From an uncultured Candidatus Saccharibacteria bacterium (lineage in GTDB: Bacteria > Patescibacteriota > Minisyncoccia > Phycocordibacterales > CAIZLB01), in NCBI GenBank assembly GCA_964450605.1, contig CAYVEK010000001.1, positions 8,430-72,429 of the forward strand: 64,000 bases of DNA, written 5' to 3'. Shown here piece after piece: positions 1-64,000 of the stretch. The notes below the pieces were generated by a model. That model was not told the DNA's origin. It made no database searches and saw nothing but the letters and a program-made list of their open reading frames with translations. Within the stretch, counting starts at the first letter, position 1; every line of letters starts with the position of its first letter. The position numbers and the translations under genes are program-made.

Positions 1-2
1 GA

Positions 3-299
3 AAGGTAAGACTAGTAACAGATCTAGTTAAGGGTAAGCCTGTTCAAAAAGCGCTTACAACTTTGGAATTTACTCCAAAGCGAGCTGTAACAGCTGTTAA
101 AAAGCTTATTGAAAGTGCTATCGCTAACGCTACAAATGCAGGTATGGCAAAAGATTCTCTAAAGATTAAAAACATCACAGTAGATGAAGGTTTTACTCTG
201 AAACGAATCATGCCTCGAGCACGTGGTTCAGCGAGCCGAATTAATAAAAGAACATCACATATTCATGTGACATTAGACATAATCCAGGATAATAAATAG
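3..299 (+). CDS. rplV: 50S ribosomal protein L22, 5'-partial (runs off the window start)
   Basis: Frame-3 translation from base 3 ([43 protein letters not shown]...) matches the L22 family; gene order L22-S3-L16. Confidence 0.85.
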
Positions 300-309
300 A
301 TAACGAGAT

Positions 310-963
310 ATGACAAAAATAGTTCACCCATATTCACATAGACTTGGTATCATCAAAGATTGGAAATCTCGATGGTTTTCTTCTGATGCAGAGTTTCGAA
401 AAAACTTTAAAGGCGATATTATGATGCGAGAGTGGATTGATAAAAACCTAAAAGGTCAATTTATCGGTCTTACAGAGATCGAGCGAACAGCTAAAGTTAT
501 AAAGGTTATCATTCATACATCACGTCCTGGAATTGTGATCGGTAAAAATGGTGAAGGCTCAACAAAGATCCGAACATCTCTTGAAAAGATTTTGATTAAA
601 GCTGGAGATAAAAAACCTAATCTACAGGTTGAGATCGTAGAGATCAAAAACCCAGAGGCAAGTGCTTCAGTTGTAAGTCAAATGATCGCTGAGGGTATAG
701 AGAAGCGATTACCATATCGACGTGTTCTTAAACAGATCGTTGAGAAGGTTATGGCTGTAAAAGATGTTAAAGGAGTACGAATCTACCTAGGAGGTCGACT
801 TGCTGGTGCTGATATGGCACGAAGTGAGGAGATGAAACGAGGTCGAGTTCCTCTACAAACATTCCGAGCAGACATCGACTACGCTCGAAACAAAGCCCGA
901 ATGCCATATGGAGACATTGGTATTAAGGTTTGGATTTATAAAGGAGAGGTTTTCTCAAAATAA
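310..963 (+). CDS. rpsC: 30S ribosomal protein S3
   Basis: 217 aa; KH and S3 C-terminal domain motifs; position between L22 and L16. Confidence 0.95.
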   Translation: MTKIVHPYSHRLGIIKDWKSRWFSSDAEFRKNFKGDIMMREWIDKNLKGQFIGLTEIERTAKVIKVIIHTSRPGIVIGKNGEGSTKIRTSLEKILIKAGDKKPNLQVEIVEIKNPEASASVVSQMIAEGIEKRLPYRRVLKQIVEKVMAVKDVKGVRIYLGGRLAGADMARSEEMKRGRVPLQTFRADIDYARNKARMPYGDIGIKVWIYKGEVFSK

Positions 964-978
964 AATAATAGTAAACAT

Positions 979-1401
979 ATGTTATTTCCAAAAAAAGTAA
1001 AACATCGAAAATGGCAAGTGACTCGACGCAATGCTAAAGTGCTTGTTAAAAGAGTTGAGACACGAGGTACAACTGTTGCAAACGGTGCGTACGGCATGAT
1101 GGCTACAACTCAAGCTCGAATAACTTCAAACCAGATTGAATCTGCTCGAAAAGTTATCGCACGAAGTGTAGGTAAAACAGGACGAATCTGGACACGAATC
1201 TTCCCAGACCGACCTTATACTAAGAAAGCTGCTGAAGTACCCATGGGTTCAGGAAAAGGAGAGCCAGAGGGATTCTGCTTCGAGACTTTTGCTGGACGAG
1301 TATTGTTTGAAGTTGATGGAGTAACAGAAGATGTTGCAAAAGAAGCTTTCCGAAAAGCTGGGTCAAAATTACCAGTAAAAGTTAGAATGGTAACACGATA
1401 A
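979..1401 (+). CDS. rplP: 50S ribosomal protein L16
   Basis: 140 aa, MLFPKKVKHRKWQ... typical L16 N-terminus; operon position. Confidence 0.95.
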   Translation: MLFPKKVKHRKWQVTRRNAKVLVKRVETRGTTVANGAYGMMATTQARITSNQIESARKVIARSVGKTGRIWTRIFPDRPYTKKAAEVPMGSGKGEPEGFCFETFAGRVLFEVDGVTEDVAKEAFRKAGSKLPVKVRMVTR

Positions 1402-1410
1402 TAAACACGT

Positions 1411-1653
1411 ATGACACAAACAAAATCTAAAAAAAGAATATTAGAGGGAACAGTGGTATCAAACAAGATGAAAGATACTATTACTGTTAAAGTTGACCGA
1501 TTCGTTAAATTGCCAAAATACCAGAAATATGTTACTGTTTCTAAGAAGTACAAGGCACACGATGCTGGAAATACAAAGAATATCGGAGACAAAGTAACTA
1601 TTATCGAATGCGCTCCGATATCAAAAGATAAGAAGTTTACTTTGGTTAAATAA
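1411..1653 (+). CDS. rpsQ: 30S ribosomal protein S17
   Basis: 80 aa OB-fold protein (GTVVSNKMKDTITVKV...HDAGN...GDKVTIIECAPISKDK) typical of S17; starts 9 nt after the rplP stop with no L29 gene between. Confidence 0.9.
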   Translation: MTQTKSKKRILEGTVVSNKMKDTITVKVDRFVKLPKYQKYVTVSKKYKAHDAGNTKNIGDKVTIIECAPISKDKKFTLVK

Positions 1654-1662
1654 TACAAATAT

Positions 1663-2034
1663 ATGATACAGCCACAATCAATAGTTTCAATAGCAGATAA
1701 CTCAGGTGCCAAAATTGGTAAAGTTTTCAAAGTACTTGGAGCGGCTGCAAAGCGATATGCTCGAATAGGAGATACTGTTATTTTGTCAGTACAAAAAGCT
1801 GAGCCACGAAAAGGAACAAAAAAGAAAGATGTTCATAAAGCCGTTGTTGTTCGACAGCGACAGGCGTTCCGACGAAAAGATGGTTCATACATTCGTTTTG
1901 ATGAAAATGCAGTAGTTCTGATTGATAAAAACAAAGGAGAGCCAATAGCAGGTCGTATCTTCGGTCCTATTCCACGAGAAATCGCAGAAAAAGGTTATCA
2001 AACTATCGCGTCTAAGGCGCAAGAGATTGTATAG
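1663..2034 (+). CDS. rplN: 50S ribosomal protein L14
   Basis: 123 aa, MIQPQSIVSIADNSGAK... classic L14. Confidence 0.95.
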   Translation: MIQPQSIVSIADNSGAKIGKVFKVLGAAAKRYARIGDTVILSVQKAEPRKGTKKKDVHKAVVVRQRQAFRRKDGSYIRFDENAVVLIDKNKGEPIAGRIFGPIPREIAEKGYQTIASKAQEIV

Positions 2035-2077
2035 TCAAAAACATTATATATAACAAGAAACGTATAAGTCTAAACAT

Positions 2078-2290
2078 ATGATTAAAAAAGGACAAACAGT
2101 AAAGATACTATGCGGCGATGACAAAGGAAAGAAAGGAACTGTCATCAAAGTTTTTCCGTTGCAAGATAAAGTATTAGTAGAAGGTGTAAATATGAAAACT
2201 TCTCACAAGAAAGCTACTCAAGGCAAGAAAGGTGAGATCGTTCAAGTTGCTATGCCAATACATATATCAAACGTAGCAGCCGTTAAATAA
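2078..2290 (+). CDS. rplX: 50S ribosomal protein L24 (short form)
   Basis: 70 aa KOW-domain protein (KKGQTVKILCGDDKGKKGTVIKV) at the L14-L24-L5 position. Confidence 0.85.
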   Translation: MIKKGQTVKILCGDDKGKKGTVIKVFPLQDKVLVEGVNMKTSHKKATQGKKGEIVQVAMPIHISNVAAVK

Positions 2291-2306
2291 AGTTTAAAAA
2301 ATTTAT

Positions 2307-2855
2307 ATGACAAAAAATAAACACGTAACAGTAAAAGAAAAAGCAAAAACAGCCTTTGAAACACTTAAAGGTCAGTTTGGCTATAAAAATAAACTTCAAG
2401 CTCCACGAATCGAGAAGGTGGTTGTTTCTACAACAACAGGATCTATTAAAGATCTTAAAAAACGAGATTTGATGGGTGATCGAGTTTCTAAAATAACAGG
2501 CCAGAAACCAGTTGTTACAACAGCTAAAAAATCTATTGCTACATTTAAACTTCGAACAGGTGATGCATCTGGATATAAAGTTACTCTACGAGGAGACAAG
2601 ATGTGGGCGTTTCTTGAGAAAGTTGTTAACATCGCATTCCCACGAACAAAAGACTTCCGAGGTGTTACTGCTACAGGTATAGATAGTATGGGAAACTTCT
2701 CATTCGGTATTAAAGAAAACACTGTGTTCCCAGAAACATCAGATGAAAACATTCAAGATATCTTCGGTCTTGGTGCTACAGTTGTGACTACAAGTAAAAA
2801 TAAAGAAGAAACAAAGGCCTTCCTGGAAATGCTTGGCTTCTTATTTAAAAAATAA
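2307..2855 (+). CDS. rplE: 50S ribosomal protein L5
   Basis: 182 aa; L5 family similarity; operon position. Confidence 0.95.
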   Translation: MTKNKHVTVKEKAKTAFETLKGQFGYKNKLQAPRIEKVVVSTTTGSIKDLKKRDLMGDRVSKITGQKPVVTTAKKSIATFKLRTGDASGYKVTLRGDKMWAFLEKVVNIAFPRTKDFRGVTATGIDSMGNFSFGIKENTVFPETSDENIQDIFGLGATVVTTSKNKEETKAFLEMLGFLFKK

Positions 2856-2885
2856 AATTTACTATACATAACGTAATATAAAAAT

Positions 2886-3071
2886 ATGGCAAAAAAATCA
2901 GTAATTGAAAGATCAAAAAAGAAACCAAAGTTTAAGAGTCGAGTAGTACGAAGATGCTTCCGATGCGGTCGAAAGCGAGGGTACATGAGAGACTTCGATA
3001 TGTGCCGAATCTGTTTCCGAGAGGCTGCAAACGAAGGATTGATCCCAGGAATTAAGAAATCATCATGGTAG
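2886..3071 (+). CDS. rpsN: 30S ribosomal protein S14 type Z (zinc-binding)
   Basis: 61 aa with CxxC...CxxC ([21 protein letters not shown]); typical S14-Z. Confidence 0.9.
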
Positions 3072-3103
3072 TAAAAACGTATTAAAGATTTTAAGAAAAA
3101 TAT

Positions 3104-3496
3104 ATGAATCACGGAATATCACAAATCATAAATAACCTAAAAAACGCTAATAGTGCAGGAAAAAGTACTACTGTGTTTGGTTTCTCAAAATTTAGAAAAG
3201 CTATTCTAGATAAACTTTCTGCACTAGGTTTTGTTGGAGGTGTTAAAGTTATCGGAACTGGTCCTATCCAGCACATCGAAGTTGAACTTTCATACGATGA
3301 GGCAGGAAAACCAAAGATACAAGGAGTACAACAAGTTTCAAAGTTTTCTCGACGAGCATATGGTTCATACCGAGAAGCTCATCAAGTAAAAAATGGATAT
3401 GGTGCATTACTTGTAAGTACACCTAAAGGAGTGCTCTCTGACAGTGAGGTTCGAAAAGAAAAGGTCGGAGGAGAGTTTCTGTTTAAAATCTGGTAA
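3104..3496 (+). CDS. rpsH: 30S ribosomal protein S8
   Basis: 130 aa; S8 family similarity; operon position. Confidence 0.9.
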   Translation: MNHGISQIINNLKNANSAGKSTTVFGFSKFRKAILDKLSALGFVGGVKVIGTGPIQHIEVELSYDEAGKPKIQGVQQVSKFSRRAYGSYREAHQVKNGYGALLVSTPKGVLSDSEVRKEKVGGEFLFKIW

Positions 3497-3527
3497 TACT
3501 ACAAAATAATCATTTAACGTCAAATAT

Positions 3528-4061
3528 ATGTCAAGAATTGGAAAACAAATCATCGAAATACCAGCAGGAACAACTGTTACAGTAAACAACAATGTTGTTA
3601 CAGTAAAAGGTCCTAAAGGAGAACTAACACGACAGTTTCGACCTATCGTAGATATTGTTGTTGATGGAAATACTGTTTCTTTTGTAAAGAAACAAGAGTC
3701 ATCTTTCGGACGATCTCTATGGGGAACATACGCTGCTCATGTTAAAAACATGATCAAAGGTGTAAATGAAGCATATGTAATAAAACTTATCCTAGAAGGA
3801 GTTGGATACAAAGGTGATGTTCAAGGAACAACACTAAACCTCGCACTTGGTTTTTCTCACCCTGTTAAAGTTCAGATTCCAGCTGGTCTTACTGTAACAG
3901 CAGAGAAAGGAACATTTACATTTACAAGTATCGACAAAGAATTGGTTGGAAGTTTTGCTGCCAAGATTCGAGCCTTGAAGAAGCCTGAACCGTATAAAGG
4001 AAAAGGATTCCGATATGATGGCGAAGTTATTGCTCGAAAACAAGGTAAAAAAGCTGCCTAA
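3528..4061 (+). CDS. rplF: 50S ribosomal protein L6
   Basis: 177 aa, MSRIGKQIIEIPAGTTVTV... classic L6. Confidence 0.95.
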   Translation: MSRIGKQIIEIPAGTTVTVNNNVVTVKGPKGELTRQFRPIVDIVVDGNTVSFVKKQESSFGRSLWGTYAAHVKNMIKGVNEAYVIKLILEGVGYKGDVQGTTLNLALGFSHPVKVQIPAGLTVTAEKGTFTFTSIDKELVGSFAAKIRALKKPEPYKGKGFRYDGEVIARKQGKKAA

Positions 4062-4098
4062 TCATTAAATCAAAATAAACGTAATTAATTAAAATTTT

Positions 4099-4440
4099 AT
4101 GAAACGAGTATATTTATCAAACAGAGACAGAATCAAAGCACGAATCCGTGCAAAGGTTAAGGGAACTGCAGAGCGCCCACGTCTAACTGTGTTCAAATCA
4201 AATAAATTTATCTACGCTCAGCTTATCGATGATGTTGCTGGAGTAACTCTCGCACAAGCAAATTCAGCTGAAATGAAAGATAAAAAGATGGATGCAGCTG
4301 TGAAAGTGGGAAAAGCTCTTGCTGAAGCTGCAAAAGCAAAGAAAATAACAAAGGCTGTATTTGACCGAAACGGTTATATCTTTACCGGTCGAGTACTAGC
4401 ACTAGCTGAAGCTGCTCGAGAGGGTGGACTAGAATTTTAA
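4099..4440 (+). CDS. rplR: 50S ribosomal protein L18
   Basis: 113 aa; L18 similarity ([21 protein letters not shown]). Confidence 0.9.
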
Positions 4441-4476
4441 TCAATTACGTAGTATATATAGATAATCAAAACAATT

Positions 4477-5094
4477 ATGACAGATCTACAAGAAAACATA
4501 AATACAACTGAGACTCCAGCTCCAGAAGCTACACAGTCTTCTCCTGCACCAGTTGCACATGGAAATCGACGACCGCCTTTCCGAAAAAATCCACGACAAG
4601 ATCGAGGTGACAAACGAGGTCCTAAACGAGAACCTAAAGCTAAACCAGAGTTTGACCAGAAAATCGTTGATATTCGACGAGTGACTCGAGTTACTTCAGG
4701 AGGACGAAAGTTTAGTTTTGCGGTTGCAGTTATTGCTGGTGACCGAAAAGGACGAGTTGGTTTTGGAACAGGAAAAGGGCTGGACACAGCAGTTGCAGTA
4801 GACAAAGCATATCGAAAAGCAAAGAAAAATCTAATACAGATTCCTCTTACAAAAAATGGATTGATTCCTCACGATGTATTTGCAAAATACGCAAGTGCAC
4901 GAGTTGAAATCCGACCAGCACCCGGAAAGGGAGTTGCTGCAGGATCAGCAGTTCGAGATGTGCTAGAGCTAGCAGGTGTTAAAGATGTTATCGGAAAGAT
5001 TCGATCAGGTTCAAAGAACAAGATGAACAACGCCCGAGCAGCTATATCAGCTCTAAGTATGCTTAATACAAAAAAGAAAGTAAAACATTTATAA
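4477..5094 (+). CDS. rpsE: 30S ribosomal protein S5 with ~60-aa P/R/K-rich N-terminal extension
   Basis: 205 aa; S5 core (RVTRVTSGGRKFSFAVAVIAGDRKGRVGFGTGKG); low-complexity N-terminus. Confidence 0.9.
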   Translation: MTDLQENINTTETPAPEATQSSPAPVAHGNRRPPFRKNPRQDRGDKRGPKREPKAKPEFDQKIVDIRRVTRVTSGGRKFSFAVAVIAGDRKGRVGFGTGKGLDTAVAVDKAYRKAKKNLIQIPLTKNGLIPHDVFAKYASARVEIRPAPGKGVAAGSAVRDVLELAGVKDVIGKIRSGSKNKMNNARAAISALSMLNTKKKVKHL

Positions 5095-5101
5095 AAAACA
5101 T

Positions 5102-5545
5102 ATGCAGCTACATACACTTAAAAGAAATACAAAAAGAAAAGTAAAACAGCAAGTTGGACGTGGTTCAAAACGAGGTAAAACTTCTGGACGAGGTCAAAAA
5201 GGACAGACATCACGTGCTGGACGAAAACTTCGACCTGAGATCCGAGAGGTGATCAAGAAGATTCCTAAACTACGAGGACAGAATAAAAACTCTTTCAGTG
5301 AGAGCCGAGTTCGACCTATAGTTTTGAATCTATCTGATCTTGCTTCAGTTCCTGCTGGAACAGTTCTTACACCAAAAACTTTTGTTGATCTAAAACTTGT
5401 TTCTCTTGTAAAAGGTAAAGTTCCTGCCATTAAAGTTCTGGGAGATGGAGAGATTACACAAGCATTAACAATTAAGAAGGTTGCAGTTTCTGCATCTGCA
5501 ACAGCAAAAATAGAAAAAGCAGGCGGAAAAGTATATGCTATCTAA
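5102..5545 (+). CDS. rplO: 50S ribosomal protein L15
   Basis: 147 aa Gly/Arg-rich N-terminus (GRGSKRGKTSGRGQKGQ) typical of L15; follows S5 directly with no L30 gene. Confidence 0.9.
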   Translation: MQLHTLKRNTKRKVKQQVGRGSKRGKTSGRGQKGQTSRAGRKLRPEIREVIKKIPKLRGQNKNSFSESRVRPIVLNLSDLASVPAGTVLTPKTFVDLKLVSLVKGKVPAIKVLGDGEITQALTIKKVAVSASATAKIEKAGGKVYAI

Positions 5546-6812
5546 ACTAAAATTCATATTTACTGATAAAACACTAAGAAACCGAGTACTCGCGTGTCTT
5601 GGTGTTTTGGCTATTTTTAGAGCTTTGTCAGCTATTCCTGTTCCAGGAGTAAATACAGACGCTCTTCAAGCTGTTCTTGGAGAAAATAGTTTCTTTCAAG
5701 TTCTTAACCTGTTTTCAGGAGGAGGACTATCTAGTTTATCTATCTTGATGCTTGGAGTTGGTCCATACATCACTGCGTCTATCATCATACAGTTGCTGAC
5801 TATGGTGTTTCCAAAAATGAAACAGCTACAGCAAGAAGAGGGTACAGCTGGACGACAGAAGATTTCACAGTACAGTAGACTTCTAACTATACCTCTTGCA
5901 CTTGTTCAAACTTTTGCACTTGTTTCTCTTATCTCTCGACAATCACCACAGGTATTTGGAGAGCTTACATCTTTTGCATTCCTTCAGATCGCTATTATCG
6001 TAGTTGCATCATCAGTACTTCTTATGTGGCTTGGAGAAAGACTTTCTGAGTATGGTTTAGGAAACGGTATCTCTCTGATTATTGCGGGAGGTATTATCGC
6101 AAGTATGCCACAGAGTATCTCACGAATCTGGGCTACATTTGATGCCACACAGGCTCCTGGATTTATAGCAATACTTGCTGTTGCTATTGCTGCTATCTGG
6201 CTTATTGTGTTCGTTACAGAAGCTGAGCGACCTATAGAGGTTACATATGCTCGACAAGCTCGATCATTGTCTACACAAGGTGCGGGTGGATCAAGTAAGT
6301 CATATATGCCTATTCGTTTGAATCAGGCCGGAGTGATGCCTATCATCTTCGCTCTTACTCTTTTGATGTTCCCAACATTTATAGCAAACTTTATATCAGG
6401 TTCTTCAGTTGAGATCTTGAGAAATATCGGTTTGTTTGTAACTCGATGGATGCAAAATGGATGGGTATACGGAATACTATACTTTGTACTTGTATTTGTA
6501 TTTACGTACTTCTACACAGCTATCACTTTTGATCCAAAACAGATTGCAGAAAACCTACAGAAGCAGGGTGCGTTTGTTCCGGGTATACGACCAGGTGATC
6601 AGACAGTTGATTATATGTCACGAATCGTAACAAAGACTACATTTATCGGAGCTTTGTTTCTAGGAATAGTCGCGATACTTCCATCAGTTATCCAAGGTCT
6701 TACAGGTATAAATAGTATCAAGATCGGTGGAACAGGTATATTGATCGTTGTTTCAGTTGTTATCGAAGTTCTAAAGAAAATTGATGCACAGGTTGGTATG
6801 CGACAGTACTAA
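5535..6812 (+). CDS. secY: preprotein translocase subunit SecY
   Basis: 425 aa polytopic membrane protein with SecY similarity; operon position. Confidence 0.95.
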   Translation: MLSKLKFIFTDKTLRNRVLACLGVLAIFRALSAIPVPGVNTDALQAVLGENSFFQVLNLFSGGGLSSLSILMLGVGPYITASIIIQLLTMVFPKMKQLQQEEGTAGRQKISQYSRLLTIPLALVQTFALVSLISRQSPQVFGELTSFAFLQIAIIVVASSVLLMWLGERLSEYGLGNGISLIIAGGIIASMPQSISRIWATFDATQAPGFIAILAVAIAAIWLIVFVTEAERPIEVTYARQARSLSTQGAGGSSKSYMPIRLNQAGVMPIIFALTLLMFPTFIANFISGSSVEILRNIGLFVTRWMQNGWVYGILYFVLVFVFTYFYTAITFDPKQIAENLQKQGAFVPGIRPGDQTVDYMSRIVTKTTFIGALFLGIVAILPSVIQGLTGINSIKIGGTGILIVVSVVIEVLKKIDAQVGMRQY

Positions 6813-6830
6813 TATCTGATGTGATATACT

Positions 6831-7445
6831 GTGGGTATGACAAAACTTCCACAAACGATTATCTTTATGGGTCGATCTGGCTCAGGTAAAGGTACGCAGG
6901 TAGAGCTTCTTCGGGCACATCTCGAACAGCAAGGTTATAGTGATTTTATTGATCTACAAACAGGTTCTTTGTTCCGAGAGTTCATAACCGGAGATACGCT
7001 TACAGCTCATCTCGCCAAAGAGATATACACAGAAGGTGGTAAGGATTATGATTTTTTGGCCACATATTTGATTATTGATTTTTTCAATAAAAAATATTCA
7101 GGCAAAGAGAGCTTGTTTGTTGATGGTAATCCTCGTTCAAAACTAGAAGCGGAACTATTTACAGGTATTCTCAATTTTTATAAAAGATTTGATGAATCTC
7201 AGTTCAGTAAACCGATAGTTATTTATGTCGATGTAAGCCATGATTGGGCTATAGATAAGTTAAAGAAGAGGGGTAGAGCAGATGATTCAATGATCGAAAA
7301 TATGGAACGCAAGATGTCATGGTTTGATACTGAAACTATCCCTGCAGTAGAATATCTCAAACAAGATCCTCGATATAAGTTTATTCATGTAAACGGTGAG
7401 CAGAGTATAGAAGAAGTTCATCAAGAAATAGTAAGTAGATTATAA
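6831..7445 (+). CDS. adk: adenylate kinase (divergent)
   Basis: P-loop GRSGSGKGTQ, NMP-binding TGSLFRE, DGNPRS and RGRADDS motifs; secY-adk-map order; start may be the ATG at 6837. Confidence 0.8.
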   Translation: MGMTKLPQTIIFMGRSGSGKGTQVELLRAHLEQQGYSDFIDLQTGSLFREFITGDTLTAHLAKEIYTEGGKDYDFLATYLIIDFFNKKYSGKESLFVDGNPRSKLEAELFTGILNFYKRFDESQFSKPIVIYVDVSHDWAIDKLKKRGRADDSMIENMERKMSWFDTETIPAVEYLKQDPRYKFIHVNGEQSIEEVHQEIVSRL

Positions 7446-7446
7446 A

Positions 7447-8223
7447 ATGATTCAGATATATTCAAAAGACGAAATAGAAGTTTTGCGAGAAGGGGGAGAA
7501 CTCCTTTTTCGTATTTTGAGTGCATTGAAAGAAAAAACTGTTGACGGGGTTGATACTTTTACACTGAATCAGTACGCGCTAGAGTTATGTGAAAAACATG
7601 ACGCTAAACCTGCTTTTCTAAATTATAAACCTCATGGAGCGCCACGTCCTTTTCCTGGGGCGTTGTGCTTGTCGATAAATGATGAGGTTGTTCACGGTAT
7701 TCCAAATGAAAAAAATAGAGTTTTGAAAAACAGCGACGTTGTGGTTCTTGATATGGGTATTTTGTATAAAGGTATGTATACCGACAGTGCTATCACAACA
7801 GTGATAGGGGGTGATGATAAAAATCCGGTCGGTGCAAAGATGGTAGAGGTTGCTGAAAAAGCCCTATATGCTGCGATCGATGCAGTAAAACCGGGTATAC
7901 GAACAGGAACTATTGGACACATCATAGAACAAACTGTAAAAACAAACAGTAAATTTTCAATACCACATGAGCTTGGGGGACATGGTATAGGTAAAACTAT
8001 TCATGAAGATCCATTTATGCCGAACTTTGGTAAAAAAGGAGAGGGTCCGATACTGCGAGAGAGTATGGTTCTGGCTATAGAACCGATACTTGCAGAAAAA
8101 AAACCACACCTAAAAGTTTTAAAAGATGGATACACATATGTAACTGTTGATAAAGGATTAAGTGTTCATGTTGAACATACTATTGTGGTAACAAAAGACG
8201 GGGCAGAGATTTTGACGAGATAA
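7447..8223 (+). CDS. map: methionine aminopeptidase type I
   Basis: 258 aa; MAP pita-bread fold motifs (DVVVLDMG, HGIGKTIHEDP, VLAIEP). Confidence 0.9.
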   Translation: MIQIYSKDEIEVLREGGELLFRILSALKEKTVDGVDTFTLNQYALELCEKHDAKPAFLNYKPHGAPRPFPGALCLSINDEVVHGIPNEKNRVLKNSDVVVLDMGILYKGMYTDSAITTVIGGDDKNPVGAKMVEVAEKALYAAIDAVKPGIRTGTIGHIIEQTVKTNSKFSIPHELGGHGIGKTIHEDPFMPNFGKKGEGPILRESMVLAIEPILAEKKPHLKVLKDGYTYVTVDKGLSVHVEHTIVVTKDGAEILTR

Positions 8224-8243
8224 TATTGTGTTATAATATACGC

Positions 8244-11200
8244 ATGACATTTTTTAAACGTATTTGTGTATTTTTACTTATAGTAGGTTTTGTATTTGGA
8301 ATAATTCCTATTCAAAAATATAAAGGTTTCGAGCCAACTAAGGTTCATGCTGCAGATCCATGGTGGAATAACGGTTGGACAAAAAGAATGAAGATTACTT
8401 TTGCTAACGGATCACGAGGAGCTTTAACTGATTTTCCTGTTCAAGTCGCTCTAAACTCTGGAAGAGTTACGTATGGAAACTTTAAAGCAGGTGGGGCAGA
8501 TGTTAGATTTGTTGACGCTGACGGTTCGACTTTGTTGAACTATGAAATAGAGAAGTGGGATACATCAGGAACATCTACATTGTGGGTTAAAATACCGCAG
8601 ATAGATAGTGCGTCAGATACTGATTATATATACATGTATTATGGAAACACTGGAGCATCTGCTGTTGCAACTACTACAGGTGTCTGGGATTCTAGTTATG
8701 TTACAGTGCAACACTGGGGTGAGGATCCGACAGGTGCAGCTCCGCAGTTTCAAGACAGTACTGTGAACAATAAAGACGGTACAGCGTCATCTTCTCAGGT
8801 TGGAGGTCCTGTAGTCGCCACAACACTCTCTGGTAGATTTGGAAGTGGTCTTGATTTTAATGGAAATACTCATTTTGTTGATGAAGGTGAGACACAGCTC
8901 GCACCTCTTCCAAATGGTTCAGCCGAGTTCTGGTTTGATATAGATACTATGGCAGCGTCTTCTACGAACAGGTATCTATTTTCTCGAGTAAAGTCTGGAG
9001 CAAACGATGGGGAGCTTAGAGTTTATGTTGATACTACTTCAGGATCTGTGAACCGAGATAAGATTGTCTTTCAGATAGAGTGTACGGTTCCTTCTTCTAT
9101 AAGCCCTATAGCAACATCAACAGCCTCAACAACTATCGATAGCTGGTATCATGTAACGGCAGTTTGGGATGATGACACTGCGGGTGCTATGAAGTTATAT
9201 GTAAACGGTACTCAGGTTGGATATTCAAATACAACAACTTGTGGATCAGAAGCTACTGCAGTTGTTACTATGGCAGGTAAAAACAATGCCTTAAACAACG
9301 GTTATTTTGATGGCCAGATGGATGAACTTCGAGTTTCTTCTGTTGCTCGTTCTGCTGACTGGATAAACGCTTCTTATGTTTCGGGTGTCGATGGTTTGAA
9401 TACATATGCAGGTGTTGAAAATCAACCTGATGCAGTTCCTCCTGTTATATCTTCTATCGCATCATCAACGACTGATACTACGGCAACTATCACCTGGACA
9501 ACAGACGAGTCTGCTACATCTACTGTTAACTACGGATTGACAACAAGTTATGGTTCAGCATCTTCTTCAAACACTGGAACAACTAACCATTCAATACAAC
9601 TAACCGGCCTCACGCAAAGTACGACGTATAATTTTCAAATATCTGTTTGGGATACATCTAGTAACTTGGCTACATCTTCAAACTTAACGTTTAGAACAGC
9701 TGCGGCAACTCCTCCTGGACAACCTACAAGTGTAACAGTGTATCCATATGATAATAGGGCACATTTACGATGGACGGCTTCGACGGGTACTGTGACAGAT
9801 TATAAGATAGAGTACAAACTTTCTTCGGAGCCTACTACTTGGACATTGTTTAATGATGGAGTCTCAACTGCAACCACAACTATGGTTACAGGTCTTACAA
9901 ACAATGTTGCATATGATTTTAGAATAACAGGTACAAATGGAGGTTCGGATGGAACAGTTTCGGCAACGGTTAGTACGACACCTAGTTATTTGATGACTTT
10001 TGTAAATCCAACCATAGCTAACGGAAACTCGACATCATCTACAACCATAACAGCCTACGCTTCAACCACATCAGGACTTACTCCTTCTTATTTTACCTTT
10101 AGACTTGAGACGTCAGGAGGTTCTCTTGTATCAAACTCTACAACAACTACACGGTGGGGAGATTTCTCTTTGAATCACCTAACAGAGTTATCACATAAGG
10201 TAGATATTGCTATAACGAGTGATTTGTCTGGACATGTGTACGTTCCGACAACAAATACTTTGTTTACGGTTCATAATAATCAAAATGTTCTAACTGAACT
10301 TAACAGAGATGGAACACTAGCAAGTAGTTCAAGACCAACTATTACATGTAGTGCCTGCGGTGATATAGAGGATATTACATTGGTTTCAAGTGTTGCCTCT
10401 ACAACTGCTGGAGGATATGATCATACATTTATGATTTCTACTGAGGATGTTGATACAAATAACTTGCAGATATTCAGAATAGTTGTCCACTCAAAAGGTG
10501 CGGTTACGGTAAATAGAAATGATTATTTTTCAACCGGTATCGCCGCCTCATCTACAAATGATGGACTTGAAGGTATCGCGTATAACGCAAACACGGATAC
10601 ATATTTTGTGTCTGTAGAAGGTCAGGCCACACAAACGACCCGTCCTCGTCTGTATGAAGTAACCCTTGGCTCGGGTCACAGTGCAACATCTGTTCCTGTT
10701 TGTACAAACATCAACTTCCGTGATTATTTAACAGAGGATAATACTGTTGCTTACGGAAACACTGCATACGCAGATATATCTGGTCTTGATTTTTCAACCT
10801 CTACAAATCGTCTGTATGTGATATCTCATAAAGCTGACAAGATATTGGAGGTGGATGTTGCAAATCGAAATAGTTGTTCTGTCTTAAATCAATTACCCAT
10901 AGCAATGCGTGCTGACAGTGGTCCAAATCATGATTTTCAAATGCCTGAAGGTGTTGCGTGGGATGCTACAGGAGATTATATGTATGTTTCAGCCGAACTA
11001 AGTTACTGGTCTATTTGGAGAACAAACACATATACAGTTCAAAAAACATTTACAGGTTTGACTCCTGGCACATATAACTTGTACACAAGTGTAACTGATG
11101 CTTTTGGAAATACTTCTACAACTACAGCTAGATCATTTACGGTCTTTACTCCTGACACAACTGCCCCTGTTATATCAAATATCGCATCTTCTACAACTGA

Positions 11201-12179
11201 TACAACTGCAACTGTTACCTGGGACACAAATGAAAATGCATCATCATCAGTTCGATATGGAACATCACCTGGTGTATATACAGGCATATCATCATCTACT
11301 GCAGATTTAAGTCACTCAGCAACTCTTACAGGATTATCAAGAGATACAACATATTACTTCTCTGTATTGGCACGTGATCCTTCTGGTAACGTTTCGACTT
11401 CAACAGAGCGATCATTTAAAACACAAGTAAGCGGTTCTCCGGTTGTTACTGTCCAAGCAGCTTCATCTATCTCGACAAGTAGTGCTACGCTCAATGCGAC
11501 GTTAGTTGATGATGGAAATGCTTCAACTACATCATGGGGATTTGAATATGGTCCAACAACCTCGTACGGAACAGTGGTTTCTGTTGGAGGGTTTATACCA
11601 AACAGTACACCGTATTACATATCTATTACAGGCCTGAATCCGGCAACGACTTATTATTTTAGGGGAGTTGTAACAACTACTTTCGGAACAGCTTCTTCAA
11701 GTGGAACTAGCTTTGTGACAGCCTCAATCACACCCGACACCCCACCCGTCATCGGCCCCGTCGGAGGCTCATCAGGTGGAGGTGGTGGAGCAGGAGCTCA
11801 GCAACCACAACAACAGAACAATAACCAACAGCCTCAACCTCAAAACAACAAACCAGAACCCAACACCCCAGCAGAAGCCCTCCAAAACCTCGGTGCCCAA
11901 GGTGTAGTCATCAAAAACATACAAGCACCAGGTAAGAAGAACCTAGACGTCAAAAACATACAAAAGATACTAAACGCAGACAAAGCAACCCAGATAGCCA
12001 AGAAAGGCCCAGGATCTCCAGGTAAAGAAACAGACCTCTATGGAGCAGCCACAAAAGCTGCAGTAGGTAAATTCCAGATAAAACACGGAATACTCAAGTC
12101 TCCAAAGGACAAAGGCTACGGTATCGTAGGTCCTGCAACCCAAAAGAAGATGAATGAGTTGGTCAAGGGGAAGAAGTAG
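8244..12179 (+). CDS. giant surface protein: signal/anchor, DUF2341-like, LamG-like (Laminin_G_3), multiple fibronectin-III-like repeats, Q/N/P-rich linker, C-terminal peptidoglycan-binding-like domain
   Basis: Uninterrupted 1311-aa ORF (the track starts at TTG 8226; ATG 8244 preferred). DUF2341-like block (WTKRMKITF...DFPVQV...DVRFVDADGSTLLNYEIEKWD...LWVKIP...YIYMYYGN). LamG-like end (GYFDGQMDELRVSSVARSADWINASY). Two FN3-like repeats (ISSIASSTTDTTATITWTT / ISNIASSTTDTTATVTWDT). C-terminus resembles PG_binding_1 (LYGAATKAAVGKFQIKHGIL...GIVGPATQKKM). Confidence 0.7.
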   Translation: MTFFKRICVFLLIVGFVFGIIPIQKYKGFEPTKVHAADPWWNNGWTKRMKITFANGSRGALTDFPVQVALNSGRVTYGNFKAGGADVRFVDADGSTLLNYEIEKWDTSGTSTLWVKIPQIDSASDTDYIYMYYGNTGASAVATTTGVWDSSYVTVQHWGEDPTGAAPQFQDSTVNNKDGTASSSQVGGPVVATTLSGRFGSGLDFNGNTHFVDEGETQLAPLPNGSAEFWFDIDTMAASSTNRYLFSRVKSGANDGELRVYVDTTSGSVNRDKIVFQIECTVPSSISPIATSTASTTIDSWYHVTAVWDDDTAGAMKLYVNGTQVGYSNTTTCGSEATAVVTMAGKNNALNNGYFDGQMDELRVSSVARSADWINASYVSGVDGLNTYAGVENQPDAVPPVISSIASSTTDTTATITWTTDESATSTVNYGLTTSYGSASSSNTGTTNHSIQLTGLTQSTTYNFQISVWDTSSNLATSSNLTFRTAAATPPGQPTSVTVYPYDNRAHLRWTASTGTVTDYKIEYKLSSEPTTWTLFNDGVSTATTTMVTGLTNNVAYDFRITGTNGGSDGTVSATVSTTPSYLMTFVNPTIANGNSTSSTTITAYASTTSGLTPSYFTFRLETSGGSLVSNSTTTTRWGDFSLNHLTELSHKVDIAITSDLSGHVYVPTTNTLFTVHNNQNVLTELNRDGTLASSSRPTITCSACGDIEDITLVSSVASTTAGGYDHTFMISTEDVDTNNLQIFRIVVHSKGAVTVNRNDYFSTGIAASSTNDGLEGIAYNANTDTYFVSVEGQATQTTRPRLYEVTLGSGHSATSVPVCTNINFRDYLTEDNTVAYGNTAYADISGLDFSTSTNRLYVISHKADKILEVDVANRNSCSVLNQLPIAMRADSGPNHDFQMPEGVAWDATGDYMYVSAELSYWSIWRTNTYTVQKTFTGLTPGTYNLYTSVTDAFGNTSTTTARSFTVFTPDTTAPVISNIASSTTDTTATVTWDTNENASSSVRYGTSPGVYTGISSSTADLSHSATLTGLSRDTTYYFSVLARDPSGNVSTSTERSFKTQVSGSPVVTVQAASSISTSSATLNATLVDDGNASTTSWGFEYGPTTSYGTVVSVGGFIPNSTPYYISITGLNPATTYYFRGVVTTTFGTASSSGTSFVTASITPDTPPVIGPVGGSSGGGGGAGAQQPQQQNNNQQPQPQNNKPEPNTPAEALQNLGAQGVVIKNIQAPGKKNLDVKNIQKILNADKATQIAKKGPGSPGKETDLYGAATKAAVGKFQIKHGILKSPKDKGYGIVGPATQKKMNELVKGKK

Positions 12180-12205
12180 AACAAGACCTCAGATAAATCA
12201 AGCTA

Positions 12206-12239
12206 ATACCACATGTGACAGTGTGGTATTATTGTTTGT
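12206..12239 (+). terminator. intrinsic terminator after the giant surface-protein gene
   Basis: ATACCACA-tgtgacag-TGTGGTAT, perfect 8-bp stem, followed by TATTGTTTGT. Confidence 0.5.
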
Positions 12240-13955
12240 ATGAAATATCTAAACATACTACTGATTAGTCTAATAGTTATACTTGGGGTATTTTTTCTGT
12301 TTACGAAAAAAGTAGAAGGCCCTGTCATAAGTGATAATGAATCATTACTAATGACTAGTAGTGTGCAGATGGTGGTAGCTTCAAGTAGTTCTATTGTATC
12401 TGGTATTACATTTACAAATGATACATATAAGTTATTCCTAACTCAGGAAAGTGAAGATAATACATATGCAGATTTTACATATACTAAACAAGGTGTGATA
12501 GATACAGGTCCGTTCGCGGGGTATACAAAACTTTTAGTTACTAGAACATATGATGGACCTTCGCTTGATGGTTTGGGAGTTTTTGCGTTTATAACAAAAG
12601 ATTTTAAAACTTTTTTGGTCACAAAGCAGTATTCGTTCGTATCTGATGAATATCAAAAGTTTAATAAGGATACTGTTTTAGGTGTTGTTGATTTCAAAAT
12701 CAGCCATCCCGAGAAAATAGAATACAATGGACTTACTTTCTCTAGAAATGAGTTTTTTCAAAAAAATGATTATACTCGTATAAGTAAAGGTCAAAAACTA
12801 TTTGATATAGATAGGCTTACAGCATATGCGGAAGATATTGATTATGATGATAAGATTATCAGTTCCTATATAAAAGGAACATCACGAATATGGCTTGAAG
12901 ATGCATATGGTGTTGTATTTGCGTACAGTCCTTATGTAAGAGAGGCTGAAGGTGTTGTTTTTTCAAATAACGACTTTATTGATTCTAAGAAAGTATATAC
13001 AGTTTATGGAGACGCTATTCCAGAAATGTGTGGTGCTTTCTATTCAAATAAGATTTTACAAAACTTGAAAACAGAAGATCTTGTAAAAGTAACAGCTACT
13101 AAAACTGGTGTAGAGATGTATGCTCTGAAAGATAAAAATCATCCACTACTCAAGGCACAATATCAAAGAAAGATAGAGAATCAGAAAATGTATTTTACTG
13201 AAGTAAATCCTGAATATAAAAAAATTCCAACATACAATGAATACGTATCTCAATATCCAATACTTATATACAAAGACATCTGGAACAGGTGGAATGCAAT
13301 AGGTGAATTTCAATATAAAGTTGATGGAGGATGTGGTAAGCCAGTGATCTATCTTTATCCGCCAAAGCCTACAGATATCTCTATTTCATTTGTAAAACCA
13401 GTACGGCTAACTGCTGATATTCCATCATATGACGGAGGTTGGAATGTTAGAGCTGATAGTTTTGGAAATCTAACCGATTTGCAACCAGATAAAACTGATT
13501 GTAATAAGATAAATTCAAAAAAACTTGGTTTGGAATACGCAAAAGATGCATGTCTTTCAGGTGTGTATCCATATATCTACTGGGCAGGTGATGTAAAGGC
13601 AAAATATCCTAAGGCACAAGAAGGTTTTATTGTTACACGAGCAGATCTTAAAAAAACGCTTGAAGAAAAATTGGCATATATAGGTTTATCTGACAAAGAA
13701 ATAAAGGACATGGTTGAGTACTGGTATCCATATATGTATGAAAAAGGTTTTTCATACTATAGATTAACCTTCTTTCAGAATAAAGAAATGAACTCATTTG
13801 TGCCCATGAATGTATATCCACGTCCAGATAGTGTGGTACGTGTATTTCTAGATTGGGAAGGTTTAGATGAAGAAATCTTCATAAAACCTCAGTTGCTACA
13901 AAAGATAGACCGAAAGGGTTTTACACTTGTTGAGTGGGGTGGTTTGAAAAAGTAA
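12240..13955 (+). CDS. hypothetical membrane-anchored/secreted protein (571 aa)
   Basis: Long ORF with N-terminal hydrophobic segment (LNILLISLIVILGVFFLF); no recognisable family. Confidence 0.5.
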   Translation: MKYLNILLISLIVILGVFFLFTKKVEGPVISDNESLLMTSSVQMVVASSSSIVSGITFTNDTYKLFLTQESEDNTYADFTYTKQGVIDTGPFAGYTKLLVTRTYDGPSLDGLGVFAFITKDFKTFLVTKQYSFVSDEYQKFNKDTVLGVVDFKISHPEKIEYNGLTFSRNEFFQKNDYTRISKGQKLFDIDRLTAYAEDIDYDDKIISSYIKGTSRIWLEDAYGVVFAYSPYVREAEGVVFSNNDFIDSKKVYTVYGDAIPEMCGAFYSNKILQNLKTEDLVKVTATKTGVEMYALKDKNHPLLKAQYQRKIENQKMYFTEVNPEYKKIPTYNEYVSQYPILIYKDIWNRWNAIGEFQYKVDGGCGKPVIYLYPPKPTDISISFVKPVRLTADIPSYDGGWNVRADSFGNLTDLQPDKTDCNKINSKKLGLEYAKDACLSGVYPYIYWAGDVKAKYPKAQEGFIVTRADLKKTLEEKLAYIGLSDKEIKDMVEYWYPYMYEKGFSYYRLTFFQNKEMNSFVPMNVYPRPDSVVRVFLDWEGLDEEIFIKPQLLQKIDRKGFTLVEWGGLKK

Positions 13956-13958
13956 ATA

Positions 13959-14534
13959 TTACTTTTTGCCAAACAAATTTTTAACTTTGTTAAACATTCT
14001 ATAAAGACCGGTTTTTCGTTCTTCTTTCAGAGATGTCTGTTCTGTGACAAAGTTTGTCTGGGCTATAGGCATCTTATCAGTAGTGGTTATTATACCTGGT
14101 TCCGTCGAATCACGTGATAATGCCTCAAGTTTCTCTCTAGATTCTTTTATCCTTTGCTGATGTTGCTGAATAGCTCTTTCTTCAGCTTTATAATCATCTG
14201 TACCCACATCTGTTCGATCATCGAAGACATCGTGAAGGTTTTCAAGTAAATTTTCTGAGGCATCGATTGCCCAAGTTTCTCGTGTATGTATTATATTGTG
14301 CACTGTCTCGCGTAGGCCGTGTTCTCGGGTAAGAGCTTCTAAAGGGTATACACCTTTTTCTATCTGTCCTATTAGAAAGATGAGATCGTGCACTGTAGGT
14401 TTTGATCCATCTGTTGTGTCTATATTTGTAACCAAGGTATCTATAAATTCAGGACTTTGTTGTAACAAGAATTCATATAGATCTTCAAACTTATTGTATG
14501 CGGGTATAAATTCATATTGTTGTGGTGTTTCCAT
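13959..14534 (-). CDS. hypothetical acidic protein (191 aa)
   Basis: ORF directly downstream of miaA on the minus strand; no family recognised. Confidence 0.45.
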   Translation of the reverse strand: METPQQYEFIPAYNKFEDLYEFLLQQSPEFIDTLVTNIDTTDGSKPTVHDLIFLIGQIEKGVYPLEALTREHGLRETVHNIIHTRETWAIDASENLLENLHDVFDDRTDVGTDDYKAEERAIQQHQQRIKESREKLEALSRDSTEPGIITTTDKMPIAQTNFVTEQTSLKEERKTGLYRMFNKVKNLFGKK

Positions 14535-14538
14535 GCGT

Positions 14539-15435
14539 CTATTGTATCATTAGTTTAATACTTTTTTGTAATAGGTCTGTATCCGATATATCGAGCCAGT
14601 GTATGGATTTGTTCTTCCTAAACCAAGTTCTTTGTCTCTTGGCATAGTGCCATATGGCGTAGAAAAGTTGTTCTTTGAACTGTTCAAGGGTTATTTCTTT
14701 TTGTAGATACTTTGACGTATATGCATATTCTAAGCCAAGTTGCTGCATACGTTCGTAAGTAAGTATTCCTTGTTGCAAGAGTTGTTCAGATTCCTCGATC
14801 ATACCTTGTTCTAGACGACGATCTATACGTTTTTTTATTTTATCTTTTAATACATCATCAGCTCCATCAAGACCTATATATACAACGTCATATATATCTT
14901 TTTTTTCGAGTGGTGGTATGGAACCTAGTTCTGTAAGTATTTCTATTGCACGAATTATCTTTCTTTTATTTTTCAGATCGACGTTGTGAGGCTGTTCTTT
15001 ATTTAGTTTTTTAAATATACTTAATAACTCCTCTGTATTTTTTGTCTCGAGTTCCGTGCGCAGTGTTTGGTTTATAGGTACGTCGGGGAAGTGTATATCA
15101 TGAACAATACTGTCTATATATAAGCCAGTACCTCCGCAGAGTATAGGGATATTGCCTCGGCTATAAATATCGTCTATGACTTTCTTTGAATCTTTGATAA
15201 AGAAATCTGCAGTATATGTTTGATCAGGGTTTACAGTATCAAGCATATGATGAGGTACACCATGCATCTCTTCGCTGGTTATTTTTCCTGTACCTAAGTC
15301 TAATTTTTTGTATATCTGTCGAGAGTCGGTTGATAGTATCTCAGCATTGCCTAGATGCAGAGCTAAAGCAACGGCTAGGTCACTTTTTCCTGTGGCAGTT
15401 GGTCCGCATATAACTATCATCTTTGGTTTTTGCAT
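14539..15435 (-). CDS. miaA: tRNA dimethylallyltransferase
   Basis: P-loop ICGPTATGKS at N-terminus and overall MiaA similarity (TDSRQIYKKLDLGTGK). Confidence 0.85.
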   Translation of the reverse strand: MQKPKMIVICGPTATGKSDLAVALALHLGNAEILSTDSRQIYKKLDLGTGKITSEEMHGVPHHMLDTVNPDQTYTADFFIKDSKKVIDDIYSRGNIPILCGGTGLYIDSIVHDIHFPDVPINQTLRTELETKNTEELLSIFKKLNKEQPHNVDLKNKRKIIRAIEILTELGSIPPLEKKDIYDVVYIGLDGADDVLKDKIKKRIDRRLEQGMIEESEQLLQQGILTYERMQQLGLEYAYTSKYLQKEITLEQFKEQLFYAIWHYAKRQRTWFRKNKSIHWLDISDTDLLQKSIKLMIQ

Positions 15436-15559
15436 TGTTTAGAGAATAGCACAGATTATACAAATTACGATACTTTTTTGAGTGTTTGGGAAGTGGAAAG
15501 TAAAGGTGTTTGGGTGGATTATTATAGTGAGGGTTATGTAGCCCTTTGCTCTATGCTTA

Positions 15560-15777
15560 GAATCCGCCAACTCTACTTCACTTTCAAGTGGTGGTGGACG
15601 TTTCGGACAAAAAGAGTGCCGGTAAAGCCTCTTCAATCTGAAGCTGTCCACTCCACCTCTCAAGATGAGGGATACGTTCAACTGGAGCTTTTTTAAGGCT
15701 TCTCGGCCCGCCGGAGAAAGGCTCAAAACCTGGTCAAACCCATGTTCAGAGCCTCCTCCGGAGGGTTTTTCTTTTTG
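15560..15777 (+). ncRNA. candidate structured non-coding RNA (identity unresolved) ending in a terminator-like hairpin
   Basis: Plus-strand segment lying between two minus-strand genes; long-range helix GGUGGUGGAC (15590-15599) / GUCCACUCCACC (15646-15657); small hairpins; hairpin CCGGAGAAAGGCUC...GAGCCUCCUCCGG then UUUUUCUUUUU (15711-15777); locally elevated GC. Confidence 0.3.
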
Positions 15778-15821
15778 CAGAGACTTGGTCCTTACAGGGC
15801 CAGTACACTAGGCTTTTTGTT

Positions 15822-15905
15822 TGGTGCCGGAGAAGAGACTTGAACTCTTACGGGTTGCCCCGCGCGATTTTGAGTCGCGTGCGTCTACCATTCCGCCACT
15901 CCGGC
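15822..15905 (-). tRNA. tRNA-Leu (anticodon CAA), class II with long variable arm, CCA encoded
   Basis: Reverse complement reads GCCGGAGTGGCGGAATGGTAGACGCACGCGACTCAAAATCGCGCGGGGCAACCCGTAAGAGTTCAAGTCTCTTCTCCGGCACCA; anticodon loop CUCAAAA; T-arm AAGAG-TTCAAGT-CTCTT; 7-bp acceptor stem. Confidence 0.85.
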
Positions 15906-15928
15906 TTACGTGCTATACTATAGCATAT

Positions 15929-16552
15929 ATGAAAAAACGTTCAATCCTCATCCTTGTACTCCTCATCCTTGTTGCCGGAGGTGTAACTTTCTATGTTAAA
16001 AATAAGACTACACATCATTTCATAGATAGTAGTATTACAAGTTCTGATGCTGCAATAAAAGCTTTTATCGAAATGATGATTCCTCATCATCAGGAGGCTG
16101 TTAGAACTTCAGAGCAGGTCTTAGCTGATAAAAGCATAGAAAATTTTGATCTACGAATTATCGCTGGACGTATAGTAGATGCTCAGACTTTTGAGATCAT
16201 ACAAATGATCAGTTGGTACGAAGATTGGTTTAAGATGGAGTACGATATAACAGGTATGTCGCACACTCATCACTATATGCCTATGATGAATACTGCAAGT
16301 ACAACAGGTGTGGTTCTTGAGAAAAACTATGTTAAAGGTATGATAAAACATCACAAAATGGCTATTGAGATGGCTCGAGAACTCATAGCGGCTTTTGATA
16401 AATATGAGGGAAGTAAAACTATCGGTGATGGAGATTTGGTTATACATGAATCTCATCCAAACATAGATACTATACGTCAGTTTGCACAGAAGATTATTGA
16501 TGTACAAAGCAAAGAAATTGAACAATTGTCCAGCTTGAAGTTTGACAGATAG
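15929..16552 (+). CDS. DUF305-family protein (four-helix-bundle, His-rich), N-terminal membrane anchor
   Basis: Repeated MIPHHQEA / MIKHHKMAIEMA motifs typical of DUF305; the track ORF 15821 is trimmed to ATG 15929 because its 5' part overlaps the tRNA. Confidence 0.6.
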   Translation: MKKRSILILVLLILVAGGVTFYVKNKTTHHFIDSSITSSDAAIKAFIEMMIPHHQEAVRTSEQVLADKSIENFDLRIIAGRIVDAQTFEIIQMISWYEDWFKMEYDITGMSHTHHYMPMMNTASTTGVVLEKNYVKGMIKHHKMAIEMARELIAAFDKYEGSKTIGDGDLVIHESHPNIDTIRQFAQKIIDVQSKEIEQLSSLKFDR

Positions 16553-16569
16553 TGCTATAATAGAAGAGT

Positions 16570-16725
16570 CTCCCAATTATAGTTGGCTTAACAATTTTTT
16601 TAAGGGAGGCCGTCGTAGAGGAAAGCTGAGGCTTTCATCTCGGGTCACCCACCTGAGTTTATCTTAGGTCCAACTCCATTGGGAGGCTTCAAGGCGAGTT
16701 AGTTTACTGACTCTTCTTGAAGCCT
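16570..16725 (+). promoter_or_regulatory. GC-rich structured 5' leader (candidate riboswitch or attenuator) upstream of the VanZ-like gene
   Basis: Closing helix CUCCCAAU (16570-77) / AUUGGGAG (16678-85); internal hairpin GAAAGC-UGAG-GCUUUC; 9-bp helix GGCUUCAAG (16685-93) / CUUGAAGCC (16716-24) ending 2 nt before the ATG at 16726. Confidence 0.3.
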
Positions 16726-17130
16726 ATGGTAGACAGATACAATTACAAAAAGATATTGACTGTCGCTTTTATAACACTATTTTTTATTTTAGGTATAAAT
16801 GAGTTAGCTGTAGATTATCATATATATTTTATATATAAATGGTTTGATACACCCATGCATTTTTTAGGAGGATTTGGTGTAGGTATACTGTGTATCGGTT
16901 TACTTAGATTTTTTCTTAATAAAGAAAAGTATGATTCAAAAAAAACTTTCTGGTATGCAGTACTAGGTGTTTTTGCAATAGGTGTTGTTTGGGAACTAGT
17001 TGAAGTTTTTTATAAAGTCTCTGTTATTTTTGGTGGAGTATTTTGGTTTGATACAATAAAAGATTTGCTTATGGATGTATTTGGTGGAATACTTAGTTAT
17101 ATATGTTTCCGTCATCGCTTAAAAAAATAA
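16726..17130 (+). CDS. small polytopic membrane protein, VanZ-like (tentative)
   Basis: 4 predicted TM segments; WELVEVF...D...DLLMDVFGGILSY resembles VanZ-family motifs; the track starts at TTG 16717. Confidence 0.45.
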   Translation: MVDRYNYKKILTVAFITLFFILGINELAVDYHIYFIYKWFDTPMHFLGGFGVGILCIGLLRFFLNKEKYDSKKTFWYAVLGVFAIGVVWELVEVFYKVSVIFGGVFWFDTIKDLLMDVFGGILSYICFRHRLKK

Positions 17131-17156
17131 GTGAATCAACAGGGTATAAAGAATAT

Positions 17157-18548
17157 ATGCGCATCACTTTTTGTGGTGGGGTGACATCTGTTACTGGTGC
17201 AAACTTTCTTTCTGAAATACATAAGAGCGACGGAACAGTTCTAACCTTTTTGGTTGATTGCGGTATGGAACAGGGTACTGATAGGGCGAAAGTTTACAAT
17301 GCTTCACCTTTTGTATTTAATCCTGCAAAAGTTGATATATTACTCGTCACACATGCTCACATGGATCACATAGGTCTTATTCCAAAACTAGTACGGCACG
17401 GATTTCGAGGAACTATATACAGTACACCTGAAACAAGAGATCTATCTGTATTTATGTTGGAAGATTGCTTAAAACTCGTTACACAAGAGGCTGACGAGGC
17501 TGGGGTTGACCCTCTGTTTGAAGCACAAGATGTTCGACATGCTTTCGAACTTTGGAAGACTATACCATATCATAAAGATTTTACATTGTTTAAACATAAA
17601 AAAGAAAAAGTTACAGTTTTTTTGAAAGATGCAGGCCATGTGCTTGGTTCTTCTATGTTTGAAGTATCTGTTCCTTTAAATGGAGAGACAAGAAAAGTTT
17701 TATTTACAGGAGATCTGGGAAACAGTCCAGCACCAATACTCAAAGACACTGAAAAGATAGAAGGTGTTGATTATGTCATTATGGAAAGTGTGTATGGTGA
17801 CAGAAATCATGAAGATAAACCAGAACGATTGCGAAAATTACAACAGGCCATAGAAGATACCATCGAAAGACAGGGCATACTTCTTGTACCGTCATTTTCA
17901 CTAGAAAAAACACAAGAAGTTTTGTATGAGATAAACAGATTATTTGAAGACGGTGTTGTAAAAGAGATACCGTTATATCTTGATTCACCTCTAGCAACGA
18001 AGCTTCTGCCTATATATAAAAAATATACAAAAGATTATAACAGTGAAGCGACTGAGCGGAGAAGAAGAGGTGATGATATCTTAAACTTTAAAACGCTAAA
18101 AATAATACATGACGCAGAAGAGTCTAAGGCTATAAAGTTTACAAAGAATCCAAAGATCATCATGGCAGGTTCAGGTATGTCGACTGGAGGACGTATACTT
18201 CATCATGAGTTGAACTATATAAGTGATAAAAAAACTATACTGTTATTTATGGGATTTCAAGCACTTGGAACACTTGGACGAGAGATACGAGACGGTGCAA
18301 AACAAGTAACTATATACGGTCATCAAGTTCCTGTGCATGCCGAGATACGGACCATAGATGGATATTCAGGACACAAAGATTCAGATCACCTCGTTTCTTT
18401 TGTTGAGGATACTGCACAGTCAGTACGTAGAGTTTTTGTGGCTATGGGTGAGAGTAAATCTGCACTATTTCTTGTACAGAGATTGCGAGATTATCTTGGT
18501 GTTGATGCTATACATCCACAAGACGGTGATAACTTTATCATCTCGTAA
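17157..18548 (+). CDS. metallo-beta-lactamase fold / beta-CASP ribonuclease (RNase J / CPSF73-like)
   Basis: HxHxDH motif (THAHMDH), beta-CASP region, C-terminal RMMBL-like motif (GYSGHKDSDHL); start trimmed to ATG 17157. Confidence 0.75.
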   Translation: MRITFCGGVTSVTGANFLSEIHKSDGTVLTFLVDCGMEQGTDRAKVYNASPFVFNPAKVDILLVTHAHMDHIGLIPKLVRHGFRGTIYSTPETRDLSVFMLEDCLKLVTQEADEAGVDPLFEAQDVRHAFELWKTIPYHKDFTLFKHKKEKVTVFLKDAGHVLGSSMFEVSVPLNGETRKVLFTGDLGNSPAPILKDTEKIEGVDYVIMESVYGDRNHEDKPERLRKLQQAIEDTIERQGILLVPSFSLEKTQEVLYEINRLFEDGVVKEIPLYLDSPLATKLLPIYKKYTKDYNSEATERRRRGDDILNFKTLKIIHDAEESKAIKFTKNPKIIMAGSGMSTGGRILHHELNYISDKKTILLFMGFQALGTLGREIRDGAKQVTIYGHQVPVHAEIRTIDGYSGHKDSDHLVSFVEDTAQSVRRVFVAMGESKSALFLVQRLRDYLGVDAIHPQDGDNFIIS

Positions 18549-18595
18549 AAAAGTGTGTTGGGCAATTACATGTAAGATTTGTTATTATATAACAT

Positions 18596-19591
18596 ATGAC
18601 AAATCACAGAGTATATGTAACACGAGCTATACCTCAAAATGGTATAGATCTATTGAGAGATAGGGGATACGAGGTTGTGATCGGCGAAGATATTAAACCT
18701 CTTAAGCCTGGTGCGTTGTATAAGATTTTAAAAAAGGCTGAAAAAGAAGGCAAAGGGTATGATGCGGTTCTTACACTTCTTACAGACAAAGTAAATGCAG
18801 ATATAGTTACATATGCTCCAAAACTAAAAGTGGTGTCAAACTATGCTATAGGATATGACAACTTAGATGTAAAAGGTTTATCTGACAAACAAGTTGTTGT
18901 GACAAATGCTCCAGGTGAATACTGTGCAACAGTGGCTGAGCATGTAGTAGGTCTCATACTTTCACTGGTTCGAAATATTACTCGCGGAGACAGATTTGTT
19001 CGAGCAGGTCTGTACAAAGGTTGGGATCCTATGCTTTTTGTTGGGCAGGATATATCTGGAAAAACACTTGGTCTGATAGGTGCAGGACGTATAGGTGAGA
19101 AGGTTGCCCAGTTTTTAAAATCAGCTTTCAATATGAATATTGTATATTTTGATACTCGACAAAATGAAATGCTCGAGAAAAATTATTCCGCACAAAAAGC
19201 ACAGTCTTTAGATGAGCTTTTAGAAAAGGCGGATGTGGTATCTATTCACGTTCCACTTCTTCCATCTACTCGACATATGGTAGATGAATCATTTATAAAA
19301 AAGATGAAAAAAACAGCATATCTTATAAACAGTTCACGTGGTCCAGTTGTCGATGAGAAGGTTCTTATAAAAGCCCTAAGACGAGGCTGGATACAGGGTG
19401 CTGGGCTTGATGTATTTGAATTTGAACCAAAAATTTCTCGAGGATTACGACGTCTTTCAAATGTTGTGATGACGCCACATATCGCATCTGCAAGTGATGA
19501 AGCAAGAAATGAAATGTCTCGCATAGCATGTGAAAATATAATTGATGTATTTGAAGGAAGAACTCCAAAAGGATTAGTCAGACCACAATAA
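18596..19591 (+). CDS. D-isomer-specific 2-hydroxyacid dehydrogenase (glyoxylate/hydroxypyruvate reductase family)
   Basis: NAD-binding GLIGAGRIG; catalytic-domain similarity. Confidence 0.8.
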   Translation: MTNHRVYVTRAIPQNGIDLLRDRGYEVVIGEDIKPLKPGALYKILKKAEKEGKGYDAVLTLLTDKVNADIVTYAPKLKVVSNYAIGYDNLDVKGLSDKQVVVTNAPGEYCATVAEHVVGLILSLVRNITRGDRFVRAGLYKGWDPMLFVGQDISGKTLGLIGAGRIGEKVAQFLKSAFNMNIVYFDTRQNEMLEKNYSAQKAQSLDELLEKADVVSIHVPLLPSTRHMVDESFIKKMKKTAYLINSSRGPVVDEKVLIKALRRGWIQGAGLDVFEFEPKISRGLRRLSNVVMTPHIASASDEARNEMSRIACENIIDVFEGRTPKGLVRPQ

Positions 19592-19613
19592 ACCGTGATA
19601 TACTTTTACACAT

Positions 19614-20219
19614 ATGAAAGTAACTTCAAGTATTCAAAAAGATATTAAGAAAGCATATCTGACTCCAAAGATAGGAGTAAGTGCATCTGCTGACGGTAGT
19701 TTTCTAAGTCAGGATGCTTGTGAGGTAGGTAAACAGCTTGGTAAAGAGATTGTTGAACAAGGAGGTATTATCGTAACAGGCGCCTCTACTGGTTTTCCAT
19801 ATTGGTCTTCTATGGGGGCTAAGCAGGCAGGAGGCCTATCTATCGGTTTTTCTCCAGCAGTGAGTCCAAAAGAACACACTGATGTGTATAGACTGCCTCT
19901 TGATTATATGGATCTTATTTCTTTTACAGGCTTTGGATATCCAGGACGAGATCTTATTTTTACCCGATCATGCGACGGTATCATCATTGGTCCCGGTCGT
20001 ATAGGTACTATACATGAGTTTACTATCGCTTTTGAAGACGAAAAACCTATGGGAATACTAGAAAGTGATTGCTGGGAAACTGATGAAGTTTTAAAACTTA
20101 TCATTGAAAAAAGTCATAGAAAAAATAGATATATCGTTTTTGATAATGATCCAAGAAGACTTGTAACAAAAGTTATGAATCTAGTGCGAGAGAAGTGGGA
20201 AGCTGAGGGGAGGTTGTGA
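19614..20219 (+). CDS. LOG/TIGR00725-like Rossmann-fold protein
   Basis: VTGASTGF...PGRIGTIHEF resembles LOG-family GGGxG / PGGxGT motifs. Confidence 0.55.
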   Translation: MKVTSSIQKDIKKAYLTPKIGVSASADGSFLSQDACEVGKQLGKEIVEQGGIIVTGASTGFPYWSSMGAKQAGGLSIGFSPAVSPKEHTDVYRLPLDYMDLISFTGFGYPGRDLIFTRSCDGIIIGPGRIGTIHEFTIAFEDEKPMGILESDCWETDEVLKLIIEKSHRKNRYIVFDNDPRRLVTKVMNLVREKWEAEGRL

Positions 20220-20256
20220 TTTGCAGTGTGGTGTGAGTGTGTGAGATAATTTATTT

Positions 20257-20955
20257 ATGAAAAAAATAATTATCGCATTAGTACTGATAGTAGGTGTTGG
20301 CTTCATTGTATTTTCAAGTATAAAAAAATCTGAGTTTTCAAATGAAAAAAACCGCGCAGCAACACTTATGTTGGGTGATGAATCTGATGAATCAGGAAAT
20401 ATACTTCTTGATCAAGAAGATGAAGATTCTCATGAAGATAATTCAAATATAAGTGGTTCTGAAATGGTAAAGCCGATAGTTGGTTGTAGAAATCCAATGG
20501 CGTGTAATTTCGATGAAACTGCTACTGTCAACGGAGGTATGTGTGATTATGCTTTCTGGTCTGCGCCTAAAAGCTCAGAACCTTCAGAGCTATTTCCAAA
20601 AGAATTTTATTTTGTAGAGCCTGATCATACTGTACGTCTAAATCCTAAACCATTCGAATCAAAAAATAATACAGATTCAAAAGAAGCTTTTATAAAAGTT
20701 GTACCTAAGAAAGTATGTCAGGCATCTGGTTGTGTGGCGCTTAGTATCATACGGTTCTCTATGCCAGCAGGAGAGTTGCCTGTTATTACAGATCCAGCAT
20801 TTAAACCTACAATTGAAACAAAAGGATGGGTTACTAAAAAGACAGCTAATGCTGTTATAGGAATGAAAGCTTGTGATCAAGCTCAGAAACCTGTAGTGCC
20901 AGCAAAATATAAACAAGATCCGATTCGACTCGATCCAAAATCTAAAACTAGATAA
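20257..20955 (+). CDS. hypothetical secreted/anchored Cys-containing protein (232 aa)
   Basis: N-terminal signal/anchor; acidic low-complexity stretch; several Cys. Confidence 0.5.
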   Translation: MKKIIIALVLIVGVGFIVFSSIKKSEFSNEKNRAATLMLGDESDESGNILLDQEDEDSHEDNSNISGSEMVKPIVGCRNPMACNFDETATVNGGMCDYAFWSAPKSSEPSELFPKEFYFVEPDHTVRLNPKPFESKNNTDSKEAFIKVVPKKVCQASGCVALSIIRFSMPAGELPVITDPAFKPTIETKGWVTKKTANAVIGMKACDQAQKPVVPAKYKQDPIRLDPKSKTR

Positions 20956-20967
20956 CCGATCAAAATC

Positions 20968-21000
20968 AAAAAACCGAGTCGGTGATGACTCGGTTTTTTG
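20968..21000. terminator. bidirectional intrinsic terminator between convergent genes
   Basis: AAAAACCGAGTC-ggtgat-GACTCGGTTTTTTG, 7-bp stem, A-run 5' and T-run 3'. Confidence 0.6.
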
Positions 21001-21013
21001 ATTTGTTAGCGTA

Positions 21014-21361
21014 TTACGCGATAACTGATTTTACAAATCTTTCAAATACAGCTGGTTCATTCTGGGCCATATCAGCCATGATCTTTCGATCAACTTCGAT
21101 ATTTTTCTTTTTAAGTGTCCCGATGAATTTACTGTATGTAAGACCGTGAGTTCGTAGTGCTGCGTTTATCTTAACATTCCACAATCTTCGAAAATCTCCT
21201 TTTTTATCTCGTCGATGAGTGAAAGCTGTGTTAAGTGAGTGAACAATCTGTTCGTAGGCTAGTTTTTCTTTACTTTTTCTTGGACCACGAAAACCTTTTG
21301 CCATCTTTAGAACATTTCGTCGTGTTTTCGCTGCATGAACTCCTTTTTTTACTCGTACCAT
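21014..21361 (-). CDS. rplT: 50S ribosomal protein L20
   Basis: 115 aa; MVRVKKGVHAAKTRR... classic L20. Confidence 0.95.
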   Translation of the reverse strand: MVRVKKGVHAAKTRRNVLKMAKGFRGPRKSKEKLAYEQIVHSLNTAFTHRRDKKGDFRRLWNVKINAALRTHGLTYSKFIGTLKKKNIEVDRKIMADMAQNEPAVFERFVKSVIA

Positions 21362-21403
21362 ATGTTTAACGTATTAGATTAATGTAGATAAATAGGGGAT
21401 TGA

Positions 21404-21595
21404 TTATAGATGTGCTAAGAAACGTCGTTTCTCTTTTGATGTCATACTAAAATCAGTCATTCGTTTTTTTGCGAGCTGTTTTCGTCCACTCTCCTTAGCG
21501 TTGAAGTGTCCGTGTCCAGTTCCTCGAACTTTGATTTTGCCATTTTTACTTACTTTAAGTCTTTTGGCGAAAGATTTATTTGATTTTACTGCCAT
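21404..21595 (-). CDS. rpmI: 50S ribosomal protein L35
   Basis: 63 aa basic protein; L35 similarity; infC-rpmI-rplT order. Confidence 0.9.
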   Translation of the reverse strand: MAVKSNKSFAKRLKVSKNGKIKVRGTGHGHFNAKESGRKQLAKKRMTDFSMTSKEKRRFLAHL

Positions 21596-21686
21596 ACTTT
21601 TTGTGCAAATTATAATTAATAAGTCTCGAGGCGAGAACCACTAAGGGTTCTACTTCTAGTGCCTTGTCGACGGATCATGTCGTTGA

Positions 21687-22244
21687 TTATTTCTTTTTTT
21701 CAATCACCAAAGCCGGTCCTTTAGGTCCTTTTTTGATGGGAACAGATATTCGATAATCTACTGATATAAGGTTAAGGTATTTTTGAAGCTTTTCCTGTAA
21801 AAAGGCATCATCGAGGATGAATTTTGATCGTCCTGAGATAAATAGCTCTACTTTTACCTGATTGCCTTCTTCGAGCCATTCTGAGGCTTTTTTAGCCTTC
21901 ATAGATAGGTCGTTTTCTCCAGTACCTATCTTTATCTGAATATTCTTAATCTCAACGACTCGGGCAGTAGCTTTTGAGGCTTTCTGCTTCTTGTTCTCGT
22001 CATACTGAAATTTACCATAATCCTGGATTTTTGCAACAGGCGGGTTGGCATTTGGAGATATCTCTATAAGGTCAAGGCCGGCCTCTTCGGCAAGGGCTCG
22101 GGCAGCAGAATTGCTCATCACACCGAGATTATTGCCTTCAGCGTCGATAACTCGTAGTTCAGGCGCTTTTATATAGTGGTTTATATTGATTCGAGGGGTA
22201 TTATTTCGGGGATTGTTGTAGGAGTTGTTGTATGGTTGAGCCAA
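21687..22244 (-). CDS. infC: translation initiation factor IF-3
   Basis: IF3 N- and C-domain similarity (LRVIDAEGNNLGVMS...; KVELFISGR...); true start may be a non-ATG codon. Confidence 0.9.
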   Translation of the reverse strand: MAQPYNNSYNNPRNNTPRININHYIKAPELRVIDAEGNNLGVMSNSAARALAEEAGLDLIEISPNANPPVAKIQDYGKFQYDENKKQKASKATARVVEIKNIQIKIGTGENDLSMKAKKASEWLEEGNQVKVELFISGRSKFILDDAFLQEKLQKYLNLISVDYRISVPIKKGPKGPALVIEKKK

Positions 22245-22565
22245 GGTTTTTGTGTGTTTTGCTTAAATTATCTTTGTTTTTATAGGGATATTGTAGCAGG
22301 GGGATGGGGATGTGGCAAGGGGGTTAGATGATTATGTAAATGTTTTCAGGCCAGTGAATCATTACGATGATATTGACATATTGGATAATTATGATATGCA
22401 ATATATAATATAGAGTACATTGAAATTTTGCGAGATCACCGTAGCTACAAGCTGTCTAATTCCTAGACATTTTCTAGCTACGGTGACACAGGTTATCCTC
22501 TGGCAAATCACAATCATAGGACACGTTCAAAAGAACACGTCCACATCCAATAGAACAAACACGTC

Positions 22566-23168
22566 ATGGCTGACACGTCTGAAATGATTAGTCTCCCGCA
22601 GGCCCTCGAACTCGCGCATGCGCTTCTGCGCAACGGTTGGAAGCCAGCCGATGTGAAGTGGCTCAGCGTTGGCGAACGCCTCGCAGCGGTCCTTCCTCTG
22701 GTGCGAGGAACGGCTGAGATCAAGATCGTCAAACATCTGATTGATCTTGCAGTCGATCCCTTCGTTCCCGACAGTTGCAAAGGCGTCGAGCATCACGAAA
22801 AAGGCGCCACAGACTTCGAATGGGATCCGGCCAAGGTTCGCCTCCATATCTCCGAGAACCAGAAAGACAGCAAGAAGGTCGAAGGTAACGAGCTCCGCAA
22901 GGAGCTCGCTAAAGAAATGTCGTTCAATGCCAACCTTCTGGACTACCTCCTGAAGAATCCGCACCTCATTCCCGAGGAGTGGAAGAAAGATGAGGCGGGC
23001 AACACCCGCTACATCTACATCTACTTCTGGGGGACGATCTACCGCGGCTCCGATGACTACCAGTGTGTCCGCTACCTCTACTGGAATGGTACGGAGTGGG
23101 ACTGGGACGTCGATTGGCTCGACAGTCATTGGGAATCAAGCTACCCTGCTGCTTGTCTCGCAAAGTAG
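22566..23168 (+). CDS. hypothetical protein (200 aa) encoded on a GC-rich island; Trp/Tyr/Asp-rich C-terminus
   Basis: Clean 603-nt ORF with GC3-rich codon usage (CGC/CTC/GAG) unlike its flanks; about 55% GC against about 38%; own terminator downstream; no family recognised. Confidence 0.55.
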   Translation: MADTSEMISLPQALELAHALLRNGWKPADVKWLSVGERLAAVLPLVRGTAEIKIVKHLIDLAVDPFVPDSCKGVEHHEKGATDFEWDPAKVRLHISENQKDSKKVEGNELRKELAKEMSFNANLLDYLLKNPHLIPEEWKKDEAGNTRYIYIYFWGTIYRGSDDYQCVRYLYWNGTEWDWDVDWLDSHWESSYPAACLAK

Positions 23169-23258
23169 GCTAGACTTCAAGTCTTGTCCACTTCGGTCTG
23201 GCCCTTCGGCGATTTATCGCCAAACGCTCAGGAAGATACAGCGTTCGTAAACTTCCGG

Positions 23259-23286
23259 CCCTGTGCATTCGCGCAGGGTCTTTTCA
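23259..23286 (+). terminator. intrinsic terminator of the island-1 gene
   Basis: CCCTGTGC-ATTC-GCGCAGGG, 8-bp stem with one GU wobble, then TCTTTTC. Confidence 0.6.
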
Positions 23287-23425
23287 TATATAAATTATGA
23301 CAGGTATTTAAACTGTGTCTAAGAGTAGAATATTCGCCAATCTTGATAACGATTCAAAACCGCAGGCCTTAAAATTTTATTTCGGACTTTTAAAACATGG
23401 AAACATCAGAAAACTGCAAGATCTT

Positions 23426-24499
23426 TTACAAAACCCCCTTAAACACTCCAACAATCTTTTCCAAAAACTTATCCCACAAACTTCGATTTAACCACTCGGC
23501 GTATTTTACAGTTTCTGAATTTTCATGAAGTTTCGCTATGTCTTTTTTTACAGTTTCAACAGTTATATCATCTCGCACAAAAACTCCATTTTCAAAGTTG
23601 TATCGAAGTGAGATATTGTCGAGGTTTAGACTTCCTATAAAAACAGTATCGTCCAGTATGGATACTTTTGCATGTAACATGTCTCTACAAAGGTGAATAC
23701 GTACTCCTTGTTTTAATAGTTTTGTAAAATATGTCCGAGCTGCTATATCAACCGTTCGATAGTCGGTATTTTGAGGAAGGTATATATCAACTTCAACCCC
23801 TTTTCTTTTTGCGCGTAAAATTTCAGATACAAATTGTCTACCAGGTACAAAATACGGAGCGATGAGAGTTATGCTTCGAGTTGCTGATTTTAGTAGTTTC
23901 AAATACGTATAATATATGTGACGTGCTCGCAAAAGAGGGGCTTGATATGCGTATTGATGCGTATGAAGTGGGTCAAGACTGTAAGAAAACTTTTTTTCAT
24001 GATGAAAACGAATACTTCGTCTCTTTGCATATCGAAGCATGTTTTTAAAATCAGCTACTGCTCGGTGTATCACATGCTCATTTGTAATAGGTAGGTTTGC
24101 ATCAATCCAGTTTTGTGTTTTATTTCCTATGCACCATCCTCCCATGTACACAATCTTATTATCTATGATAAGCGATCGTTTATGATTGCGAAAAAACCAT
24201 GAGCGTTTGTTTTTGAAGCTCCAAGGAGTGAGCCAGTTAAAATATTCTATATGAACTCCAGCAGTTGTTGCATTTTTTTCTTCGCGACTACCGCTCAAGT
24301 CTCGTGCACCGAGTGCGTCGAAAAGACAGTGTACTTTAACTCCATGTGAAGCTTTATGTGCGAGAGCTTTTATAAAACTTTTGCCGATTTCGTCGTTGTC
24401 AAAATAAAACGTCTGAAAAAATATTTCATGTTCTGCCTGCTGTATTGCAGAGAGGAGTTCGTCTACGATATCAGATGTTTTTTTGACAATAGGGTTCAT
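23426..24499 (-). CDS. phospholipase D / cardiolipin synthase-like protein (two HKD-type motifs)
   Basis: Second motif LHAKVSILDD...IGSLNLD (HxKxxxxD...GSxN); first motif degenerate (NHKRSLIIDN). Confidence 0.65.
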   Translation of the reverse strand: MNPIVKKTSDIVDELLSAIQQAEHEIFFQTFYFDNDEIGKSFIKALAHKASHGVKVHCLFDALGARDLSGSREEKNATTAGVHIEYFNWLTPWSFKNKRSWFFRNHKRSLIIDNKIVYMGGWCIGNKTQNWIDANLPITNEHVIHRAVADFKNMLRYAKRRSIRFHHEKKFSYSLDPLHTHQYAYQAPLLRARHIYYTYLKLLKSATRSITLIAPYFVPGRQFVSEILRAKRKGVEVDIYLPQNTDYRTVDIAARTYFTKLLKQGVRIHLCRDMLHAKVSILDDTVFIGSLNLDNISLRYNFENGVFVRDDITVETVKKDIAKLHENSETVKYAEWLNRSLWDKFLEKIVGVFKGVL

Positions 24500-24502
24500 G
24501 TA

Positions 24503-25690
24503 TTATTTTACTTTAGCAAAATTGAATTTACCTTTTTGTAATACATCTCCGGATGATAGGGTAGTAGACATATCTTCAACGACAGAACCATTTATCTTTA
24601 CACCTTTTTCCTCAAGAACTCTTCGAGCTTCACTTTTACTTTTCACAAGATTACTTTGAACGAGTGCACTCACTACGTCTTTTTCTGCACCTAGTTGAAA
24701 TTCAGGAACGTCTGTAGGTATCTCTTTGTCTTGTATGGTTTTCTTAAAGTATTCATCAGCCTTGTCTGCTTCAATGTCGCTGTGATACATAGAAACAAGT
24801 GTGTGAGCGAGTTTCTTTTTTGCATCCATCGGATGAAGAGAATTATTTGCAAGTTGTGTTTTTATCTCTTCAACTTCTGCCATAGGTACTCGAGTGAGTA
24901 GTGTAAAATAATCTACGATTAATTCGTCTTGCATACTCATAACTTTTCCATACATTGTATTTGGATCATCCATCAAGTTTATAGTGTTACCCCAACTTGA
25001 ACTCATTTTTCTTCCGTCGAGTCCGTTTACGATAGGGCACATCATTATCTGTTGTTCTGGTTGTCCATATAGCTTTTGTAGTGTTCGTCCAGCAAGTAGG
25101 TTGAATCGCTGGTCAGTTCCTCCGAGCTCAACATCTGCATGTAGTGCTACAGAGTCGTATCCTTGCATAAGAGGATACATAAGTTCACGCATAGATACTC
25201 GAGATCCACTCTCTATACGTTTTGCTATAAGTTCTCGACCAATAAAATCATTGATAGAAAAAGCATCAGCCTGTTTACATACTTCAAGATATGACAACTT
25301 TGACAACCATTCACTGTTTCGTACAACTTCAACTTTTGATATGTCGAGTATTTTTCCAACCTGCTCGAGATATGTTTCCATATTTTTCTTAACCGTATCT
25401 TCGACAAGCATTGGTCGTTCTGCGTTTTTATCAGAAGTATCACCGATAACTCCAGTAAAATCACCGATCAAAAAGATAACTTGATGACCAAGATTTTGAA
25501 AATCTCGAAGCTTTAAAAGGGGGATAGTTCGTCCTAGGTGGATGTTTGGACTTGTAGGGTCTATACCGAGTTTTATACGAAGAGGTTTACCTTCGGCAAG
25601 TTTCTTTTTAAGTTCTTCTTCGTGAATGATCTCAACAACACCTCGTTTGAGCAGGGTGGTTGTCAGGTCGTCTGTATGTGTATGTGCCAT
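24503..25690 (-). CDS. tyrS: tyrosyl-tRNA synthetase with C-terminal S4-like domain
   Basis: HIGH-region HLGR, GHQVIFLIGDFTGVIGD, KMSSS motif, C-terminal S4-like RRVLEEKGVKINGSVV. Confidence 0.85.
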   Translation of the reverse strand: MAHTHTDDLTTTLLKRGVVEIIHEEELKKKLAEGKPLRIKLGIDPTSPNIHLGRTIPLLKLRDFQNLGHQVIFLIGDFTGVIGDTSDKNAERPMLVEDTVKKNMETYLEQVGKILDISKVEVVRNSEWLSKLSYLEVCKQADAFSINDFIGRELIAKRIESGSRVSMRELMYPLMQGYDSVALHADVELGGTDQRFNLLAGRTLQKLYGQPEQQIMMCPIVNGLDGRKMSSSWGNTINLMDDPNTMYGKVMSMQDELIVDYFTLLTRVPMAEVEEIKTQLANNSLHPMDAKKKLAHTLVSMYHSDIEADKADEYFKKTIQDKEIPTDVPEFQLGAEKDVVSALVQSNLVKSKSEARRVLEEKGVKINGSVVEDMSTTLSSGDVLQKGKFNFAKVK

Positions 25691-25780
25691 AATATATGTA
25701 GTATGCGGGTTTTTGGAGTGGGTGGCAAGGGGGTACTTTATATACTGAAATCCCGCTAAAACTATGCTACTATCAAAAAT

Positions 25781-28760
<2,980 letters not shown>

Positions 28761-28767
28761 ACCGTGC

Positions 28768-29003
28768 AAATAAAAACCCGCCCTCAGTCGTTCTTTGTGT
28801 GCTTGTTCGATACCCAAACCAAATATGCACTGAAACGAAAGAGGGACGGGCTCCATTTGAAAGAGGGGGTACCTACTAAACACTGATCTGTAGCCGCAAG
28901 CAACCAATAACGGTTCCAAATGCTCTGGTTCATCAGCAACCCCTCTTTCTCCCGAAAGTTCTTGTTACATATAATCATAGTGTGTTTATGACTTATATGC
29001 AAA
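28768..29003 (-). ncRNA. candidate structured RNA (second of two minus-strand transcripts in the tgt/dnaE spacer)
   Basis: Minus strand: long-range helix AAAGAGGGG/CCCCUCUUU; 3' helix CCCGUCCCUC (28841-50) / GAGGGCGGG (28777-85) followed by UUUUUAUUU; no credible ORF. Confidence 0.3.
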
Positions 29004-29141
29004 TAAAAAAAGGACCGCATCGCGCGTTTCCACGCGATGCGGTTGGAATTCGGGTCACAGGCGAAGTGACCCAAATCCACTTTTGGAACGGCCCGGCGAC
29101 CAAACCGGGACCGTTGTTCCTCGTTACCAACAAAGTGCTGT
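29004..29141 (-). ncRNA. candidate small RNA (about 138 nt, three GC-rich hairpins) with own promoter and terminator
   Basis: Minus strand: hairpins GGAACAACGGUCCCGG...CCGGGCCGUUCC and GGGUCAC-uucgccu-GUGACCC; terminator CCGCAUCGCG-uggaaacg-CGCGAUGCGG (10-bp perfect stem, 29016-29043) then UCCUUUUUUUAUUU; no start codon or ORF in the transcript. Confidence 0.5.
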
Positions 29142-29146
29142 CAACA

Positions 29147-29175
29147 AGTATAACCTTGCGGTTAAGTATTGTCAA
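29147..29175 (-). promoter_or_regulatory. near-consensus sigma70-type promoter for the candidate sRNA
   Basis: Minus strand TTGACA (29175-29170), 17-nt spacer, TATACT (29152-29147). Confidence 0.5.
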
Positions 29176-29185
29176 CATATTGTGT

Positions 29186-29223
29186 AAAAAAATGAACCCG
29201 GGGGAACCTGTGTCCCCCCGGGT
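29186..29223 (-). terminator. intrinsic terminator of dnaE
   Basis: Minus strand GACCCGGGGGGAC-acag-GUUCCCCCGGG then UUCAUUUUUUU. Confidence 0.6.
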
Positions 29224-29318
29224 CTGGCAGCTGGGAGAAAGTCTGACCTTAATCCCTTCGCACCAAGCGGTGGACGGATGGGCAGCTCCAGCATCTATTT
29301 TGTATCATATCCAAGATA

Positions 29319-32300
29319 TCATGTCAATCTCTTCGCATGCTCATACACCAACCCCTTTTTATCCTCACGTTCAGACACTTTTCCTTTGAGAACGATACAG
29401 GCTTCGTTTTGTATGATGGCTCGAGCATCAGCTACCTGCTTAGGGAAGACAACAACCTCTATCTCTCCAGATAAATCCTTGAGCGTAAAGAAAATAATTT
29501 TTTTCATCGGGTCTTTTTTTGTTGGAATCTCTTTGACATTTTCAACGATCCCTCCAAGTATGTATGTTTTTTCTTCTTTTCCTTCAACTTTTACTTTGGC
29601 TATGTCAGTATCACGACTTTCTAAAATCTTTCTGTATTTATCAAGCGGGTGGCCTGAGATATAAAAACCAAGCAATTCTTTTTCCCACACCAAGTATTGC
29701 TGTTTCTGCGAAAAATCAATTTCTTTTTTAGCATGAACAGTTGTTGTTTCTTTAACAGGTTCTGTTTCAGCAAATAAACTAAAAAGATCTCCTTGTGATA
29801 CATCTTTTTTTGCTTGCTCTCGGTTATAGTCTAGATAACGATCAAGATTATCGAGAAGTTCCATACGATCTCCAAAAGAATCCATAGCACCTGATTTTAT
29901 AAGTGCTTCCATAGATTTTTTATTTAAACTTCTTTCTTGTATTCGTTCGAGGAAATTTTCTATTGTAGTAAATGGCCCATTGTTTTTTCTATTTTCTATA
30001 ATCACATCAGCTATAGCTTCTCCAAAGTTTTTAATACTATATAAACCAAAACGTATAGCATCTTTTTGGACACCGTCCACTTCTTGATAATTTTTAACAA
30101 CGGTAAATGTTCCAAAACTTTCATTGATATCTGGTGGAAGTATAGCGATACTCATACGTCGACACTCTTTTATAGATATAGCTACCGCATCAGTATCTCC
30201 GGCCTCAGCACTCAATATGGCGGCCATGTACTCACTAGGGAAGTTAGCCTTTAGATATGCGGTTATATATGAGACTCGTCCGTACGACACTGAGTGCGCT
30301 TTGTTAAATCCATACGCGGCAAATGGTTCAATCCATTTCCATACATCACGTGCTTTTTGATCAGACCATCCACTATGAGACACGCATCCTTTGATAAATT
30401 TTTCTTTTTGTAAGGCCATCTCTTCAGGAATCTTTTTACCTACAGCTTTTCGAAACTTATCAACTTCACCCCAACTGTATCCCGCGATCTTGTGAGCCAT
30501 CATGAGCAAGTCATCTTGATACACAAGCACTCCATATGTTTTATACAAAATCTCCTCAAGCAGAGGATCGGCATAGGTGATAAGGGAAGGGTTATGTTTT
30601 CGCTCTATATACAACGGGATGAACTGTATGGGTCCAGGTCGATACAAGGCAACCATGGCGTTGATGTCGTGTATTGTCGTTGGTTTAAGTTCAACGAGGT
30701 ATTTTGTCATACCTTCACCGTTTAATTGAAAGAGATCTTCAGTTTCTCCGCGTGCGAGAAGTTCAAATGTTTTTTTATCATCAAGAGGTAAGTTATCGAT
30801 ATCAAGATCAATACCAAAATTTCTCTTAACCATCTGTTTACACTCGAAAATAATTTTCAAGTTTTTTAATCCCAAGAAGTCGAATTTCAAAAGACCGGCT
30901 TCCTCGATAGAGTACATGTCATACTGACTGATGATTTTATTTTCACCTTTTGTATCGTACTGAAGAGCTGTAAAATCAGTAAGCTCTGTGGGAGCTATAA
31001 CCACTCCAGCTGCGTGTACAGAGATGTGACGTGCACAACCTTCAATCTTCTGTGCCATATCTATGATAGTCTTTACATCTATATCTTTCTCGTAGAGTTC
31101 TTTAAGTTCAGGTGTTATTTCAAGTGCGTGTTCTATAGTCATCGGGAAACCTTGAGATCCCATCGGTATGAGTTTAGAGATCTGGTCTCCGAGTGAGTAT
31201 GGATATCCAAGTGCTCGCGCTACATCGCGCACACTTCCTTTAGCAGCCATCGTTCCAAATGTTCCGATCTGTGCCACTTTATCTATGCCGTATTTTCGAC
31301 GAGCATAATCCACCATGTCATCACGTCTGTTATCGGCGTAGTCCATATCGATATCCGGTGCAGAAGGTCGTTCCGGGTTCAAGAAACGTTCAAAAGGAAT
31401 CTGGAATTCAAGAGGGTCTATGTGAGTAATACCAGATAGATATGTCACCATAGATCCAGAAACAGAACCTCGAATGTTTGAGAGGATTTCGTTTTCTTTT
31501 GCAAATGCCAAAAGATCAGACACAATCAAAAAGTAAGGAGAATATCCTTTTGTTTTAATAACTTCAAGTTCGTATTCAACTCGTTGTAAAACTTCAGGTG
31601 TTTTTTCGACATTTCTTTTTTCAAATCCTGCATACACAACATCTCTCAAAGCTTCATCAGCATTTTTTCCTTCAGGAAGTTCTATTTTAGGAAATACCCA
31701 TTTACCAAGTTCTATAACCACATCGCACATATCAGCGATTTTTGTAGTATTTGCAACTGCTTGTTTGAACAGTGTGTCGAGTTCTGGATTTTGTTCATCT
31801 GAAAAAAGTTCATCAACACGAGTGGGGGAGATAAAAGAATAATCAATATCATCTTCTGTAAAACGTTCAGGAGAGTTTGTTTGTACAGACATCATTGTTG
31901 ATCGAGCCTTTTTGTCTTCAGGATCCATGTACAGCACATCGTTTGTTGCAACCGGCTGTATATTGTATTTTTGTATAAAACGTAATACCCGTGATTCGAT
32001 TTGGTTGTCGTCCACGATTTCATTATGGCGAGTTATCTCATAAAACACATTTGGAGCCCCGTATGTATTTTGTAAAAAGGTAAATTCTTTAAGTGCAGAT
32101 TCTTCATCGTCCATCTTGAGCGCATCGGTGACTTTACTATGCAAAAAGGGGACAATGCATATAAAATCGGAATTATATTTTTGTATCAGCTCTGCATCTA
32201 TTCGAGGTTTATAGTAGTAACCTTCGAGGTTTGAATCTGTAACAAGTTTTATAAGATTTAAATATCCTTGGTAGTTCTTTGCCAGCAAAATATGTCGAGT

Positions 32301-32555
32301 TCTTTTGGTATCGAGTCGACCTTCTTTATCATGACGAGTTCTGTTTGCTACATAAAAATCAACACCGATAATAGGTTTTATATTTGCTGATTTGCATTCT
32401 TTGTAAAATTCTATAGCTGCATAGAGGTTTCCGTTGTCAGTAAGCGCTAAAGCATTCATACCATAAGACACTGCTCGTTTAACCAAATCCGGTATTTTAG
32501 GAACTGCCTGCAAGAGACTATAGTGGCTGTGAACATGGAGATGAACGAAAGACAT
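29319..32555 (-). CDS. dnaE: DNA polymerase III alpha subunit
   Basis: 1078 aa; N-terminal PHP domain (MSFVHLHVHSHYSLL) and pol III alpha core. Confidence 0.95.
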   Translation of the reverse strand: MSFVHLHVHSHYSLLQAVPKIPDLVKRAVSYGMNALALTDNGNLYAAIEFYKECKSANIKPIIGVDFYVANRTRHDKEGRLDTKRTRHILLAKNYQGYLNLIKLVTDSNLEGYYYKPRIDAELIQKYNSDFICIVPFLHSKVTDALKMDDEESALKEFTFLQNTYGAPNVFYEITRHNEIVDDNQIESRVLRFIQKYNIQPVATNDVLYMDPEDKKARSTMMSVQTNSPERFTEDDIDYSFISPTRVDELFSDEQNPELDTLFKQAVANTTKIADMCDVVIELGKWVFPKIELPEGKNADEALRDVVYAGFEKRNVEKTPEVLQRVEYELEVIKTKGYSPYFLIVSDLLAFAKENEILSNIRGSVSGSMVTYLSGITHIDPLEFQIPFERFLNPERPSAPDIDMDYADNRRDDMVDYARRKYGIDKVAQIGTFGTMAAKGSVRDVARALGYPYSLGDQISKLIPMGSQGFPMTIEHALEITPELKELYEKDIDVKTIIDMAQKIEGCARHISVHAAGVVIAPTELTDFTALQYDTKGENKIISQYDMYSIEEAGLLKFDFLGLKNLKIIFECKQMVKRNFGIDLDIDNLPLDDKKTFELLARGETEDLFQLNGEGMTKYLVELKPTTIHDINAMVALYRPGPIQFIPLYIERKHNPSLITYADPLLEEILYKTYGVLVYQDDLLMMAHKIAGYSWGEVDKFRKAVGKKIPEEMALQKEKFIKGCVSHSGWSDQKARDVWKWIEPFAAYGFNKAHSVSYGRVSYITAYLKANFPSEYMAAILSAEAGDTDAVAISIKECRRMSIAILPPDINESFGTFTVVKNYQEVDGVQKDAIRFGLYSIKNFGEAIADVIIENRKNNGPFTTIENFLERIQERSLNKKSMEALIKSGAMDSFGDRMELLDNLDRYLDYNREQAKKDVSQGDLFSLFAETEPVKETTTVHAKKEIDFSQKQQYLVWEKELLGFYISGHPLDKYRKILESRDTDIAKVKVEGKEEKTYILGGIVENVKEIPTKKDPMKKIIFFTLKDLSGEIEVVVFPKQVADARAIIQNEACIVLKGKVSEREDKKGLVYEHAKRLT

Positions 32556-32637
32556 GTGGGTTTATTATAGCTGATTTTGGGGTAAGAAAAAACCCTACTT
32601 TTTGTAGGATTTTTTCGATTTCTATGGTTTATTTTTT

Positions 32638-33411
32638 CTACTTCTTACTCAAAAGCTCATCAATGATAGGTGACACAACCTCATAAGGAAGTGCTCCTAG
32701 ACTCTTACCATCACTAGATACAAGAGGTATCTGCTGATCTTTGTATAGTATCACTGTATAAGGTGTTCCTCGTGCGCCAGCCTTAGTTCCTGCATCATAC
32801 GCCTCTTTGATCTTGTCTGCGTATTTACCACTATCAAGACATGCTTGAAACTTCGCTTTATCAACTCCTTGTTTTACAGCGATATCTGTAAGCTTTGAGA
32901 GCACAAGTCCTTCTTTGTTGTGATCTATAGAAGCATACACTGCATCAAGATATGTCCAAAATGCATCTTTTCCAGCAAGTTCATTTACACACTCTGTTGC
33001 TTCAGCTGCTTTGGCAGCATTCTTGTGAAGTGGATCTTTTCCATATGAAAGAGGGAAATGTCGATATACCCAAGCAAACTTTTTGTCTTTTCCATATGCT
33101 TTATATGCCTGTTCCATAGTAACTTGGTATAACTGACAGAATGGGCACTCGATGTCTGAATATTCAACAAAAACAACATCAGCATCTTTGTCTCCTCGTA
33201 TATGATCAACTGAAGATATAGGGGCAACTTCTATCTTTTCTTGTTGTTCAAGTGCTTTGTTTACAAGAGCTGAACCGTCCTTGTTCATGTTTGGTTTATC
33301 GTAATAAAGACCGACTGCTATAAGTGCTCCAGCTATAAGTATAGATATAGGTGTAAGCCATTGAGCTTTATTCATTCTAGGTTGTGATGTTGTTTGTGTT
33401 GTATTTTCCAT
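32638..33411 (-). CDS. DsbA-like thiol-disulfide oxidoreductase, membrane-anchored
   Basis: Thioredoxin-fold CPFC active site (YSDIECPFCQ); N-terminal TM. Confidence 0.7.
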   Translation of the reverse strand: MENTTQTTSQPRMNKAQWLTPISILIAGALIAVGLYYDKPNMNKDGSALVNKALEQQEKIEVAPISSVDHIRGDKDADVVFVEYSDIECPFCQLYQVTMEQAYKAYGKDKKFAWVYRHFPLSYGKDPLHKNAAKAAEATECVNELAGKDAFWTYLDAVYASIDHNKEGLVLSKLTDIAVKQGVDKAKFQACLDSGKYADKIKEAYDAGTKAGARGTPYTVILYKDQQIPLVSSDGKSLGALPYEVVSPIIDELLSKK

Positions 33412-33453
33412 AATGTTTTTGATTATATCAAGTATGTAAAGTGTCAGCTACTT

Positions 33454-34035
33454 TTAAAAAGGCAAACTGTATGTCATACGAACATCTTGTTCTAAGGTTT
33501 TTTCCCAGTTTCTGGTGTCTAAAGGTACTGTTCTCTTGTCTTTGCCGTCCATGTAAAAGAGCTTCTGTTCTCGCATAGCATACTCATATACATCTTTTGT
33601 AACCTCGACATCTTTCATACAATAGTCGATTATCTTTTGTATCTCACCTTTTTTCCACCATGTTATAGCTTCGAGTCCATTTCCACTTTTACCCTTATCG
33701 AGAGTGGCCTGTGCAACAGAATCTAAGCCTACACGACGACCGATAACTTTTTGTATTTCTTTAAGTAGGTCGACGTGGCGAAGCTTCGTGAGGTCACCGT
33801 TGTAATATTTATTCAATACAGGAAGGTCAAAATGATCTCCGTTGTATGTAACAATCAAATCTGCCGCTTCAAGTATTGGCCAAAGAGAGGGCAGAGTTTC
33901 TATGGTAAAGCTGCTGTATTTTTTTGTATCTGATTCGTATATACACATGACCGAGAGATCAAGTGCTGTGGGATCATTTTTACCAACCTCTGCAAATGTG
34001 TTCTGCGTTTCAATATCAAGTACAACTTTTTTCAT
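33454..34035 (-). CDS. RNase H-like 3'-5' exonuclease domain protein (DEDDy-type)
   Basis: Exo motifs VLDIET (DxE), YNGDHFDLPVL, YCMKDVEVT (YxxxD). Confidence 0.55.
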   Translation of the reverse strand: MKKVVLDIETQNTFAEVGKNDPTALDLSVMCIYESDTKKYSSFTIETLPSLWPILEAADLIVTYNGDHFDLPVLNKYYNGDLTKLRHVDLLKEIQKVIGRRVGLDSVAQATLDKGKSGNGLEAITWWKKGEIQKIIDYCMKDVEVTKDVYEYAMREQKLFYMDGKDKRTVPLDTRNWEKTLEQDVRMTYSLPF

Positions 34036-34040
34036 GAAAG

Positions 34041-34442
34041 CTATTTTAACACATTTTGTTTTTCTTTAAATGTGAAAATAAAATTAGCCGAGAAACTCCA
34101 AATATATACAAGTCCTGCAGCAATGATTCGTGCCCACAATGTTGGAACGTTCCACCATTCGATCATCATATACATAAATCCCATAGTGAGGAGTACACCA
34201 ACAATAGCTATTATTAGAAATAATATATAACCAGTTTTTACATTTTGTTGTGTTCCTTTAAAAACCCAAAGATGATTTATTCCGTAGTTAATAAATGTAG
34301 CAAAAATAAATACAAGAGGCACTGCTATGAGATAGTGCATATGTGCGTATGTAATAAGTACATACAGTAAAGCAAAATCAAATACAAAAGCACTTCCACC
34401 CGCAACGCCGTATTTTAAGAATTTTTTGAAGACTGTAAGCAT
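34041..34442 (-). CDS. GtrA-family membrane protein
   Basis: 133 aa, 4 TM, LKYGVAGGSAFVFDFALLYVL typical of GtrA. Confidence 0.6.
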   Translation of the reverse strand: MLTVFKKFLKYGVAGGSAFVFDFALLYVLITYAHMHYLIAVPLVFIFATFINYGINHLWVFKGTQQNVKTGYILFLIIAIVGVLLTMGFMYMMIEWWNVPTLWARIIAAGLVYIWSFSANFIFTFKEKQNVLK

Positions 34443-34453
34443 GGTTGAGTTTA

Positions 34454-36346
34454 TTATACACCTTTCTCACTTTGATACAGTTCTTTGTACAGATCACATG
34501 TTTTGAGCAACTCATTGTGTGTTCCGTCGCCGATTATTTTACCTTGATCAAATACGAGTACGCGTGTCGCTGCGAGCGGTATGTCGGATATGTTATGGCA
34601 AACAAAGAGAACTATTTTTGATGGATCTATTTTTGAAATATTTTCAAAAATCTTTTTAGCAGATATTGCGTCGATTGCGGCGGTTGGTTCATCAAGTATA
34701 ACTATAGGTGCATTTTTGTAAAATGTTCGAGCGAGGGCTAGTTTCTGCCACTGGCCTTTTGATGGTTTTACTCCCTTAAAAGAAACACCGAGCTGTTGAG
34801 TGTATCCATCTTTCCATTTTTCTATAAACTCATCTGCTGTTGCTAGTTGAGCAGCTTCTTTTACTCGGTCCATATCAGGGTTGTCTATCTCTGATAGGGC
34901 GATATATTCGTGAGTTTTTAGACTAGACTGGGCATAGTCTTGGAATAGTGTTGAGTAGTGTTTTTGGAGTTCGAACTGTGCTGTTTCTTTTGTGTCATTT
35001 CCAAATATAGATACTGTTCCTGTTGTCGGTTGATACAAGTTTAGGAGTAACTGTATAAGTGTTGTTTTTCCGTTTCCATTTTTTCCTACAATTGCAATAC
35101 GTTCGCCTGGGTACATAGATAGATTCTCGACCTGAAGAAGAAATGGTTCTTTTTTCTTTGCATCTTTCGTGCTTTCTTGCATTTTTAATCCAAAATATTT
35201 TTCAGATATTTTATCTATTTCTTCATTAAGTTTTCGCATCTCATTAAACTTAACTTCTGGATATGTAAAAGTAACATTTTGTATTTGTATACCTTTTTCA
35301 TATTCTGATTTAAGGTCAACACCGCTCAATTTCTCTGTGTTTTCTGTCGTCTCTAAATATAAGAATAGATATTTACAAGCTATAACGTTTTCATATTGAT
35401 CTGGTAAAAACCAAGAAAGCTCTTGCAGAGTTCCTTGCAGTCTAAAAATCTGCATTGTGATAAGTGTTGTTTGTCCAATAAGCAGGGCTCCATTTATCGC
35501 TTCTTTCAAAACAAAATATTCTATAAAAAATGCTACTCCAACAGCTAATAGGTTTGCAACATAAGTTATGTTTATATATTTTCTCCAAACACTGTATTGA
35601 TCTTTTCTATTCCACTCTCTACGTTCTTTAAATATATCCAGCATTCTAAATGCTGATCCAGATACTTTTGTATCTTTTAGTGCAACATAATGCATAAAAT
35701 GGTCTCCATACACACCTGTTATTCTTTGATACATTAAATTTTTCTCCCAGTTCTTTCGCATAGCAAACTGTTGAGTAAAAGAAATAGAAAATGTAGGTAT
35801 GGCTGATAGAAGTATTATTAAACTAAAGATAGGATTAAAACTAAATATAATACCTGCTGCGAATACTGAGTTAATAAGTATTCGTATGAGAGTTGGAATA
35901 TTGGTTATAATATTCATCTGAGATTGAAAACCAGCCCCACTATATTGTATTCGCTGGTTCAAGGTATCATAGTCTTCAGAGTCTATAAAAGGTATTGTGA
36001 AAGCTGATTTCTTTTTTTGTCTTTCTACATCAACAAGTACACGCATCTTTGATTGCCAAACCCAGTTTATTCTACGACTTATCCAATCGAAAGTTTCATC
36101 AAGTATTTGCAATCCTACGATCACAAAAAATATTGGCAATATAATACTCATCGCACCAGTTCCAAAGTTCTGTTGTAATTGGTCAGCAAGTTTTGCGTTT
36201 GCAATACTCAAAACGTTGGCTATGGCAGGGAATAGCAACAAAATACCAAGTCGGCCAGCTGTGCCGAGCCTGTCAAAACGGTAGATGTATTTTAAACAAA
36301 GCCAGAGTACGCGTATGTACTCTTTGATGGTGTAAAAATATTTCAT
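34454..36346 (-). CDS. fused ABC transporter permease/ATP-binding protein (type I exporter)
   Basis: N-terminal 6-TM domain; Walker A GKNGNGKTT; signature SKGQWQ; Walker B ILDEPT. Confidence 0.8.
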   Translation of the reverse strand: MKYFYTIKEYIRVLWLCLKYIYRFDRLGTAGRLGILLLFPAIANVLSIANAKLADQLQQNFGTGAMSIILPIFFVIVGLQILDETFDWISRRINWVWQSKMRVLVDVERQKKKSAFTIPFIDSEDYDTLNQRIQYSGAGFQSQMNIITNIPTLIRILINSVFAAGIIFSFNPIFSLIILLSAIPTFSISFTQQFAMRKNWEKNLMYQRITGVYGDHFMHYVALKDTKVSGSAFRMLDIFKERREWNRKDQYSVWRKYINITYVANLLAVGVAFFIEYFVLKEAINGALLIGQTTLITMQIFRLQGTLQELSWFLPDQYENVIACKYLFLYLETTENTEKLSGVDLKSEYEKGIQIQNVTFTYPEVKFNEMRKLNEEIDKISEKYFGLKMQESTKDAKKKEPFLLQVENLSMYPGERIAIVGKNGNGKTTLIQLLLNLYQPTTGTVSIFGNDTKETAQFELQKHYSTLFQDYAQSSLKTHEYIALSEIDNPDMDRVKEAAQLATADEFIEKWKDGYTQQLGVSFKGVKPSKGQWQKLALARTFYKNAPIVILDEPTAAIDAISAKKIFENISKIDPSKIVLFVCHNISDIPLAATRVLVFDQGKIIGDGTHNELLKTCDLYKELYQSEKGV

Positions 36347-36441
36347 ATCGTATCACTGTACCTTTTTGTCAAACACCGTGTCAAGACACCCCTTGTATTT
36401 TGTCAAGGGGGTGATATAATACAAGTATAGATGTGATGGGT

Positions 36442-37737
36442 CTACAAACTCTTCACTTCAAACTTCTTATCCCGAGCTTCGTTTTCTCCAATAACAACGA
36501 TATTTTTTATACCCAGTTTTTCAGCCAGTTTTATATTGTCAGCATATTTTCGAGCGGTGTAGTTTACGGCTACGTTTTTATTTTCTGCTCGGAGTTCGTT
36601 TGCCACTTCGTCGGCGTAAGAAAGTAGGGCATCTTCTTCTTCCATCACACATACAAGAGTTGCTGTGGATGCTTCATATGCAGGAACAAGATTTCTTGAT
36701 TCGAGAAAGTTTATCATCGCCACATCTCCCATACCAAAGCCTATACCAGATATAGGTGATTCGTCGTTTGTTCCTTCAAATAGATCTACGAGATTATCAT
36801 ATCGTCCACCACCAAAGAGTGCGCGGTTATTTTCTGGATTTGTATCATATACTTCAAAAACAAGTCCTGTATAATAATCCAAACCTCGCACAACCTCTAC
36901 GTCAAAAGTTACGTTTGTTATACCAGCTTCGGCACATAGATCCATTACATCAACTATGTACTGAAAAGACTCATTTGATTCAGGAAAACTTTTTACAAGT
37001 TCGAGATCGTCGGGATTATTTAAGTTCAGTAGTTTTTTATCTGTTAGTGATGAAAATTCTTTTGCAAATTCTTCAGGTGATATTTTATTTTTCTTATCAA
37101 TCAGTTTTTGTAATTGTGTTGCTTTATCACCAGTAAGTCCGTAGTACTCTTTATAGAGCGCGTTTACAAAGAGACGAGAGTTTATCTTTATTTCATAATC
37201 TTCAGGTTTAGCCTTAAACTCTGTCATAATCTTTTCGACTGTTTTTAAAATCTCAACGTCATATCTGATATTTGGTTTTTTTGTAAGTAGGTCAACATTT
37301 AACTGCCAAAACTCTCGAAGTCGTCCTCGCTGAGGTCGTTCATATCGAAAACAGTTTGGAATAGAGAAAAGACGAAGAGGAAAGCCGAGTTCTCGTTTTT
37401 TTCCTGCAACCATACGTGCGAGTGTAGGTGTCATCTCAGGACGAAGTGTTACTTCACGTTCACCACGATCGACAAATGTGTAGGTTTGTTCATTTACAAG
37501 TTCTTGACCTGACTTAGCTTTGTATATTTCTGAATTTTCTAATACAGATGCGTCGTACTCTTCATAACCAAAAGATTGAACAGCTTTTCTCCATGTATTA
37601 AATAGGTAATGTTGAACAAAAAGATCGGCAGGGTAAAAATCTCGAACCCCTTTATAGGATTCGGTTGATAGTTTTTTTGTATTGTCTTTTTCGTTCGTCA
37701 TGTTGCTATTTATATCATAATATTGTGAAGTTGGCAC
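36442..37737 (-). CDS. hisS: histidyl-tRNA synthetase
   Basis: Class II motifs and HisRS similarity (YKGVRDFYP...); start may be an internal Met. Confidence 0.9.
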   Translation of the reverse strand: MPTSQYYDINSNMTNEKDNTKKLSTESYKGVRDFYPADLFVQHYLFNTWRKAVQSFGYEEYDASVLENSEIYKAKSGQELVNEQTYTFVDRGEREVTLRPEMTPTLARMVAGKKRELGFPLRLFSIPNCFRYERPQRGRLREFWQLNVDLLTKKPNIRYDVEILKTVEKIMTEFKAKPEDYEIKINSRLFVNALYKEYYGLTGDKATQLQKLIDKKNKISPEEFAKEFSSLTDKKLLNLNNPDDLELVKSFPESNESFQYIVDVMDLCAEAGITNVTFDVEVVRGLDYYTGLVFEVYDTNPENNRALFGGGRYDNLVDLFEGTNDESPISGIGFGMGDVAMINFLESRNLVPAYEASTATLVCVMEEEDALLSYADEVANELRAENKNVAVNYTARKYADNIKLAEKLGIKNIVVIGENEARDKKFEVKSL

Positions 37738-37770
37738 CCCGGTATTTTTTCATGTATGCTCTGTATATAT

Positions 37771-38529
37771 ATGACAAAAATTGTCCTACATATTTATAAT
37801 TTAAAAAAAACAGGGTCTTCTTTTTCTGATCTGAACATATCTCGTGCTGAAGAGGGTTATTTTTCTGCCTACAAAAACATCGGTTACACACCACTCCAAG
37901 TTCTCGAAGAGATACAGTCACAACTTCCTGAAAAGGTATCGATGACATATGTTGGACGCCTGGACCCCATGGCTGAGGGTTGGTTCGATATAGTTTTTAA
38001 TGGAGATATGGATCTCAAAGCTCGATTGATGCAAAAAGATAAAGTGTATGAGATTGAGATATTATTTGGTGTAAGTACTGATACTGGAGATGTTTTAGGG
38101 CTTGTGCGGGCGTTCGAATCAAAACATGTTGATGAAGGTGAGTTGAAAAAAGTTTTAACGAAGACTGTTGGAAAACATACATGGAAATATCCTCAATATT
38201 CTTCACCGCACATAGCTGACCCTGAGGCGGATAAGTCTAAAGACATAGAAATATATGCTATTTCTGATGCGAAGCTTGGTGACATTTCTTCGTTGGAGTT
38301 ACGAAAAAATATTTTTGATAAACTTGATTCATCTCGTATGCCAGGAGATTTTCGTCTTGAACTTATACGCGAAGAGTGGGAAGGTGTTTTTAAAGATCAT
38401 GAAGTTAATCTACAAATCTGCTCTTGTAAAGTCTCTTGTTCAACGGGAACATATATGAGAACTTTGGCTGAGGTTGTGGGTCGGGAGTTGGATGTTCCTG
38501 CGGTGGTGTTTAGTATTAAGAGGATTTAA
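37771..38529 (+). CDS. truB: tRNA pseudouridine synthase, TruB family
   Basis: Catalytic motif YVGRLDPMAEGW and TruB fold. Confidence 0.7.
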   Translation: MTKIVLHIYNLKKTGSSFSDLNISRAEEGYFSAYKNIGYTPLQVLEEIQSQLPEKVSMTYVGRLDPMAEGWFDIVFNGDMDLKARLMQKDKVYEIEILFGVSTDTGDVLGLVRAFESKHVDEGELKKVLTKTVGKHTWKYPQYSSPHIADPEADKSKDIEIYAISDAKLGDISSLELRKNIFDKLDSSRMPGDFRLELIREEWEGVFKDHEVNLQICSCKVSCSTGTYMRTLAEVVGRELDVPAVVFSIKRI

Positions 38530-38579
38530 TCTTTTCTTCAACATTTCTTTACCACTCCTTTTGATTTTCTCTAATACTC

Positions 38580-39719
38580 ATGTGTTTTACTTGTTGTGTG
38601 AATCCACAAGTAATACAAGACGTACATACATTTTTAGAAAGTTTGTTCGAACAAGCTGTGTCTTTAGGTGCGTCTGATATACATATAGATCCACATGAGC
38701 AAACTGTTCATATACGTATGCGTGTTTCAGGAATGTTGCATGAACATAAAACTATTTCAAAAAATAGATTTGATATATGTATAGGAAAGATAAAAGTTTT
38801 GTCTTCACTTCGATCGGATGTGCACGACAGAACTCAGGACGGAAGATTTTATTTTACTGCCAAGTCAGGAGAACGTATTGATATGCGAGTGTCTATTGCT
38901 CCAACTTTTTTTGGAGAAAATTGCGTATTGAGGCTTTTGCGCTCTCATAATAGAAAAAGAAAAAGCTTTTTTGAGTTGGGTATGACAGAGGTTCAGACGT
39001 ATCACTTAAAACAGGCTTTATCAAAAAGTTCAGGACTTGTCATAGTTGCTGGTCCTACGGGGTCTGGTAAGACGAGTACGTTGTATTCTGTGTTGCAGTA
39101 TTTATCGACCGGCATAGATGACGACATAGCCAACCTGGAAGAACATATGGTGACTGATAAAAACATAGTCACAATAGAAGATCCTGTAGAGTCAGTTGTT
39201 TCTAAGACCAGACAGATACAAGTTTCTCCTGATACAGGCTTTGGTTTTAAAGAAGCGTTAAAAGGTATATTAAGACAGGACCCTGATGTTGTTATGATAG
39301 GTGAGATACGAGACAAAGACACAGCACTTGCAGCTATACAAACAGCACTAACAGGCCATCTTGTTTTAACAACTATACATGCTCCAAATGCTTCATCGAT
39401 TATTCCAAGACTTATAGATATGGGTATAGAACCATACCTCATCTCGTCATCTGTGTCACTTATATTGAGTCAACGTTTAGTTAGAGTTTTTGATTATAAT
39501 CTTGGTTTGTATGGAGATCGGGTTGGAGTGTTTGAGATAGTTCCAGTTGATGTCTCTATGAGAGAGCTTATTCATCAAAGAAAAACACCATATGAGATCG
39601 AAAAACATATCTCTGATTCAGGTCATGTTCTTTTACGTGATGCTTGTAGAGATATATATTCCAGACACGTAACAACTGAAGAAGAGATTAACAGGATTAA
39701 CTTAGATATTTTTTTATGA
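38580..39719 (+). CDS. type II secretion / type IV pilus assembly ATPase (GspE/PilB/ComGA-like)
   Basis: Walker A VAGPTGSGKTST and GspE N-terminus (ASDIHIDPHEQTVHIRMRVSGML). Confidence 0.75.
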   Translation: MCFTCCVNPQVIQDVHTFLESLFEQAVSLGASDIHIDPHEQTVHIRMRVSGMLHEHKTISKNRFDICIGKIKVLSSLRSDVHDRTQDGRFYFTAKSGERIDMRVSIAPTFFGENCVLRLLRSHNRKRKSFFELGMTEVQTYHLKQALSKSSGLVIVAGPTGSGKTSTLYSVLQYLSTGIDDDIANLEEHMVTDKNIVTIEDPVESVVSKTRQIQVSPDTGFGFKEALKGILRQDPDVVMIGEIRDKDTALAAIQTALTGHLVLTTIHAPNASSIIPRLIDMGIEPYLISSSVSLILSQRLVRVFDYNLGLYGDRVGVFEIVPVDVSMRELIHQRKTPYEIEKHISDSGHVLLRDACRDIYSRHVTTEEEINRINLDIFL

Positions 39720-40762
39720 AAACTATAAAACACATGCAAACACGATCACTGTGGTACAAAAAGATATTTTTCTATCTCAAGTCGGGCCAATCAGTTGCTG
39801 ATGCCTTAAAAAACTCTAATACTGATCGGTATATAGAAGATATAACAAAAAAAGTTTTATCAGGTGAAAAGCTGAGTACTGCGTGTGTGTCTTGTAAAGA
39901 CGATATTTTCACGTCAACGGAGGTGTCACTTATACAGACAGCAGAATATACAGGAACACTACAAAAAGTATCTATATTTTTGAGTGATGTGTTAAAAAAC
40001 TGGTATACACAAAAACAAAAACTTTTTACTATGGCTATATATCCGTGTGTTGTTCTATTGCTTACGGTGGGACTACTCGTGGGTATACTTGGATTTATTG
40101 TTCCTAAAATAAAACCTTTGTTTTCAGATTTGCCACATATACCATTTACAACAAAACTATTGATGTGGGGCAGTGACATGTTTCTTTCATATTGGTCTAC
40201 TGGACTTTTGATGTGTATAGTTTTTTTGCTTATACACGTATCCATATCAAAACATCGTGTATATGAGGCATATCTAAAAAAGATAAAAACATATATTCTT
40301 TTACATACACCGTATATAAAAGATGTATATATATTTTGGAATATAGATAGGTGGACGCATGTTTTTTCTATCTGCCTCGAAAATAACATATCACTTGAGC
40401 AGTCTTTTTCTTTAGCGACGCAGACTATTGAAAATGAATACATTAAAGCATCTTTTTTGAAATCTCTCACTAAAATACAACAAGGTGTGCCGTGCTCAGA
40501 TTCATTGTCAGAACTTCCGGACACTATATATAAAAATATAAAAGATTGGTACTCGGTTATACGTTCAGGAGAATCATCATCTTCACTTAAAGATGTATTC
40601 AATGTGTTCTATGTCTATATGCACGAACAGTTAACTGGTCTGTTTGAAAAAACTCAAAAATACATAGAACCCGCACTTATACTCGGTATAGGTGGAATAG
40701 TTCTCCTTGTCGCAGTATCAATCATATTACCCATGTACCAACTAACCCAATCAATACAATGA
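39716..40762 (+). CDS. type II secretion system F-family platform protein (PilC/ComGB-like)
   Basis: 348-aa polytopic membrane protein immediately after the ATPase with 4-nt overlap. Confidence 0.6.
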   Translation: MKTIKHMQTRSLWYKKIFFYLKSGQSVADALKNSNTDRYIEDITKKVLSGEKLSTACVSCKDDIFTSTEVSLIQTAEYTGTLQKVSIFLSDVLKNWYTQKQKLFTMAIYPCVVLLLTVGLLVGILGFIVPKIKPLFSDLPHIPFTTKLLMWGSDMFLSYWSTGLLMCIVFLLIHVSISKHRVYEAYLKKIKTYILLHTPYIKDVYIFWNIDRWTHVFSICLENNISLEQSFSLATQTIENEYIKASFLKSLTKIQQGVPCSDSLSELPDTIYKNIKDWYSVIRSGESSSSLKDVFNVFYVYMHEQLTGLFEKTQKYIEPALILGIGGIVLLVAVSIILPMYQLTQSIQ

Positions 40763-41928
40763 ACTCAAGAGGATTTTCTTTAATAGAGATTGTTGTAGCG
40801 TTGGCAGTTTTTCTGATCACAACTGTATCAGTTTTATCTTTTTATGATAAAACTTTTTCTAACGCTGAATCTGTTGTGTTTAAACCTTTACAGCTTCTAC
40901 CACAAGCTCTTTCAGAGTATTCGTATGAAAAAAAAGTTTGCCCTGAAAATAGTTTAAACAATGAAGTAAAAGAGATATCTCTGTCTTCTTATATTTCAAC
41001 CTCAACCCGACTTACTGGAATCTTTATAAATAACAACAGACAATTAATCATAACAACAGACTCAGCTTCGACTACTGAAGCAGATGTTTTTATCTTTGAT
41101 ATTGATGAATCATATAACCTATTTTTGGTTAGCAAACTCGATGTCGGTCCTGGTATAACCTCTGCTCGATATATTAGTGATATCTTATATGTGTTAAATA
41201 CAAGCGTATCTTCTCATATAAAATCATTCAAAATATCTCAAAACTCTATCCAGCAAATCTCCTCATTAAAAATACCATCACTCGCTACAAGTTATTCACT
41301 TCCCAAAACGATACTTGTTCGACAAGGAAAAATATTTATAGGCTCAGAAAAAAATAGTGGTGGTGGGGAATTATTTATTTTATCATTCGATTTTAAAACA
41401 GGAGTCATAACATCAATCGACCGAGAGATAGAGATTGGTGGGCAAGTAAATGCTATTGAAAATTATGGTTCGTATATGGTAGTTGCTACAGCCGGAGACC
41501 CAGAACTCAGAATCTTTGATGAACAGGGTGTGTTAGTTAGTTCTTATGATGCTGATCTTGCTCTTGGGAATGGTAAAAGTGTTTTTACACTATATCCGTA
41601 TATGGTGCTCGGCAGAACTATAGGTAGTGGAGAATTGCATGTTTTTAATTTTAAAAATAGTTCAACGACGGAACTTCTTTCTACCGACAGGTTGCACGGA
41701 ACAGCTGATGCTATGGTGAAAACCGATCTCGATAATATATTTGTTTTTACATCAAATACAGAAAAGGAGTTGCAAGTTTGGTCGTATAAAGATATCAATA
41801 AAACCGGAATCCTTCATCATAAATCCGACATTGATTTACCGAACAGAATATCAGCATTTACATGTGATGTATCACATCTATATATAGCTCTAACTCAAAA
41901 TGATTTACCATATGTATACATCAAATAA
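40759..41928 (+). CDS. large pseudopilin-like protein with prepilin-type N-terminus (389 aa)
   Basis: N-terminus MNSRG/FSLIEIVVALAVF (class III signal, Glu at +5). Confidence 0.6.
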   Translation: MNSRGFSLIEIVVALAVFLITTVSVLSFYDKTFSNAESVVFKPLQLLPQALSEYSYEKKVCPENSLNNEVKEISLSSYISTSTRLTGIFINNNRQLIITTDSASTTEADVFIFDIDESYNLFLVSKLDVGPGITSARYISDILYVLNTSVSSHIKSFKISQNSIQQISSLKIPSLATSYSLPKTILVRQGKIFIGSEKNSGGGELFILSFDFKTGVITSIDREIEIGGQVNAIENYGSYMVVATAGDPELRIFDEQGVLVSSYDADLALGNGKSVFTLYPYMVLGRTIGSGELHVFNFKNSSTTELLSTDRLHGTADAMVKTDLDNIFVFTSNTEKELQVWSYKDINKTGILHHKSDIDLPNRISAFTCDVSHLYIALTQNDLPYVYIK

Positions 41929-42364
41929 AAAATACAAAAGAGGTATCACTGTGTTGGAGATGGTTTTATATATGGCAATATTTTCTGTATTTATAACAGG
42001 TTCTTTTTATATAAGTTTTTATATACAAAAAGTCTACGAAAAGAATGTTTCTCTATATATACATAAGTCAGCAGTTTATTTCTTTCTACACCTTGTCCAA
42101 CAACATGCTCTGCACGCTGATAGTGTTGATGTACATACTGATCCTGTAACAAAGCAGTTGTGTCTTGGATATGTATATAAAAACAATATAAGAAAAACAT
42201 CGTGCATATATCCCGAAACTCGTTTTAGAGATGTGTATATAAAACGCGTGACTGATAATAACAAAACATTATCCAGTTCTTCTATCTACTACATATATAT
42301 AGAATGGGGAGAAGGTCAGTTTGTAAAAGAATATTTGTATATACCAAAATCTTTGAGTCTGTGA
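41900..42364 (+). CDS. pseudopilin-like protein with prepilin-type N-terminus (154 aa)
   Basis: KRG/ITVLEMVLYMAIFSVF prepilin-like cleavage/methylation motif. Confidence 0.55.
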   Translation: MIYHMYTSNKKYKRGITVLEMVLYMAIFSVFITGSFYISFYIQKVYEKNVSLYIHKSAVYFFLHLVQQHALHADSVDVHTDPVTKQLCLGYVYKNNIRKTSCIYPETRFRDVYIKRVTDNNKTLSSSSIYYIYIEWGEGQFVKEYLYIPKSLSL

Positions 42365-42379
42365 TAGAGTAAAAAATCC

Positions 42380-43492
42380 ATGAAGGCTTATTTCCCAAAA
42401 CTCGATACACTCAGATTTTTTGCATTTCTCATTGTGTTTATTTCGCACACCTTTTTCTTTTTATTTGACGCCAGCCAAAGTACTGTGTTTTGGCAAAAGT
42501 ATGGATCGAAAATATTTGGGCACGGGGAAGTGGGTGTTCACATATTCTTCACTTTAAGTGGTTTTTTGATTATGTTTTTAGCATTGAAAGAGCTGCAAAA
42601 AAATAATAGCTTTTCTGTAGCTGGTTTTTTTAAACGAAGAATACTTCGTATCTGGCCTCTGTATTTCTTGGTGCTGTCTGTGGGGTTTTTAATTTCGAAC
42701 ATACCTGAACAGGTAACAGGTTGTTTTAACAAGTTCTGGTATTTTTTAGGTAACACTTGTGTTGCACAGGTGTCAGCCTTGTCTTCTCTAGAGGTGCATA
42801 CTATAACACCACTTTGGTCTATTTCTGTTGAAGAGCAGTTTTACATTGTATTTCCGTTCTTGTTTCTATATTTTGCCTGGAGTATAAAAAATAGATTTCC
42901 ATTCAGAAAACTGATTATCGCCCTTGTTGCTGTAAGTCTTATTCTTTTTTCATTCCTGATGAGATATATCAACGCAGATAATTGGTCATATATCAGTTAT
43001 GCCACTGCTTCAGTTTTACCATCACTGTTTGCTGGTATAGGACTGGGTTATGTTGTATATCGTAAAAAGGATACATATATAGCTCGTATTCAAAAAAAGT
43101 CGAAGCGATGGTTTTTGACCGCAATCCTATTGTTTCTTTCAGCTCTATATTTAAAATATCAAGGATCTGTCGGTGTTGCTCTGTATATAGTGCCACTGGC
43201 ATGTGCAACAGGTATTTGGATTTGTTTAGGTATTAAAGATAGTTCAAATATGAATACTGTAGACGATACACGGTTAAAACCAACAGTGTATCTTGGAAAG
43301 ATTTCTTATGGATTGTATGTATATCATATGTTTATGATGGTCTTTGTAAATAAACTGTTTTCAACAGTCCCAGGTTCAATGACTTCTCTGGCTTTAGTTG
43401 TTACTAAAGCCGTTCTTGTCTTTTCGGCAACTGTTCTGACTGCTCATCTTTCATACAAATACATTGAAAAATGGTTTTTGTCTTTTAAATGA
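42380..43492 (+). CDS. acyltransferase family 3 (membrane O-acyltransferase)
   Basis: LDTLRFFAFLIVFISH N-terminal motif; 10-TM topology. Confidence 0.7.
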   Translation: MKAYFPKLDTLRFFAFLIVFISHTFFFLFDASQSTVFWQKYGSKIFGHGEVGVHIFFTLSGFLIMFLALKELQKNNSFSVAGFFKRRILRIWPLYFLVLSVGFLISNIPEQVTGCFNKFWYFLGNTCVAQVSALSSLEVHTITPLWSISVEEQFYIVFPFLFLYFAWSIKNRFPFRKLIIALVAVSLILFSFLMRYINADNWSYISYATASVLPSLFAGIGLGYVVYRKKDTYIARIQKKSKRWFLTAILLFLSALYLKYQGSVGVALYIVPLACATGIWICLGIKDSSNMNTVDDTRLKPTVYLGKISYGLYVYHMFMMVFVNKLFSTVPGSMTSLALVVTKAVLVFSATVLTAHLSYKYIEKWFLSFK

Positions 43493-43508
43493 AAATATGT
43501 TATAGTTT

Positions 43509-44765
43509 TTGCTATACATGTCAACAACGTTTGAGTTAGTGTATGCGGTAATTCTATTCCTGGCCATATATATCCAGGTGTTTTTCTTGTTAATTTTTTT
43601 TGAGCACAAGAAAAAGGTTTCTCGTAAAAACATAACACCAACATTGTCAGAAAGTGAAAAGCTCTCAGTAACATTTCTTCTACCTTCTTGGAACGAAGCG
43701 GAAACTGTGTGTGGAACAATCAGCTCAATACTTAATGTTGAATATCCCAAAGAAAAATTACATATCATTGCTGTTGACGATGGAAGCAAAGATAACACAT
43801 GGGAGATTTTACAACAGTACAAAGATCACCCTCAAATCACATTGATTCATAAAGAAAATGGGGGAAAGTTTACTGCTCTTAACGCAGCGCTTCCTCATGT
43901 TAAAACAGATCTTGTGGTTTCTTTTGATGCTGATACTAAAATAAATCCAGATGCACTTCACAAAGCTGTACCTCATTTTGTTCATGATTCTGAACTTATG
44001 GCGCTCGGCGGAACTGTTTTGATCGATCATCCAAAAACATTTGCACAAAAAGCTCAGGAGATAGAGTATCAAACATTTTCATTTACTAAAAAAATGTTAG
44101 GCTTTGCTGGTGCTGTGCTTGTTGTTCCTGGAGCATTTTCAATGTTTAGAAGAGAAGTTTTTGATAAAGTTGGGGGATATAAGCACGCATACCTACTCGA
44201 AGACGCTGAATTGACCATGAGATTGCACGCACATGGATTCAAGATTGATCATTGTCATGATGCTATTGTGTGGACGAAGGGTCCAGCAACAATTAAGGGT
44301 TTGTTTAAGCAAAGACTTCGATGGAGTTATGGTTTTATTAAAAATGCGGTCGACTATCGATATATGTTTTTAAATAAAAAATTTGGAAACTTTGGACTTT
44401 TTACACTACCTATGAGTGTGTCCGCATATATACTTCTTGTGTTTATATTTTCTTATTCTATATATAAAGTCAGCATCGCGTTCATGGCTTGGATTCAAAA
44501 ACTAATGCTCGTTGGGTGGAGCGGTATAGAGTTTCGGGTGTGGGATCCATTTTTCTTCGACACAAAAGCTACAACAATAATGTCATTATTTATATATGGG
44601 GCTATTATTACCGGATTCTTTCTTGGTCGATATATTTCAAGAACTAAAAAGAAAAATTTTCACAACATTCCTTACTTTATTATAGTATATGGATATATCG
44701 CCCCGTTTTGGGTTATGAAATCTATATATAACTGGATTTTTGGAGGAAAAGTTACCTGGCGATAA
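43509..44765 (+). CDS. family-2 glycosyltransferase, likely processive membrane synthase
   Basis: DDGSKD, FDADT (DxD) and QRLRWSYG (QxxRW) motifs; C-terminal TM segments. Confidence 0.8.
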   Translation: MLYMSTTFELVYAVILFLAIYIQVFFLLIFFEHKKKVSRKNITPTLSESEKLSVTFLLPSWNEAETVCGTISSILNVEYPKEKLHIIAVDDGSKDNTWEILQQYKDHPQITLIHKENGGKFTALNAALPHVKTDLVVSFDADTKINPDALHKAVPHFVHDSELMALGGTVLIDHPKTFAQKAQEIEYQTFSFTKKMLGFAGAVLVVPGAFSMFRREVFDKVGGYKHAYLLEDAELTMRLHAHGFKIDHCHDAIVWTKGPATIKGLFKQRLRWSYGFIKNAVDYRYMFLNKKFGNFGLFTLPMSVSAYILLVFIFSYSIYKVSIAFMAWIQKLMLVGWSGIEFRVWDPFFFDTKATTIMSLFIYGAIITGFFLGRYISRTKKKNFHNIPYFIIVYGYIAPFWVMKSIYNWIFGGKVTWR

Positions 44766-44816
44766 GTAGCTTTTGAGGGCTGGAGATATTATTAAAAATA
44801 GCGTAGTATACACATC

Positions 44817-45524
44817 ATGAACTGGAAACGATACTTATATACATTCATTATCACTCTTTTTATCTTTACGTTTGCTATTTGGATTAGCAACAAGTTTAAC
44901 GATGAAAAAATAGATTCACTTCGAGGTCTTGGAAACCAGATCAGTCTCGATATTCTTTCTGCTGAGACACGGTTTTCATTGCTTCAAAAAACATCTTGTG
45001 AACATATTGTTGATCAAGCTTCAAGTACTATTGGTTTTAACGCCGAGCTTCAGGATCTTGCGTCTCGTATAAAGTTTATGGAAAGTCAGCTTGGGTATGA
45101 AAACGTGGATGTTATCGCGCTTAAGAAAAACTACATTCTTTTACAGATAAAAGATTACCTTTTGAGTAAAGAGTATCATGATCGATGTAAACAAAATACA
45201 GTTTCTATACTGTATTTCCACGGATATGATTGTAAAGATTGTATTAATCAATCAATCATACTTGATAAAATCGTGAGTGATTATCCTGAGATACGAGTGT
45301 ACTATTTTGATCTCACAACATACACTCCAGCACTTGCTACTCTTGCTTCAGTCTTTAAGGTTATTAAAACACCGACTCTTGTTATAAATGACAAGGTTTA
45401 TACAGGTTTCCAGGATTTACAAAAAGTTGAGTCATATATTCCAGAGATTAAAAAGTGGAAAAAAGATAAAGAAAAAATAAAAAACACAGCAACATCAACT
45501 GCTACTTCAACTAAGAAAAAATAA
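44817..45524 (+). CDS. membrane-anchored thioredoxin-like protein
   Basis: N-terminal TM; CKDC motif in thioredoxin-like context. Confidence 0.5.
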   Translation: MNWKRYLYTFIITLFIFTFAIWISNKFNDEKIDSLRGLGNQISLDILSAETRFSLLQKTSCEHIVDQASSTIGFNAELQDLASRIKFMESQLGYENVDVIALKKNYILLQIKDYLLSKEYHDRCKQNTVSILYFHGYDCKDCINQSIILDKIVSDYPEIRVYYFDLTTYTPALATLASVFKVIKTPTLVINDKVYTGFQDLQKVESYIPEIKKWKKDKEKIKNTATSTATSTKKK

Positions 45525-45529
45525 CAGCT

Positions 45530-46273
45530 ATGAAAAGAGATCAATTAAAAGACGGGCATCTACATCCTATAACCCAAGCTATTCAACAGTTTGTTGATAT
45601 ATTCTCTGAGATAGGCTTTTCGCTATACAATGGCCCAGAGATAGATACAGAGTGGAAGATTTTTGATGCCCTACGTGTCGCAAAAGATCACCCTGCTCGA
45701 GATGCTCAAGATACGTTCTGGCTTCCTCCTTCATATAATAGAGGCGGTGAAAAGATTCTTCCGCGAACACATACATCAAATGCACAGATTATTTGTATGA
45801 ATGATGTAAATAAACCGCTACCTATACGTATTATCTCTGCAGGAAAAGTTTTTCGAAATGAAGCGACTGATGCAACTCATGAGGCAGAGTTTCATCAACT
45901 TGAAGGGGTATGTGTAGATAAAGATGTGTCAATGGCTGATTTAAAAAACACACTCACATATGTGTTTAAAAAGTTTTTCAATGATGAAAATCTACAATTG
46001 CGTTTCAGGGCAAGTTATTTTCCATTTACTAAACCAGGTGTAGAAGTAGATATCTTATGGAAAGATCGATGGCTTGAAGTATGTGGTGCAGGGCTCACTC
46101 ATGAAGAGGTTCGGCAACATGGTCTAAGTGGACGTATGTCCGCAGAGGAAATAAAACAATATAGCGGCTTTGCGTTTGGTATGGGTCTTGAACGTTTGGT
46201 TATGCTTAAATACGGCATTGATGATATTCGTGACATGTCGAGCGGTGATATTAGATTTAGTAGATGGTTTTAA
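45530..46273 (+). CDS. pheS: phenylalanyl-tRNA synthetase alpha subunit (short)
   Basis: Class II core (FRNEATDATHEAEFHQLEG; FGMGLERLVML). Confidence 0.9.
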   Translation: MKRDQLKDGHLHPITQAIQQFVDIFSEIGFSLYNGPEIDTEWKIFDALRVAKDHPARDAQDTFWLPPSYNRGGEKILPRTHTSNAQIICMNDVNKPLPIRIISAGKVFRNEATDATHEAEFHQLEGVCVDKDVSMADLKNTLTYVFKKFFNDENLQLRFRASYFPFTKPGVEVDILWKDRWLEVCGAGLTHEEVRQHGLSGRMSAEEIKQYSGFAFGMGLERLVMLKYGIDDIRDMSSGDIRFSRWF

Positions 46274-46285
46274 TTTTTAAAATAT

Positions 46286-48313
46286 ATGTTGATCTCACAC
46301 AACTGGCTTAAAGGCTATTATACAAATAAAGAATTAGTACCTACTCCTGATAAAGTTGCAGAGCTTTTCACAATGCGGGCATTTGAGGTGGAGAGCATGG
46401 AAGAAAAAGATGGAGATACTATATATGATATCAAGCTGACTGCTGATCGAGCCCCTTATGCTTATGCACTTAGATATGTAGCACTCGAGCTAGCACTTCT
46501 TGTTCCCGAACTCATTCTTTCCCCAGAAGTCTACAATCTATATACTGCAGACATTGCAGTTGATGATATTGCATATACAACAGATACAAATCTTGTAGAT
46601 GCAGAAGTTAAAGACGATTGTCAGATGTATTCGCTTACAAAGATAGAAGGTGTTGCAAATAGTACAAGTCCGGATTGGGTAAAAATGGGCATCGAGACAC
46701 TTGGACAACAAAGTCGAGGTGTTGTTGTTGATCTGACAAACTTTGTTATGTTCGACAGTGGTCAGCCACTTCATGCATTTGATGCAGATAAAGTAGAAGG
46801 GCAGATACATGTAGGAAAAAGTCTAGAAGCGGAAAAGATAACAATACTCGGCGGAAAAGAGATCGCTCTTCCTACAGGAACTCTTGTTATACGAGATGAT
46901 AAAGATATACTCGCTATCGCTGGAGTCAAGGGTGGTGTCAAGGCGGAAGTAGATGCAAATACTAAAAACATATATCTTGAGTCAGCTCATTTTAATTCTG
47001 TAAAAGTAAGACGAACTGCTCGAGGTCTAAATCTTTTAAATGATTCTTCAAAACGATTTGAACAAAATTTAACAGCTGAACGATTTTTGGTTGGACAGCA
47101 AACTTTTCTACATATGATCAAGTATGTTTTTCCTGATGCAAAAGTCGGAGAGCTCAAAGTATCATCAGATATAGAAACACTTCTTGATGCAACCAAATTG
47201 ACAAAGATAATAGTAGATATCACATCTGCATCTGTCGCTATAAACAAAGAAGACGATAGAGTTCCTGCACTACTGCGAGAATTTATAGAAAACATATTGC
47301 CTAAAACTGGTGCAAAAATAGAAAAGAAAGATGAGAATACATATATAGTAACCGCTCCGCACTATCGTTCTGATCTTGTTTCTCAAGCAGATGTTGTTGA
47401 TGAGTTTTTGCGAAATAAAGGATATGACTTTTTAGAATACAAAGAACCTGCTAAACATAAAGTAGAGGGTCTTGAGAATCCTATGGATAAACTTGAGGCG
47501 GTCATTCGAGATTATTTTATACACGCAGGATTTGACGAAGTAAAACTACATACGTTGGTTGATAATAAAGAGCAATCTGATGCAGTTCTTCTTGATAACG
47601 CCTTAACTTCTGAGAGAAATAGTTTGAGAGGGAATCTGTCAACAAACATGTCAAGAGTTTTGGAACAAAACTTGAAGCACCTAGATCTGGTCTCAGAAGA
47701 TAGAACAGTATATAGAGATCAAGATAAGGTAAAGTTGTTTGAGATTGGAAAAGTTTTTGAAACTAAAGGTGATGATGTTGTGGAGAAAAATCATCTTGTG
47801 TTTGGTGTGGCTATGGTTAAGTGGCCAAAAGGGCAGAGTACAGAAAATTTTCTACATGACAGATTAATCGAGTTAGATGCAGAGCTGAGAGTTGATTCAA
47901 AAGAATTAATTAAGAAAAATAAAGATTGTTTTGAAATAGATTTAGATTTATTAATGTCACTTATTCATCCAAAACAGTTTGAAGAACGTTTAGGTAGTAT
48001 TTTAAGATATCAATCTCCAGCAAAAATAAATTACAAAAAAGCCTCAGTTTACCCAGCCATGTCACGAGACATTGCTTTCTTCGGATCAAATGATCAAACA
48101 GAAGTTGCTGAATTTATAAAAGCTCAAGTTGTAAAATGTCCGCTCATAGAAAATCATTTCTGTTTCGATATTTTCTCAAAAGAAGATAAAACCTCATATG
48201 CATATCGGTTTGTATTTCAATCATACGAAAAAACTCTAACAGAAGAAGGGGTGAGTGTGTTTATGAATGAGATTGCTGAAGCTGTAAAAGAGAAGGGGTG
48301 GGCAGTGAGATAG
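46286..48313 (+). CDS. pheT: phenylalanyl-tRNA synthetase beta subunit (reduced, 675 aa)
   Basis: Follows pheS; B3/B4 and B5 region similarity. Confidence 0.85.
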   Translation: MLISHNWLKGYYTNKELVPTPDKVAELFTMRAFEVESMEEKDGDTIYDIKLTADRAPYAYALRYVALELALLVPELILSPEVYNLYTADIAVDDIAYTTDTNLVDAEVKDDCQMYSLTKIEGVANSTSPDWVKMGIETLGQQSRGVVVDLTNFVMFDSGQPLHAFDADKVEGQIHVGKSLEAEKITILGGKEIALPTGTLVIRDDKDILAIAGVKGGVKAEVDANTKNIYLESAHFNSVKVRRTARGLNLLNDSSKRFEQNLTAERFLVGQQTFLHMIKYVFPDAKVGELKVSSDIETLLDATKLTKIIVDITSASVAINKEDDRVPALLREFIENILPKTGAKIEKKDENTYIVTAPHYRSDLVSQADVVDEFLRNKGYDFLEYKEPAKHKVEGLENPMDKLEAVIRDYFIHAGFDEVKLHTLVDNKEQSDAVLLDNALTSERNSLRGNLSTNMSRVLEQNLKHLDLVSEDRTVYRDQDKVKLFEIGKVFETKGDDVVEKNHLVFGVAMVKWPKGQSTENFLHDRLIELDAELRVDSKELIKKNKDCFEIDLDLLMSLIHPKQFEERLGSILRYQSPAKINYKKASVYPAMSRDIAFFGSNDQTEVAEFIKAQVVKCPLIENHFCFDIFSKEDKTSYAYRFVFQSYEKTLTEEGVSVFMNEIAEAVKEKGWAVR

Positions 48314-48316
48314 GTT

Positions 48317-48706
48317 TTATAAATTATTTAAACCTAGTGAGAATATTATCGCACAGCCTCCAATGCCTATAATAGCAACAACAAATAGTGTGAGAATTAT
48401 ATTTGCAATGATATTGCCAGGACGATCGGGTAGACGAGGGAATTGAGAAGGATTTATTTCTGTTAGTCTATTTCTTATTTTTTGTATTTTACGAGCATAC
48501 ATACTTCCTATTAGACTACCAAATAGATATACAGTAAAACCAATATTAAATAATGATGCGCCTAATTTAAAAGGTCCATTAAAATGCAAAACTCCTCCTA
48601 AAAGCATTAGTCCTAAGGCTAAAGAGTTTATTTTCTGAAAAAATGCATATTTTTTCTCCAAATACTTGAGTTGATTTTGCAGATCTAATGTTGAATTTGT
48701 ATCCAT
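48317..48706 (-). CDS. small membrane protein, paralog B (129 aa)
   Basis: Shares architecture and C-terminal ...INPSQFPRLPDRPG...IIGIGGCAIIFSLG with the upstream paralog. Confidence 0.5.
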   Translation of the reverse strand: MDTNSTLDLQNQLKYLEKKYAFFQKINSLALGLMLLGGVLHFNGPFKLGASLFNIGFTVYLFGSLIGSMYARKIQKIRNRLTEINPSQFPRLPDRPGNIIANIILTLFVVAIIGIGGCAIIFSLGLNNL

Positions 48707-48734
48707 ATATACTATGTTATCAAATAAAAAACTT

Positions 48735-49157
48735 TTAACCTAAAACAGAACCCCAACCAAAGAAGGCAAAGCATCCTCCAACACCGATAATTGCTAAGGT
48801 TAATAATACTAAAAAAATAGTTCCGAGTACTCCTGCCACACCACGGTGGTATGGTTTAAATCCGGAAGGATTTATAGAGGCTAGTTTATTTTGTAATAAA
48901 TGCGCAGTTGAATTTTTCGAAGATATTTGTATAGAGCCTACTAGAAATAATACCAGTCCAAGAGTGAGGGGGATAAGTCCAACAATCAACGCACTTTCTT
49001 TATCAACCAATAAACTGCAAAGTCCTGCGCCAACAAGCATAAAGAAAAGACCTGCAAGCATAACCCTGTTTGCACTTTGTTTTTTCTGAGTAACTAGATT
49101 TAGTTTCTTTTGAAGATCTTGTGTTTGAGATGTATTTAAATTTGGTTCTATTTCCAT
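48735..49157 (-). CDS. small membrane protein, paralog A (141 aa from ATG 49157)
   Basis: C-terminus ...INPSGFKPYHRGVAG...IIGVGGCFAFFGWG; the track's longer ORF (GTG 49238) would read through the rSAM terminator. Confidence 0.5.
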   Translation of the reverse strand: MEIEPNLNTSQTQDLQKKLNLVTQKKQSANRVMLAGLFFMLVGAGLCSLLVDKESALIVGLIPLTLGLVLFLVGSIQISSKNSTAHLLQNKLASINPSGFKPYHRGVAGVLGTIFLVLLTLAIIGVGGCFAFFGWGSVLG

Positions 49158-49173
49158 ATAGTAAAAGTTTAGC

Positions 49174-49212
49174 AAATAAAAAGTCGCCGGACCAGGTAAA
49201 CTGGTCCGGCGA
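49174..49212 (-). terminator. intrinsic terminator of the radical-SAM gene
   Basis: CGCCGGACCAG-uuuac-CUGGUCCGGCG, 11-bp perfect stem (49185-95 / 49201-11), then UUUUUAUUU on the minus strand. Confidence 0.65.
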
Positions 49213-49237
49213 TTCGTTGATGAGGTAGACGGTTGCA

Positions 49238-50671
49238 CTAAAGCATCAAATCCGACAGACCGTTATAGAACTCACAAAACGAGTCCAAACGACCATCTTC
49301 TCCCATGACGGCTGTACAACATCTGTCTGTACGGTTACAGCTCCAGTTGTGGGCCGGACCACCAAATGTCATGAAGGGTTTTATCGATAGTCTGAACGCT
49401 TGAAGCGCATCCTCCATACTTACATGCATCGATCCGGCTTCGGTAGTCTCGCAACCGCAGAGGTGAACATCTTCTTGGTCGTAATTTATCCTGTCGGCCA
49501 AGAATGATGTTAGGGGCAAGCGCTCAGCAAGAGGCATGTCTCTGACCATACAGGTTACAGTCTTCCGATTTATCCAACCAATATGTTGACAGTTTGGATC
49601 TCCGCAAGGGAGCGGGAATATGCTGTTTTCATCCAGCACGCCATTCGCCTGATGAATCAGGTGGTTTATGACGTGTCCGGAGTCTACAAGTGCGGAGAAT
49701 TCTCCGTCAATTCTTCCTCCGCCGAAACGAGGCTGGTAGTTGACCCCTTTGACCACTGGGCATGACATGCCCAACAGGGCCACTTTCCACAAGTCGCAAA
49801 GGTTTTCGTGTACCACTGTCATGGCTAGTGTGGTGGACACACCTGTGGTCGGTAATTTTTCCAGGACTCTGAGTTCGTGGGTATGGAAGTTGCCCCCGGC
49901 AAGCACGCCTTGTGCCGGCGTTGATGGTCCGTTGAATTTGAGGTAGATGTGCACTTTGCGAAGATTCGCGATGGCTTTTAACTGTTCCGCAAAGTTGGCG
50001 TCCAACAACTTTGTTCCGTTGGTGTTGACCATCACCACGTGGATGTCTGGATTTTCCTGACACCATGTGAGTATGTCAAAGAATTGAGGATGAAGAGTTG
50101 GTTCACCTCCAGACAGCTGGAGGATTTCGATATAACCCCTCTTGTTTAGCAGTTTTTGAATCCTCGACTTTACTTCGTCTAAGGGAATAAAGGTGACATC
50201 GCCACCTCCTGCTTTGGGCGAAGCGGCCAAACATGTGGGACAACTCCAGTTGCAGGAACGCACTATCTCCAACAAGACAACGCAAGGGCTGAGTTTGTCG
50301 AAGTGGTCACCTTGTCCAACTTGCGGATCTTCCATAGTGGCATTTTTGCCAAGTGTAGATACTGCTGCATCGTCGCTGGACCTGCAGGCACAGGTTGCTC
50401 CGCAGGCTCCATCAGTAGGCTCTGCTTTGTAGAAAAAACGAGCGTCTGACATGACAATCGTTTGTGCGATGTGTTGGCATGCTGTGCAGGCAAATTGCAT
50501 ACGGATACGCTCTGGTTGTCTGTCTTCAAAAACCCCGCTGTACATGTAGCGAGAGGGTCCAAGAGGATCTTTTTCTTCAGATGCTGGGACTTTGACCCAG
50601 GTGGCAGATGTGCGCACCCTGCAGTTCGGACATACGGTAAAACCGCGAGAAATGATAGGGTAAGTTTGCAT
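49238..50671 (-). CDS. radical SAM enzyme (SPASM/twitch-like) with N-terminal Cys4 zinc-ribbon/rubredoxin-like module, on a GC-rich island
   Basis: CNWSCPTC (CxxxCxxC); SGGEPTL SAM-binding motif; VMVNTNGTKL; N-terminal CPNC...CTAC; C-terminal CGDPNC...C, CGCETT, CNRTDRCC clusters; about 52% GC. Confidence 0.8.
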   Translation of the reverse strand: MQTYPIISRGFTVCPNCRVRTSATWVKVPASEEKDPLGPSRYMYSGVFEDRQPERIRMQFACTACQHIAQTIVMSDARFFYKAEPTDGACGATCACRSSDDAAVSTLGKNATMEDPQVGQGDHFDKLSPCVVLLEIVRSCNWSCPTCLAASPKAGGGDVTFIPLDEVKSRIQKLLNKRGYIEILQLSGGEPTLHPQFFDILTWCQENPDIHVVMVNTNGTKLLDANFAEQLKAIANLRKVHIYLKFNGPSTPAQGVLAGGNFHTHELRVLEKLPTTGVSTTLAMTVVHENLCDLWKVALLGMSCPVVKGVNYQPRFGGGRIDGEFSALVDSGHVINHLIHQANGVLDENSIFPLPCGDPNCQHIGWINRKTVTCMVRDMPLAERLPLTSFLADRINYDQEDVHLCGCETTEAGSMHVSMEDALQAFRLSIKPFMTFGGPAHNWSCNRTDRCCTAVMGEDGRLDSFCEFYNGLSDLML

Positions 50672-50728
50672 GGTAGTGGTGATTGTTAAAGTTCTTGTTG
50701 TTTCGGTAGCAAACCTAGCCTATCACAC

Positions 50729-51466
50729 CTACACCTTCCTCATCAATCGAAGCAGACTTACTCCGTACCCTAAAACTACTATCGCACTTGTCCACTGAAT
50801 AGCAGTTAATCCTCCAATGAGTGGATGTACTGGTTTAATAAATTCAACAAAAAATCTAAAACCAAAATATCCTACAGCAAAAAGTCTAAAAAATATTCCA
50901 CTACCTACCAGATCACTTCTTTTTTTCATAAATAAACTTAGGCCAATCCATAAAAAGCCAACAACAAGTATTTCGTATAAAGATGTTGGATGTCGAAGTA
51001 GTCCATCTCCTTGATCCATGGCCCAAGGAAGAGAAGAAACAAGGCCAACAGTTTGATCTCTTACACCAACAAGAAAACAGCCAATGCGTCCGATAATTAC
51101 ACCAAGGGCAATCGGTCCAACCATAATGTCTCCGACAGAAGTTTTAATTTTTAAAAACTTTTTTACAATCTCTATTCCTAGTATTCCTCCGGCAATACCA
51201 CCAGCAACAGTCTTAACCGCATAATAGTACATCCAATGTGGAGGATTGAAAAATAATTCAGGACGCTCAAGCGCTGCTATAAGTCGGGAACCTATAAGTG
51301 CTCCAGCTGCAGCACCAATAAGAAGGATGGTTTTTTGTGATACGGATGATTCACTTGAATTCACTTTTTTATAGATACGAGAATAATACCAAGCGGGAAT
51401 AAGTAGAGAAAAAGTATCTGTTAAAAAATGAACCCATAATGGAGCATGGCCGGGGGTAAATAACAT
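50729..51466 (-). CDS. lgt: prolipoprotein diacylglyceryl transferase
   Basis: GRIGCF and LRHPTSLYE Lgt signatures; 245 aa polytopic. Confidence 0.8.
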   Translation of the reverse strand: MLFTPGHAPLWVHFLTDTFSLLIPAWYYSRIYKKVNSSESSVSQKTILLIGAAAGALIGSRLIAALERPELFFNPPHWMYYYAVKTVAGGIAGGILGIEIVKKFLKIKTSVGDIMVGPIALGVIIGRIGCFLVGVRDQTVGLVSSLPWAMDQGDGLLRHPTSLYEILVVGFLWIGLSLFMKKRSDLVGSGIFFRLFAVGYFGFRFFVEFIKPVHPLIGGLTAIQWTSAIVVLGYGVSLLRLMRKV

Positions 51467-51541
51467 AATAATATTATTGCATTTGAGTTTTAATTAATCT
51501 AGGCAATCCGTTAAGGGTTAAATTTATGTTATAATCTAAAA

Positions 51542-52396
51542 ATGGATTCAGAAAGATTAGCTGAAAAGATAGATAGAGCAGAAAACTCACTTCCTCAGAC
51601 AAAAGAAGATGTGCTTGGTTTTATACACCGACGTGTGCATCGACTTGAACAACTTGGTGGAGAAAAAGCAGTTGAGGCGGTTATTAAAAAATTAGATCAA
51701 AAATTTGATTGTAGGAAAACTCCTGAAGGTTTTCAATATATACATGATGGAGAGGTTAGATATGAGATAAAGGGTGAGATTCTTTCTTTTAAAGATATAC
51801 AGAGAAATCCTGAGGTTGATAGTGCCACCAGTCTTCTTTGGGATAGAATAAAGGGTCTTAAACAACATATGGAAAATATTGTTTTTATAAAAAATCCAGT
51901 TATAGTTTTTCCTGGACAGGAGATTAGTATTTCTGACCATGACTACAAGTCAACATACATATTTTATGAAATCAATGATTTAAATTATCAACAACATGAT
52001 AAAGCCTTAAGTTTGTATGTAGATACTGCTCATGTTGCAAAGGCAGATATAAATGAAGATTATGTGTTAATAAGCCTTCCAACTGCTGTAGACAGTATTT
52101 TAAATCTATTCATGATACTACATGAAATAGGTCACTCACGTATTACGGATCAAGATTCTTCAACTTTTAGTTCTGCTGAAGTCCGACCGATCTATGGAAA
52201 GGTTCAGCGTGGAGAAAATGTAAATCCGGCAGAGGCTGGTGTAGTTCTTGAACATGAAAGATTAGCGAATGATTTTGCAAAACGTGTAATCGCGGGAGAA
52301 TTCTATGATCTGGTCAGTGAAGAAGATCTTATGTGTTTAGAAGCTTACAATGAAAGTAGTTACGCACAAGGGTTGTATTCGCAATTATCTGCGTAA
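51542..52396 (+). CDS. hypothetical protein with HExxH motif (possible zinc metallopeptidase-like)
   Basis: LFMILHEIGHSRI motif; otherwise unrecognised. Confidence 0.4.
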   Translation: MDSERLAEKIDRAENSLPQTKEDVLGFIHRRVHRLEQLGGEKAVEAVIKKLDQKFDCRKTPEGFQYIHDGEVRYEIKGEILSFKDIQRNPEVDSATSLLWDRIKGLKQHMENIVFIKNPVIVFPGQEISISDHDYKSTYIFYEINDLNYQQHDKALSLYVDTAHVAKADINEDYVLISLPTAVDSILNLFMILHEIGHSRITDQDSSTFSSAEVRPIYGKVQRGENVNPAEAGVVLEHERLANDFAKRVIAGEFYDLVSEEDLMCLEAYNESSYAQGLYSQLSA

Positions 52397-52447
52397 ATAT
52401 ATCATAGGCAGAGTGTAGTGCACGTACTTTTGTGATATTATCAGACT

Positions 52448-55400
52448 ATGAATATTTTATATAAATATCTGTATCTATTACTATTAATACCCAGCGTTAT
52501 TTTCGCCCAAACAACCATCCCTGATCCAAACGCGCCGATGCGTCTTGATGGTTTTCAGAATCCGTTTGCACAGGCAGATGGAACGGTAAATTGTTTTGAC
52601 TACTATTCATTTGGTAGTGTTCAAGCAGAATTTACTCCATCAGTTACACAAGTTGTTGCCGGTACAAAGATAACTTTCAAAGGATTGCTTCATAATAAAA
52701 ATCAGTATCCTGTTGTAAATGGATCTTTTATTGTTAAAATCTTCAAGACAAATGAATCTTCAGAAAAAAATATTTTTGGACCAGATGTTGTTGATGAGTT
52801 TATTGTAAAAAAAGATGTGTCCCTAAACGCAAGTAGTGCGGTACCTATTTCATTTGATTGGAAAGTTCCTAGTCATGCACCGTCGGGCACATACAAGGCT
52901 GTAGCTTTTTTTACAGTTGCAGATAAATTTAACCTACTAGGGCTTACCTTTACTGATGATGTGATAGGTAATTCTGCAAACTTCGCCGTCTTGGGAGAAA
53001 ATTCAGATTTTATTGGTTTTAATAAAACAAAAGTATTTGTTGACGGTAATCAATATTTTTTTGCCGCATATCCTCCAAGAGTTAGCGGAACATCAAGTAT
53101 CCCTGTTGAGGCTGAATTGCAAAATCCAACATCACAGATAAAAAGAGTTAAGGTCTTGTGGGAAGTTTACTCGTGGGATGCTCAATCTGAAAAAAACTTT
53201 TTGACGAGTTCGACTACCTTTGTAACGCTGCAACCAAAATCAAGTCTTAAAACTTCAATGGCTGTTTGGCATACAGAAAAACCTGTATATTATGTACGAG
53301 CAACAGCTTTGTATGAAGATAGTAAGTCTATTTTAGGAGTTCGTTTTGTTCGTAGAGATATAAATGATGCTCGTATCAACTTTCCATCAGTACAATCATT
53401 TCCTCTAAAAAAGGGTGAGAAAAACGGTTTATTTTCTTGCTTACACTCTATAAGTGATACTGCAGAAGCTCCTTCAGGAACACTTAAACTTACTCTCACA
53501 GATTTGAAGGACAACGTTATTCATAAATATGAGTACTCAGGTGTTATTACGGGTAATATGATGGGCGTTCAGGAAGCGTTCACTCCTGAAAAAGATTTTG
53601 ATAATGTCAAATTAAAAGCAGAGCTTATTTCAAATGGAAAAACTGTTGATTCTTCCGAGCTTATATATATGTGTGAAAATATAAATCCAAAAGATTGTAA
53701 ATCAAATACTAAAACAATCGCGCTCATAGCAGTTGTCCTGTTTGCGATTATTGCGGCATTTATCTTTAGAAAAAAATATAAAAAAGAAATAATCACAATA
53801 TTCCTGTGTTCTATCTTCTTTGGTCCTCACATGACTTTTGCAAAAGATGTTCAGTGGAATCAGACAGTAAACAGAGGTTTCTCTTATTATTTTGATAGCA
53901 CTGCGACTCCGGATATCACTACACCTTTTTGGCATATCGGTTTATTGTCTCCAAACATTACAGTAAGATATTCTGCTCAAGTTACAAATGCTGACACGGG
54001 TGCAGTTATTGCTGATGGATCAAATGTATCTCCTGGAACAAAATTAAATTTTACATTTTCTCCACATACATCATCTGATATCTATTGGTTTGGTACAGGA
54101 TTTTCAACCGATAGCCCATATGGAGAATGGGGATCTATAACAACTCCTCCCGCCATCACTTGTCAGACAAAAGATTTTGTAAATTACGATACATCTCCAC
54201 CTCCACTAAACTTTGCAATTTATATTCCTCTTGTTATAGCTCCGCCAACGAAAAGTCTTACTAACACATCTGGAATGACTTGTGTTGATTTGAACTCAAC
54301 AACAAAGCAGTGCACAGTTACTGGAACAGGCGCATTAAATCCTACATTTCAATTTGATCAAACATCAGGAAAGTTTTTCTATAGACTAAAAGGAACAAAT
54401 TATTATGGAGGTCGATGTATAGGAACAAATGTTCCCATGGAAGTCATAACATCGACAACAGGTCATGAACCGTATACTTTGTCAGTACCTGGACAAAGTA
54501 TTACATACAACCTTGTCAGTGTTTCTAACTCACAACCTCCAACTGCACCAGTTATAACTGGTCCTACAACGGGATATGTAAATGAAGTTTATACATTTAA
54601 TTTCAAATCAACTGACCCTGATAACGATCAGGTTAGATACGGAATAGATTGGTCTGGAGGAAACACTGTAAATGAATGGGTTCCCGGATCTGGCTATGTT
54701 CCCGATGAGACTGATCAAACTTCTACAAAAAGTTGGACGACTCCAGGAACGTACACTTTCAAAATCAAAGCTCAAGATAATCAAGGTGCCGATTCTGGAT
54801 GGACTACACATACAATAGTCATAAGTAATAACCCAGACCACTGTACCAACATCTCCGGCTCTCAAGCATCAGCGCTCTTCCAAGCTCATGGTAGAGACTA
54901 CTTCCAATCACTAGATGATGGTAAACTCTACTTTGTCCCATCAAGTGCATCTTCACCACAGGTTTGTGCAGTAGACATGTGTGCAGATACATCAGCGATA
55001 GAAGAGGATATACCAGCAGGCTATGTATGGAACCCGTCAGGTGTAACAGCATATCAACAATACTCATGTGTGCTTGATACACCAGAGGTATGCTCATGTT
55101 CAGGTAGAACATACAATTGTTCTGATAATGGCGTGCAAACATCATCAACTCCAAATGCACCTCAATGTGCACTAACTGCATCATGTTCATACGCACAGCC
55201 AACAGGAAACCAGGTGACATTTAACTACACCGCAACAAATGTGCTAGGCTCACTCATCAATGGAGGGTCTCAAGCGTTTACAATACCGACAACAGGACAA
55301 GGAACGATATCAGACAGTAGAGTATTGAGTAATACAGGTGATGGGCAAACATCAACGGCGGCGTGTTCGTATAACTACGTAAGTACTGATCCTAAGATTG

Positions 55401-55645
55401 TGAGTTTTGTTGCGTCAAAAGTTGTAGCACAAGGTTCTCAATGTACCTTTACATGGCAAACAGCAGATATGACAGCTTGCACTCTTAGTGGTGAAAGTGT
55501 TAGCTTAACAGGAAACAGGTCATATTCAACCAGTGCGGGCAAGAACATAACCAAAACACTGTCTTGTACAACCAACGAACAAGTTCCTCAAACTGTAGCT
55601 ATGACCAGAACATGCTTTGTGAAGCCGGAGGTGGAGGAGAGGTAG
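52448..55645 (+). CDS. large secreted/surface protein (1065 aa) with signal peptide, internal hydrophobic segments and a PKD domain
   Basis: N-terminal signal (LLLLIPSVIFAQT); PKD-like block (YTFNFKSTDPDNDQVRYGIDWSGGN...GTYTFKIKAQDNQG); TM-like stretch IALIAVVLFAIIAAFIF. Confidence 0.6.
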   Translation: MNILYKYLYLLLLIPSVIFAQTTIPDPNAPMRLDGFQNPFAQADGTVNCFDYYSFGSVQAEFTPSVTQVVAGTKITFKGLLHNKNQYPVVNGSFIVKIFKTNESSEKNIFGPDVVDEFIVKKDVSLNASSAVPISFDWKVPSHAPSGTYKAVAFFTVADKFNLLGLTFTDDVIGNSANFAVLGENSDFIGFNKTKVFVDGNQYFFAAYPPRVSGTSSIPVEAELQNPTSQIKRVKVLWEVYSWDAQSEKNFLTSSTTFVTLQPKSSLKTSMAVWHTEKPVYYVRATALYEDSKSILGVRFVRRDINDARINFPSVQSFPLKKGEKNGLFSCLHSISDTAEAPSGTLKLTLTDLKDNVIHKYEYSGVITGNMMGVQEAFTPEKDFDNVKLKAELISNGKTVDSSELIYMCENINPKDCKSNTKTIALIAVVLFAIIAAFIFRKKYKKEIITIFLCSIFFGPHMTFAKDVQWNQTVNRGFSYYFDSTATPDITTPFWHIGLLSPNITVRYSAQVTNADTGAVIADGSNVSPGTKLNFTFSPHTSSDIYWFGTGFSTDSPYGEWGSITTPPAITCQTKDFVNYDTSPPPLNFAIYIPLVIAPPTKSLTNTSGMTCVDLNSTTKQCTVTGTGALNPTFQFDQTSGKFFYRLKGTNYYGGRCIGTNVPMEVITSTTGHEPYTLSVPGQSITYNLVSVSNSQPPTAPVITGPTTGYVNEVYTFNFKSTDPDNDQVRYGIDWSGGNTVNEWVPGSGYVPDETDQTSTKSWTTPGTYTFKIKAQDNQGADSGWTTHTIVISNNPDHCTNISGSQASALFQAHGRDYFQSLDDGKLYFVPSSASSPQVCAVDMCADTSAIEEDIPAGYVWNPSGVTAYQQYSCVLDTPEVCSCSGRTYNCSDNGVQTSSTPNAPQCALTASCSYAQPTGNQVTFNYTATNVLGSLINGGSQAFTIPTTGQGTISDSRVLSNTGDGQTSTAACSYNYVSTDPKIVSFVASKVVAQGSQCTFTWQTADMTACTLSGESVSLTGNRSYSTSAGKNITKTLSCTTNEQVPQTVAMTRTCFVKPEVEER

Positions 55646-55716
55646 GATAAAACAATGATTATGCCTATATAGCTAGGTAGCACAGCGTTGATATAGTTGG
55701 TATAATAAGAGACATT

Positions 55717-57837
55717 ATGGCAGACAAACCAGCAAAGAAATCAACCTATGACGCGAGCGCTATTCAAGTTCTCGAAGGTCTAGAACCAGTACGAAAACGA
55801 CCAGGTATGTACATTGGTACAACAGGTCCAGACGGTTTACATCATTTGATTAACGAGATTTTTGATAACTCTCGTGATGAAGCTATGGGAGGTCATGCTG
55901 ATCGTATAGAGGTTGCTCTTCTTCCACACGGTTATGTGCGAGTTGTTGATAATGGTCGAGGTATTCCAACAGGTATACATCCAAAAACAAAAGTATCTGC
56001 ACTCGAAACTACTATGACCGTTCTTCATGCTGGAGGTAAGTTTGGTGGAGAGGGATATAAAGTATCTGGAGGTTTGCACGGTGTAGGTGCGTCTGTAGTA
56101 AACGCGCTGTCTGTTCATACTTCTGTTACTGTACACCAAGATGGTGGAAAATTTTTTCAAGAGTACGAGATAGGAAAACCAAAAGCCTCTGTTAAAAAGA
56201 TAGGTACTTCAAAAGTTCATGGAACAATAGTGATGTGGAAAGCTGATGATACTATCTTTAAAGATGGTATTAATTATGATTGGAACAGAATCACATCATA
56301 TTTACGACAACAGGCATACCTGCTCAAAGGTTTAAAGATTCACGTGGTTGATCTTCGGGAAAATGAGATGTCAGAAAAAGAGATGTTTAAGCTAACATCA
56401 GAATGCATATATCTGTATGATGAAGGTCTTGTTTCTCCATCAATGAGTTATTATTTCGAAGGAGGGCTTCGATCAATGGTTGTGTTTTACAATCAACATC
56501 AAAAACCAATTCATAAAAATATCTTCTATGTTGATAAAGAATATACATCAAGTGATAAAGGTGTAGAAGGAAAAAGTGTGATGGTTGAGATAGCTTTGCA
56601 GTATGTTGATGATATAAATATCAAACTTGTTCCATTTGCCAACAACATTTATAACCCAGAACACGGAACACATGTTACAGGTTTTAAAACTGCACTTACT
56701 CGAACTCTTAATACCTATGGAAAGAAAAATAATCTCATAAAAGATGATGAATCATTTACAGGAGATGATGTTCTTGAGGGTATATGTGCTGTTGTCTCTG
56801 TAAAACTACAAGAGATTCAGTTTGAAGGACAGACAAAAGCAAAACTTGGTTCTACAGAAGCTCAATCTGCGACAAGTTCTGTATTCGGTGAAGCATTTGC
56901 AGAATTTCTAGAAGAACATCCTGAAGAAGCAAAGGCAATCATTGCCAAAGTTGTGATGGCTGTACGAGCTCGAAAAGCTGCTAAAGCTGCTAAGGATTCT
57001 ATTCTTCGAAAAGGAGCACTTGAAGGCATGACGCTTCCAGGAAAACTTTCTGACTGTCAGAGTAGAAAAGCTGAGGAGTCTGAGTTGTTTATCGTAGAGG
57101 GAGACTCTGCTGGAGGTACGGCTGTTGCTGGGCGAGATCGAAAAACACAAGCAGTGTTACCACTTCGAGGAAAAATTTTGAACATCGAACGTGCACGTCT
57201 TGATAAGATACTGGCATCAGAGCAGGTTCGAAACTTGGTTGTAGCACTTGGAACAGCGATCGGTGATGTGTTTGATATTACAAAACTTCGATATCACAAA
57301 GTGATTATTGCAACCGATGCCGATGTTGACGGTGCTCATATTCGAACACTTATACTTACACTTTTGTATAGATATTTTAAACCATTGATCGAAGGTGGTT
57401 ATATATACATTGCACAACCCCCTCTATATAAGATAAAGTATGGAAAAGAGTTGGTGTACGCATATTCAGATGATGAGAAAAATACATTTCTAAAAAGTAT
57501 CGGTTTTGAAGGTTTAGATGTAAAAGATCCTGTTGAAGGTGAAGAGGGGGAAGAGTCTGCTGAGGTGACAGAGGAGTCAGATGAAGATGATGGAAAAGAT
57601 GATGGTAAAACTCGAACAAAGAAACCTTTCATACAACGATACAAAGGTTTGGGAGAGATGAATGCTGAAGAGCTAGGTGAGACAACTATGGATGCTAAAA
57701 AACGAGTTCTAAAACAGGTTCGTATTGATGATATTGTTGAGACAGATAGAGTTATAGACGTACTCATGGGAACAGATGTTGTTTCTCGAAAAAGCTTTAT
57801 ACAAACAAACGCTAAGAACGCTCATCTCGATATCTAA
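55717..57837 (+). CDS. gyrB: DNA gyrase subunit B
   Basis: GHKL ATPase (INEIFDNSRDEA), transducer, TOPRIM (EGDSAGG) and C-terminal domain; acidic insertion near the C-terminus. Confidence 0.9.
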   Translation: MADKPAKKSTYDASAIQVLEGLEPVRKRPGMYIGTTGPDGLHHLINEIFDNSRDEAMGGHADRIEVALLPHGYVRVVDNGRGIPTGIHPKTKVSALETTMTVLHAGGKFGGEGYKVSGGLHGVGASVVNALSVHTSVTVHQDGGKFFQEYEIGKPKASVKKIGTSKVHGTIVMWKADDTIFKDGINYDWNRITSYLRQQAYLLKGLKIHVVDLRENEMSEKEMFKLTSECIYLYDEGLVSPSMSYYFEGGLRSMVVFYNQHQKPIHKNIFYVDKEYTSSDKGVEGKSVMVEIALQYVDDINIKLVPFANNIYNPEHGTHVTGFKTALTRTLNTYGKKNNLIKDDESFTGDDVLEGICAVVSVKLQEIQFEGQTKAKLGSTEAQSATSSVFGEAFAEFLEEHPEEAKAIIAKVVMAVRARKAAKAAKDSILRKGALEGMTLPGKLSDCQSRKAEESELFIVEGDSAGGTAVAGRDRKTQAVLPLRGKILNIERARLDKILASEQVRNLVVALGTAIGDVFDITKLRYHKVIIATDADVDGAHIRTLILTLLYRYFKPLIEGGYIYIAQPPLYKIKYGKELVYAYSDDEKNTFLKSIGFEGLDVKDPVEGEEGEESAEVTEESDEDDGKDDGKTRTKKPFIQRYKGLGEMNAEELGETTMDAKKRVLKQVRIDDIVETDRVIDVLMGTDVVSRKSFIQTNAKNAHLDI

Positions 57838-57875
57838 AAAGGCGGGTAGGGGTATGTGGATAACTTGTCATTTAG

Positions 57876-57903
57876 TTGACAGGTTATCTTTATGTTGTAT
57901 ACT
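57876..57903 (+). promoter_or_regulatory. near-consensus sigma70-type promoter upstream of the island-3 gene
   Basis: TTGACA (57876-81), 16-nt spacer, TATACT (57898-903); about 65 nt upstream of ATG 57970. Confidence 0.4.
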
Positions 57904-57969
57904 TAAGTCAGTGCCATATTCGCGCACCTTGAAATATTGTCGTCTGTAAAGCGACCTTCAGGGTGTTAG

Positions 57970-59049
57970 ATGTGGTCTCCAATTCAACTTATGAACTCAA
58001 CATCAGCAGCGGTTTTCCGTCTTGTTGTTTTGGTCTTGATGATCCTGTTCACAGCAGGGGCCTCAAAGGCTGAGACCTACAAAGCGGTTGTTACCGATTT
58101 TAGCTTGAGTTTTAATCCGCCGGATCCTCTAGATCCATTCAAGAACTCAAGTTCTAACCTGCACATGACGGACATGTCGCAGGTTTCGGCCGAAACGACG
58201 GTGTACTTCTCCGTTCGTTTTCGGTTTCTCGGGGATACTTCGGGCCAGTGGCTCTCTGTGAGTCAGCCGAACTTTCCCGGCAGTAACTCCTTCACGATGA
58301 TGGGTCAGAAGGAGCAGGGTGGTGGTGTACGCTACCCAAACGGTCTCGGAGGTGCTCAAAACATCTCTATTGCGGGTTCGGTCTACACTGGCTACGACTA
58401 TCCGAAGAATCCAAATCCTACAACAGGTGGGGCGTGGATCTACGGCAAAGACGTCGCGGGGAATATCGTCACCCCAACCGGGAGTCCGATCAAGGATCCT
58501 GGTGCCGTGCCGTTCAATGGCGGGGCCTATATGGTCAACTCTAACCCCAATCTTCGGGTATACGAGTTTTCCGTTATCGGAGCCCGTCGGAAGTTCGGCT
58601 CGTCGTTTGTGTCAGGGGTTAATAACCTCAGGGCTCAAGCCGCCCTGACCGGCGCTAAGTTCAACCTCTTTGTTGACGTGACAAGCAGTATTGGGGTCGA
58701 CTCGGTACTAGGCCCGACAGAAGGGTGCAAGTGCTATCTTCAGTATCCTGAGTGGTTGCGCTTCCCAACGATCTATGTCGGCGATCAGTTTGGTCCGGTC
58801 AAACTCGACCTTCAAATACTGTCGGTTGGAAATTTCCTGATCAAAAATGGTCGCTTGTCGACCATGATCCTGCAAAGGTCGGGAGATCTTCGTAACTGGT
58901 ACACAGTACCAGCGGTCGATTACTCGATCTCAAATCTGGTCAACGGCGACACCGCCCTGACCATGATCGGATTAGGAAGTCAAACCACTCACCTGTCCAT
59001 CCCTCCGCAGGACGGGCCAAACTGCTTCTACCGCCTCGCGTACCCATAA
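57970..59049 (+). CDS. hypothetical secreted protein (359 aa) on a GC-rich island
   Basis: GC3-rich codon usage; signal peptide (AAVFRLVVLVLMILFTAGASKA); Gly/Asn/Pro-rich; no family recognised. Confidence 0.55.
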   Translation: MWSPIQLMNSTSAAVFRLVVLVLMILFTAGASKAETYKAVVTDFSLSFNPPDPLDPFKNSSSNLHMTDMSQVSAETTVYFSVRFRFLGDTSGQWLSVSQPNFPGSNSFTMMGQKEQGGGVRYPNGLGGAQNISIAGSVYTGYDYPKNPNPTTGGAWIYGKDVAGNIVTPTGSPIKDPGAVPFNGGAYMVNSNPNLRVYEFSVIGARRKFGSSFVSGVNNLRAQAALTGAKFNLFVDVTSSIGVDSVLGPTEGCKCYLQYPEWLRFPTIYVGDQFGPVKLDLQILSVGNFLIKNGRLSTMILQRSGDLRNWYTVPAVDYSISNLVNGDTALTMIGLGSQTTHLSIPPQDGPNCFYRLAYP

Positions 59050-59121
59050 CGCGCGGGGCACAGCCACAGACGACACCTACACGGAACACCGCCCCAACTG
59101 GCGCGGTGTTGCAGAAAAACG

Positions 59122-59166
59122 AAACCGCCGGGGTCCTTCATTGGATCCCCGGCGGGTTTTTTCGTT
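59122..59166 (+). terminator. intrinsic terminator of the island-3 gene
   Basis: CCGCCGGGG-tccttcattggat-CCCCGGCGG, 9-bp perfect stem, then GTTTTTTCGTTT. Confidence 0.65.
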
Positions 59167-59178
59167 TAGATTTTAAAT

Positions 59179-60564
59179 CTAGTTTATATAGATACCTACT
59201 GTCTGTGAGTTATCACTTTCATTTGATTCACTTACGTTGTTGTATGAATCGAGTTGTATTGAGAGTGTTTGATTTCCTCGTATAAGATCTGTCAGATCAA
59301 AATATACGATTTGTTCTCCACCTGCTTGTATAGGTCCGTTTGATGAAGAGAACTCTCGATATCCACTTCCGATATTTTGTACTCCAAGACGTGTGGTCCA
59401 TGAGTTGTTAAAATATCCTCCAGTGTTTCGAACTCGTACTCGCACAGAAACTCGTTCACCGTATGGTATAGAAGTACTCTGGTAAAATGATCCACCGATC
59501 ATTCGTCCAACTTCCACACTTGATATCATCAAGTTAGGGTTTCCGTTGTTATAGTCGTAGTTGTAAGAGTTTCCACAGTTATACCATCCGTAGATGTGAC
59601 TGTAACACTGGTTTTGATACGGATAGTAGTTGTTGTAGTTGTTATTATTGTATCCGTTACAGTATCTATTTCCGTATGAGTCTGTATAACATCCAGAATC
59701 GTATGGATAATTGTAGTTATTGTTATAGTTTGTATTTCGAATATTTCTTAGCTCAACATTTAACACGTTGTCAGATTCATTTGTTTCTCGTATAGAGTTT
59801 TCTGGATCTGCTTGTATCTGCACGACAGGTGTACCTCTTGAAGTATCTATTCCTGTAAATCGAGCTTCCGCTGTATATGAACTTTCACCTGGAATAGTTG
59901 AAAGATTTGTCATATTTTTAAGTCTGTCATTTGTATCTATGGCAGGCATTGTAACTCGAAGAGTCCATGGGCCCGTAGCTCCAGCTTCTTCATTTAAGAT
60001 TTTGAATCGAACAGACACTGTATCATTTGTATTAAATGTATTTGTCTGAACAAATTGACCTGTACTATCTATAATACCAACTGATGAAAGAGTTAGTTTT
60101 ATATTTTTACTTAGTGGTACATATGTCGGTGTAGTTGTTCTAGGTAAGACATAAGATGTGTAATCTGTCTCGTATACATACTTAACAGGGGTTACAGTTT
60201 TCTTTGTTGTTGTTTTTACAGTAGATGTGTTTACTTTATTTGGATTTGTTACCTGTGCGGGAGTGTTTACATATGTTGTATCTACATCATCTGCTTTTGT
60301 GTCAGTTGAGTTGTTAGAGTTATCTGGTTGAATAACAACACCATTCAAACCATTTGCAGTTGGTGCAACTGGCTGGGAAGTGGTTGTATCAGCAGACTTG
60401 TTTGCAGTTTTTTCGTCGGTTAAACCTCCGATAGAAACTGTTGCAGAGGCCAGGTTATTTATAGCTTTAGGTATAAGATTAAAAATCTTCATACTAATGA
60501 ATACCAAAAGTATAACCAAGATCAAAATAAGGCCTACTCGTAGAATTGTTCGTAAAATATTCAT
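59179..60564 (-). CDS. membrane-anchored surface protein with two CARDB-like domains and an Asn/Tyr-rich low-complexity linker
   Basis: N-terminal TM; two ...NESDN... domain ends (ETNESDNVLNVEL; ESNESDNSQTVGIYIN) typical of CARDB; N/Y-rich stretch NYNNNYNYPYDSGCY...NNNNYNNYYPYQNQCY. Confidence 0.55.
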   Translation of the reverse strand: MNILRTILRVGLILILVILLVFISMKIFNLIPKAINNLASATVSIGGLTDEKTANKSADTTTSQPVAPTANGLNGVVIQPDNSNNSTDTKADDVDTTYVNTPAQVTNPNKVNTSTVKTTTKKTVTPVKYVYETDYTSYVLPRTTTPTYVPLSKNIKLTLSSVGIIDSTGQFVQTNTFNTNDTVSVRFKILNEEAGATGPWTLRVTMPAIDTNDRLKNMTNLSTIPGESSYTAEARFTGIDTSRGTPVVQIQADPENSIRETNESDNVLNVELRNIRNTNYNNNYNYPYDSGCYTDSYGNRYCNGYNNNNYNNYYPYQNQCYSHIYGWYNCGNSYNYDYNNGNPNLMISSVEVGRMIGGSFYQSTSIPYGERVSVRVRVRNTGGYFNNSWTTRLGVQNIGSGYREFSSSNGPIQAGGEQIVYFDLTDLIRGNQTLSIQLDSYNNVSESNESDNSQTVGIYIN

Positions 60565-60643
60565 AATGCTTGTATTATATAGCTTTTTTAACTGTTTGTC
60601 AAGTTATACAAAGTGCTATAATACCCCCGTAGAAAAGACACCT

Positions 60644-61324
60644 ATGGCAACAGAAATATTCAGCGCTGACGAGAAAAAATTCATTAAAAAGCTTATAAAA
60701 TGGGGCTTAATTATTGTTGTAGCCATAGCCGTACTTTCTGGTCTGTCTCAGGTAATAAATGTCTATCAAACAGAAGGTTCTGCAGGGTTAAAAAGACTTG
60801 TTACAGACGGAGAAGACCTTGCAACGCTTCAAGCTGTAAATGGCGGTAAAAAGGTAGAGTCTATAGTAGGTATTCAGTCAAATACAGGAGAACTTCCATT
60901 GTCCATAGAAGTTCCATCACTAGGTATTCAATCAAATATACAATCACCAGTAGTTCAAACTGTAAAAGTGCTAGATGACGCTCTTAATAGAGGTCCTGTA
61001 TACTATCAAGGATCCGGAACACCGGGTGAAAGAAATATGCTTGTGTTTGGTCACAGTACCGGCTTTAGTATTGTTCGAAATAAAGCATATCAAGTATTTA
61101 ATAATATAAAGAAAGCTCAGGTGGGTTCATACATATATATAAGGACGACAAGCGGTGTTCATACATACAAAACGGTAAATGTACGTCGAGCCAGCAAGTA
61201 CAGTACGTGGGTTGATTTTAATAGCTCAAAACCTATGTTGACATTAGCCACATGTGATAGCTTTGGTAAGGCTTCCGACCGTTGGGTACTCGAGGCAGAG
61301 TATATAGGTTTTGAGAAACGATAA
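60644..61324 (+). CDS. sortase-family transpeptidase
   Basis: N-terminal TM; catalytic His (LVFGHSTG), TLxTC motif (LTLATCDS) and Arg (RWVLEAEY); start trimmed to ATG 60644. Confidence 0.7.
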   Translation: MATEIFSADEKKFIKKLIKWGLIIVVAIAVLSGLSQVINVYQTEGSAGLKRLVTDGEDLATLQAVNGGKKVESIVGIQSNTGELPLSIEVPSLGIQSNIQSPVVQTVKVLDDALNRGPVYYQGSGTPGERNMLVFGHSTGFSIVRNKAYQVFNNIKKAQVGSYIYIRTTSGVHTYKTVNVRRASKYSTWVDFNSSKPMLTLATCDSFGKASDRWVLEAEYIGFEKR

Positions 61325-61364
61325 GTTCTTGCCTTAAAATCCTTATCGTGCTATATTATTTCTC

Positions 61365-61670
61365 ATGTTAACAATACGACTACAGAGAGTTGGACGAAAG
61401 AACGACTCATCATACCGATTGGTTGTAATCAATTCAAAATATGCCGCAAAAAGTGGTAAGGCTATTGCAATACTTGGTTCAGCTGATTTTCGAAAAAAAG
61501 CTATTCTTGGAGAGTCTTTAAAGGCAGACAAGATAAAAGATTATATTTCTAAAGGGGCAACAGTTTCTGATACAGTGCACAACTTACTTGTTGATGCTGG
61601 TATCGTAAAAGGAAAAAAGATCAATGTTCTTCCTAAAAAAGCTCCTATCAAAAAAGAGCAGACAGCATAG
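61365..61670 (+). CDS. rpsP: 30S ribosomal protein S16
   Basis: MLTIRLQRVGRKNDSSYRLVV... classic S16. Confidence 0.9.
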   Translation: MLTIRLQRVGRKNDSSYRLVVINSKYAAKSGKAIAILGSADFRKKAILGESLKADKIKDYISKGATVSDTVHNLLVDAGIVKGKKINVLPKKAPIKKEQTA

Positions 61671-61697
61671 TTGCTTGTAATAAATATTTTGTAAAAA

Positions 61698-61733
61698 ACT
61701 TTATCCGGTTGCACTATCGGATAAAGTTTTTTA
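61698..61733 (+). terminator. intrinsic terminator after rpsP
   Basis: ACTTTATCCG-gttgcactat-CGGATAAAGT, 10-bp perfect stem, then TTTTTT. Confidence 0.5.
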
Positions 61734-61772
61734 CAATTAGAGTATTACAAATAAAAACACGAATAAACACAT

Positions 61773-62030
61773 ATGACACTAGAAGAAGCAGATGTAGCAT
61801 TTCTAACATTTATCATCAAGTCAATGGTTGACAATCAGGATGCAGTAAAAGTAACACGAACAGTAGATGAGATGGGTGTGCTTTTGAATCTTGTAGTTGA
61901 TAAGGCTGATATGGGAAAAGTGATTGGAAGAGATGGTTCAACAGCAAAAGCAATTCGAACTATACTTCGTGTGTTTGGTATGAAAAATAATGCACGAGTT
62001 AATCTAAAAATTAACGAGCCTGCAGAATAA
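61773..62030 (+). CDS. KH-domain RNA-binding protein (YlqC/UPF0109-like)
   Basis: 85 aa with KH GxxG-type core (MGKVIGRDGSTAKAIRTIL); typical neighbour of rpsP. Confidence 0.7.
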   Translation: MTLEEADVAFLTFIIKSMVDNQDAVKVTRTVDEMGVLLNLVVDKADMGKVIGRDGSTAKAIRTILRVFGMKNNARVNLKINEPAE

Positions 62031-62058
62031 AGTTATACACATATAACGTAAAATACTG

Positions 62059-62088
62059 TTGACATCACTGTTGGCATAAAAGTATACT
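62059..62088 (+). promoter_or_regulatory. candidate sigma70-type promoter upstream of mreB
   Basis: TTGACA (62059-64), 18-nt spacer, TATACT (62083-88). Confidence 0.4.
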
Positions 62089-62169
62089 ATAAATGTTCTT
62101 TGCGAACTCGAAAATATCCGCCAAAAAGCGGGTATTTTTGTTTGTGAATATGTGCTATATTCAAGTCAC

Positions 62170-63249
62170 ATGTTTCAAAAGATTTTTCAGAAATTCATAC
62201 AAAGCAGAAAGGGTGGAAAAGCTGGTCCCGGCATCGGTATTGATCTTGGTACAACAAACACACTCGTATATATAGAAGATAGGGGTGTGGTTATCGACGA
62301 ACCATCAGTTGTTGCTTTAAATCAAAAAACAAATCAGGTGGTTGCTGTAGGAAATCAGGCTAAGATTATGCTCGGTAAAACTCCCGGACACATAGCTGCA
62401 ATACGGCCGCTGGTTGACGGTGTTATCTCTGACTTTGAAGTTACTGAAGAGATGCTTGCATATATATTAAGAAAGACTATGGAAGTTCTTAAAGCATCTT
62501 CGATACCTCGTGTTGTTATTGGTGTACCATTTGGAGTTACAAACGTGGAACGACGAGCTGTTCGTGATGCAGCTGCAAGTGCTGGAGCTAAAGAAATATA
62601 TATCATCGAAGAACCTATGGCTGCCGCTGTTGGAGTAGGTCTTCCTATAAAAGAAGCGCGAGGGAGTATGATTGTTGATATTGGTGGAGGTACTACAGAT
62701 ATCGCCGTGATATCTCTTGGAGGAATAGTTCGGGGTAAAAACTTAAAAGTAGCAGGTGATAGATTTAATACTGATATTATTTCGTATATTAGAAATGAAT
62801 TTAAACTTTTGATAGGAGAAAAAACTGCTGAGCAGATAAAGATAGAACTATCAAATGTAATGCCTGGAAACCCTCCTGCAGAAGCTGCTGTGCGTGGTCG
62901 TGATCTTGTAACTGGTTTGCCTAAAGAAATATTTGTAACAGAAGAAGATATACATGACGCGATACATTTATCAGCCGACTCATTGTTTGAAGCTGTTAAA
63001 GAAGTTCTTGAGTCAACTCCACCAGAGATACTTGCAGATATTATGACAAATGGTATTTATCTATCTGGAGGAGGTGCTTTGATCAAGAATCTCGATGCCG
63101 CATTTACGGAATATTTAGGTATCAAGGTTAAGGTTGCTCACGACCCTCTAACGGCTGTTGCTCGAGGTGCTGGTATGATCGCTGGCGATATGGATACATA
63201 TCGTGATTTAATAATAGAAAATGAAGATGAACTTCCTATCAGGCGTTAA
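62170..63249 (+). CDS. mreB: rod shape-determining protein MreB
   Basis: Actin-fold motifs GIDLGTTNT, DIGGGTTD and overall MreB similarity; the track starts at 62152, MFQKIF start at 62170 preferred. Confidence 0.9.
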   Translation: MFQKIFQKFIQSRKGGKAGPGIGIDLGTTNTLVYIEDRGVVIDEPSVVALNQKTNQVVAVGNQAKIMLGKTPGHIAAIRPLVDGVISDFEVTEEMLAYILRKTMEVLKASSIPRVVIGVPFGVTNVERRAVRDAAASAGAKEIYIIEEPMAAAVGVGLPIKEARGSMIVDIGGGTTDIAVISLGGIVRGKNLKVAGDRFNTDIISYIRNEFKLLIGEKTAEQIKIELSNVMPGNPPAEAAVRGRDLVTGLPKEIFVTEEDIHDAIHLSADSLFEAVKEVLESTPPEILADIMTNGIYLSGGGALIKNLDAAFTEYLGIKVKVAHDPLTAVARGAGMIAGDMDTYRDLIIENEDELPIRR

Positions 63250-63400
63250 ATCAAAATCAGTCTTAGGGCGAAAGCTTTCGAATCGATATTTATCGAGAGA
63301 TGCTTTTACATCTACAAATAGAGCAGGCGGTAGAGGTGTTAGACGATTGGGAAGTGTGTTCAAGACACGAAGGAGTCTGTTCGAGGTGAAGTTTACGGTA

Positions 63401-64000
63401 ATGAAAGTATTGCTGCTAGTTTTTGTTTTTATTTTACTTATTTATACAATACCAACATTTCGATATATGATTCATGGTCAACTTGTCCAATACATGTTAA
63501 CCGATGATCAAAAGGCTGTGTATGCCGAAAAACGAGAAGGTGAGTTTTTTGTCGCTCCAAAGTATGGAGCAACCGATGCTTTTATTATGAAGGTTGATGA
63601 AGCTTCGGTTTATGAAGGTAATGATATAGTTTCTGATGCACTTGAAGATTATCCAGTCGGTTCTCTTGTGAAAGATGGTGATTCAGTATATATAAAACTA
63701 TTTTCTGATCCAGAGTTTAAAAATAACTTTTTTATAAAAGTTAAAGAAAAAACTCAAAAGTCTATTGTTGCAGAAACAGAAAATGCATCTTCTTCACCTG
63801 CCACTACAACGGAGGTGGTGCAAGTTGAGCACACATCTTTTCAGTCAACTGTGTTCACAGGATCTGGTTATGGAGAGTTGGTGGCAAAATTGCCTCCACA
63901 AGAAGGAAACATTAAAGAAGGAGATTTGGTGTACGTACAAACTACACAGGGCTTAAAACCTTTTGCGGTTGTGAGTCGTATAACTGATGAAAATTCATCA
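63401..64000 (+). CDS. putative MreC-like protein, 3'-partial (runs off the window end)
   Basis: Open frame from ATG 63401 to the window end (absent from the ORF track because it has no stop); N-terminal TM; position after mreB; weak MreC-like C-terminal motif (GDLVYVQTTQGLKPFAVV). Confidence 0.4.
   Translation, partial: MKVLLLVFVFILLIYTIPTFRYMIHGQLVQYMLTDDQKAVYAEKREGEFFVAPKYGATDAFIMKVDEASVYEGNDIVSDALEDYPVGSLVKDGDSVYIKLFSDPEFKNNFFIKVKEKTQKSIVAETENASSSPATTTEVVQVEHTSFQSTVFTGSGYGELVAKLPPQEGNIKEGDLVYVQTTQGLKPFAVVSRITDENSS

Follow-up and report, generated by a model that had tools for sequence, protein, structure and literature searches.

The spacer between the convergent genes tgt and dnaE, within the 64-kb stretch of a Patescibacteria genome analysed here (hereafter the window), carries on its minus strand a unit that is best read, with moderate confidence, as a lineage-restricted, independently transcribed candidate small RNA (sRNA) gene. 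A near-consensus promoter, a very stable predicted fold, a strong intrinsic terminator and the lack of a credible ORF, together with a unit in the related locus L081 that has no gene downstream of it, favour a stand-alone sRNA. A self-contained sRNA gene had already been proposed in the initial annotation of this DNA; it is still the best explanation of the promoter, the fold (z = -6.4), the terminator and the missing ORF, and we hold it at an intermediate level of confidence.

Pfam searches bear out the identities of tgt (plus strand, ending at 28760) and dnaE (minus strand, 32555-29319) and their convergent orientation, as initially annotated. The same searches place thrS on the plus strand at 25781-27526, and tyrS and a DsbA-like gene on the minus strand. 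The encoded DnaE is at most 74% identical to those of MAGs labelled Patescibacteria, Paceibacteria or Parcubacteria in a scan of a genome collection, which points to an uncultured, Paceibacteria-like member of the candidate phyla radiation, with a GC content near 38%, as the source of the window. At 558 nt, the tgt/dnaE spacer is the third longest of the intergenic regions in the 64-kb window, and its GC content of 0.48 is the highest among the window's intergenic regions longer than 200 nt. Its minus strand is organized in three modules, A, B and C, with a terminator at the end of each (T1, T2 and T3, respectively). Module A (29185-29318) is a structured dnaE 3' UTR (fold z = -3.1) that includes T1, with its stem at 29224-29195 and a run of seven U; module B is the candidate sRNA gene; and module C (28765-29003) comprises a weak promoter-like site, a 49-codon ORF and a long-range stem with a U run. 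Neither the RNA nor the spacer is repeated elsewhere in the window, as judged by nhmmer and blastn searches against it.

Promoter, fold and terminator of the candidate RNA

The minus strand carries a sigma-70-type promoter at 29175-29147, composed of TTGACA (29175-29170), a 17-nt spacer and TATACT (29152-29147), which matches the consensus at 11 of 12 positions. It begins about 10 nt past the U run of the dnaE terminator T1, which ends near 29185, and is thus present just where the initial annotation had put it. Sites that match the consensus at 11 or more of the 12 positions number five in the 64-kb window, against 2.7 expected, and four of these five are intergenic and aimed at the following feature. 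The TTGACA/TATACT hexamer pair itself is also found in two other intergenic promoters of the window. The organism thus makes use of consensus promoters, and the site at 29175-29147 has the looks of one. With about 2.7 such sites expected per 128 kb of strand, the chance of an 11/12 promoter in a 558-nt spacer is ~0.01.

Judging from the position of the -10 element, the RNA would start near 29140, and it is predicted to end in the U7 run at 29011-29005, which gives a transcript of about 136 nt. Its minimum free energy is -70.3 kcal/mol, compared with -44.2 +/- 4.1 kcal/mol for 200 dinucleotide shuffles (z = -6.4), none of which was as stable, and its GC content is 0.56 versus 0.38 for the window. 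The predicted fold starts with a 5' segment of about 25 nt, CAGCACUUUGUUGGUAACGAGGAAC (29116-29140), which is mostly unpaired according to the computed unpaired probabilities. It is followed by hairpin H1 (29087-29115, -17.4 kcal/mol), whose 8-nt loop (29104-29097) reads UUUGGUCG and whose apical 18 nt (29109-29092) read CCCGGUUUGGUCGCCGGG. Hairpin H2 (29044-29079, -19.9 kcal/mol) has 13 bp with one bulge and a UUCGCCU loop. The terminator T2 (29005-29043) contains a 13-bp stem with nine G-C pairs, a GGAA/GAAA loop and then CC and U7, its hairpin (29043-29014) being predicted at -25.4 kcal/mol. Because H1 and H2 have no U tracts, neither of them is a terminator. The initial annotation had described a region of about 138 nt with three GC-rich hairpins and a terminator with a 10-bp stem. 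These features are present, in about 136 nt, but the terminator is itself one of the three hairpins, and its stem is longer by three pairs. A near-perfect stem is also seen in the bidirectional terminator at 59118-59166, and terminators elsewhere in the same genome are as GC-rich as the candidate RNA unit.

The statement that no AUG or plausible ORF lies within the unit has to be amended, for a 61-codon ATG ORF (29178-28993) formally overlaps the RNA; it stands insofar as this ORF runs through the terminator and none of the ORFs overlapping the RNA has a Pfam match. The ORF at 28784-29080 had been rejected outright, a judgement that overlooked its in-frame ATG at 28933, which is preceded by a good Shine-Dalgarno sequence and opens 49 codons past the terminator. 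The unit itself has what marks a stand-alone sRNA gene, namely a promoter of its own, an intrinsic terminator of its own and no coding potential.

Known RNA families and distribution among relatives

An Rfam scan of the whole window at gathering score returned one tRNA only and assigned the candidate RNA to no family. When the threshold was relaxed to E <= 10 over 28600-29500, the RNA remained uncovered except for a plus-strand match of the SNORA68 model over its terminator (15.4 bits). The five sub-threshold matches in this interval, at 10-19 bits, fall short of their gathering scores (37-101), and the families concerned are unrelated. The initial view that the identity of the RNA could not be recognized is in line with this lack of a family at either level. 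ARAGORN placed no tRNA or tmRNA at the candidate RNA, and the preQ1 riboswitch classes (preQ1-I/II/III, Rfam 15) gave no match, despite the adjoining tgt.

Two housekeeping RNAs were compared by their architecture. 6S RNA imitates an open promoter by means of a large central bubble in one long, irregular helix of ~180 nt; the fold described above has three separate hairpins of 29-36 nt, no central bubble and 136 nt in total, and 6S RNA was rejected. The small SRP (4.5S) RNA forms one long hairpin with a GNRA tetraloop at its apex and the symmetric and asymmetric internal loops of domain IV. It was likewise rejected, as the sole GNRA-like loop of the candidate, that of T2, caps a perfect 13-bp stem devoid of internal loops, and the family has no Rfam match here.

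For a comparison among relatives we used 86 syntenic loci, in all of which DnaE is at most 74% identical to that of the window. Nearer relatives were found neither in the genome collection (<=74%) nor among the metagenomes (six loci, <=74%) nor in the protein database (<=58%), and exact look-ups of TGT (with two possible starts) and DnaE gave no match. Searches of the 86 loci with nhmmer and blastn revealed no homologue of the RNA or of the whole spacer. The convergent dnaE/tgt arrangement is limited to the closest group (L052, L081, L082, L002, L003 and L084), in which the spacer measures 26 to ~345 nt or contains an inserted ORF, so that its length, with the window included, ranges from 26 to 558 nt. 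The candidate RNA unit is missing from the spacers of L002 (26-45 nt) and L082 (114 nt). The L052 spacer holds different hairpins, arranged in several terminator-ended modules without sequence similarity to the window. The absence of a sequence match in the syntenic loci and a spacer that varies among close relatives indicate that the RNA is not a housekeeping RNA; this possibility, which the initial annotation had kept beside a regulatory role, is rejected given also that no Rfam, tRNA or tmRNA match exists and that the spacers of close relatives can be as short as 26-114 nt.

Among the 84 loci scanned for a comparable promoter-RNA-terminator unit after dnaE, only L081 has one, besides an unrelated unit in L031. 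L081 is the nearest relative by the compared C-terminal segment of DnaE (69% identical). Its promoter, TTGACA-16-TATGAT (11/12), overlaps the dnaE stop codon, and its predicted RNA of about 150 nt folds into three hairpins (z = -7.6) and has its terminator 30 nt away from the stop codon of tgt; past that terminator there is no ORF, just the end of tgt. A covariance model with the window RNA as its only sequence, run with filters off on the seven closest loci, ranked L081 first (18.5 bits, E ~0.004), while the same single-sequence model with default filters on all loci (985 kb) found the query only and missed L081. The model aligns the 5' segments and the terminators of the two RNAs, with two compensatory stem changes on a reading by eye, and both the model and MAFFT align the window 5' segment (29116-29140) with L081 positions 4203-4227. 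The UUUGGUCG loop is identical in the first hairpins of the two RNAs, the stems of which are unrelated. By our estimate, an 8-mer would be shared loop in loop by coincidence among the examined loci with a probability of a few per thousand. In the window H1 comes after the shared 5' segment, and in L081 the hairpin comes before it.

Conservation of the hairpins in relatives, by which the initial annotation would have its proposal judged, has therefore largely failed, since the stems and the order of elements differ even in L081. What the two units share is the 5' segment, the terminator and the 8-nt H1 loop, and the other close relatives lack the unit. Because the order of elements differs and the match consists of a 25-nt segment plus a terminator, the case for homology of the two RNAs, though not collinear, is plausible but weak.

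Alternative readings of the spacer

The main rival to a stand-alone sRNA gene, in our view an unlikely one, is an array of terminators that acts as an insulator. In such an array T1, T2 and T3 would work in one direction to keep transcription of the dnaE strand out of the convergent thrS-tgt operon, and would possibly supply stable 3' hairpins for RNA that reads through tgt; the promoter would be fortuitous, or would produce a by-product RNA without a function of its own. Three minus-strand terminators are indeed packed into 460 nt, and a scan of the spacer found no plus-strand terminator after tgt. The several terminator-ended hairpin modules of L052, dissimilar in sequence, and a spacer whose length and content are free to vary between 26 and 558 nt in relatives fit the same picture, as do stems that are near-perfect, like that of the bidirectional terminator at 59118-59166, and that show little internal-loop structure. 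Against such an array, an 11/12 match on the right strand is improbable by chance in a spacer of this size, and a second 11/12 promoter occupies the equivalent place in L081. Moreover, dnaE is already ended by T1, and H1 and H2, having no U tracts, are not terminators.

Module C raises the question of whether the unit is the leader of a downstream gene. The module has a promoter-like site of its own, TTTGCA-18-TATGAT at 29003-28974, which is weak (9/12) and is all that lies between T2 and the ORF in the way of a promoter. The 49-codon ORF (28933-28784, minus strand) has its good Shine-Dalgarno sequence and ATG 70 nt beyond T2 on the same strand, and the module is closed by its own terminator T3, a long-range stem with a U run at about 28858-28768 that ends 5-8 nt from the tgt stop codon. 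The near-consensus promoter could then serve this ORF, with the hairpins and T2 as an attenuator or a riboswitch-like 5' leader. We consider this improbable. On a reading of the sequence the 5' arm of T2 has no alternative pairing partner, hence there is no evident antiterminator, and T2, at -25.4 kcal/mol plus U7, is very strong. The Shine-Dalgarno sequence of the ORF, GAAAGAGGGG, is predicted to be locked in a 10-bp helix with CCCCUCUUUC within the ORF, and L081 carries its RNA without any downstream ORF. The ORF itself was rejected as a conserved small protein: it has no homologue in the 86 related loci and no Pfam match, and a search of 1.84 billion representative proteins returned nothing but matches inflated by repeats, to large proteins without relation to it (HYR, CBM96 and NHL). 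An attenuating leader or riboswitch is recognized by a competing antiterminator and a conserved regulated gene downstream, and neither is found here.

A type I toxin-antitoxin pair finds no support, as the 49-aa product lacks a hydrophobic stretch long enough for a membrane helix and the RNA is no special antisense partner of module C (best duplex -71.1 kcal/mol versus -74.8 +/- 5.6 kcal/mol for shuffles). The sequestered Shine-Dalgarno sequence is the sole toxin-mRNA-like trait of the module. Altogether, the absence of an antiterminator, the very strong T2 and an L081 unit with no downstream gene make either a cis-regulatory or a type I toxin-antitoxin role unlikely.

The H1 loop in viral contigs and its possible meaning

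The apex of H1, CCCGG-UUUGGUCG-CCGGG (the 18-mer CCCGGTTTGGTCGCCGGG), is found exactly in 34 IMG/VR contigs, which fall into seven unrelated contexts with GC contents of 0.38-0.66. The stem is extended outward in all 34 of these contigs, and a U-rich tail follows in most. Two loop-shuffled 18-mers used as controls retrieved 3 and 2 contigs, respectively, where they lie in ordinary sequence that appears to be coding, and the stem is not extended. We also compared the first 120 stretches with the 14-mer CGGTTTGGTCGCCG to the first 120 with a loop-shuffled version of it. Within these, the true loop is enriched in long hairpins: at least six further stem pairs were present in 8 of 90 contexts with the true loop versus 0 of 101 with the control, and ~0.25 are predicted from chance extension. 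By inspection, CGG-UUUGGUCG-CCG sits on stems of at least 7 bp in at least 13 sequence-unrelated contexts. When the stem was fixed and the loop left free, nearly every context gave another loop. The H2 17-mer had just three matches in viral contigs, all chance matches in coding sequence, and as recurrent motifs in these contigs H2 and T2 gave chance matches or none.

The viral hairpins occur in settings of several kinds. In L087, L092/L114, L135 and L186 they lie in short units that span 60-95 nt from promoter to terminator and have variable bodies, often rich in C and U, and L100 and its relatives have two tandem hairpins with an identical loop in a divergent intergenic region. Low-GC phages with an ORF-less hairpin unit of ~95 nt also bear a tmRNA, GOLLD RNA and a group I intron in their genomes. 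In L089, L098 and L127, the hairpins lie between co-directional genes, with CGACCAAA on the coding strand. The orientation relative to neighbouring phage genes is mixed overall, and the hairpins share no neighbouring gene family, tRNA (tRNA-Thr and tRNA-Pro included) or synthetase gene. Rfam covered the hairpins in none of the 15 viral loci scanned. BLAST searches with the phage two-hairpin unit gave no match in GenBank phages, E. coli genomes or plasmids, and a literature search with the string of the loop sequence returned irrelevant siRNA matches only.

These viral matches bear on a third alternative, in which the GC-rich unit would have reached the dnaE-tgt spacer by horizontal transfer, as the remnant or the cargo of a cassette that was mobile or came from a phage. 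Such an origin, to which we give little credence, would account for both the hairpin shared with phages and the patchy distribution. The GC content of 0.56 in a 0.38 genome, the presence or absence of the unit from one relative to the next, and the identity of the H1 18-mer in 34 viral contigs, in several of them within 60-95-nt promoter-to-terminator units, all speak for it. The similarity to viral sequences, however, ends at the 14-18 nt hairpin apex, and BLAST with the window RNA gave no match in GenBank phages. There is also no integrase, transposase or repeat near the candidate sRNA, and the GC richness is no more than that of other terminators of this genome.

The recurrence of the loop may reflect a motif of its own. 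We tentatively suggest, as a rather doubtful possibility, that the H1 apex belongs to an undescribed, widespread motif with a variable G+C-rich stem, a CGG/CCG closure and a UUUGGUCG loop, the loop of which would be recognized by a partner that very different hosts have in common. The motif so proposed would take in the Patescibacteria sRNA candidate, the small promoter-to-terminator units of phages and the intergenic phage hairpins, at GC contents from 0.31 to 0.66. Candidates for the partner are an RNA that forms a kissing complex, a synthetase or another protein that binds tRNA anticodons, or, at the DNA level, a T7-type primase, for which TGGTC within the loop is a recognition site. A target search of the 64-kb window found no sites of the CGACCAAA type at gene starts.

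The second of these partners corresponds to a fourth reading of the unit, which we regard as very improbable: an anticodon-arm mimic that binds an aminoacyl-tRNA synthetase, like the E. coli thrS operator, and is either a relic or a trans-acting regulator of thrS. Two loops, UUUGGUCG and the UUGGUAA of a possible 5-bp hairpin at about 29133-29117 (minus strand; absent from the minimum free energy structure), would imitate the anticodon loop of tRNA-Thr(GGU) or tRNA-Pro(UGG). Since 54 of the 86 related loci have thrS next after dnaE and in the same orientation, the spacer site would correspond to the ancestral upstream region of thrS. In the E. coli operator, the domain 2 loop shares the UU-NGU format, and the apex of domain 4 (UAGCAUUUGUUGGCUA) is similar to the 5'-terminal sequence of the RNA (AGCACUUUGUUGGUAA). 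One phage family, with its pair of tandem hairpins capped by an identical loop, is also reminiscent of the two operator domains. These resemblances were spotted by eye and post hoc, with p ~0.02-0.03 each, uncorrected for the search. With 8 nt the loop is one longer than the 7 of an anticodon loop, and it could be read in a Thr or in a Pro register. No such hairpin exists in the dnaE-thrS spacers or thrS leaders of relatives or in the window's own thrS leader, and the phage hairpins are not associated with a tRNA-Thr, tRNA-Pro or synthetase gene. Conservation thus lends the likeness no backing.

The position of the RNA differs from that of the operator as well. The two have in common the UU-NGU loops, the short resemblance at the domain 4 apex and a position that matches the thrS of relatives. 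The window RNA, however, lies outside the thrS 5' UTR, thrS being on the other strand and not downstream of it, does not overlap a ribosome-binding site, has an 8-nt loop and ends in a terminator. The hallmark of an operator of this type, two 7-nt NGU loops in the thrS 5' UTR next to the ribosome-binding site, is not found. In the thrA leader of E. coli, a sequence complementary to the loop, CGACCAAA, is followed by one that nearly copies RNA positions 13-30, GGUAACGAGGUAACAAC. All such resemblances, whether to tRNA-Thr, the thrS operator, the thrA leader or a primase site, were noted post hoc and by eye, and we give them low weight.

We return to the preferred reading, a stand-alone sRNA gene. 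RNA polymerase would start at the near-consensus promoter, some 10 nt beyond the dnaE terminator, and stop at the strong intrinsic terminator T2, to yield a transcript of about 136 nt. This RNA would consist of a largely unpaired 5' tail of ~25 nt, two very stable internal hairpins and the terminator hairpin. Its probable interaction surfaces are the 5' tail, which is the segment shared with L081, and the exposed H1 loop UUUGGUCG. It may work in trans, either base-pairing with a second RNA or using the H1 loop to bind a protein.

Trans-acting sRNA genes of bacteria generally have their own sigma-70 promoter, a length of 50-300 nt and an intrinsic terminator. Like them, the predicted window RNA has its own promoter and terminator, is intergenic and lacks an ORF, is restricted to a lineage and, besides its stable hairpins, offers exposed loops and a 5' segment that is unpaired, with rapid turnover between relatives; unlike them, it is dominated by long near-perfect stems. 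H1 in particular resembles the recognition hairpins of antisense RNAs such as CopA, Sok and RNA-OUT, which have a stable stem and a 6-8 nt loop. Its loop includes UUGG, which is of the YUNR type, and YUNR is the U-turn motif of antisense-RNA recognition loops. As in those hairpins, one loop sequence is retained on differing stems, a pattern apparent when the window, L081 and the viral contexts are compared. In contrast to them, no complementary loop or mRNA site was found for H1, and the orientation of the phage hairpins relative to neighbouring genes is mixed; a kissing interaction would be hypothetical.

We know of no experimentally characterized sRNA in Patescibacteria, and a literature search found nothing on the point; to our knowledge, there has been hardly any work on regulatory RNAs in the candidate phyla radiation. 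The GC-rich, long-intergenic signature that flags the window spacer, in an AT-rich genome, is the one used in the surveys of GC-rich intergenic regions by the Breaker laboratory (PMC6429828, PMC8632094, PMC11109978). The motifs reported there are defined by covariation over many representatives, whereas the window RNA has one weak relative.

A self-contained candidate sRNA gene is in itself an expected kind of object, and with its testable promoter and terminator it offers a usable entry point. The recurrent UUUGGUCG hairpin might be the one new feature of this locus: if its loop has a specific partner, it would define a new, portable element for recognition at the level of RNA (or of single-stranded DNA), in use across very different hosts.

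A recurrent hairpin in viral contigs

The 8-nt loop of H1, the first hairpin of the window RNA, recurs in unrelated IMG/VR viral contigs (L087-L120 and L126-L242), where the hairpin CGG-UUUGGUCG-CCG is carried on many different long stems, as in L100 (3215-3265), L087, L092 (2863-2880) and L114 (13010-13027). Often it forms the terminator of a promoter-driven unit of 60-95 nt. Controls with a shuffled loop gave no comparable long-stem hairpins in the viral contigs, and the viral hairpin corresponds to no Rfam family.

At L100 3195-3275 two hairpins stand in tandem, both with this same 8-nt loop, and such pairs are also found in L090, L095, L096, L101-L103, L105, L107, L113, L115, L118 and L119. 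The stems in this group differ and covary (CAGCGG with CUGCUG or CCGCUG, and CCCCGG with CCGGGG). The pair sits in the spacer between divergent genes of an element in which a DnaQ-like exonuclease occurs together with a zinc-finger ORF; searching GenBank phages, E. coli genomes and plasmids by BLAST with this two-hairpin unit returned no match.

A further unit of ~95 nt, free of ORFs, is conserved in contigs of low-GC phages, namely L237 (about 1625-1745, + strand) and the corresponding stretches of L218, L131 and L182. It carries a -10-like box, a hairpin whose loop is UUUGGUCG, the perfect Shine-Dalgarno-like sequence AAAGGAGGU, and a terminator with a covarying stem. Rfam has no entry for the unit, which adjoins Rfam matches to tmRNA, GOLLD RNA and a group I intron.

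Gene order of thrS, tgt and dnaE

In 54 of the 86 related loci (L004-L079 compared with window 25781-28760, +), thrS lies downstream of dnaE on the same strand. In the lineage of the window, thrS and tgt are instead joined in one operon that faces dnaE (25781-28760, +), their ORFs either overlapping by 20 nt or tgt starting at 27528. This difference in gene order implies a rearrangement.

In the thrS leader of one relative (L004, about 8440-8470, +), a 6-bp hairpin stem closes the 7-nt loop CUACCAA, which displays the Thr codon ACC; the ACCAA in this loop is the complement of UUGGU in the H1 loop. Because of such threonine-related resemblances we also note the thrL-thrA leader of E. coli K-12 (L366, 207-238), where CGACCAAAGGTAACGAGGTAACAACC ATG includes a sequence exactly complementary to the H1 loop, after which comes a segment matching positions 13-30 of the window RNA at 16/17. 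This resemblance is probably a coincidence.

Transcription signals in the window and in the dnaE/tgt spacer

Between convergent genes at 59118-59166 lies a clean bidirectional intrinsic terminator, with an A run, a 14-bp G+C-rich stem and a U run, which shows that a perfect GC-rich stem is a normal terminator feature in this AT-rich genome. Three further near-consensus promoters, all intergenic and correctly oriented, are located at 60574-60602 (-, 12/12), 57876-57903 (+, 11/12) and 62059-62088 (+, 11/12), and two of them share the TATACT -10 box of the window RNA promoter. The long intergenic regions 60565-61364 (800 nt), 1731-2306 (576 nt) and 61671-62151 (481 nt) have ordinary GC and no Rfam match.

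Within the spacer, the dnaE 3' UTR ahead of the dnaE terminator T1 is itself structured (29185-29318, -; z = -3.1). A skipping-rope RNA match in this UTR scored 16.9 bits, far below the gathering score of 36.7, and was taken as chance. Downstream of the window RNA terminator, module C (28765-29003, -) contains a 49-codon ORF (28933-28784, -), for which homologues were not found, followed by a long-range terminator stem. The Shine-Dalgarno GAAAGAGGGG of this ORF pairs with CCCCUCUUUC, 60 nt downstream. Possibly module C is not a gene but a second non-coding transcript.

Follow-up and report, generated by a model that had tools for sequence, protein, structure and literature searches.

The GC-rich radical SAM (rSAM) gene in the 64,000-nucleotide stretch of DNA analysed here (the window) is the core of a minimal and widely conserved three-part membrane cassette, in which it is accompanied by a short paralog of the Lgt family and by small membrane proteins with a Cys-containing C-terminal tail (Table 1). 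This triad points to a putative membrane lipid/protein modification system that has so far gone undescribed. Indeed, no paper describing the rSAM-Lgt-small protein triad and no curated family covering it was found, and a literature search returned no Lgt paralog linked to a radical SAM enzyme or to a Tes homolog.

Table 1. Features of the cassette locus in the window, listed in the direction of transcription.
Feature	Position	Strand	Description and basis
Short Lgt-family paralog	50729..51466	-	245 aa; PF01790, profile vs. 5AZB, AF2 model
GC-rich segment (leader, rSAM gene and hairpin)	49184..50705	-	blastn, junction alignments and gene tables; 5′ boundary near 50705 is approximate
rSAM gene	49238..50671	-	ATG start; 477 aa; placed in the Tes/GDGT-MAS/TrsS superfamily
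rSAM Cys sites			ribbon C14/C17/C62/C65; triad C90/C94/C96; cluster C140/C144/C147
Further rSAM Cys sites			family-specific C356/C361 and C405/C407; C-terminal cluster C451/C452/C466
Intrinsic-terminator-like hairpin	49184..49212	-	12-bp perfect stem, 5-nt loop, then U-run
sA	48735..49157	-	140 aa with three helices predicted; orthologous to the only small gene that L094 and L097 have
sB	48317..48706	-	129 aa; paralog of sA; C-terminal IGIGGC tail; extra copy vs. L094 and L097

Pairing of the rSAM with the short Lgt paralog was found in more than 120 loci from Verrucomicrobiota, CPR bacteria, other groups, and contigs labelled as DPANN, with one to four small membrane proteins nearby. Carriers include the cultured Haloferula sargassicola NBRC 104335, Roseibacillus spp., and Verrucomicrobium sp. 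BvORR106, as well as the complete genomes OW818657.1 and OZ245740.1. In 69 of 80 genome loci, the Lgt-like gene lay next to the rSAM gene in the same orientation. In a reverse search, in which metagenome loci were picked by their Lgt-like gene, an rSAM gene was located within 2.5 kb in 24 of 27 cases. When the neighbourhoods of 134 loci were clustered, only the rSAM and Lgt-like families recurred (122 and 99 loci, respectively), and no conserved protease, transporter, immunity gene, or other fourth cassette gene emerged. Some of the neighbourhoods did contain lipid genes, among them a phospholipase-D/cardiolipin-synthase-like one. Since CPR metagenomes commonly carry the cassette, the view in the initial annotation that such an enzyme would be unexpected in a reduced genome was overstated. 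Many of the hosts are aerobes (e.g., Roseibacillus and Haloferula), an uncommon though conceivable setting for multi-cluster rSAM chemistry that is sensitive to oxygen.

The proposed identity of the central protein as a radical SAM enzyme was borne out by HMM search (PF04055, 55.3 bits vs. a cutoff of 29.5), and the motifs highlighted at the outset (i.e., CNWSCPTC, SGGEPTL, VMVNTNGTKL, the CPNC...CTAC pair, and the C-terminal Cys clusters) were all retrieved from its translation. Across 57 homologs, C140-X3-C144-X2-C147 and SGGEPT are invariant. The closest PDB entry by sequence (E-value of 9e-18), by profile (E-value of 4e-46), and by fold was GDGT-MAS, with the Foldseek match to 7TOL extending over the full length (E-value of 5.2e-23, TM-score of 0.69/0.67, 529 aligned columns), whereas the second-best fold match (SkfB) reached a TM-score of only 0.38. 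With GDGT-MAS as by far the nearest structure, the lipid-tailoring (tetraether-synthase-like) option is the correct one of the two raised earlier. The N-terminal Cys4 ribbon was likewise recovered, as a beta-ribbon metal site that was modelled with confidence and is homologous to the rubredoxin domain of GDGT-MAS. The description of the enzyme as SPASM-like did not hold, since Pfam yielded not a single SPASM (PF13186) or twitch match down to E ≤ 10 and the enzyme ends in a Tes/TrsS-type domain; a SPASM/twitch identity was hence dropped. The NCBIfam SPASM/twitch models aligned to the core only (approximately aa 128–300, 22–32 bits), and the top NCBIfam models were TrsS and Tes, both under cutoff. 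Sequence and structural model together place the window rSAM, a multi-cluster enzyme, in a clade of its own within the Tes/GDGT-MAS/TrsS superfamily.

The four-domain fold of GDGT-MAS/Tes (MJ0619 and MA_1486; 7TOL/7TOM; NF045702) is common to the window rSAM, and both share the N-terminal rubredoxin-type ribbon (CxxC...CxxH/C), the CX3CX2C cluster, the GGEPT SAM motif, and a C-terminal RCC...FC motif, yet the two are only 17% identical. On the Tes model (NF045702), the window rSAM scored 74.3 bits vs. a cutoff of 450 and aligned over aa 132–372 only, while its cassette relatives attained at most 299 bits (258–299) and also stayed below this cutoff. The ribbon carries a ca. 20-residue insertion in the window clade and ends in CxxC, where GDGT-MAS has CxxH. 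The Cys triad C90/C94/C96 (C90 and C96 being kept in at least 90%) occupies the corresponding stretch between the domains, yet in the alignment it does not match the C73/C77/C80 and His that make up the N-terminal auxiliary [4Fe-4S] site of GDGT-MAS. In the profile alignment, Met439 and Tyr459 of 7TOL (chain numbering with an offset of +20, derived from C9 being chain C29) correspond to an invariant K431 and an invariant V455 in the window rSAM family, whereas Met439 (a ligand of the labile cluster) and Tyr459 are reported to be completely conserved among 1000 archaeal GDGT-MAS homologs (PMC9433317). Moreover, the segment linking the core to the C-terminal cluster measures ca. 107 residues in GDGT-MAS vs. 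ca. 56 in the window rSAM, and the extra invariant Cys residues of the PCGDPNC and CGC motifs are absent from GDGT-MAS. Because of the replaced Met439/Tyr459, the shortened segment, and the additional Cys residues, the second substrate site of the window rSAM may not bind lipid. The hosts differ as well (archaeal for GDGT-MAS, bacterial or DPANN for the cassette rSAM), and unlike GDGT-MAS, the cassette rSAM has an Lgt paralog and Cys-tailed proteins as its constant partners.

TrsS (NF045646) was the best-scoring NCBIfam model, aligning to aa 128–469 of the window rSAM (i.e., including the C-terminal domain) and over the full length of other cassette rSAMs. All scores remained under its cutoff of 490 (112.6 bits for the window rSAM, 203–229 for Verrucomicrobiota-type homologs, and 300–336 for other cassette rSAMs), and no TrsS-passing sequence was recovered among the cassette rSAMs scored. 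While TrsS is a radical SAM (seleno)protein, the window rSAM gene contains no in-frame TGA and its product no selenocysteine. Mss and the so-called bacterial Tes homologs are also radical SAM enzymes and are proposed couplers of fatty-acid tails in bacteria. The cassette rSAM family is probably already counted among the bacterial Tes homologs, although in the papers searched neither these homologs nor Mss were connected with Lgt paralogs or Cys-tailed small proteins.

The upstream neighbour, initially taken for lgt, indeed belongs to the Lgt family (PF01790, 86.2 bits vs. a gathering score of 24.9), but it is an Lgt paralog dedicated to the rSAM as its partner and not an ordinary lgt gene. It scored far under all NCBIfam Lgt equivalogs (33 vs. 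118.9 bits for TIGR00544 and 39.7 vs. 334 bits for NF000778). A single-sequence phmmer search against the PDB gave no match, so a profile was needed, which matched E. coli Lgt (5AZB) with an E-value of 1.5e-22 and allowed residues to be mapped. The AF2 model (pLDDT of 90.8) had 5AZB as its sole significant PDB match (E-value of 1.4e-6), the seven-helix fold being common to both (TM-score of 0.64). Compared to the 291 aa of canonical E. coli Lgt, the cassette paralog is short (ca. 245 aa), and its genomic association is with the rSAM instead of with housekeeping genes. Of Y26, H103, R143, N146, G154, R239, and E243 (E. coli numbering), which we take to be the catalytically important Lgt residues, the equivalents of R143, G154, R239, and E243 are kept in the paralog (together with that of Y235) and Y26 is not invariant. 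In contrast to the canonical enzyme, the N146 position is occupied by Cys130 of a GRIGC motif, a Cys that is invariant across the cassette paralogs, and the H103 position by Gly. Loss of N146 and H103 could mean a different chemistry for the paralog.

The two small proteins encoded downstream both displayed the common IIG[IV]GGC tail noticed earlier. They are 29% identical to each other, and the leader upstream of sB repeats that of sA. The mechanically called ORF for sA (48735..49238) was rejected as it over-extends through the terminator; the true start is the ATG at 49157, and the resulting 140-aa protein is supported by an exact database match (P0243). Two lipobox-like G-x-C motifs are present in sA, i.e., VGAGLC at the end of helix 1 and IGVGGC at the end of helix 3 (with the Cys sitting 11 residues from the C-terminus), and in the predicted topology both are positioned at the far end of in-to-out helices that follow K/R-rich segments.

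Among 1.84 billion representatives, only 5 sequence relatives of sA were found, and cross-phylum sequence homology of the small proteins was too weak to detect, architecture and motif alone being conserved. In total, 101 Cys-tail small proteins were accepted in 77 loci, and such proteins were found in DPANN-labelled contigs as well. The layout of the tail (consensus from 97 unique tails) is a positive patch, ca. 23 uncharged residues, [F/G][G/A][G/A/T]-C, and ca. 9 more residues. The conserved Cys lies a median of 9 residues from the end, with mostly F/G at –3, G/A at –2, and G/A/T at –1. The frequency of Cys-tail small ORFs was 8.2% near the rSAM vs. 1.8% in controls. Because Cys-tailed proteins accompany the rSAM in 77 loci across phyla, a functional link of sA and sB to the rSAM is well supported, and this is the part that stood of the earlier suggestion that they might be its substrates.

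The cassette tail resembles lipoprotein signals and C-terminal sorting signals such as MYXO-CTERM in its order of parts: a positive n-region comes first, then a hydrophobic h-region, then a small residue followed by Cys. Nevertheless, the canonical lipobox ([LVI][ASTVI][GAS]C) is N-terminal, whereas the cassette motif is C-terminal (and sometimes also present at helix 1) on small polytopic proteins, and has mostly Phe or Gly instead of Leu at –3. Unlike lipoprotein signal and MYXO-CTERM systems, the cassette comes without a conserved signal peptidase II or sortase-like protease.

In the working model that we prefer, and to which we would give an even chance, the Cys tail is lipidated by the Lgt paralog, after which the rSAM couples the hydrocarbon tails of the attached lipid. 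More specifically, the Lgt paralog would transfer diacylglyceryl from a phospholipid to the conserved Cys that caps the helix on its outer-leaflet side; the active site of E. coli Lgt is located on the outer side, where the G-x-C helix ends of sA point. The rSAM would dock at the inner face of the membrane, and because it is predicted to be cytoplasmic, the conserved Cys would be out of its reach while the tail ends at the bilayer midplane would be reachable. There, 5′-deoxyadenosyl radicals would activate the inert terminal carbons of the tails, as GDGT-MAS does, so that the tails of the protein-bound lipid could be joined among themselves or with a lipid of the inner leaflet, with a cross-linked or membrane-spanning lipid anchor as the putative product. 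The further-reaching claim that the triad constitutes a new protein-lipidation system, with Lgt-paralog lipidation of the Cys and formation of C-C bonds between tails by a Tes-like rSAM, is offered only tentatively, as we find it rather doubtful. If true, it would provide the first radical-SAM-tailored lipoprotein, a first function outside free tetraether lipids for the large bacterial Tes homolog clade, and a lipidation system common to Verrucomicrobiota, CPR bacteria, and DPANN archaea.

Alternatively, the cassette might be RiPP-like, with the small proteins serving as precursors, the rSAM modifying the peptide (by a thioether or C-C bond near the Cys), and the Lgt paralog adding a lipid. 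A short C-terminal lipopeptide or modified membrane peptide would be the product. Tandem and fast-evolving small genes (one to four copies, one invariant Cys, 5 sA relatives), the extra invariant Cys motifs of the rSAM together with a region shorter than in GDGT-MAS, and the ranking of RiPP maturases such as SkfB as next-best structural matches are all compatible with such a scheme. We nevertheless deem it unlikely: SPASM, twitch, and RRE domains were not found in the rSAM, its full-length fold fits the lipid enzyme (TM-score of 0.69 vs. 0.38 for SkfB), and the 134 loci contained no conserved protease, transporter, or immunity gene. Moreover, the small proteins are multi-helix membrane proteins of 60–170 aa, unlike short leader-core peptides, and the predicted topology would set their Cys at the outer-leaflet helix end, away from a cytoplasmic rSAM.

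It seems similarly improbable to us that the rSAM is a bacterial Tes/Mss-type synthase of free membrane-spanning or macrocyclic phospholipids, in which case the Lgt-like protein would handle those lipids or act as the housekeeping Lgt, and the small proteins would be scaffolds or unrelated. Bacterial Tes homologs have been proposed as makers of membrane-spanning lipids (PMC8941075, PMC13459092), and the homology of the rSAM to GDGT-MAS, the 258–299 bits of other cassette rSAMs on the Tes model, and the phospholipase-D/cardiolipin-synthase-like and other lipid genes in some neighbourhoods all agree with this. What such a synthase leaves unexplained is the strict pairing with an altered-site Lgt paralog and Cys-tailed proteins, and the Tes-invariant Met439 and Tyr459 are not kept. 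In addition, to our knowledge, most cassette hosts are not known to produce membrane-spanning lipids.

The rSAM gene originally stood out by its composition, and the GC island reported over this single gene and its terminator is real. In 300-nt windows, the GC content is 0.48–0.53 across approximately 49250–50750 vs. 0.30–0.39 in both flanks. The gene itself has a GC content of 0.499 (0.50 with the hairpin) and a GC3 of 0.521, i.e., z=6.2 against the 50 other ORFs in the window (mean 0.253, sd 0.043), compared to a GC3 of 0.224 for lgt, 0.262 and 0.169 for the small genes, and 0.241 for pheT. The GC-rich terminator was also confirmed, although its perfect stem is slightly longer (12 bp) than the 11 bp claimed. 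This hairpin lies directly 3′ of the rSAM stop codon, has 9 G-C pairs in its stem, is followed by CUUUUUAUUU, and folds with –27.2 kcal/mol (z=–5.0). Two further single-gene GC islands exist in the window (at ca. 22.5–23.2 kb and 57970..59049), so the rSAM gene is not its sole GC island.

In L094 and L097, the nearest relatives with conserved synteny, exactly the rSAM gene and hairpin are missing, which makes this segment an indel, through either gain or loss. Because both relatives retain the Lgt-like and small-protein pair, the rSAM is dispensable for whatever role the pair has. One loss and one gain would account equally well for the junction motif shared by L094 and L097. In clade members further away (L002 and L091–L093), the gene occupies the same position and has the same GC3 excess. 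The excess is common to all five rSAM-bearing members of the window clade, which are 54–70% identical. Since all five share it, composition alone cannot date the arrival of the gene, and the recent horizontal acquisition put forward earlier is not established: the GC3 excess is a clade-wide trait of the rSAM genes and not proof of recent arrival. Family-wide, the rSAM-Lgt difference in GC3 is only +0.01 to +0.04 on average (120 pairs), and the strong contrast is specific to the window clade and a few other CPR loci. A GC3 excess in every CPR cassette, as drawn from 9 loci, was dropped once these 120 pairs were available. A C-ending-only codon signature of the window copy did not hold in the relatives.

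A gain of the rSAM in the window lineage is possible. That it came in recently as a foreign gene, from a GC-rich donor into the site between lgt and the small genes, is plausible but leans towards the doubtful. Its GC3 lies 6.2 sd above that of the window genes, the segment is precisely missing from L094 and L097, the divergence of the window rSAM from clade members exceeds by ca. 10 identity points what its Lgt partner would predict, and two other GC-rich single-gene islands occur within the 64 kb, all of which would suit such an insertion. Yet the shared position and excess in L002 and L091–L093 at 54–70% identity speak against a recent event, as does the lack of any donor above 56% identity among 5.8 billion proteins, and the junction motif of L094 and L097 fits a loss equally well. 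At the rSAM segment, neither flanking direct or inverted repeats of note nor mobility genes were found, and no tRNA is located nearby. Moreover, the window rSAM shows no rise in G-ending codons for Lys, Glu, and Gln, which sets it apart from the two other islands. A mis-joined GC-rich fragment of another organism in an AT-rich contig would produce an equally sharp compositional boundary, but such assembly chimerism is very unlikely because at least four assemblies of relatives, made independently, repeat the Lgt-rSAM-small gene order and the contrast, and because two sources have deposited the identical protein. The boundary also falls exactly at the terminator and at a leader common to the relative L094. 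The locus hence offers a cautionary example for the use of GC islands as evidence of recent horizontal gene transfer.

Bacterial Tes homologs have been catalogued by the hundred and invoked in arguments over the sources of brGDGT palaeoclimate biomarkers, and we know of no member with a demonstrated function. The loci described here show that a large clade of these homologs is not free-standing, but is locked to an altered-site Lgt paralog and Cys-tail proteins. Counts of Tes homologs call for caution and are not to be taken as evidence of tetraether production. Radical coupling of the tails of a protein-bound lipid, as in the model preferred here, is a hypothesis that can be tested in cultured Haloferula, Roseibacillus, and Verrucomicrobium sp. 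Finally, a putative lipid-remodelling cassette would bear on how CPR bacteria and DPANN archaea build their membranes, as both are presumed to scavenge lipids.

The GC-rich island pointed out in the initial annotation corresponds to a real minus-strand ORF encoding a radical SAM protein (referred to as rSAM), in which all of the sequence motifs listed at the time were found. In 300-nt windows, GC content was 0.48–0.53 over this ORF vs. 0.30–0.39 on either side. The gene as a whole has a GC content of 0.499 and a GC3 of 0.521 (z = 6.2 relative to 50 other ORFs of the window, with GC3 0.253 ± 0.043). Its neighbours have GC3 values of 0.224 (adjoining lgt-like gene), 0.262 and 0.169 (small genes), and 0.241 (pheT). 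The excess is distributed over the full length of the gene and comes chiefly from C-ending codons (third-position C of 0.32 vs. 0.12), with G-ending Lys, Glu, and Gln codons not being elevated. The gene is genuine and non-chimeric, and the chimeric assembly considered as an alternative is effectively excluded. Since the hairpin following the gene lies within the mechanical ORF 48735..49238, the true start of the first small gene (sA) is the ATG at 49157.

Features of the rSAM locus and of other parts of the window
Feature	Position	Strand	Remarks
rSAM gene	49238..50671	-	477 aa
Hairpin	49184..49212		perfect 12-bp stem (9 G-C pairs), then U-run; -27.2 kcal/mol, z = -5.0
Lgt-like gene	50729..51466	-
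Small gene sA	48735..49157	-	140 aa
Small gene sB	48317..48706	-
Leader of sA	49169..49182		14 nt
Leader of sB	48717..48730		14 nt
Window-specific segment	~50705..49184		leader + rSAM + hairpin
Hypothetical protein gene	51542..52396	+	284 aa; no Pfam or NCBIfam match
IF3 gene	21687..22244	-
GC-rich stretch	22527..23168		GC 0.55
PLD-like gene	23426..24499	-
GC-rich ORF adjoining gyrB	57970..59049	+	359 aa; GC 0.525, GC3 0.61
Type IV pilus ATPase, platform, pilin genes, sortase, MreB	38580..41928, 60380..61324, 62152..63249

The window is CPR/Patescibacteria-like in character (38% GC, type IV pilus genes, sortase, MreB), and its closest relatives are named Pacebacteria; the pilus, sortase, and MreB genes are typical CPR surface equipment unconnected with the rSAM locus. 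Two further single-gene GC islands were observed. The 359-aa ORF has both C- and G-ending codons elevated, a hydrophobic signal-like segment at its N-terminus, no Pfam match, and only one relative (85% identical) among 5.8 billion proteins, making it an orphan island. The other (~22.5–23.2 kb), between the IF3 and PLD-like genes, carries 200-aa ORFs on the plus as well as the minus strand, and no Pfam family matches either of them.

The rSAM protein scored 55 bits against Pfam Radical_SAM (cutoff 29.5), while its top NCBIfam models, TrsS (a related radical SAM (seleno)protein family; 112.6 bits over aa 128–469, cutoff 490) and the tetraether lipid synthase Tes (74.3 bits, cutoff 450), remained far under threshold. 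The SPASM-like label originally given to it does not hold, as neither a SPASM nor a twitch domain was detected even at E ≤ 10. The closest solved structure was the tetraether synthase GDGT-MAS (7TOL), both by single sequence (E 8.9e-18) and by family profile (E 4.1e-46), and Foldseek matched the AF2 model (pLDDT 82, pTM 0.87) to 7TOL over its full length (E 5.2e-23, TM 0.69), followed by SkfB over the core only (E 1.7e-9, TM 0.38). According to a profile alignment interpreted with PMC9433317, both proteins have an N-terminal CxxC...CxxH ribbon (CxxC plus a ~20-residue insertion in the window clade, i.e., the close CPR relatives of this locus), the CX3CX2C motif, and a C-terminal RCC...FC cluster motif. 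However, K431 and V455, both invariant, take the place of Met439 and Tyr459, two residues reportedly conserved without exception among archaeal GDGT-MAS homologs (PMC9433317), an invariant PLPCGDPNC aligns with PVPSVAPIS, and an invariant CGC lies within a segment of ~56 instead of ~107 residues. The protein is therefore a new variant inside the Tes/TrsS superfamily, with the same fold yet not a Tes or TrsS ortholog. Other rSAMs from comparable loci scored 300–336 bits (TrsS) and 258–299 bits (Tes), all under the cutoffs, which indicates that the Lgt-associated rSAMs make up a broad clade alongside TrsS and Tes, the window copy being one of its most divergent members.

This rSAM is embedded in a conserved, apparently undescribed triad. 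Relatives 48–56% identical (Pacebacteria MAGs and metagenome contigs) keep the same order, from Lgt through rSAM to the small protein(s), between differing outer flanks, and in Verrucomicrobiota homologs (~40% identity) a short Lgt-family gene (241–251 aa) and 93–108-aa small proteins adjoin rSAM. A same-strand Lgt-like ORF was found near rSAM in 69 of the 80 genome loci from an rSAM profile search (predominantly from Verrucomicrobiota, among them cultured Roseibacillus, Haloferula, and Verrucomicrobium sp., plus some from Parcubacteria and Planctomycetota), most of the others being short contigs. Conversely, an Lgt-like profile search found rSAM ≤2.5 kb away in 24 of the 27 metagenome loci flanked by ≥2.6 kb on each side. 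All-against-all neighbour clustering of 134 loci showed only the rSAM and Lgt-like families to be broadly recurrent (122 and 99 loci), and no protease, transporter, or LspA. Lipid-metabolism neighbours, none conserved across loci, were seen as a ketoacyl synthase and TetR regulator between rSAM and the Lgt-like gene (L007:8001-9239), a polyprenyl synthase (L010:2513-4267), and a PLD-type enzyme (L178:8465-9937).

DPANN-labelled contigs bear the Lgt-like/rSAM pair too, so that the cassette appears to span the domain boundary, unless these bins are mislabelled. An Lgt-like → rSAM arrangement with a Cys-tailed small protein occurs at L178:3268-5692 (Pacearchaeota label) and L179:5633-8152 (Woesearchaeota label); the second of these has neighbours of the Cbf5 and LonB types.

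The Lgt-like partner exceeds the Pfam LGT cutoff but falls under that of every NCBIfam Lgt equivalog. A profile of 17 such proteins matched E. coli Lgt (5AZB) at E 1.5e-22, and 5AZB was the only match to the AF2 model (pLDDT 90.8, TM 0.64). Equivalents of E. coli R143, R239, E243, Y235, and G154 are kept, whereas N146 has given way to an invariant Cys (GRxGC), and Gly replaces the His of the HGGLIG signature. In E. coli, these residues are important according to published mutagenesis and structural work. The Lgt-like proteins form a distinct paralog family genomically linked to rSAM.

Cys-tailed small ORFs made up 8.2% of nearby same-strand ORFs vs. 1.8% of controls in a crude motif test, and a stricter adjacency rule accepted 101 ORFs at 77 loci (1–4 copies each). 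The consensus of 97 unique tails consists of a patch of net charge ~+1.8, ~23 uncharged residues, and [I/L][G/L][F/G][G/A][G/A/T]-C, with a median of 9 residues after it. A lipoprotein signal peptide is laid out in this way (n-region, h-region, lipobox), except that here the arrangement lies at the C-terminus. The window clade has a second motif copy at the end of helix 1 (e.g., VGAGLC), and by the positive-inside rule both motif helices are predicted to run inside-to-outside, placing Cys at the outer-leaflet end. The Lgt active site likewise lies at the outer-leaflet side. Sequence similarity falls off quickly, with only 5 relatives of sA among 1.84 billion representatives. In one subfamily of the cassette (L114, L129, L132, L136, L137, L144, L157, L162), the Cys-tailed proteins encoded immediately after rSAM are very small (60–78 aa), have a nearly identical tail, ...YFLIGGGICG[AS]LL[T/S], and are far more conserved than the other small proteins. 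The leader upstream of both sA and sB (coding strand TTTTTATTTG[A/C]TAA), also present in relative L094, fits tandem duplication of gene plus leader.

The initial annotation had proposed recent horizontal acquisition of the island on account of its composition. By blastn, the window-specific segment covers the leader, rSAM, and the hairpin. The nearest syntenic relatives, L094 and L097 (Lgt-like protein 82–83% identical, same PheS–PheT synteny), read Lgt → one small protein → PheT without rSAM; this small protein is the sA ortholog, sB being an additional paralog. Right after the hairpin, the U-run and sA leader share 91% identity with L094, and since the junction sequence is common to L094 and L097, one event suffices, either gain or loss. 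The 284-aa gene upstream of the Lgt-like gene is missing in L097, where the Lgt-like gene abuts a ~1050-aa surface-protein gene, indicating a second indel at the locus. On the other hand, in the window clade the contrast is seen in all five members that have rSAM (rSAM/lgt GC3 of 0.52/0.22, 0.45/0.29, 0.60/0.34, 0.63/0.39, and 0.54/0.30), though their rSAMs are only 54–70% identical. The contrast is not a property of the family as a whole: it recurs at a few other CPR loci (L073, L083, L086) and at no DPANN-labelled locus, and the mean difference over 120 pairs family-wide is just +0.008 to +0.038, AT-rich hosts included. Moreover, no donor closer than 56% identity was found among 5.8 billion proteins, and no repeats or mobility genes at the island. 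The window rSAM is ~10 identity points more diverged than predicted from its Lgt partner, mildly favouring lateral replacement or acceleration. Recent transfer is thus possible but unproven, and we lean slightly against it.

Homologs of Tes are already on record from bacteria but have yet to be characterised (PMC8941075, PMC11868695, PMC13459092). Our literature search found no paper tying them to an Lgt paralog or Cys-tailed proteins, although a related neighbourhood may have been recognised before in work on TrsS; this paralog has no curated family of its own, and neither Pfam nor NCBIfam has one matching the small proteins.

In this superfamily, the ends of hydrocarbon tails undergo radical C-H activation and are joined by C-C coupling (PMC9433317). 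Together with a cytoplasmic rSAM and an outer-leaflet Cys next to an Lgt-type transferase, this leads us to infer, as the most economical model, that the Lgt paralog would transfer a glycerolipid onto the small-protein Cys, and that rSAM would couple the tails of this Cys-bound lipid at the bilayer midplane. The enzyme may instead perform RiPP-like peptide modification, its extra Cys motifs and shorter segment relative to GDGT-MAS leaving room for a non-lipid second substrate; it may also act as a free-lipid synthase, or the Cys-containing Lgt paralog may catalyse other chemistry. Under the lipidation and tail-coupling model, the presence of the Lgt-like and small-protein pair without rSAM in L094 and L097 suggests that rSAM would serve as a tailoring step.
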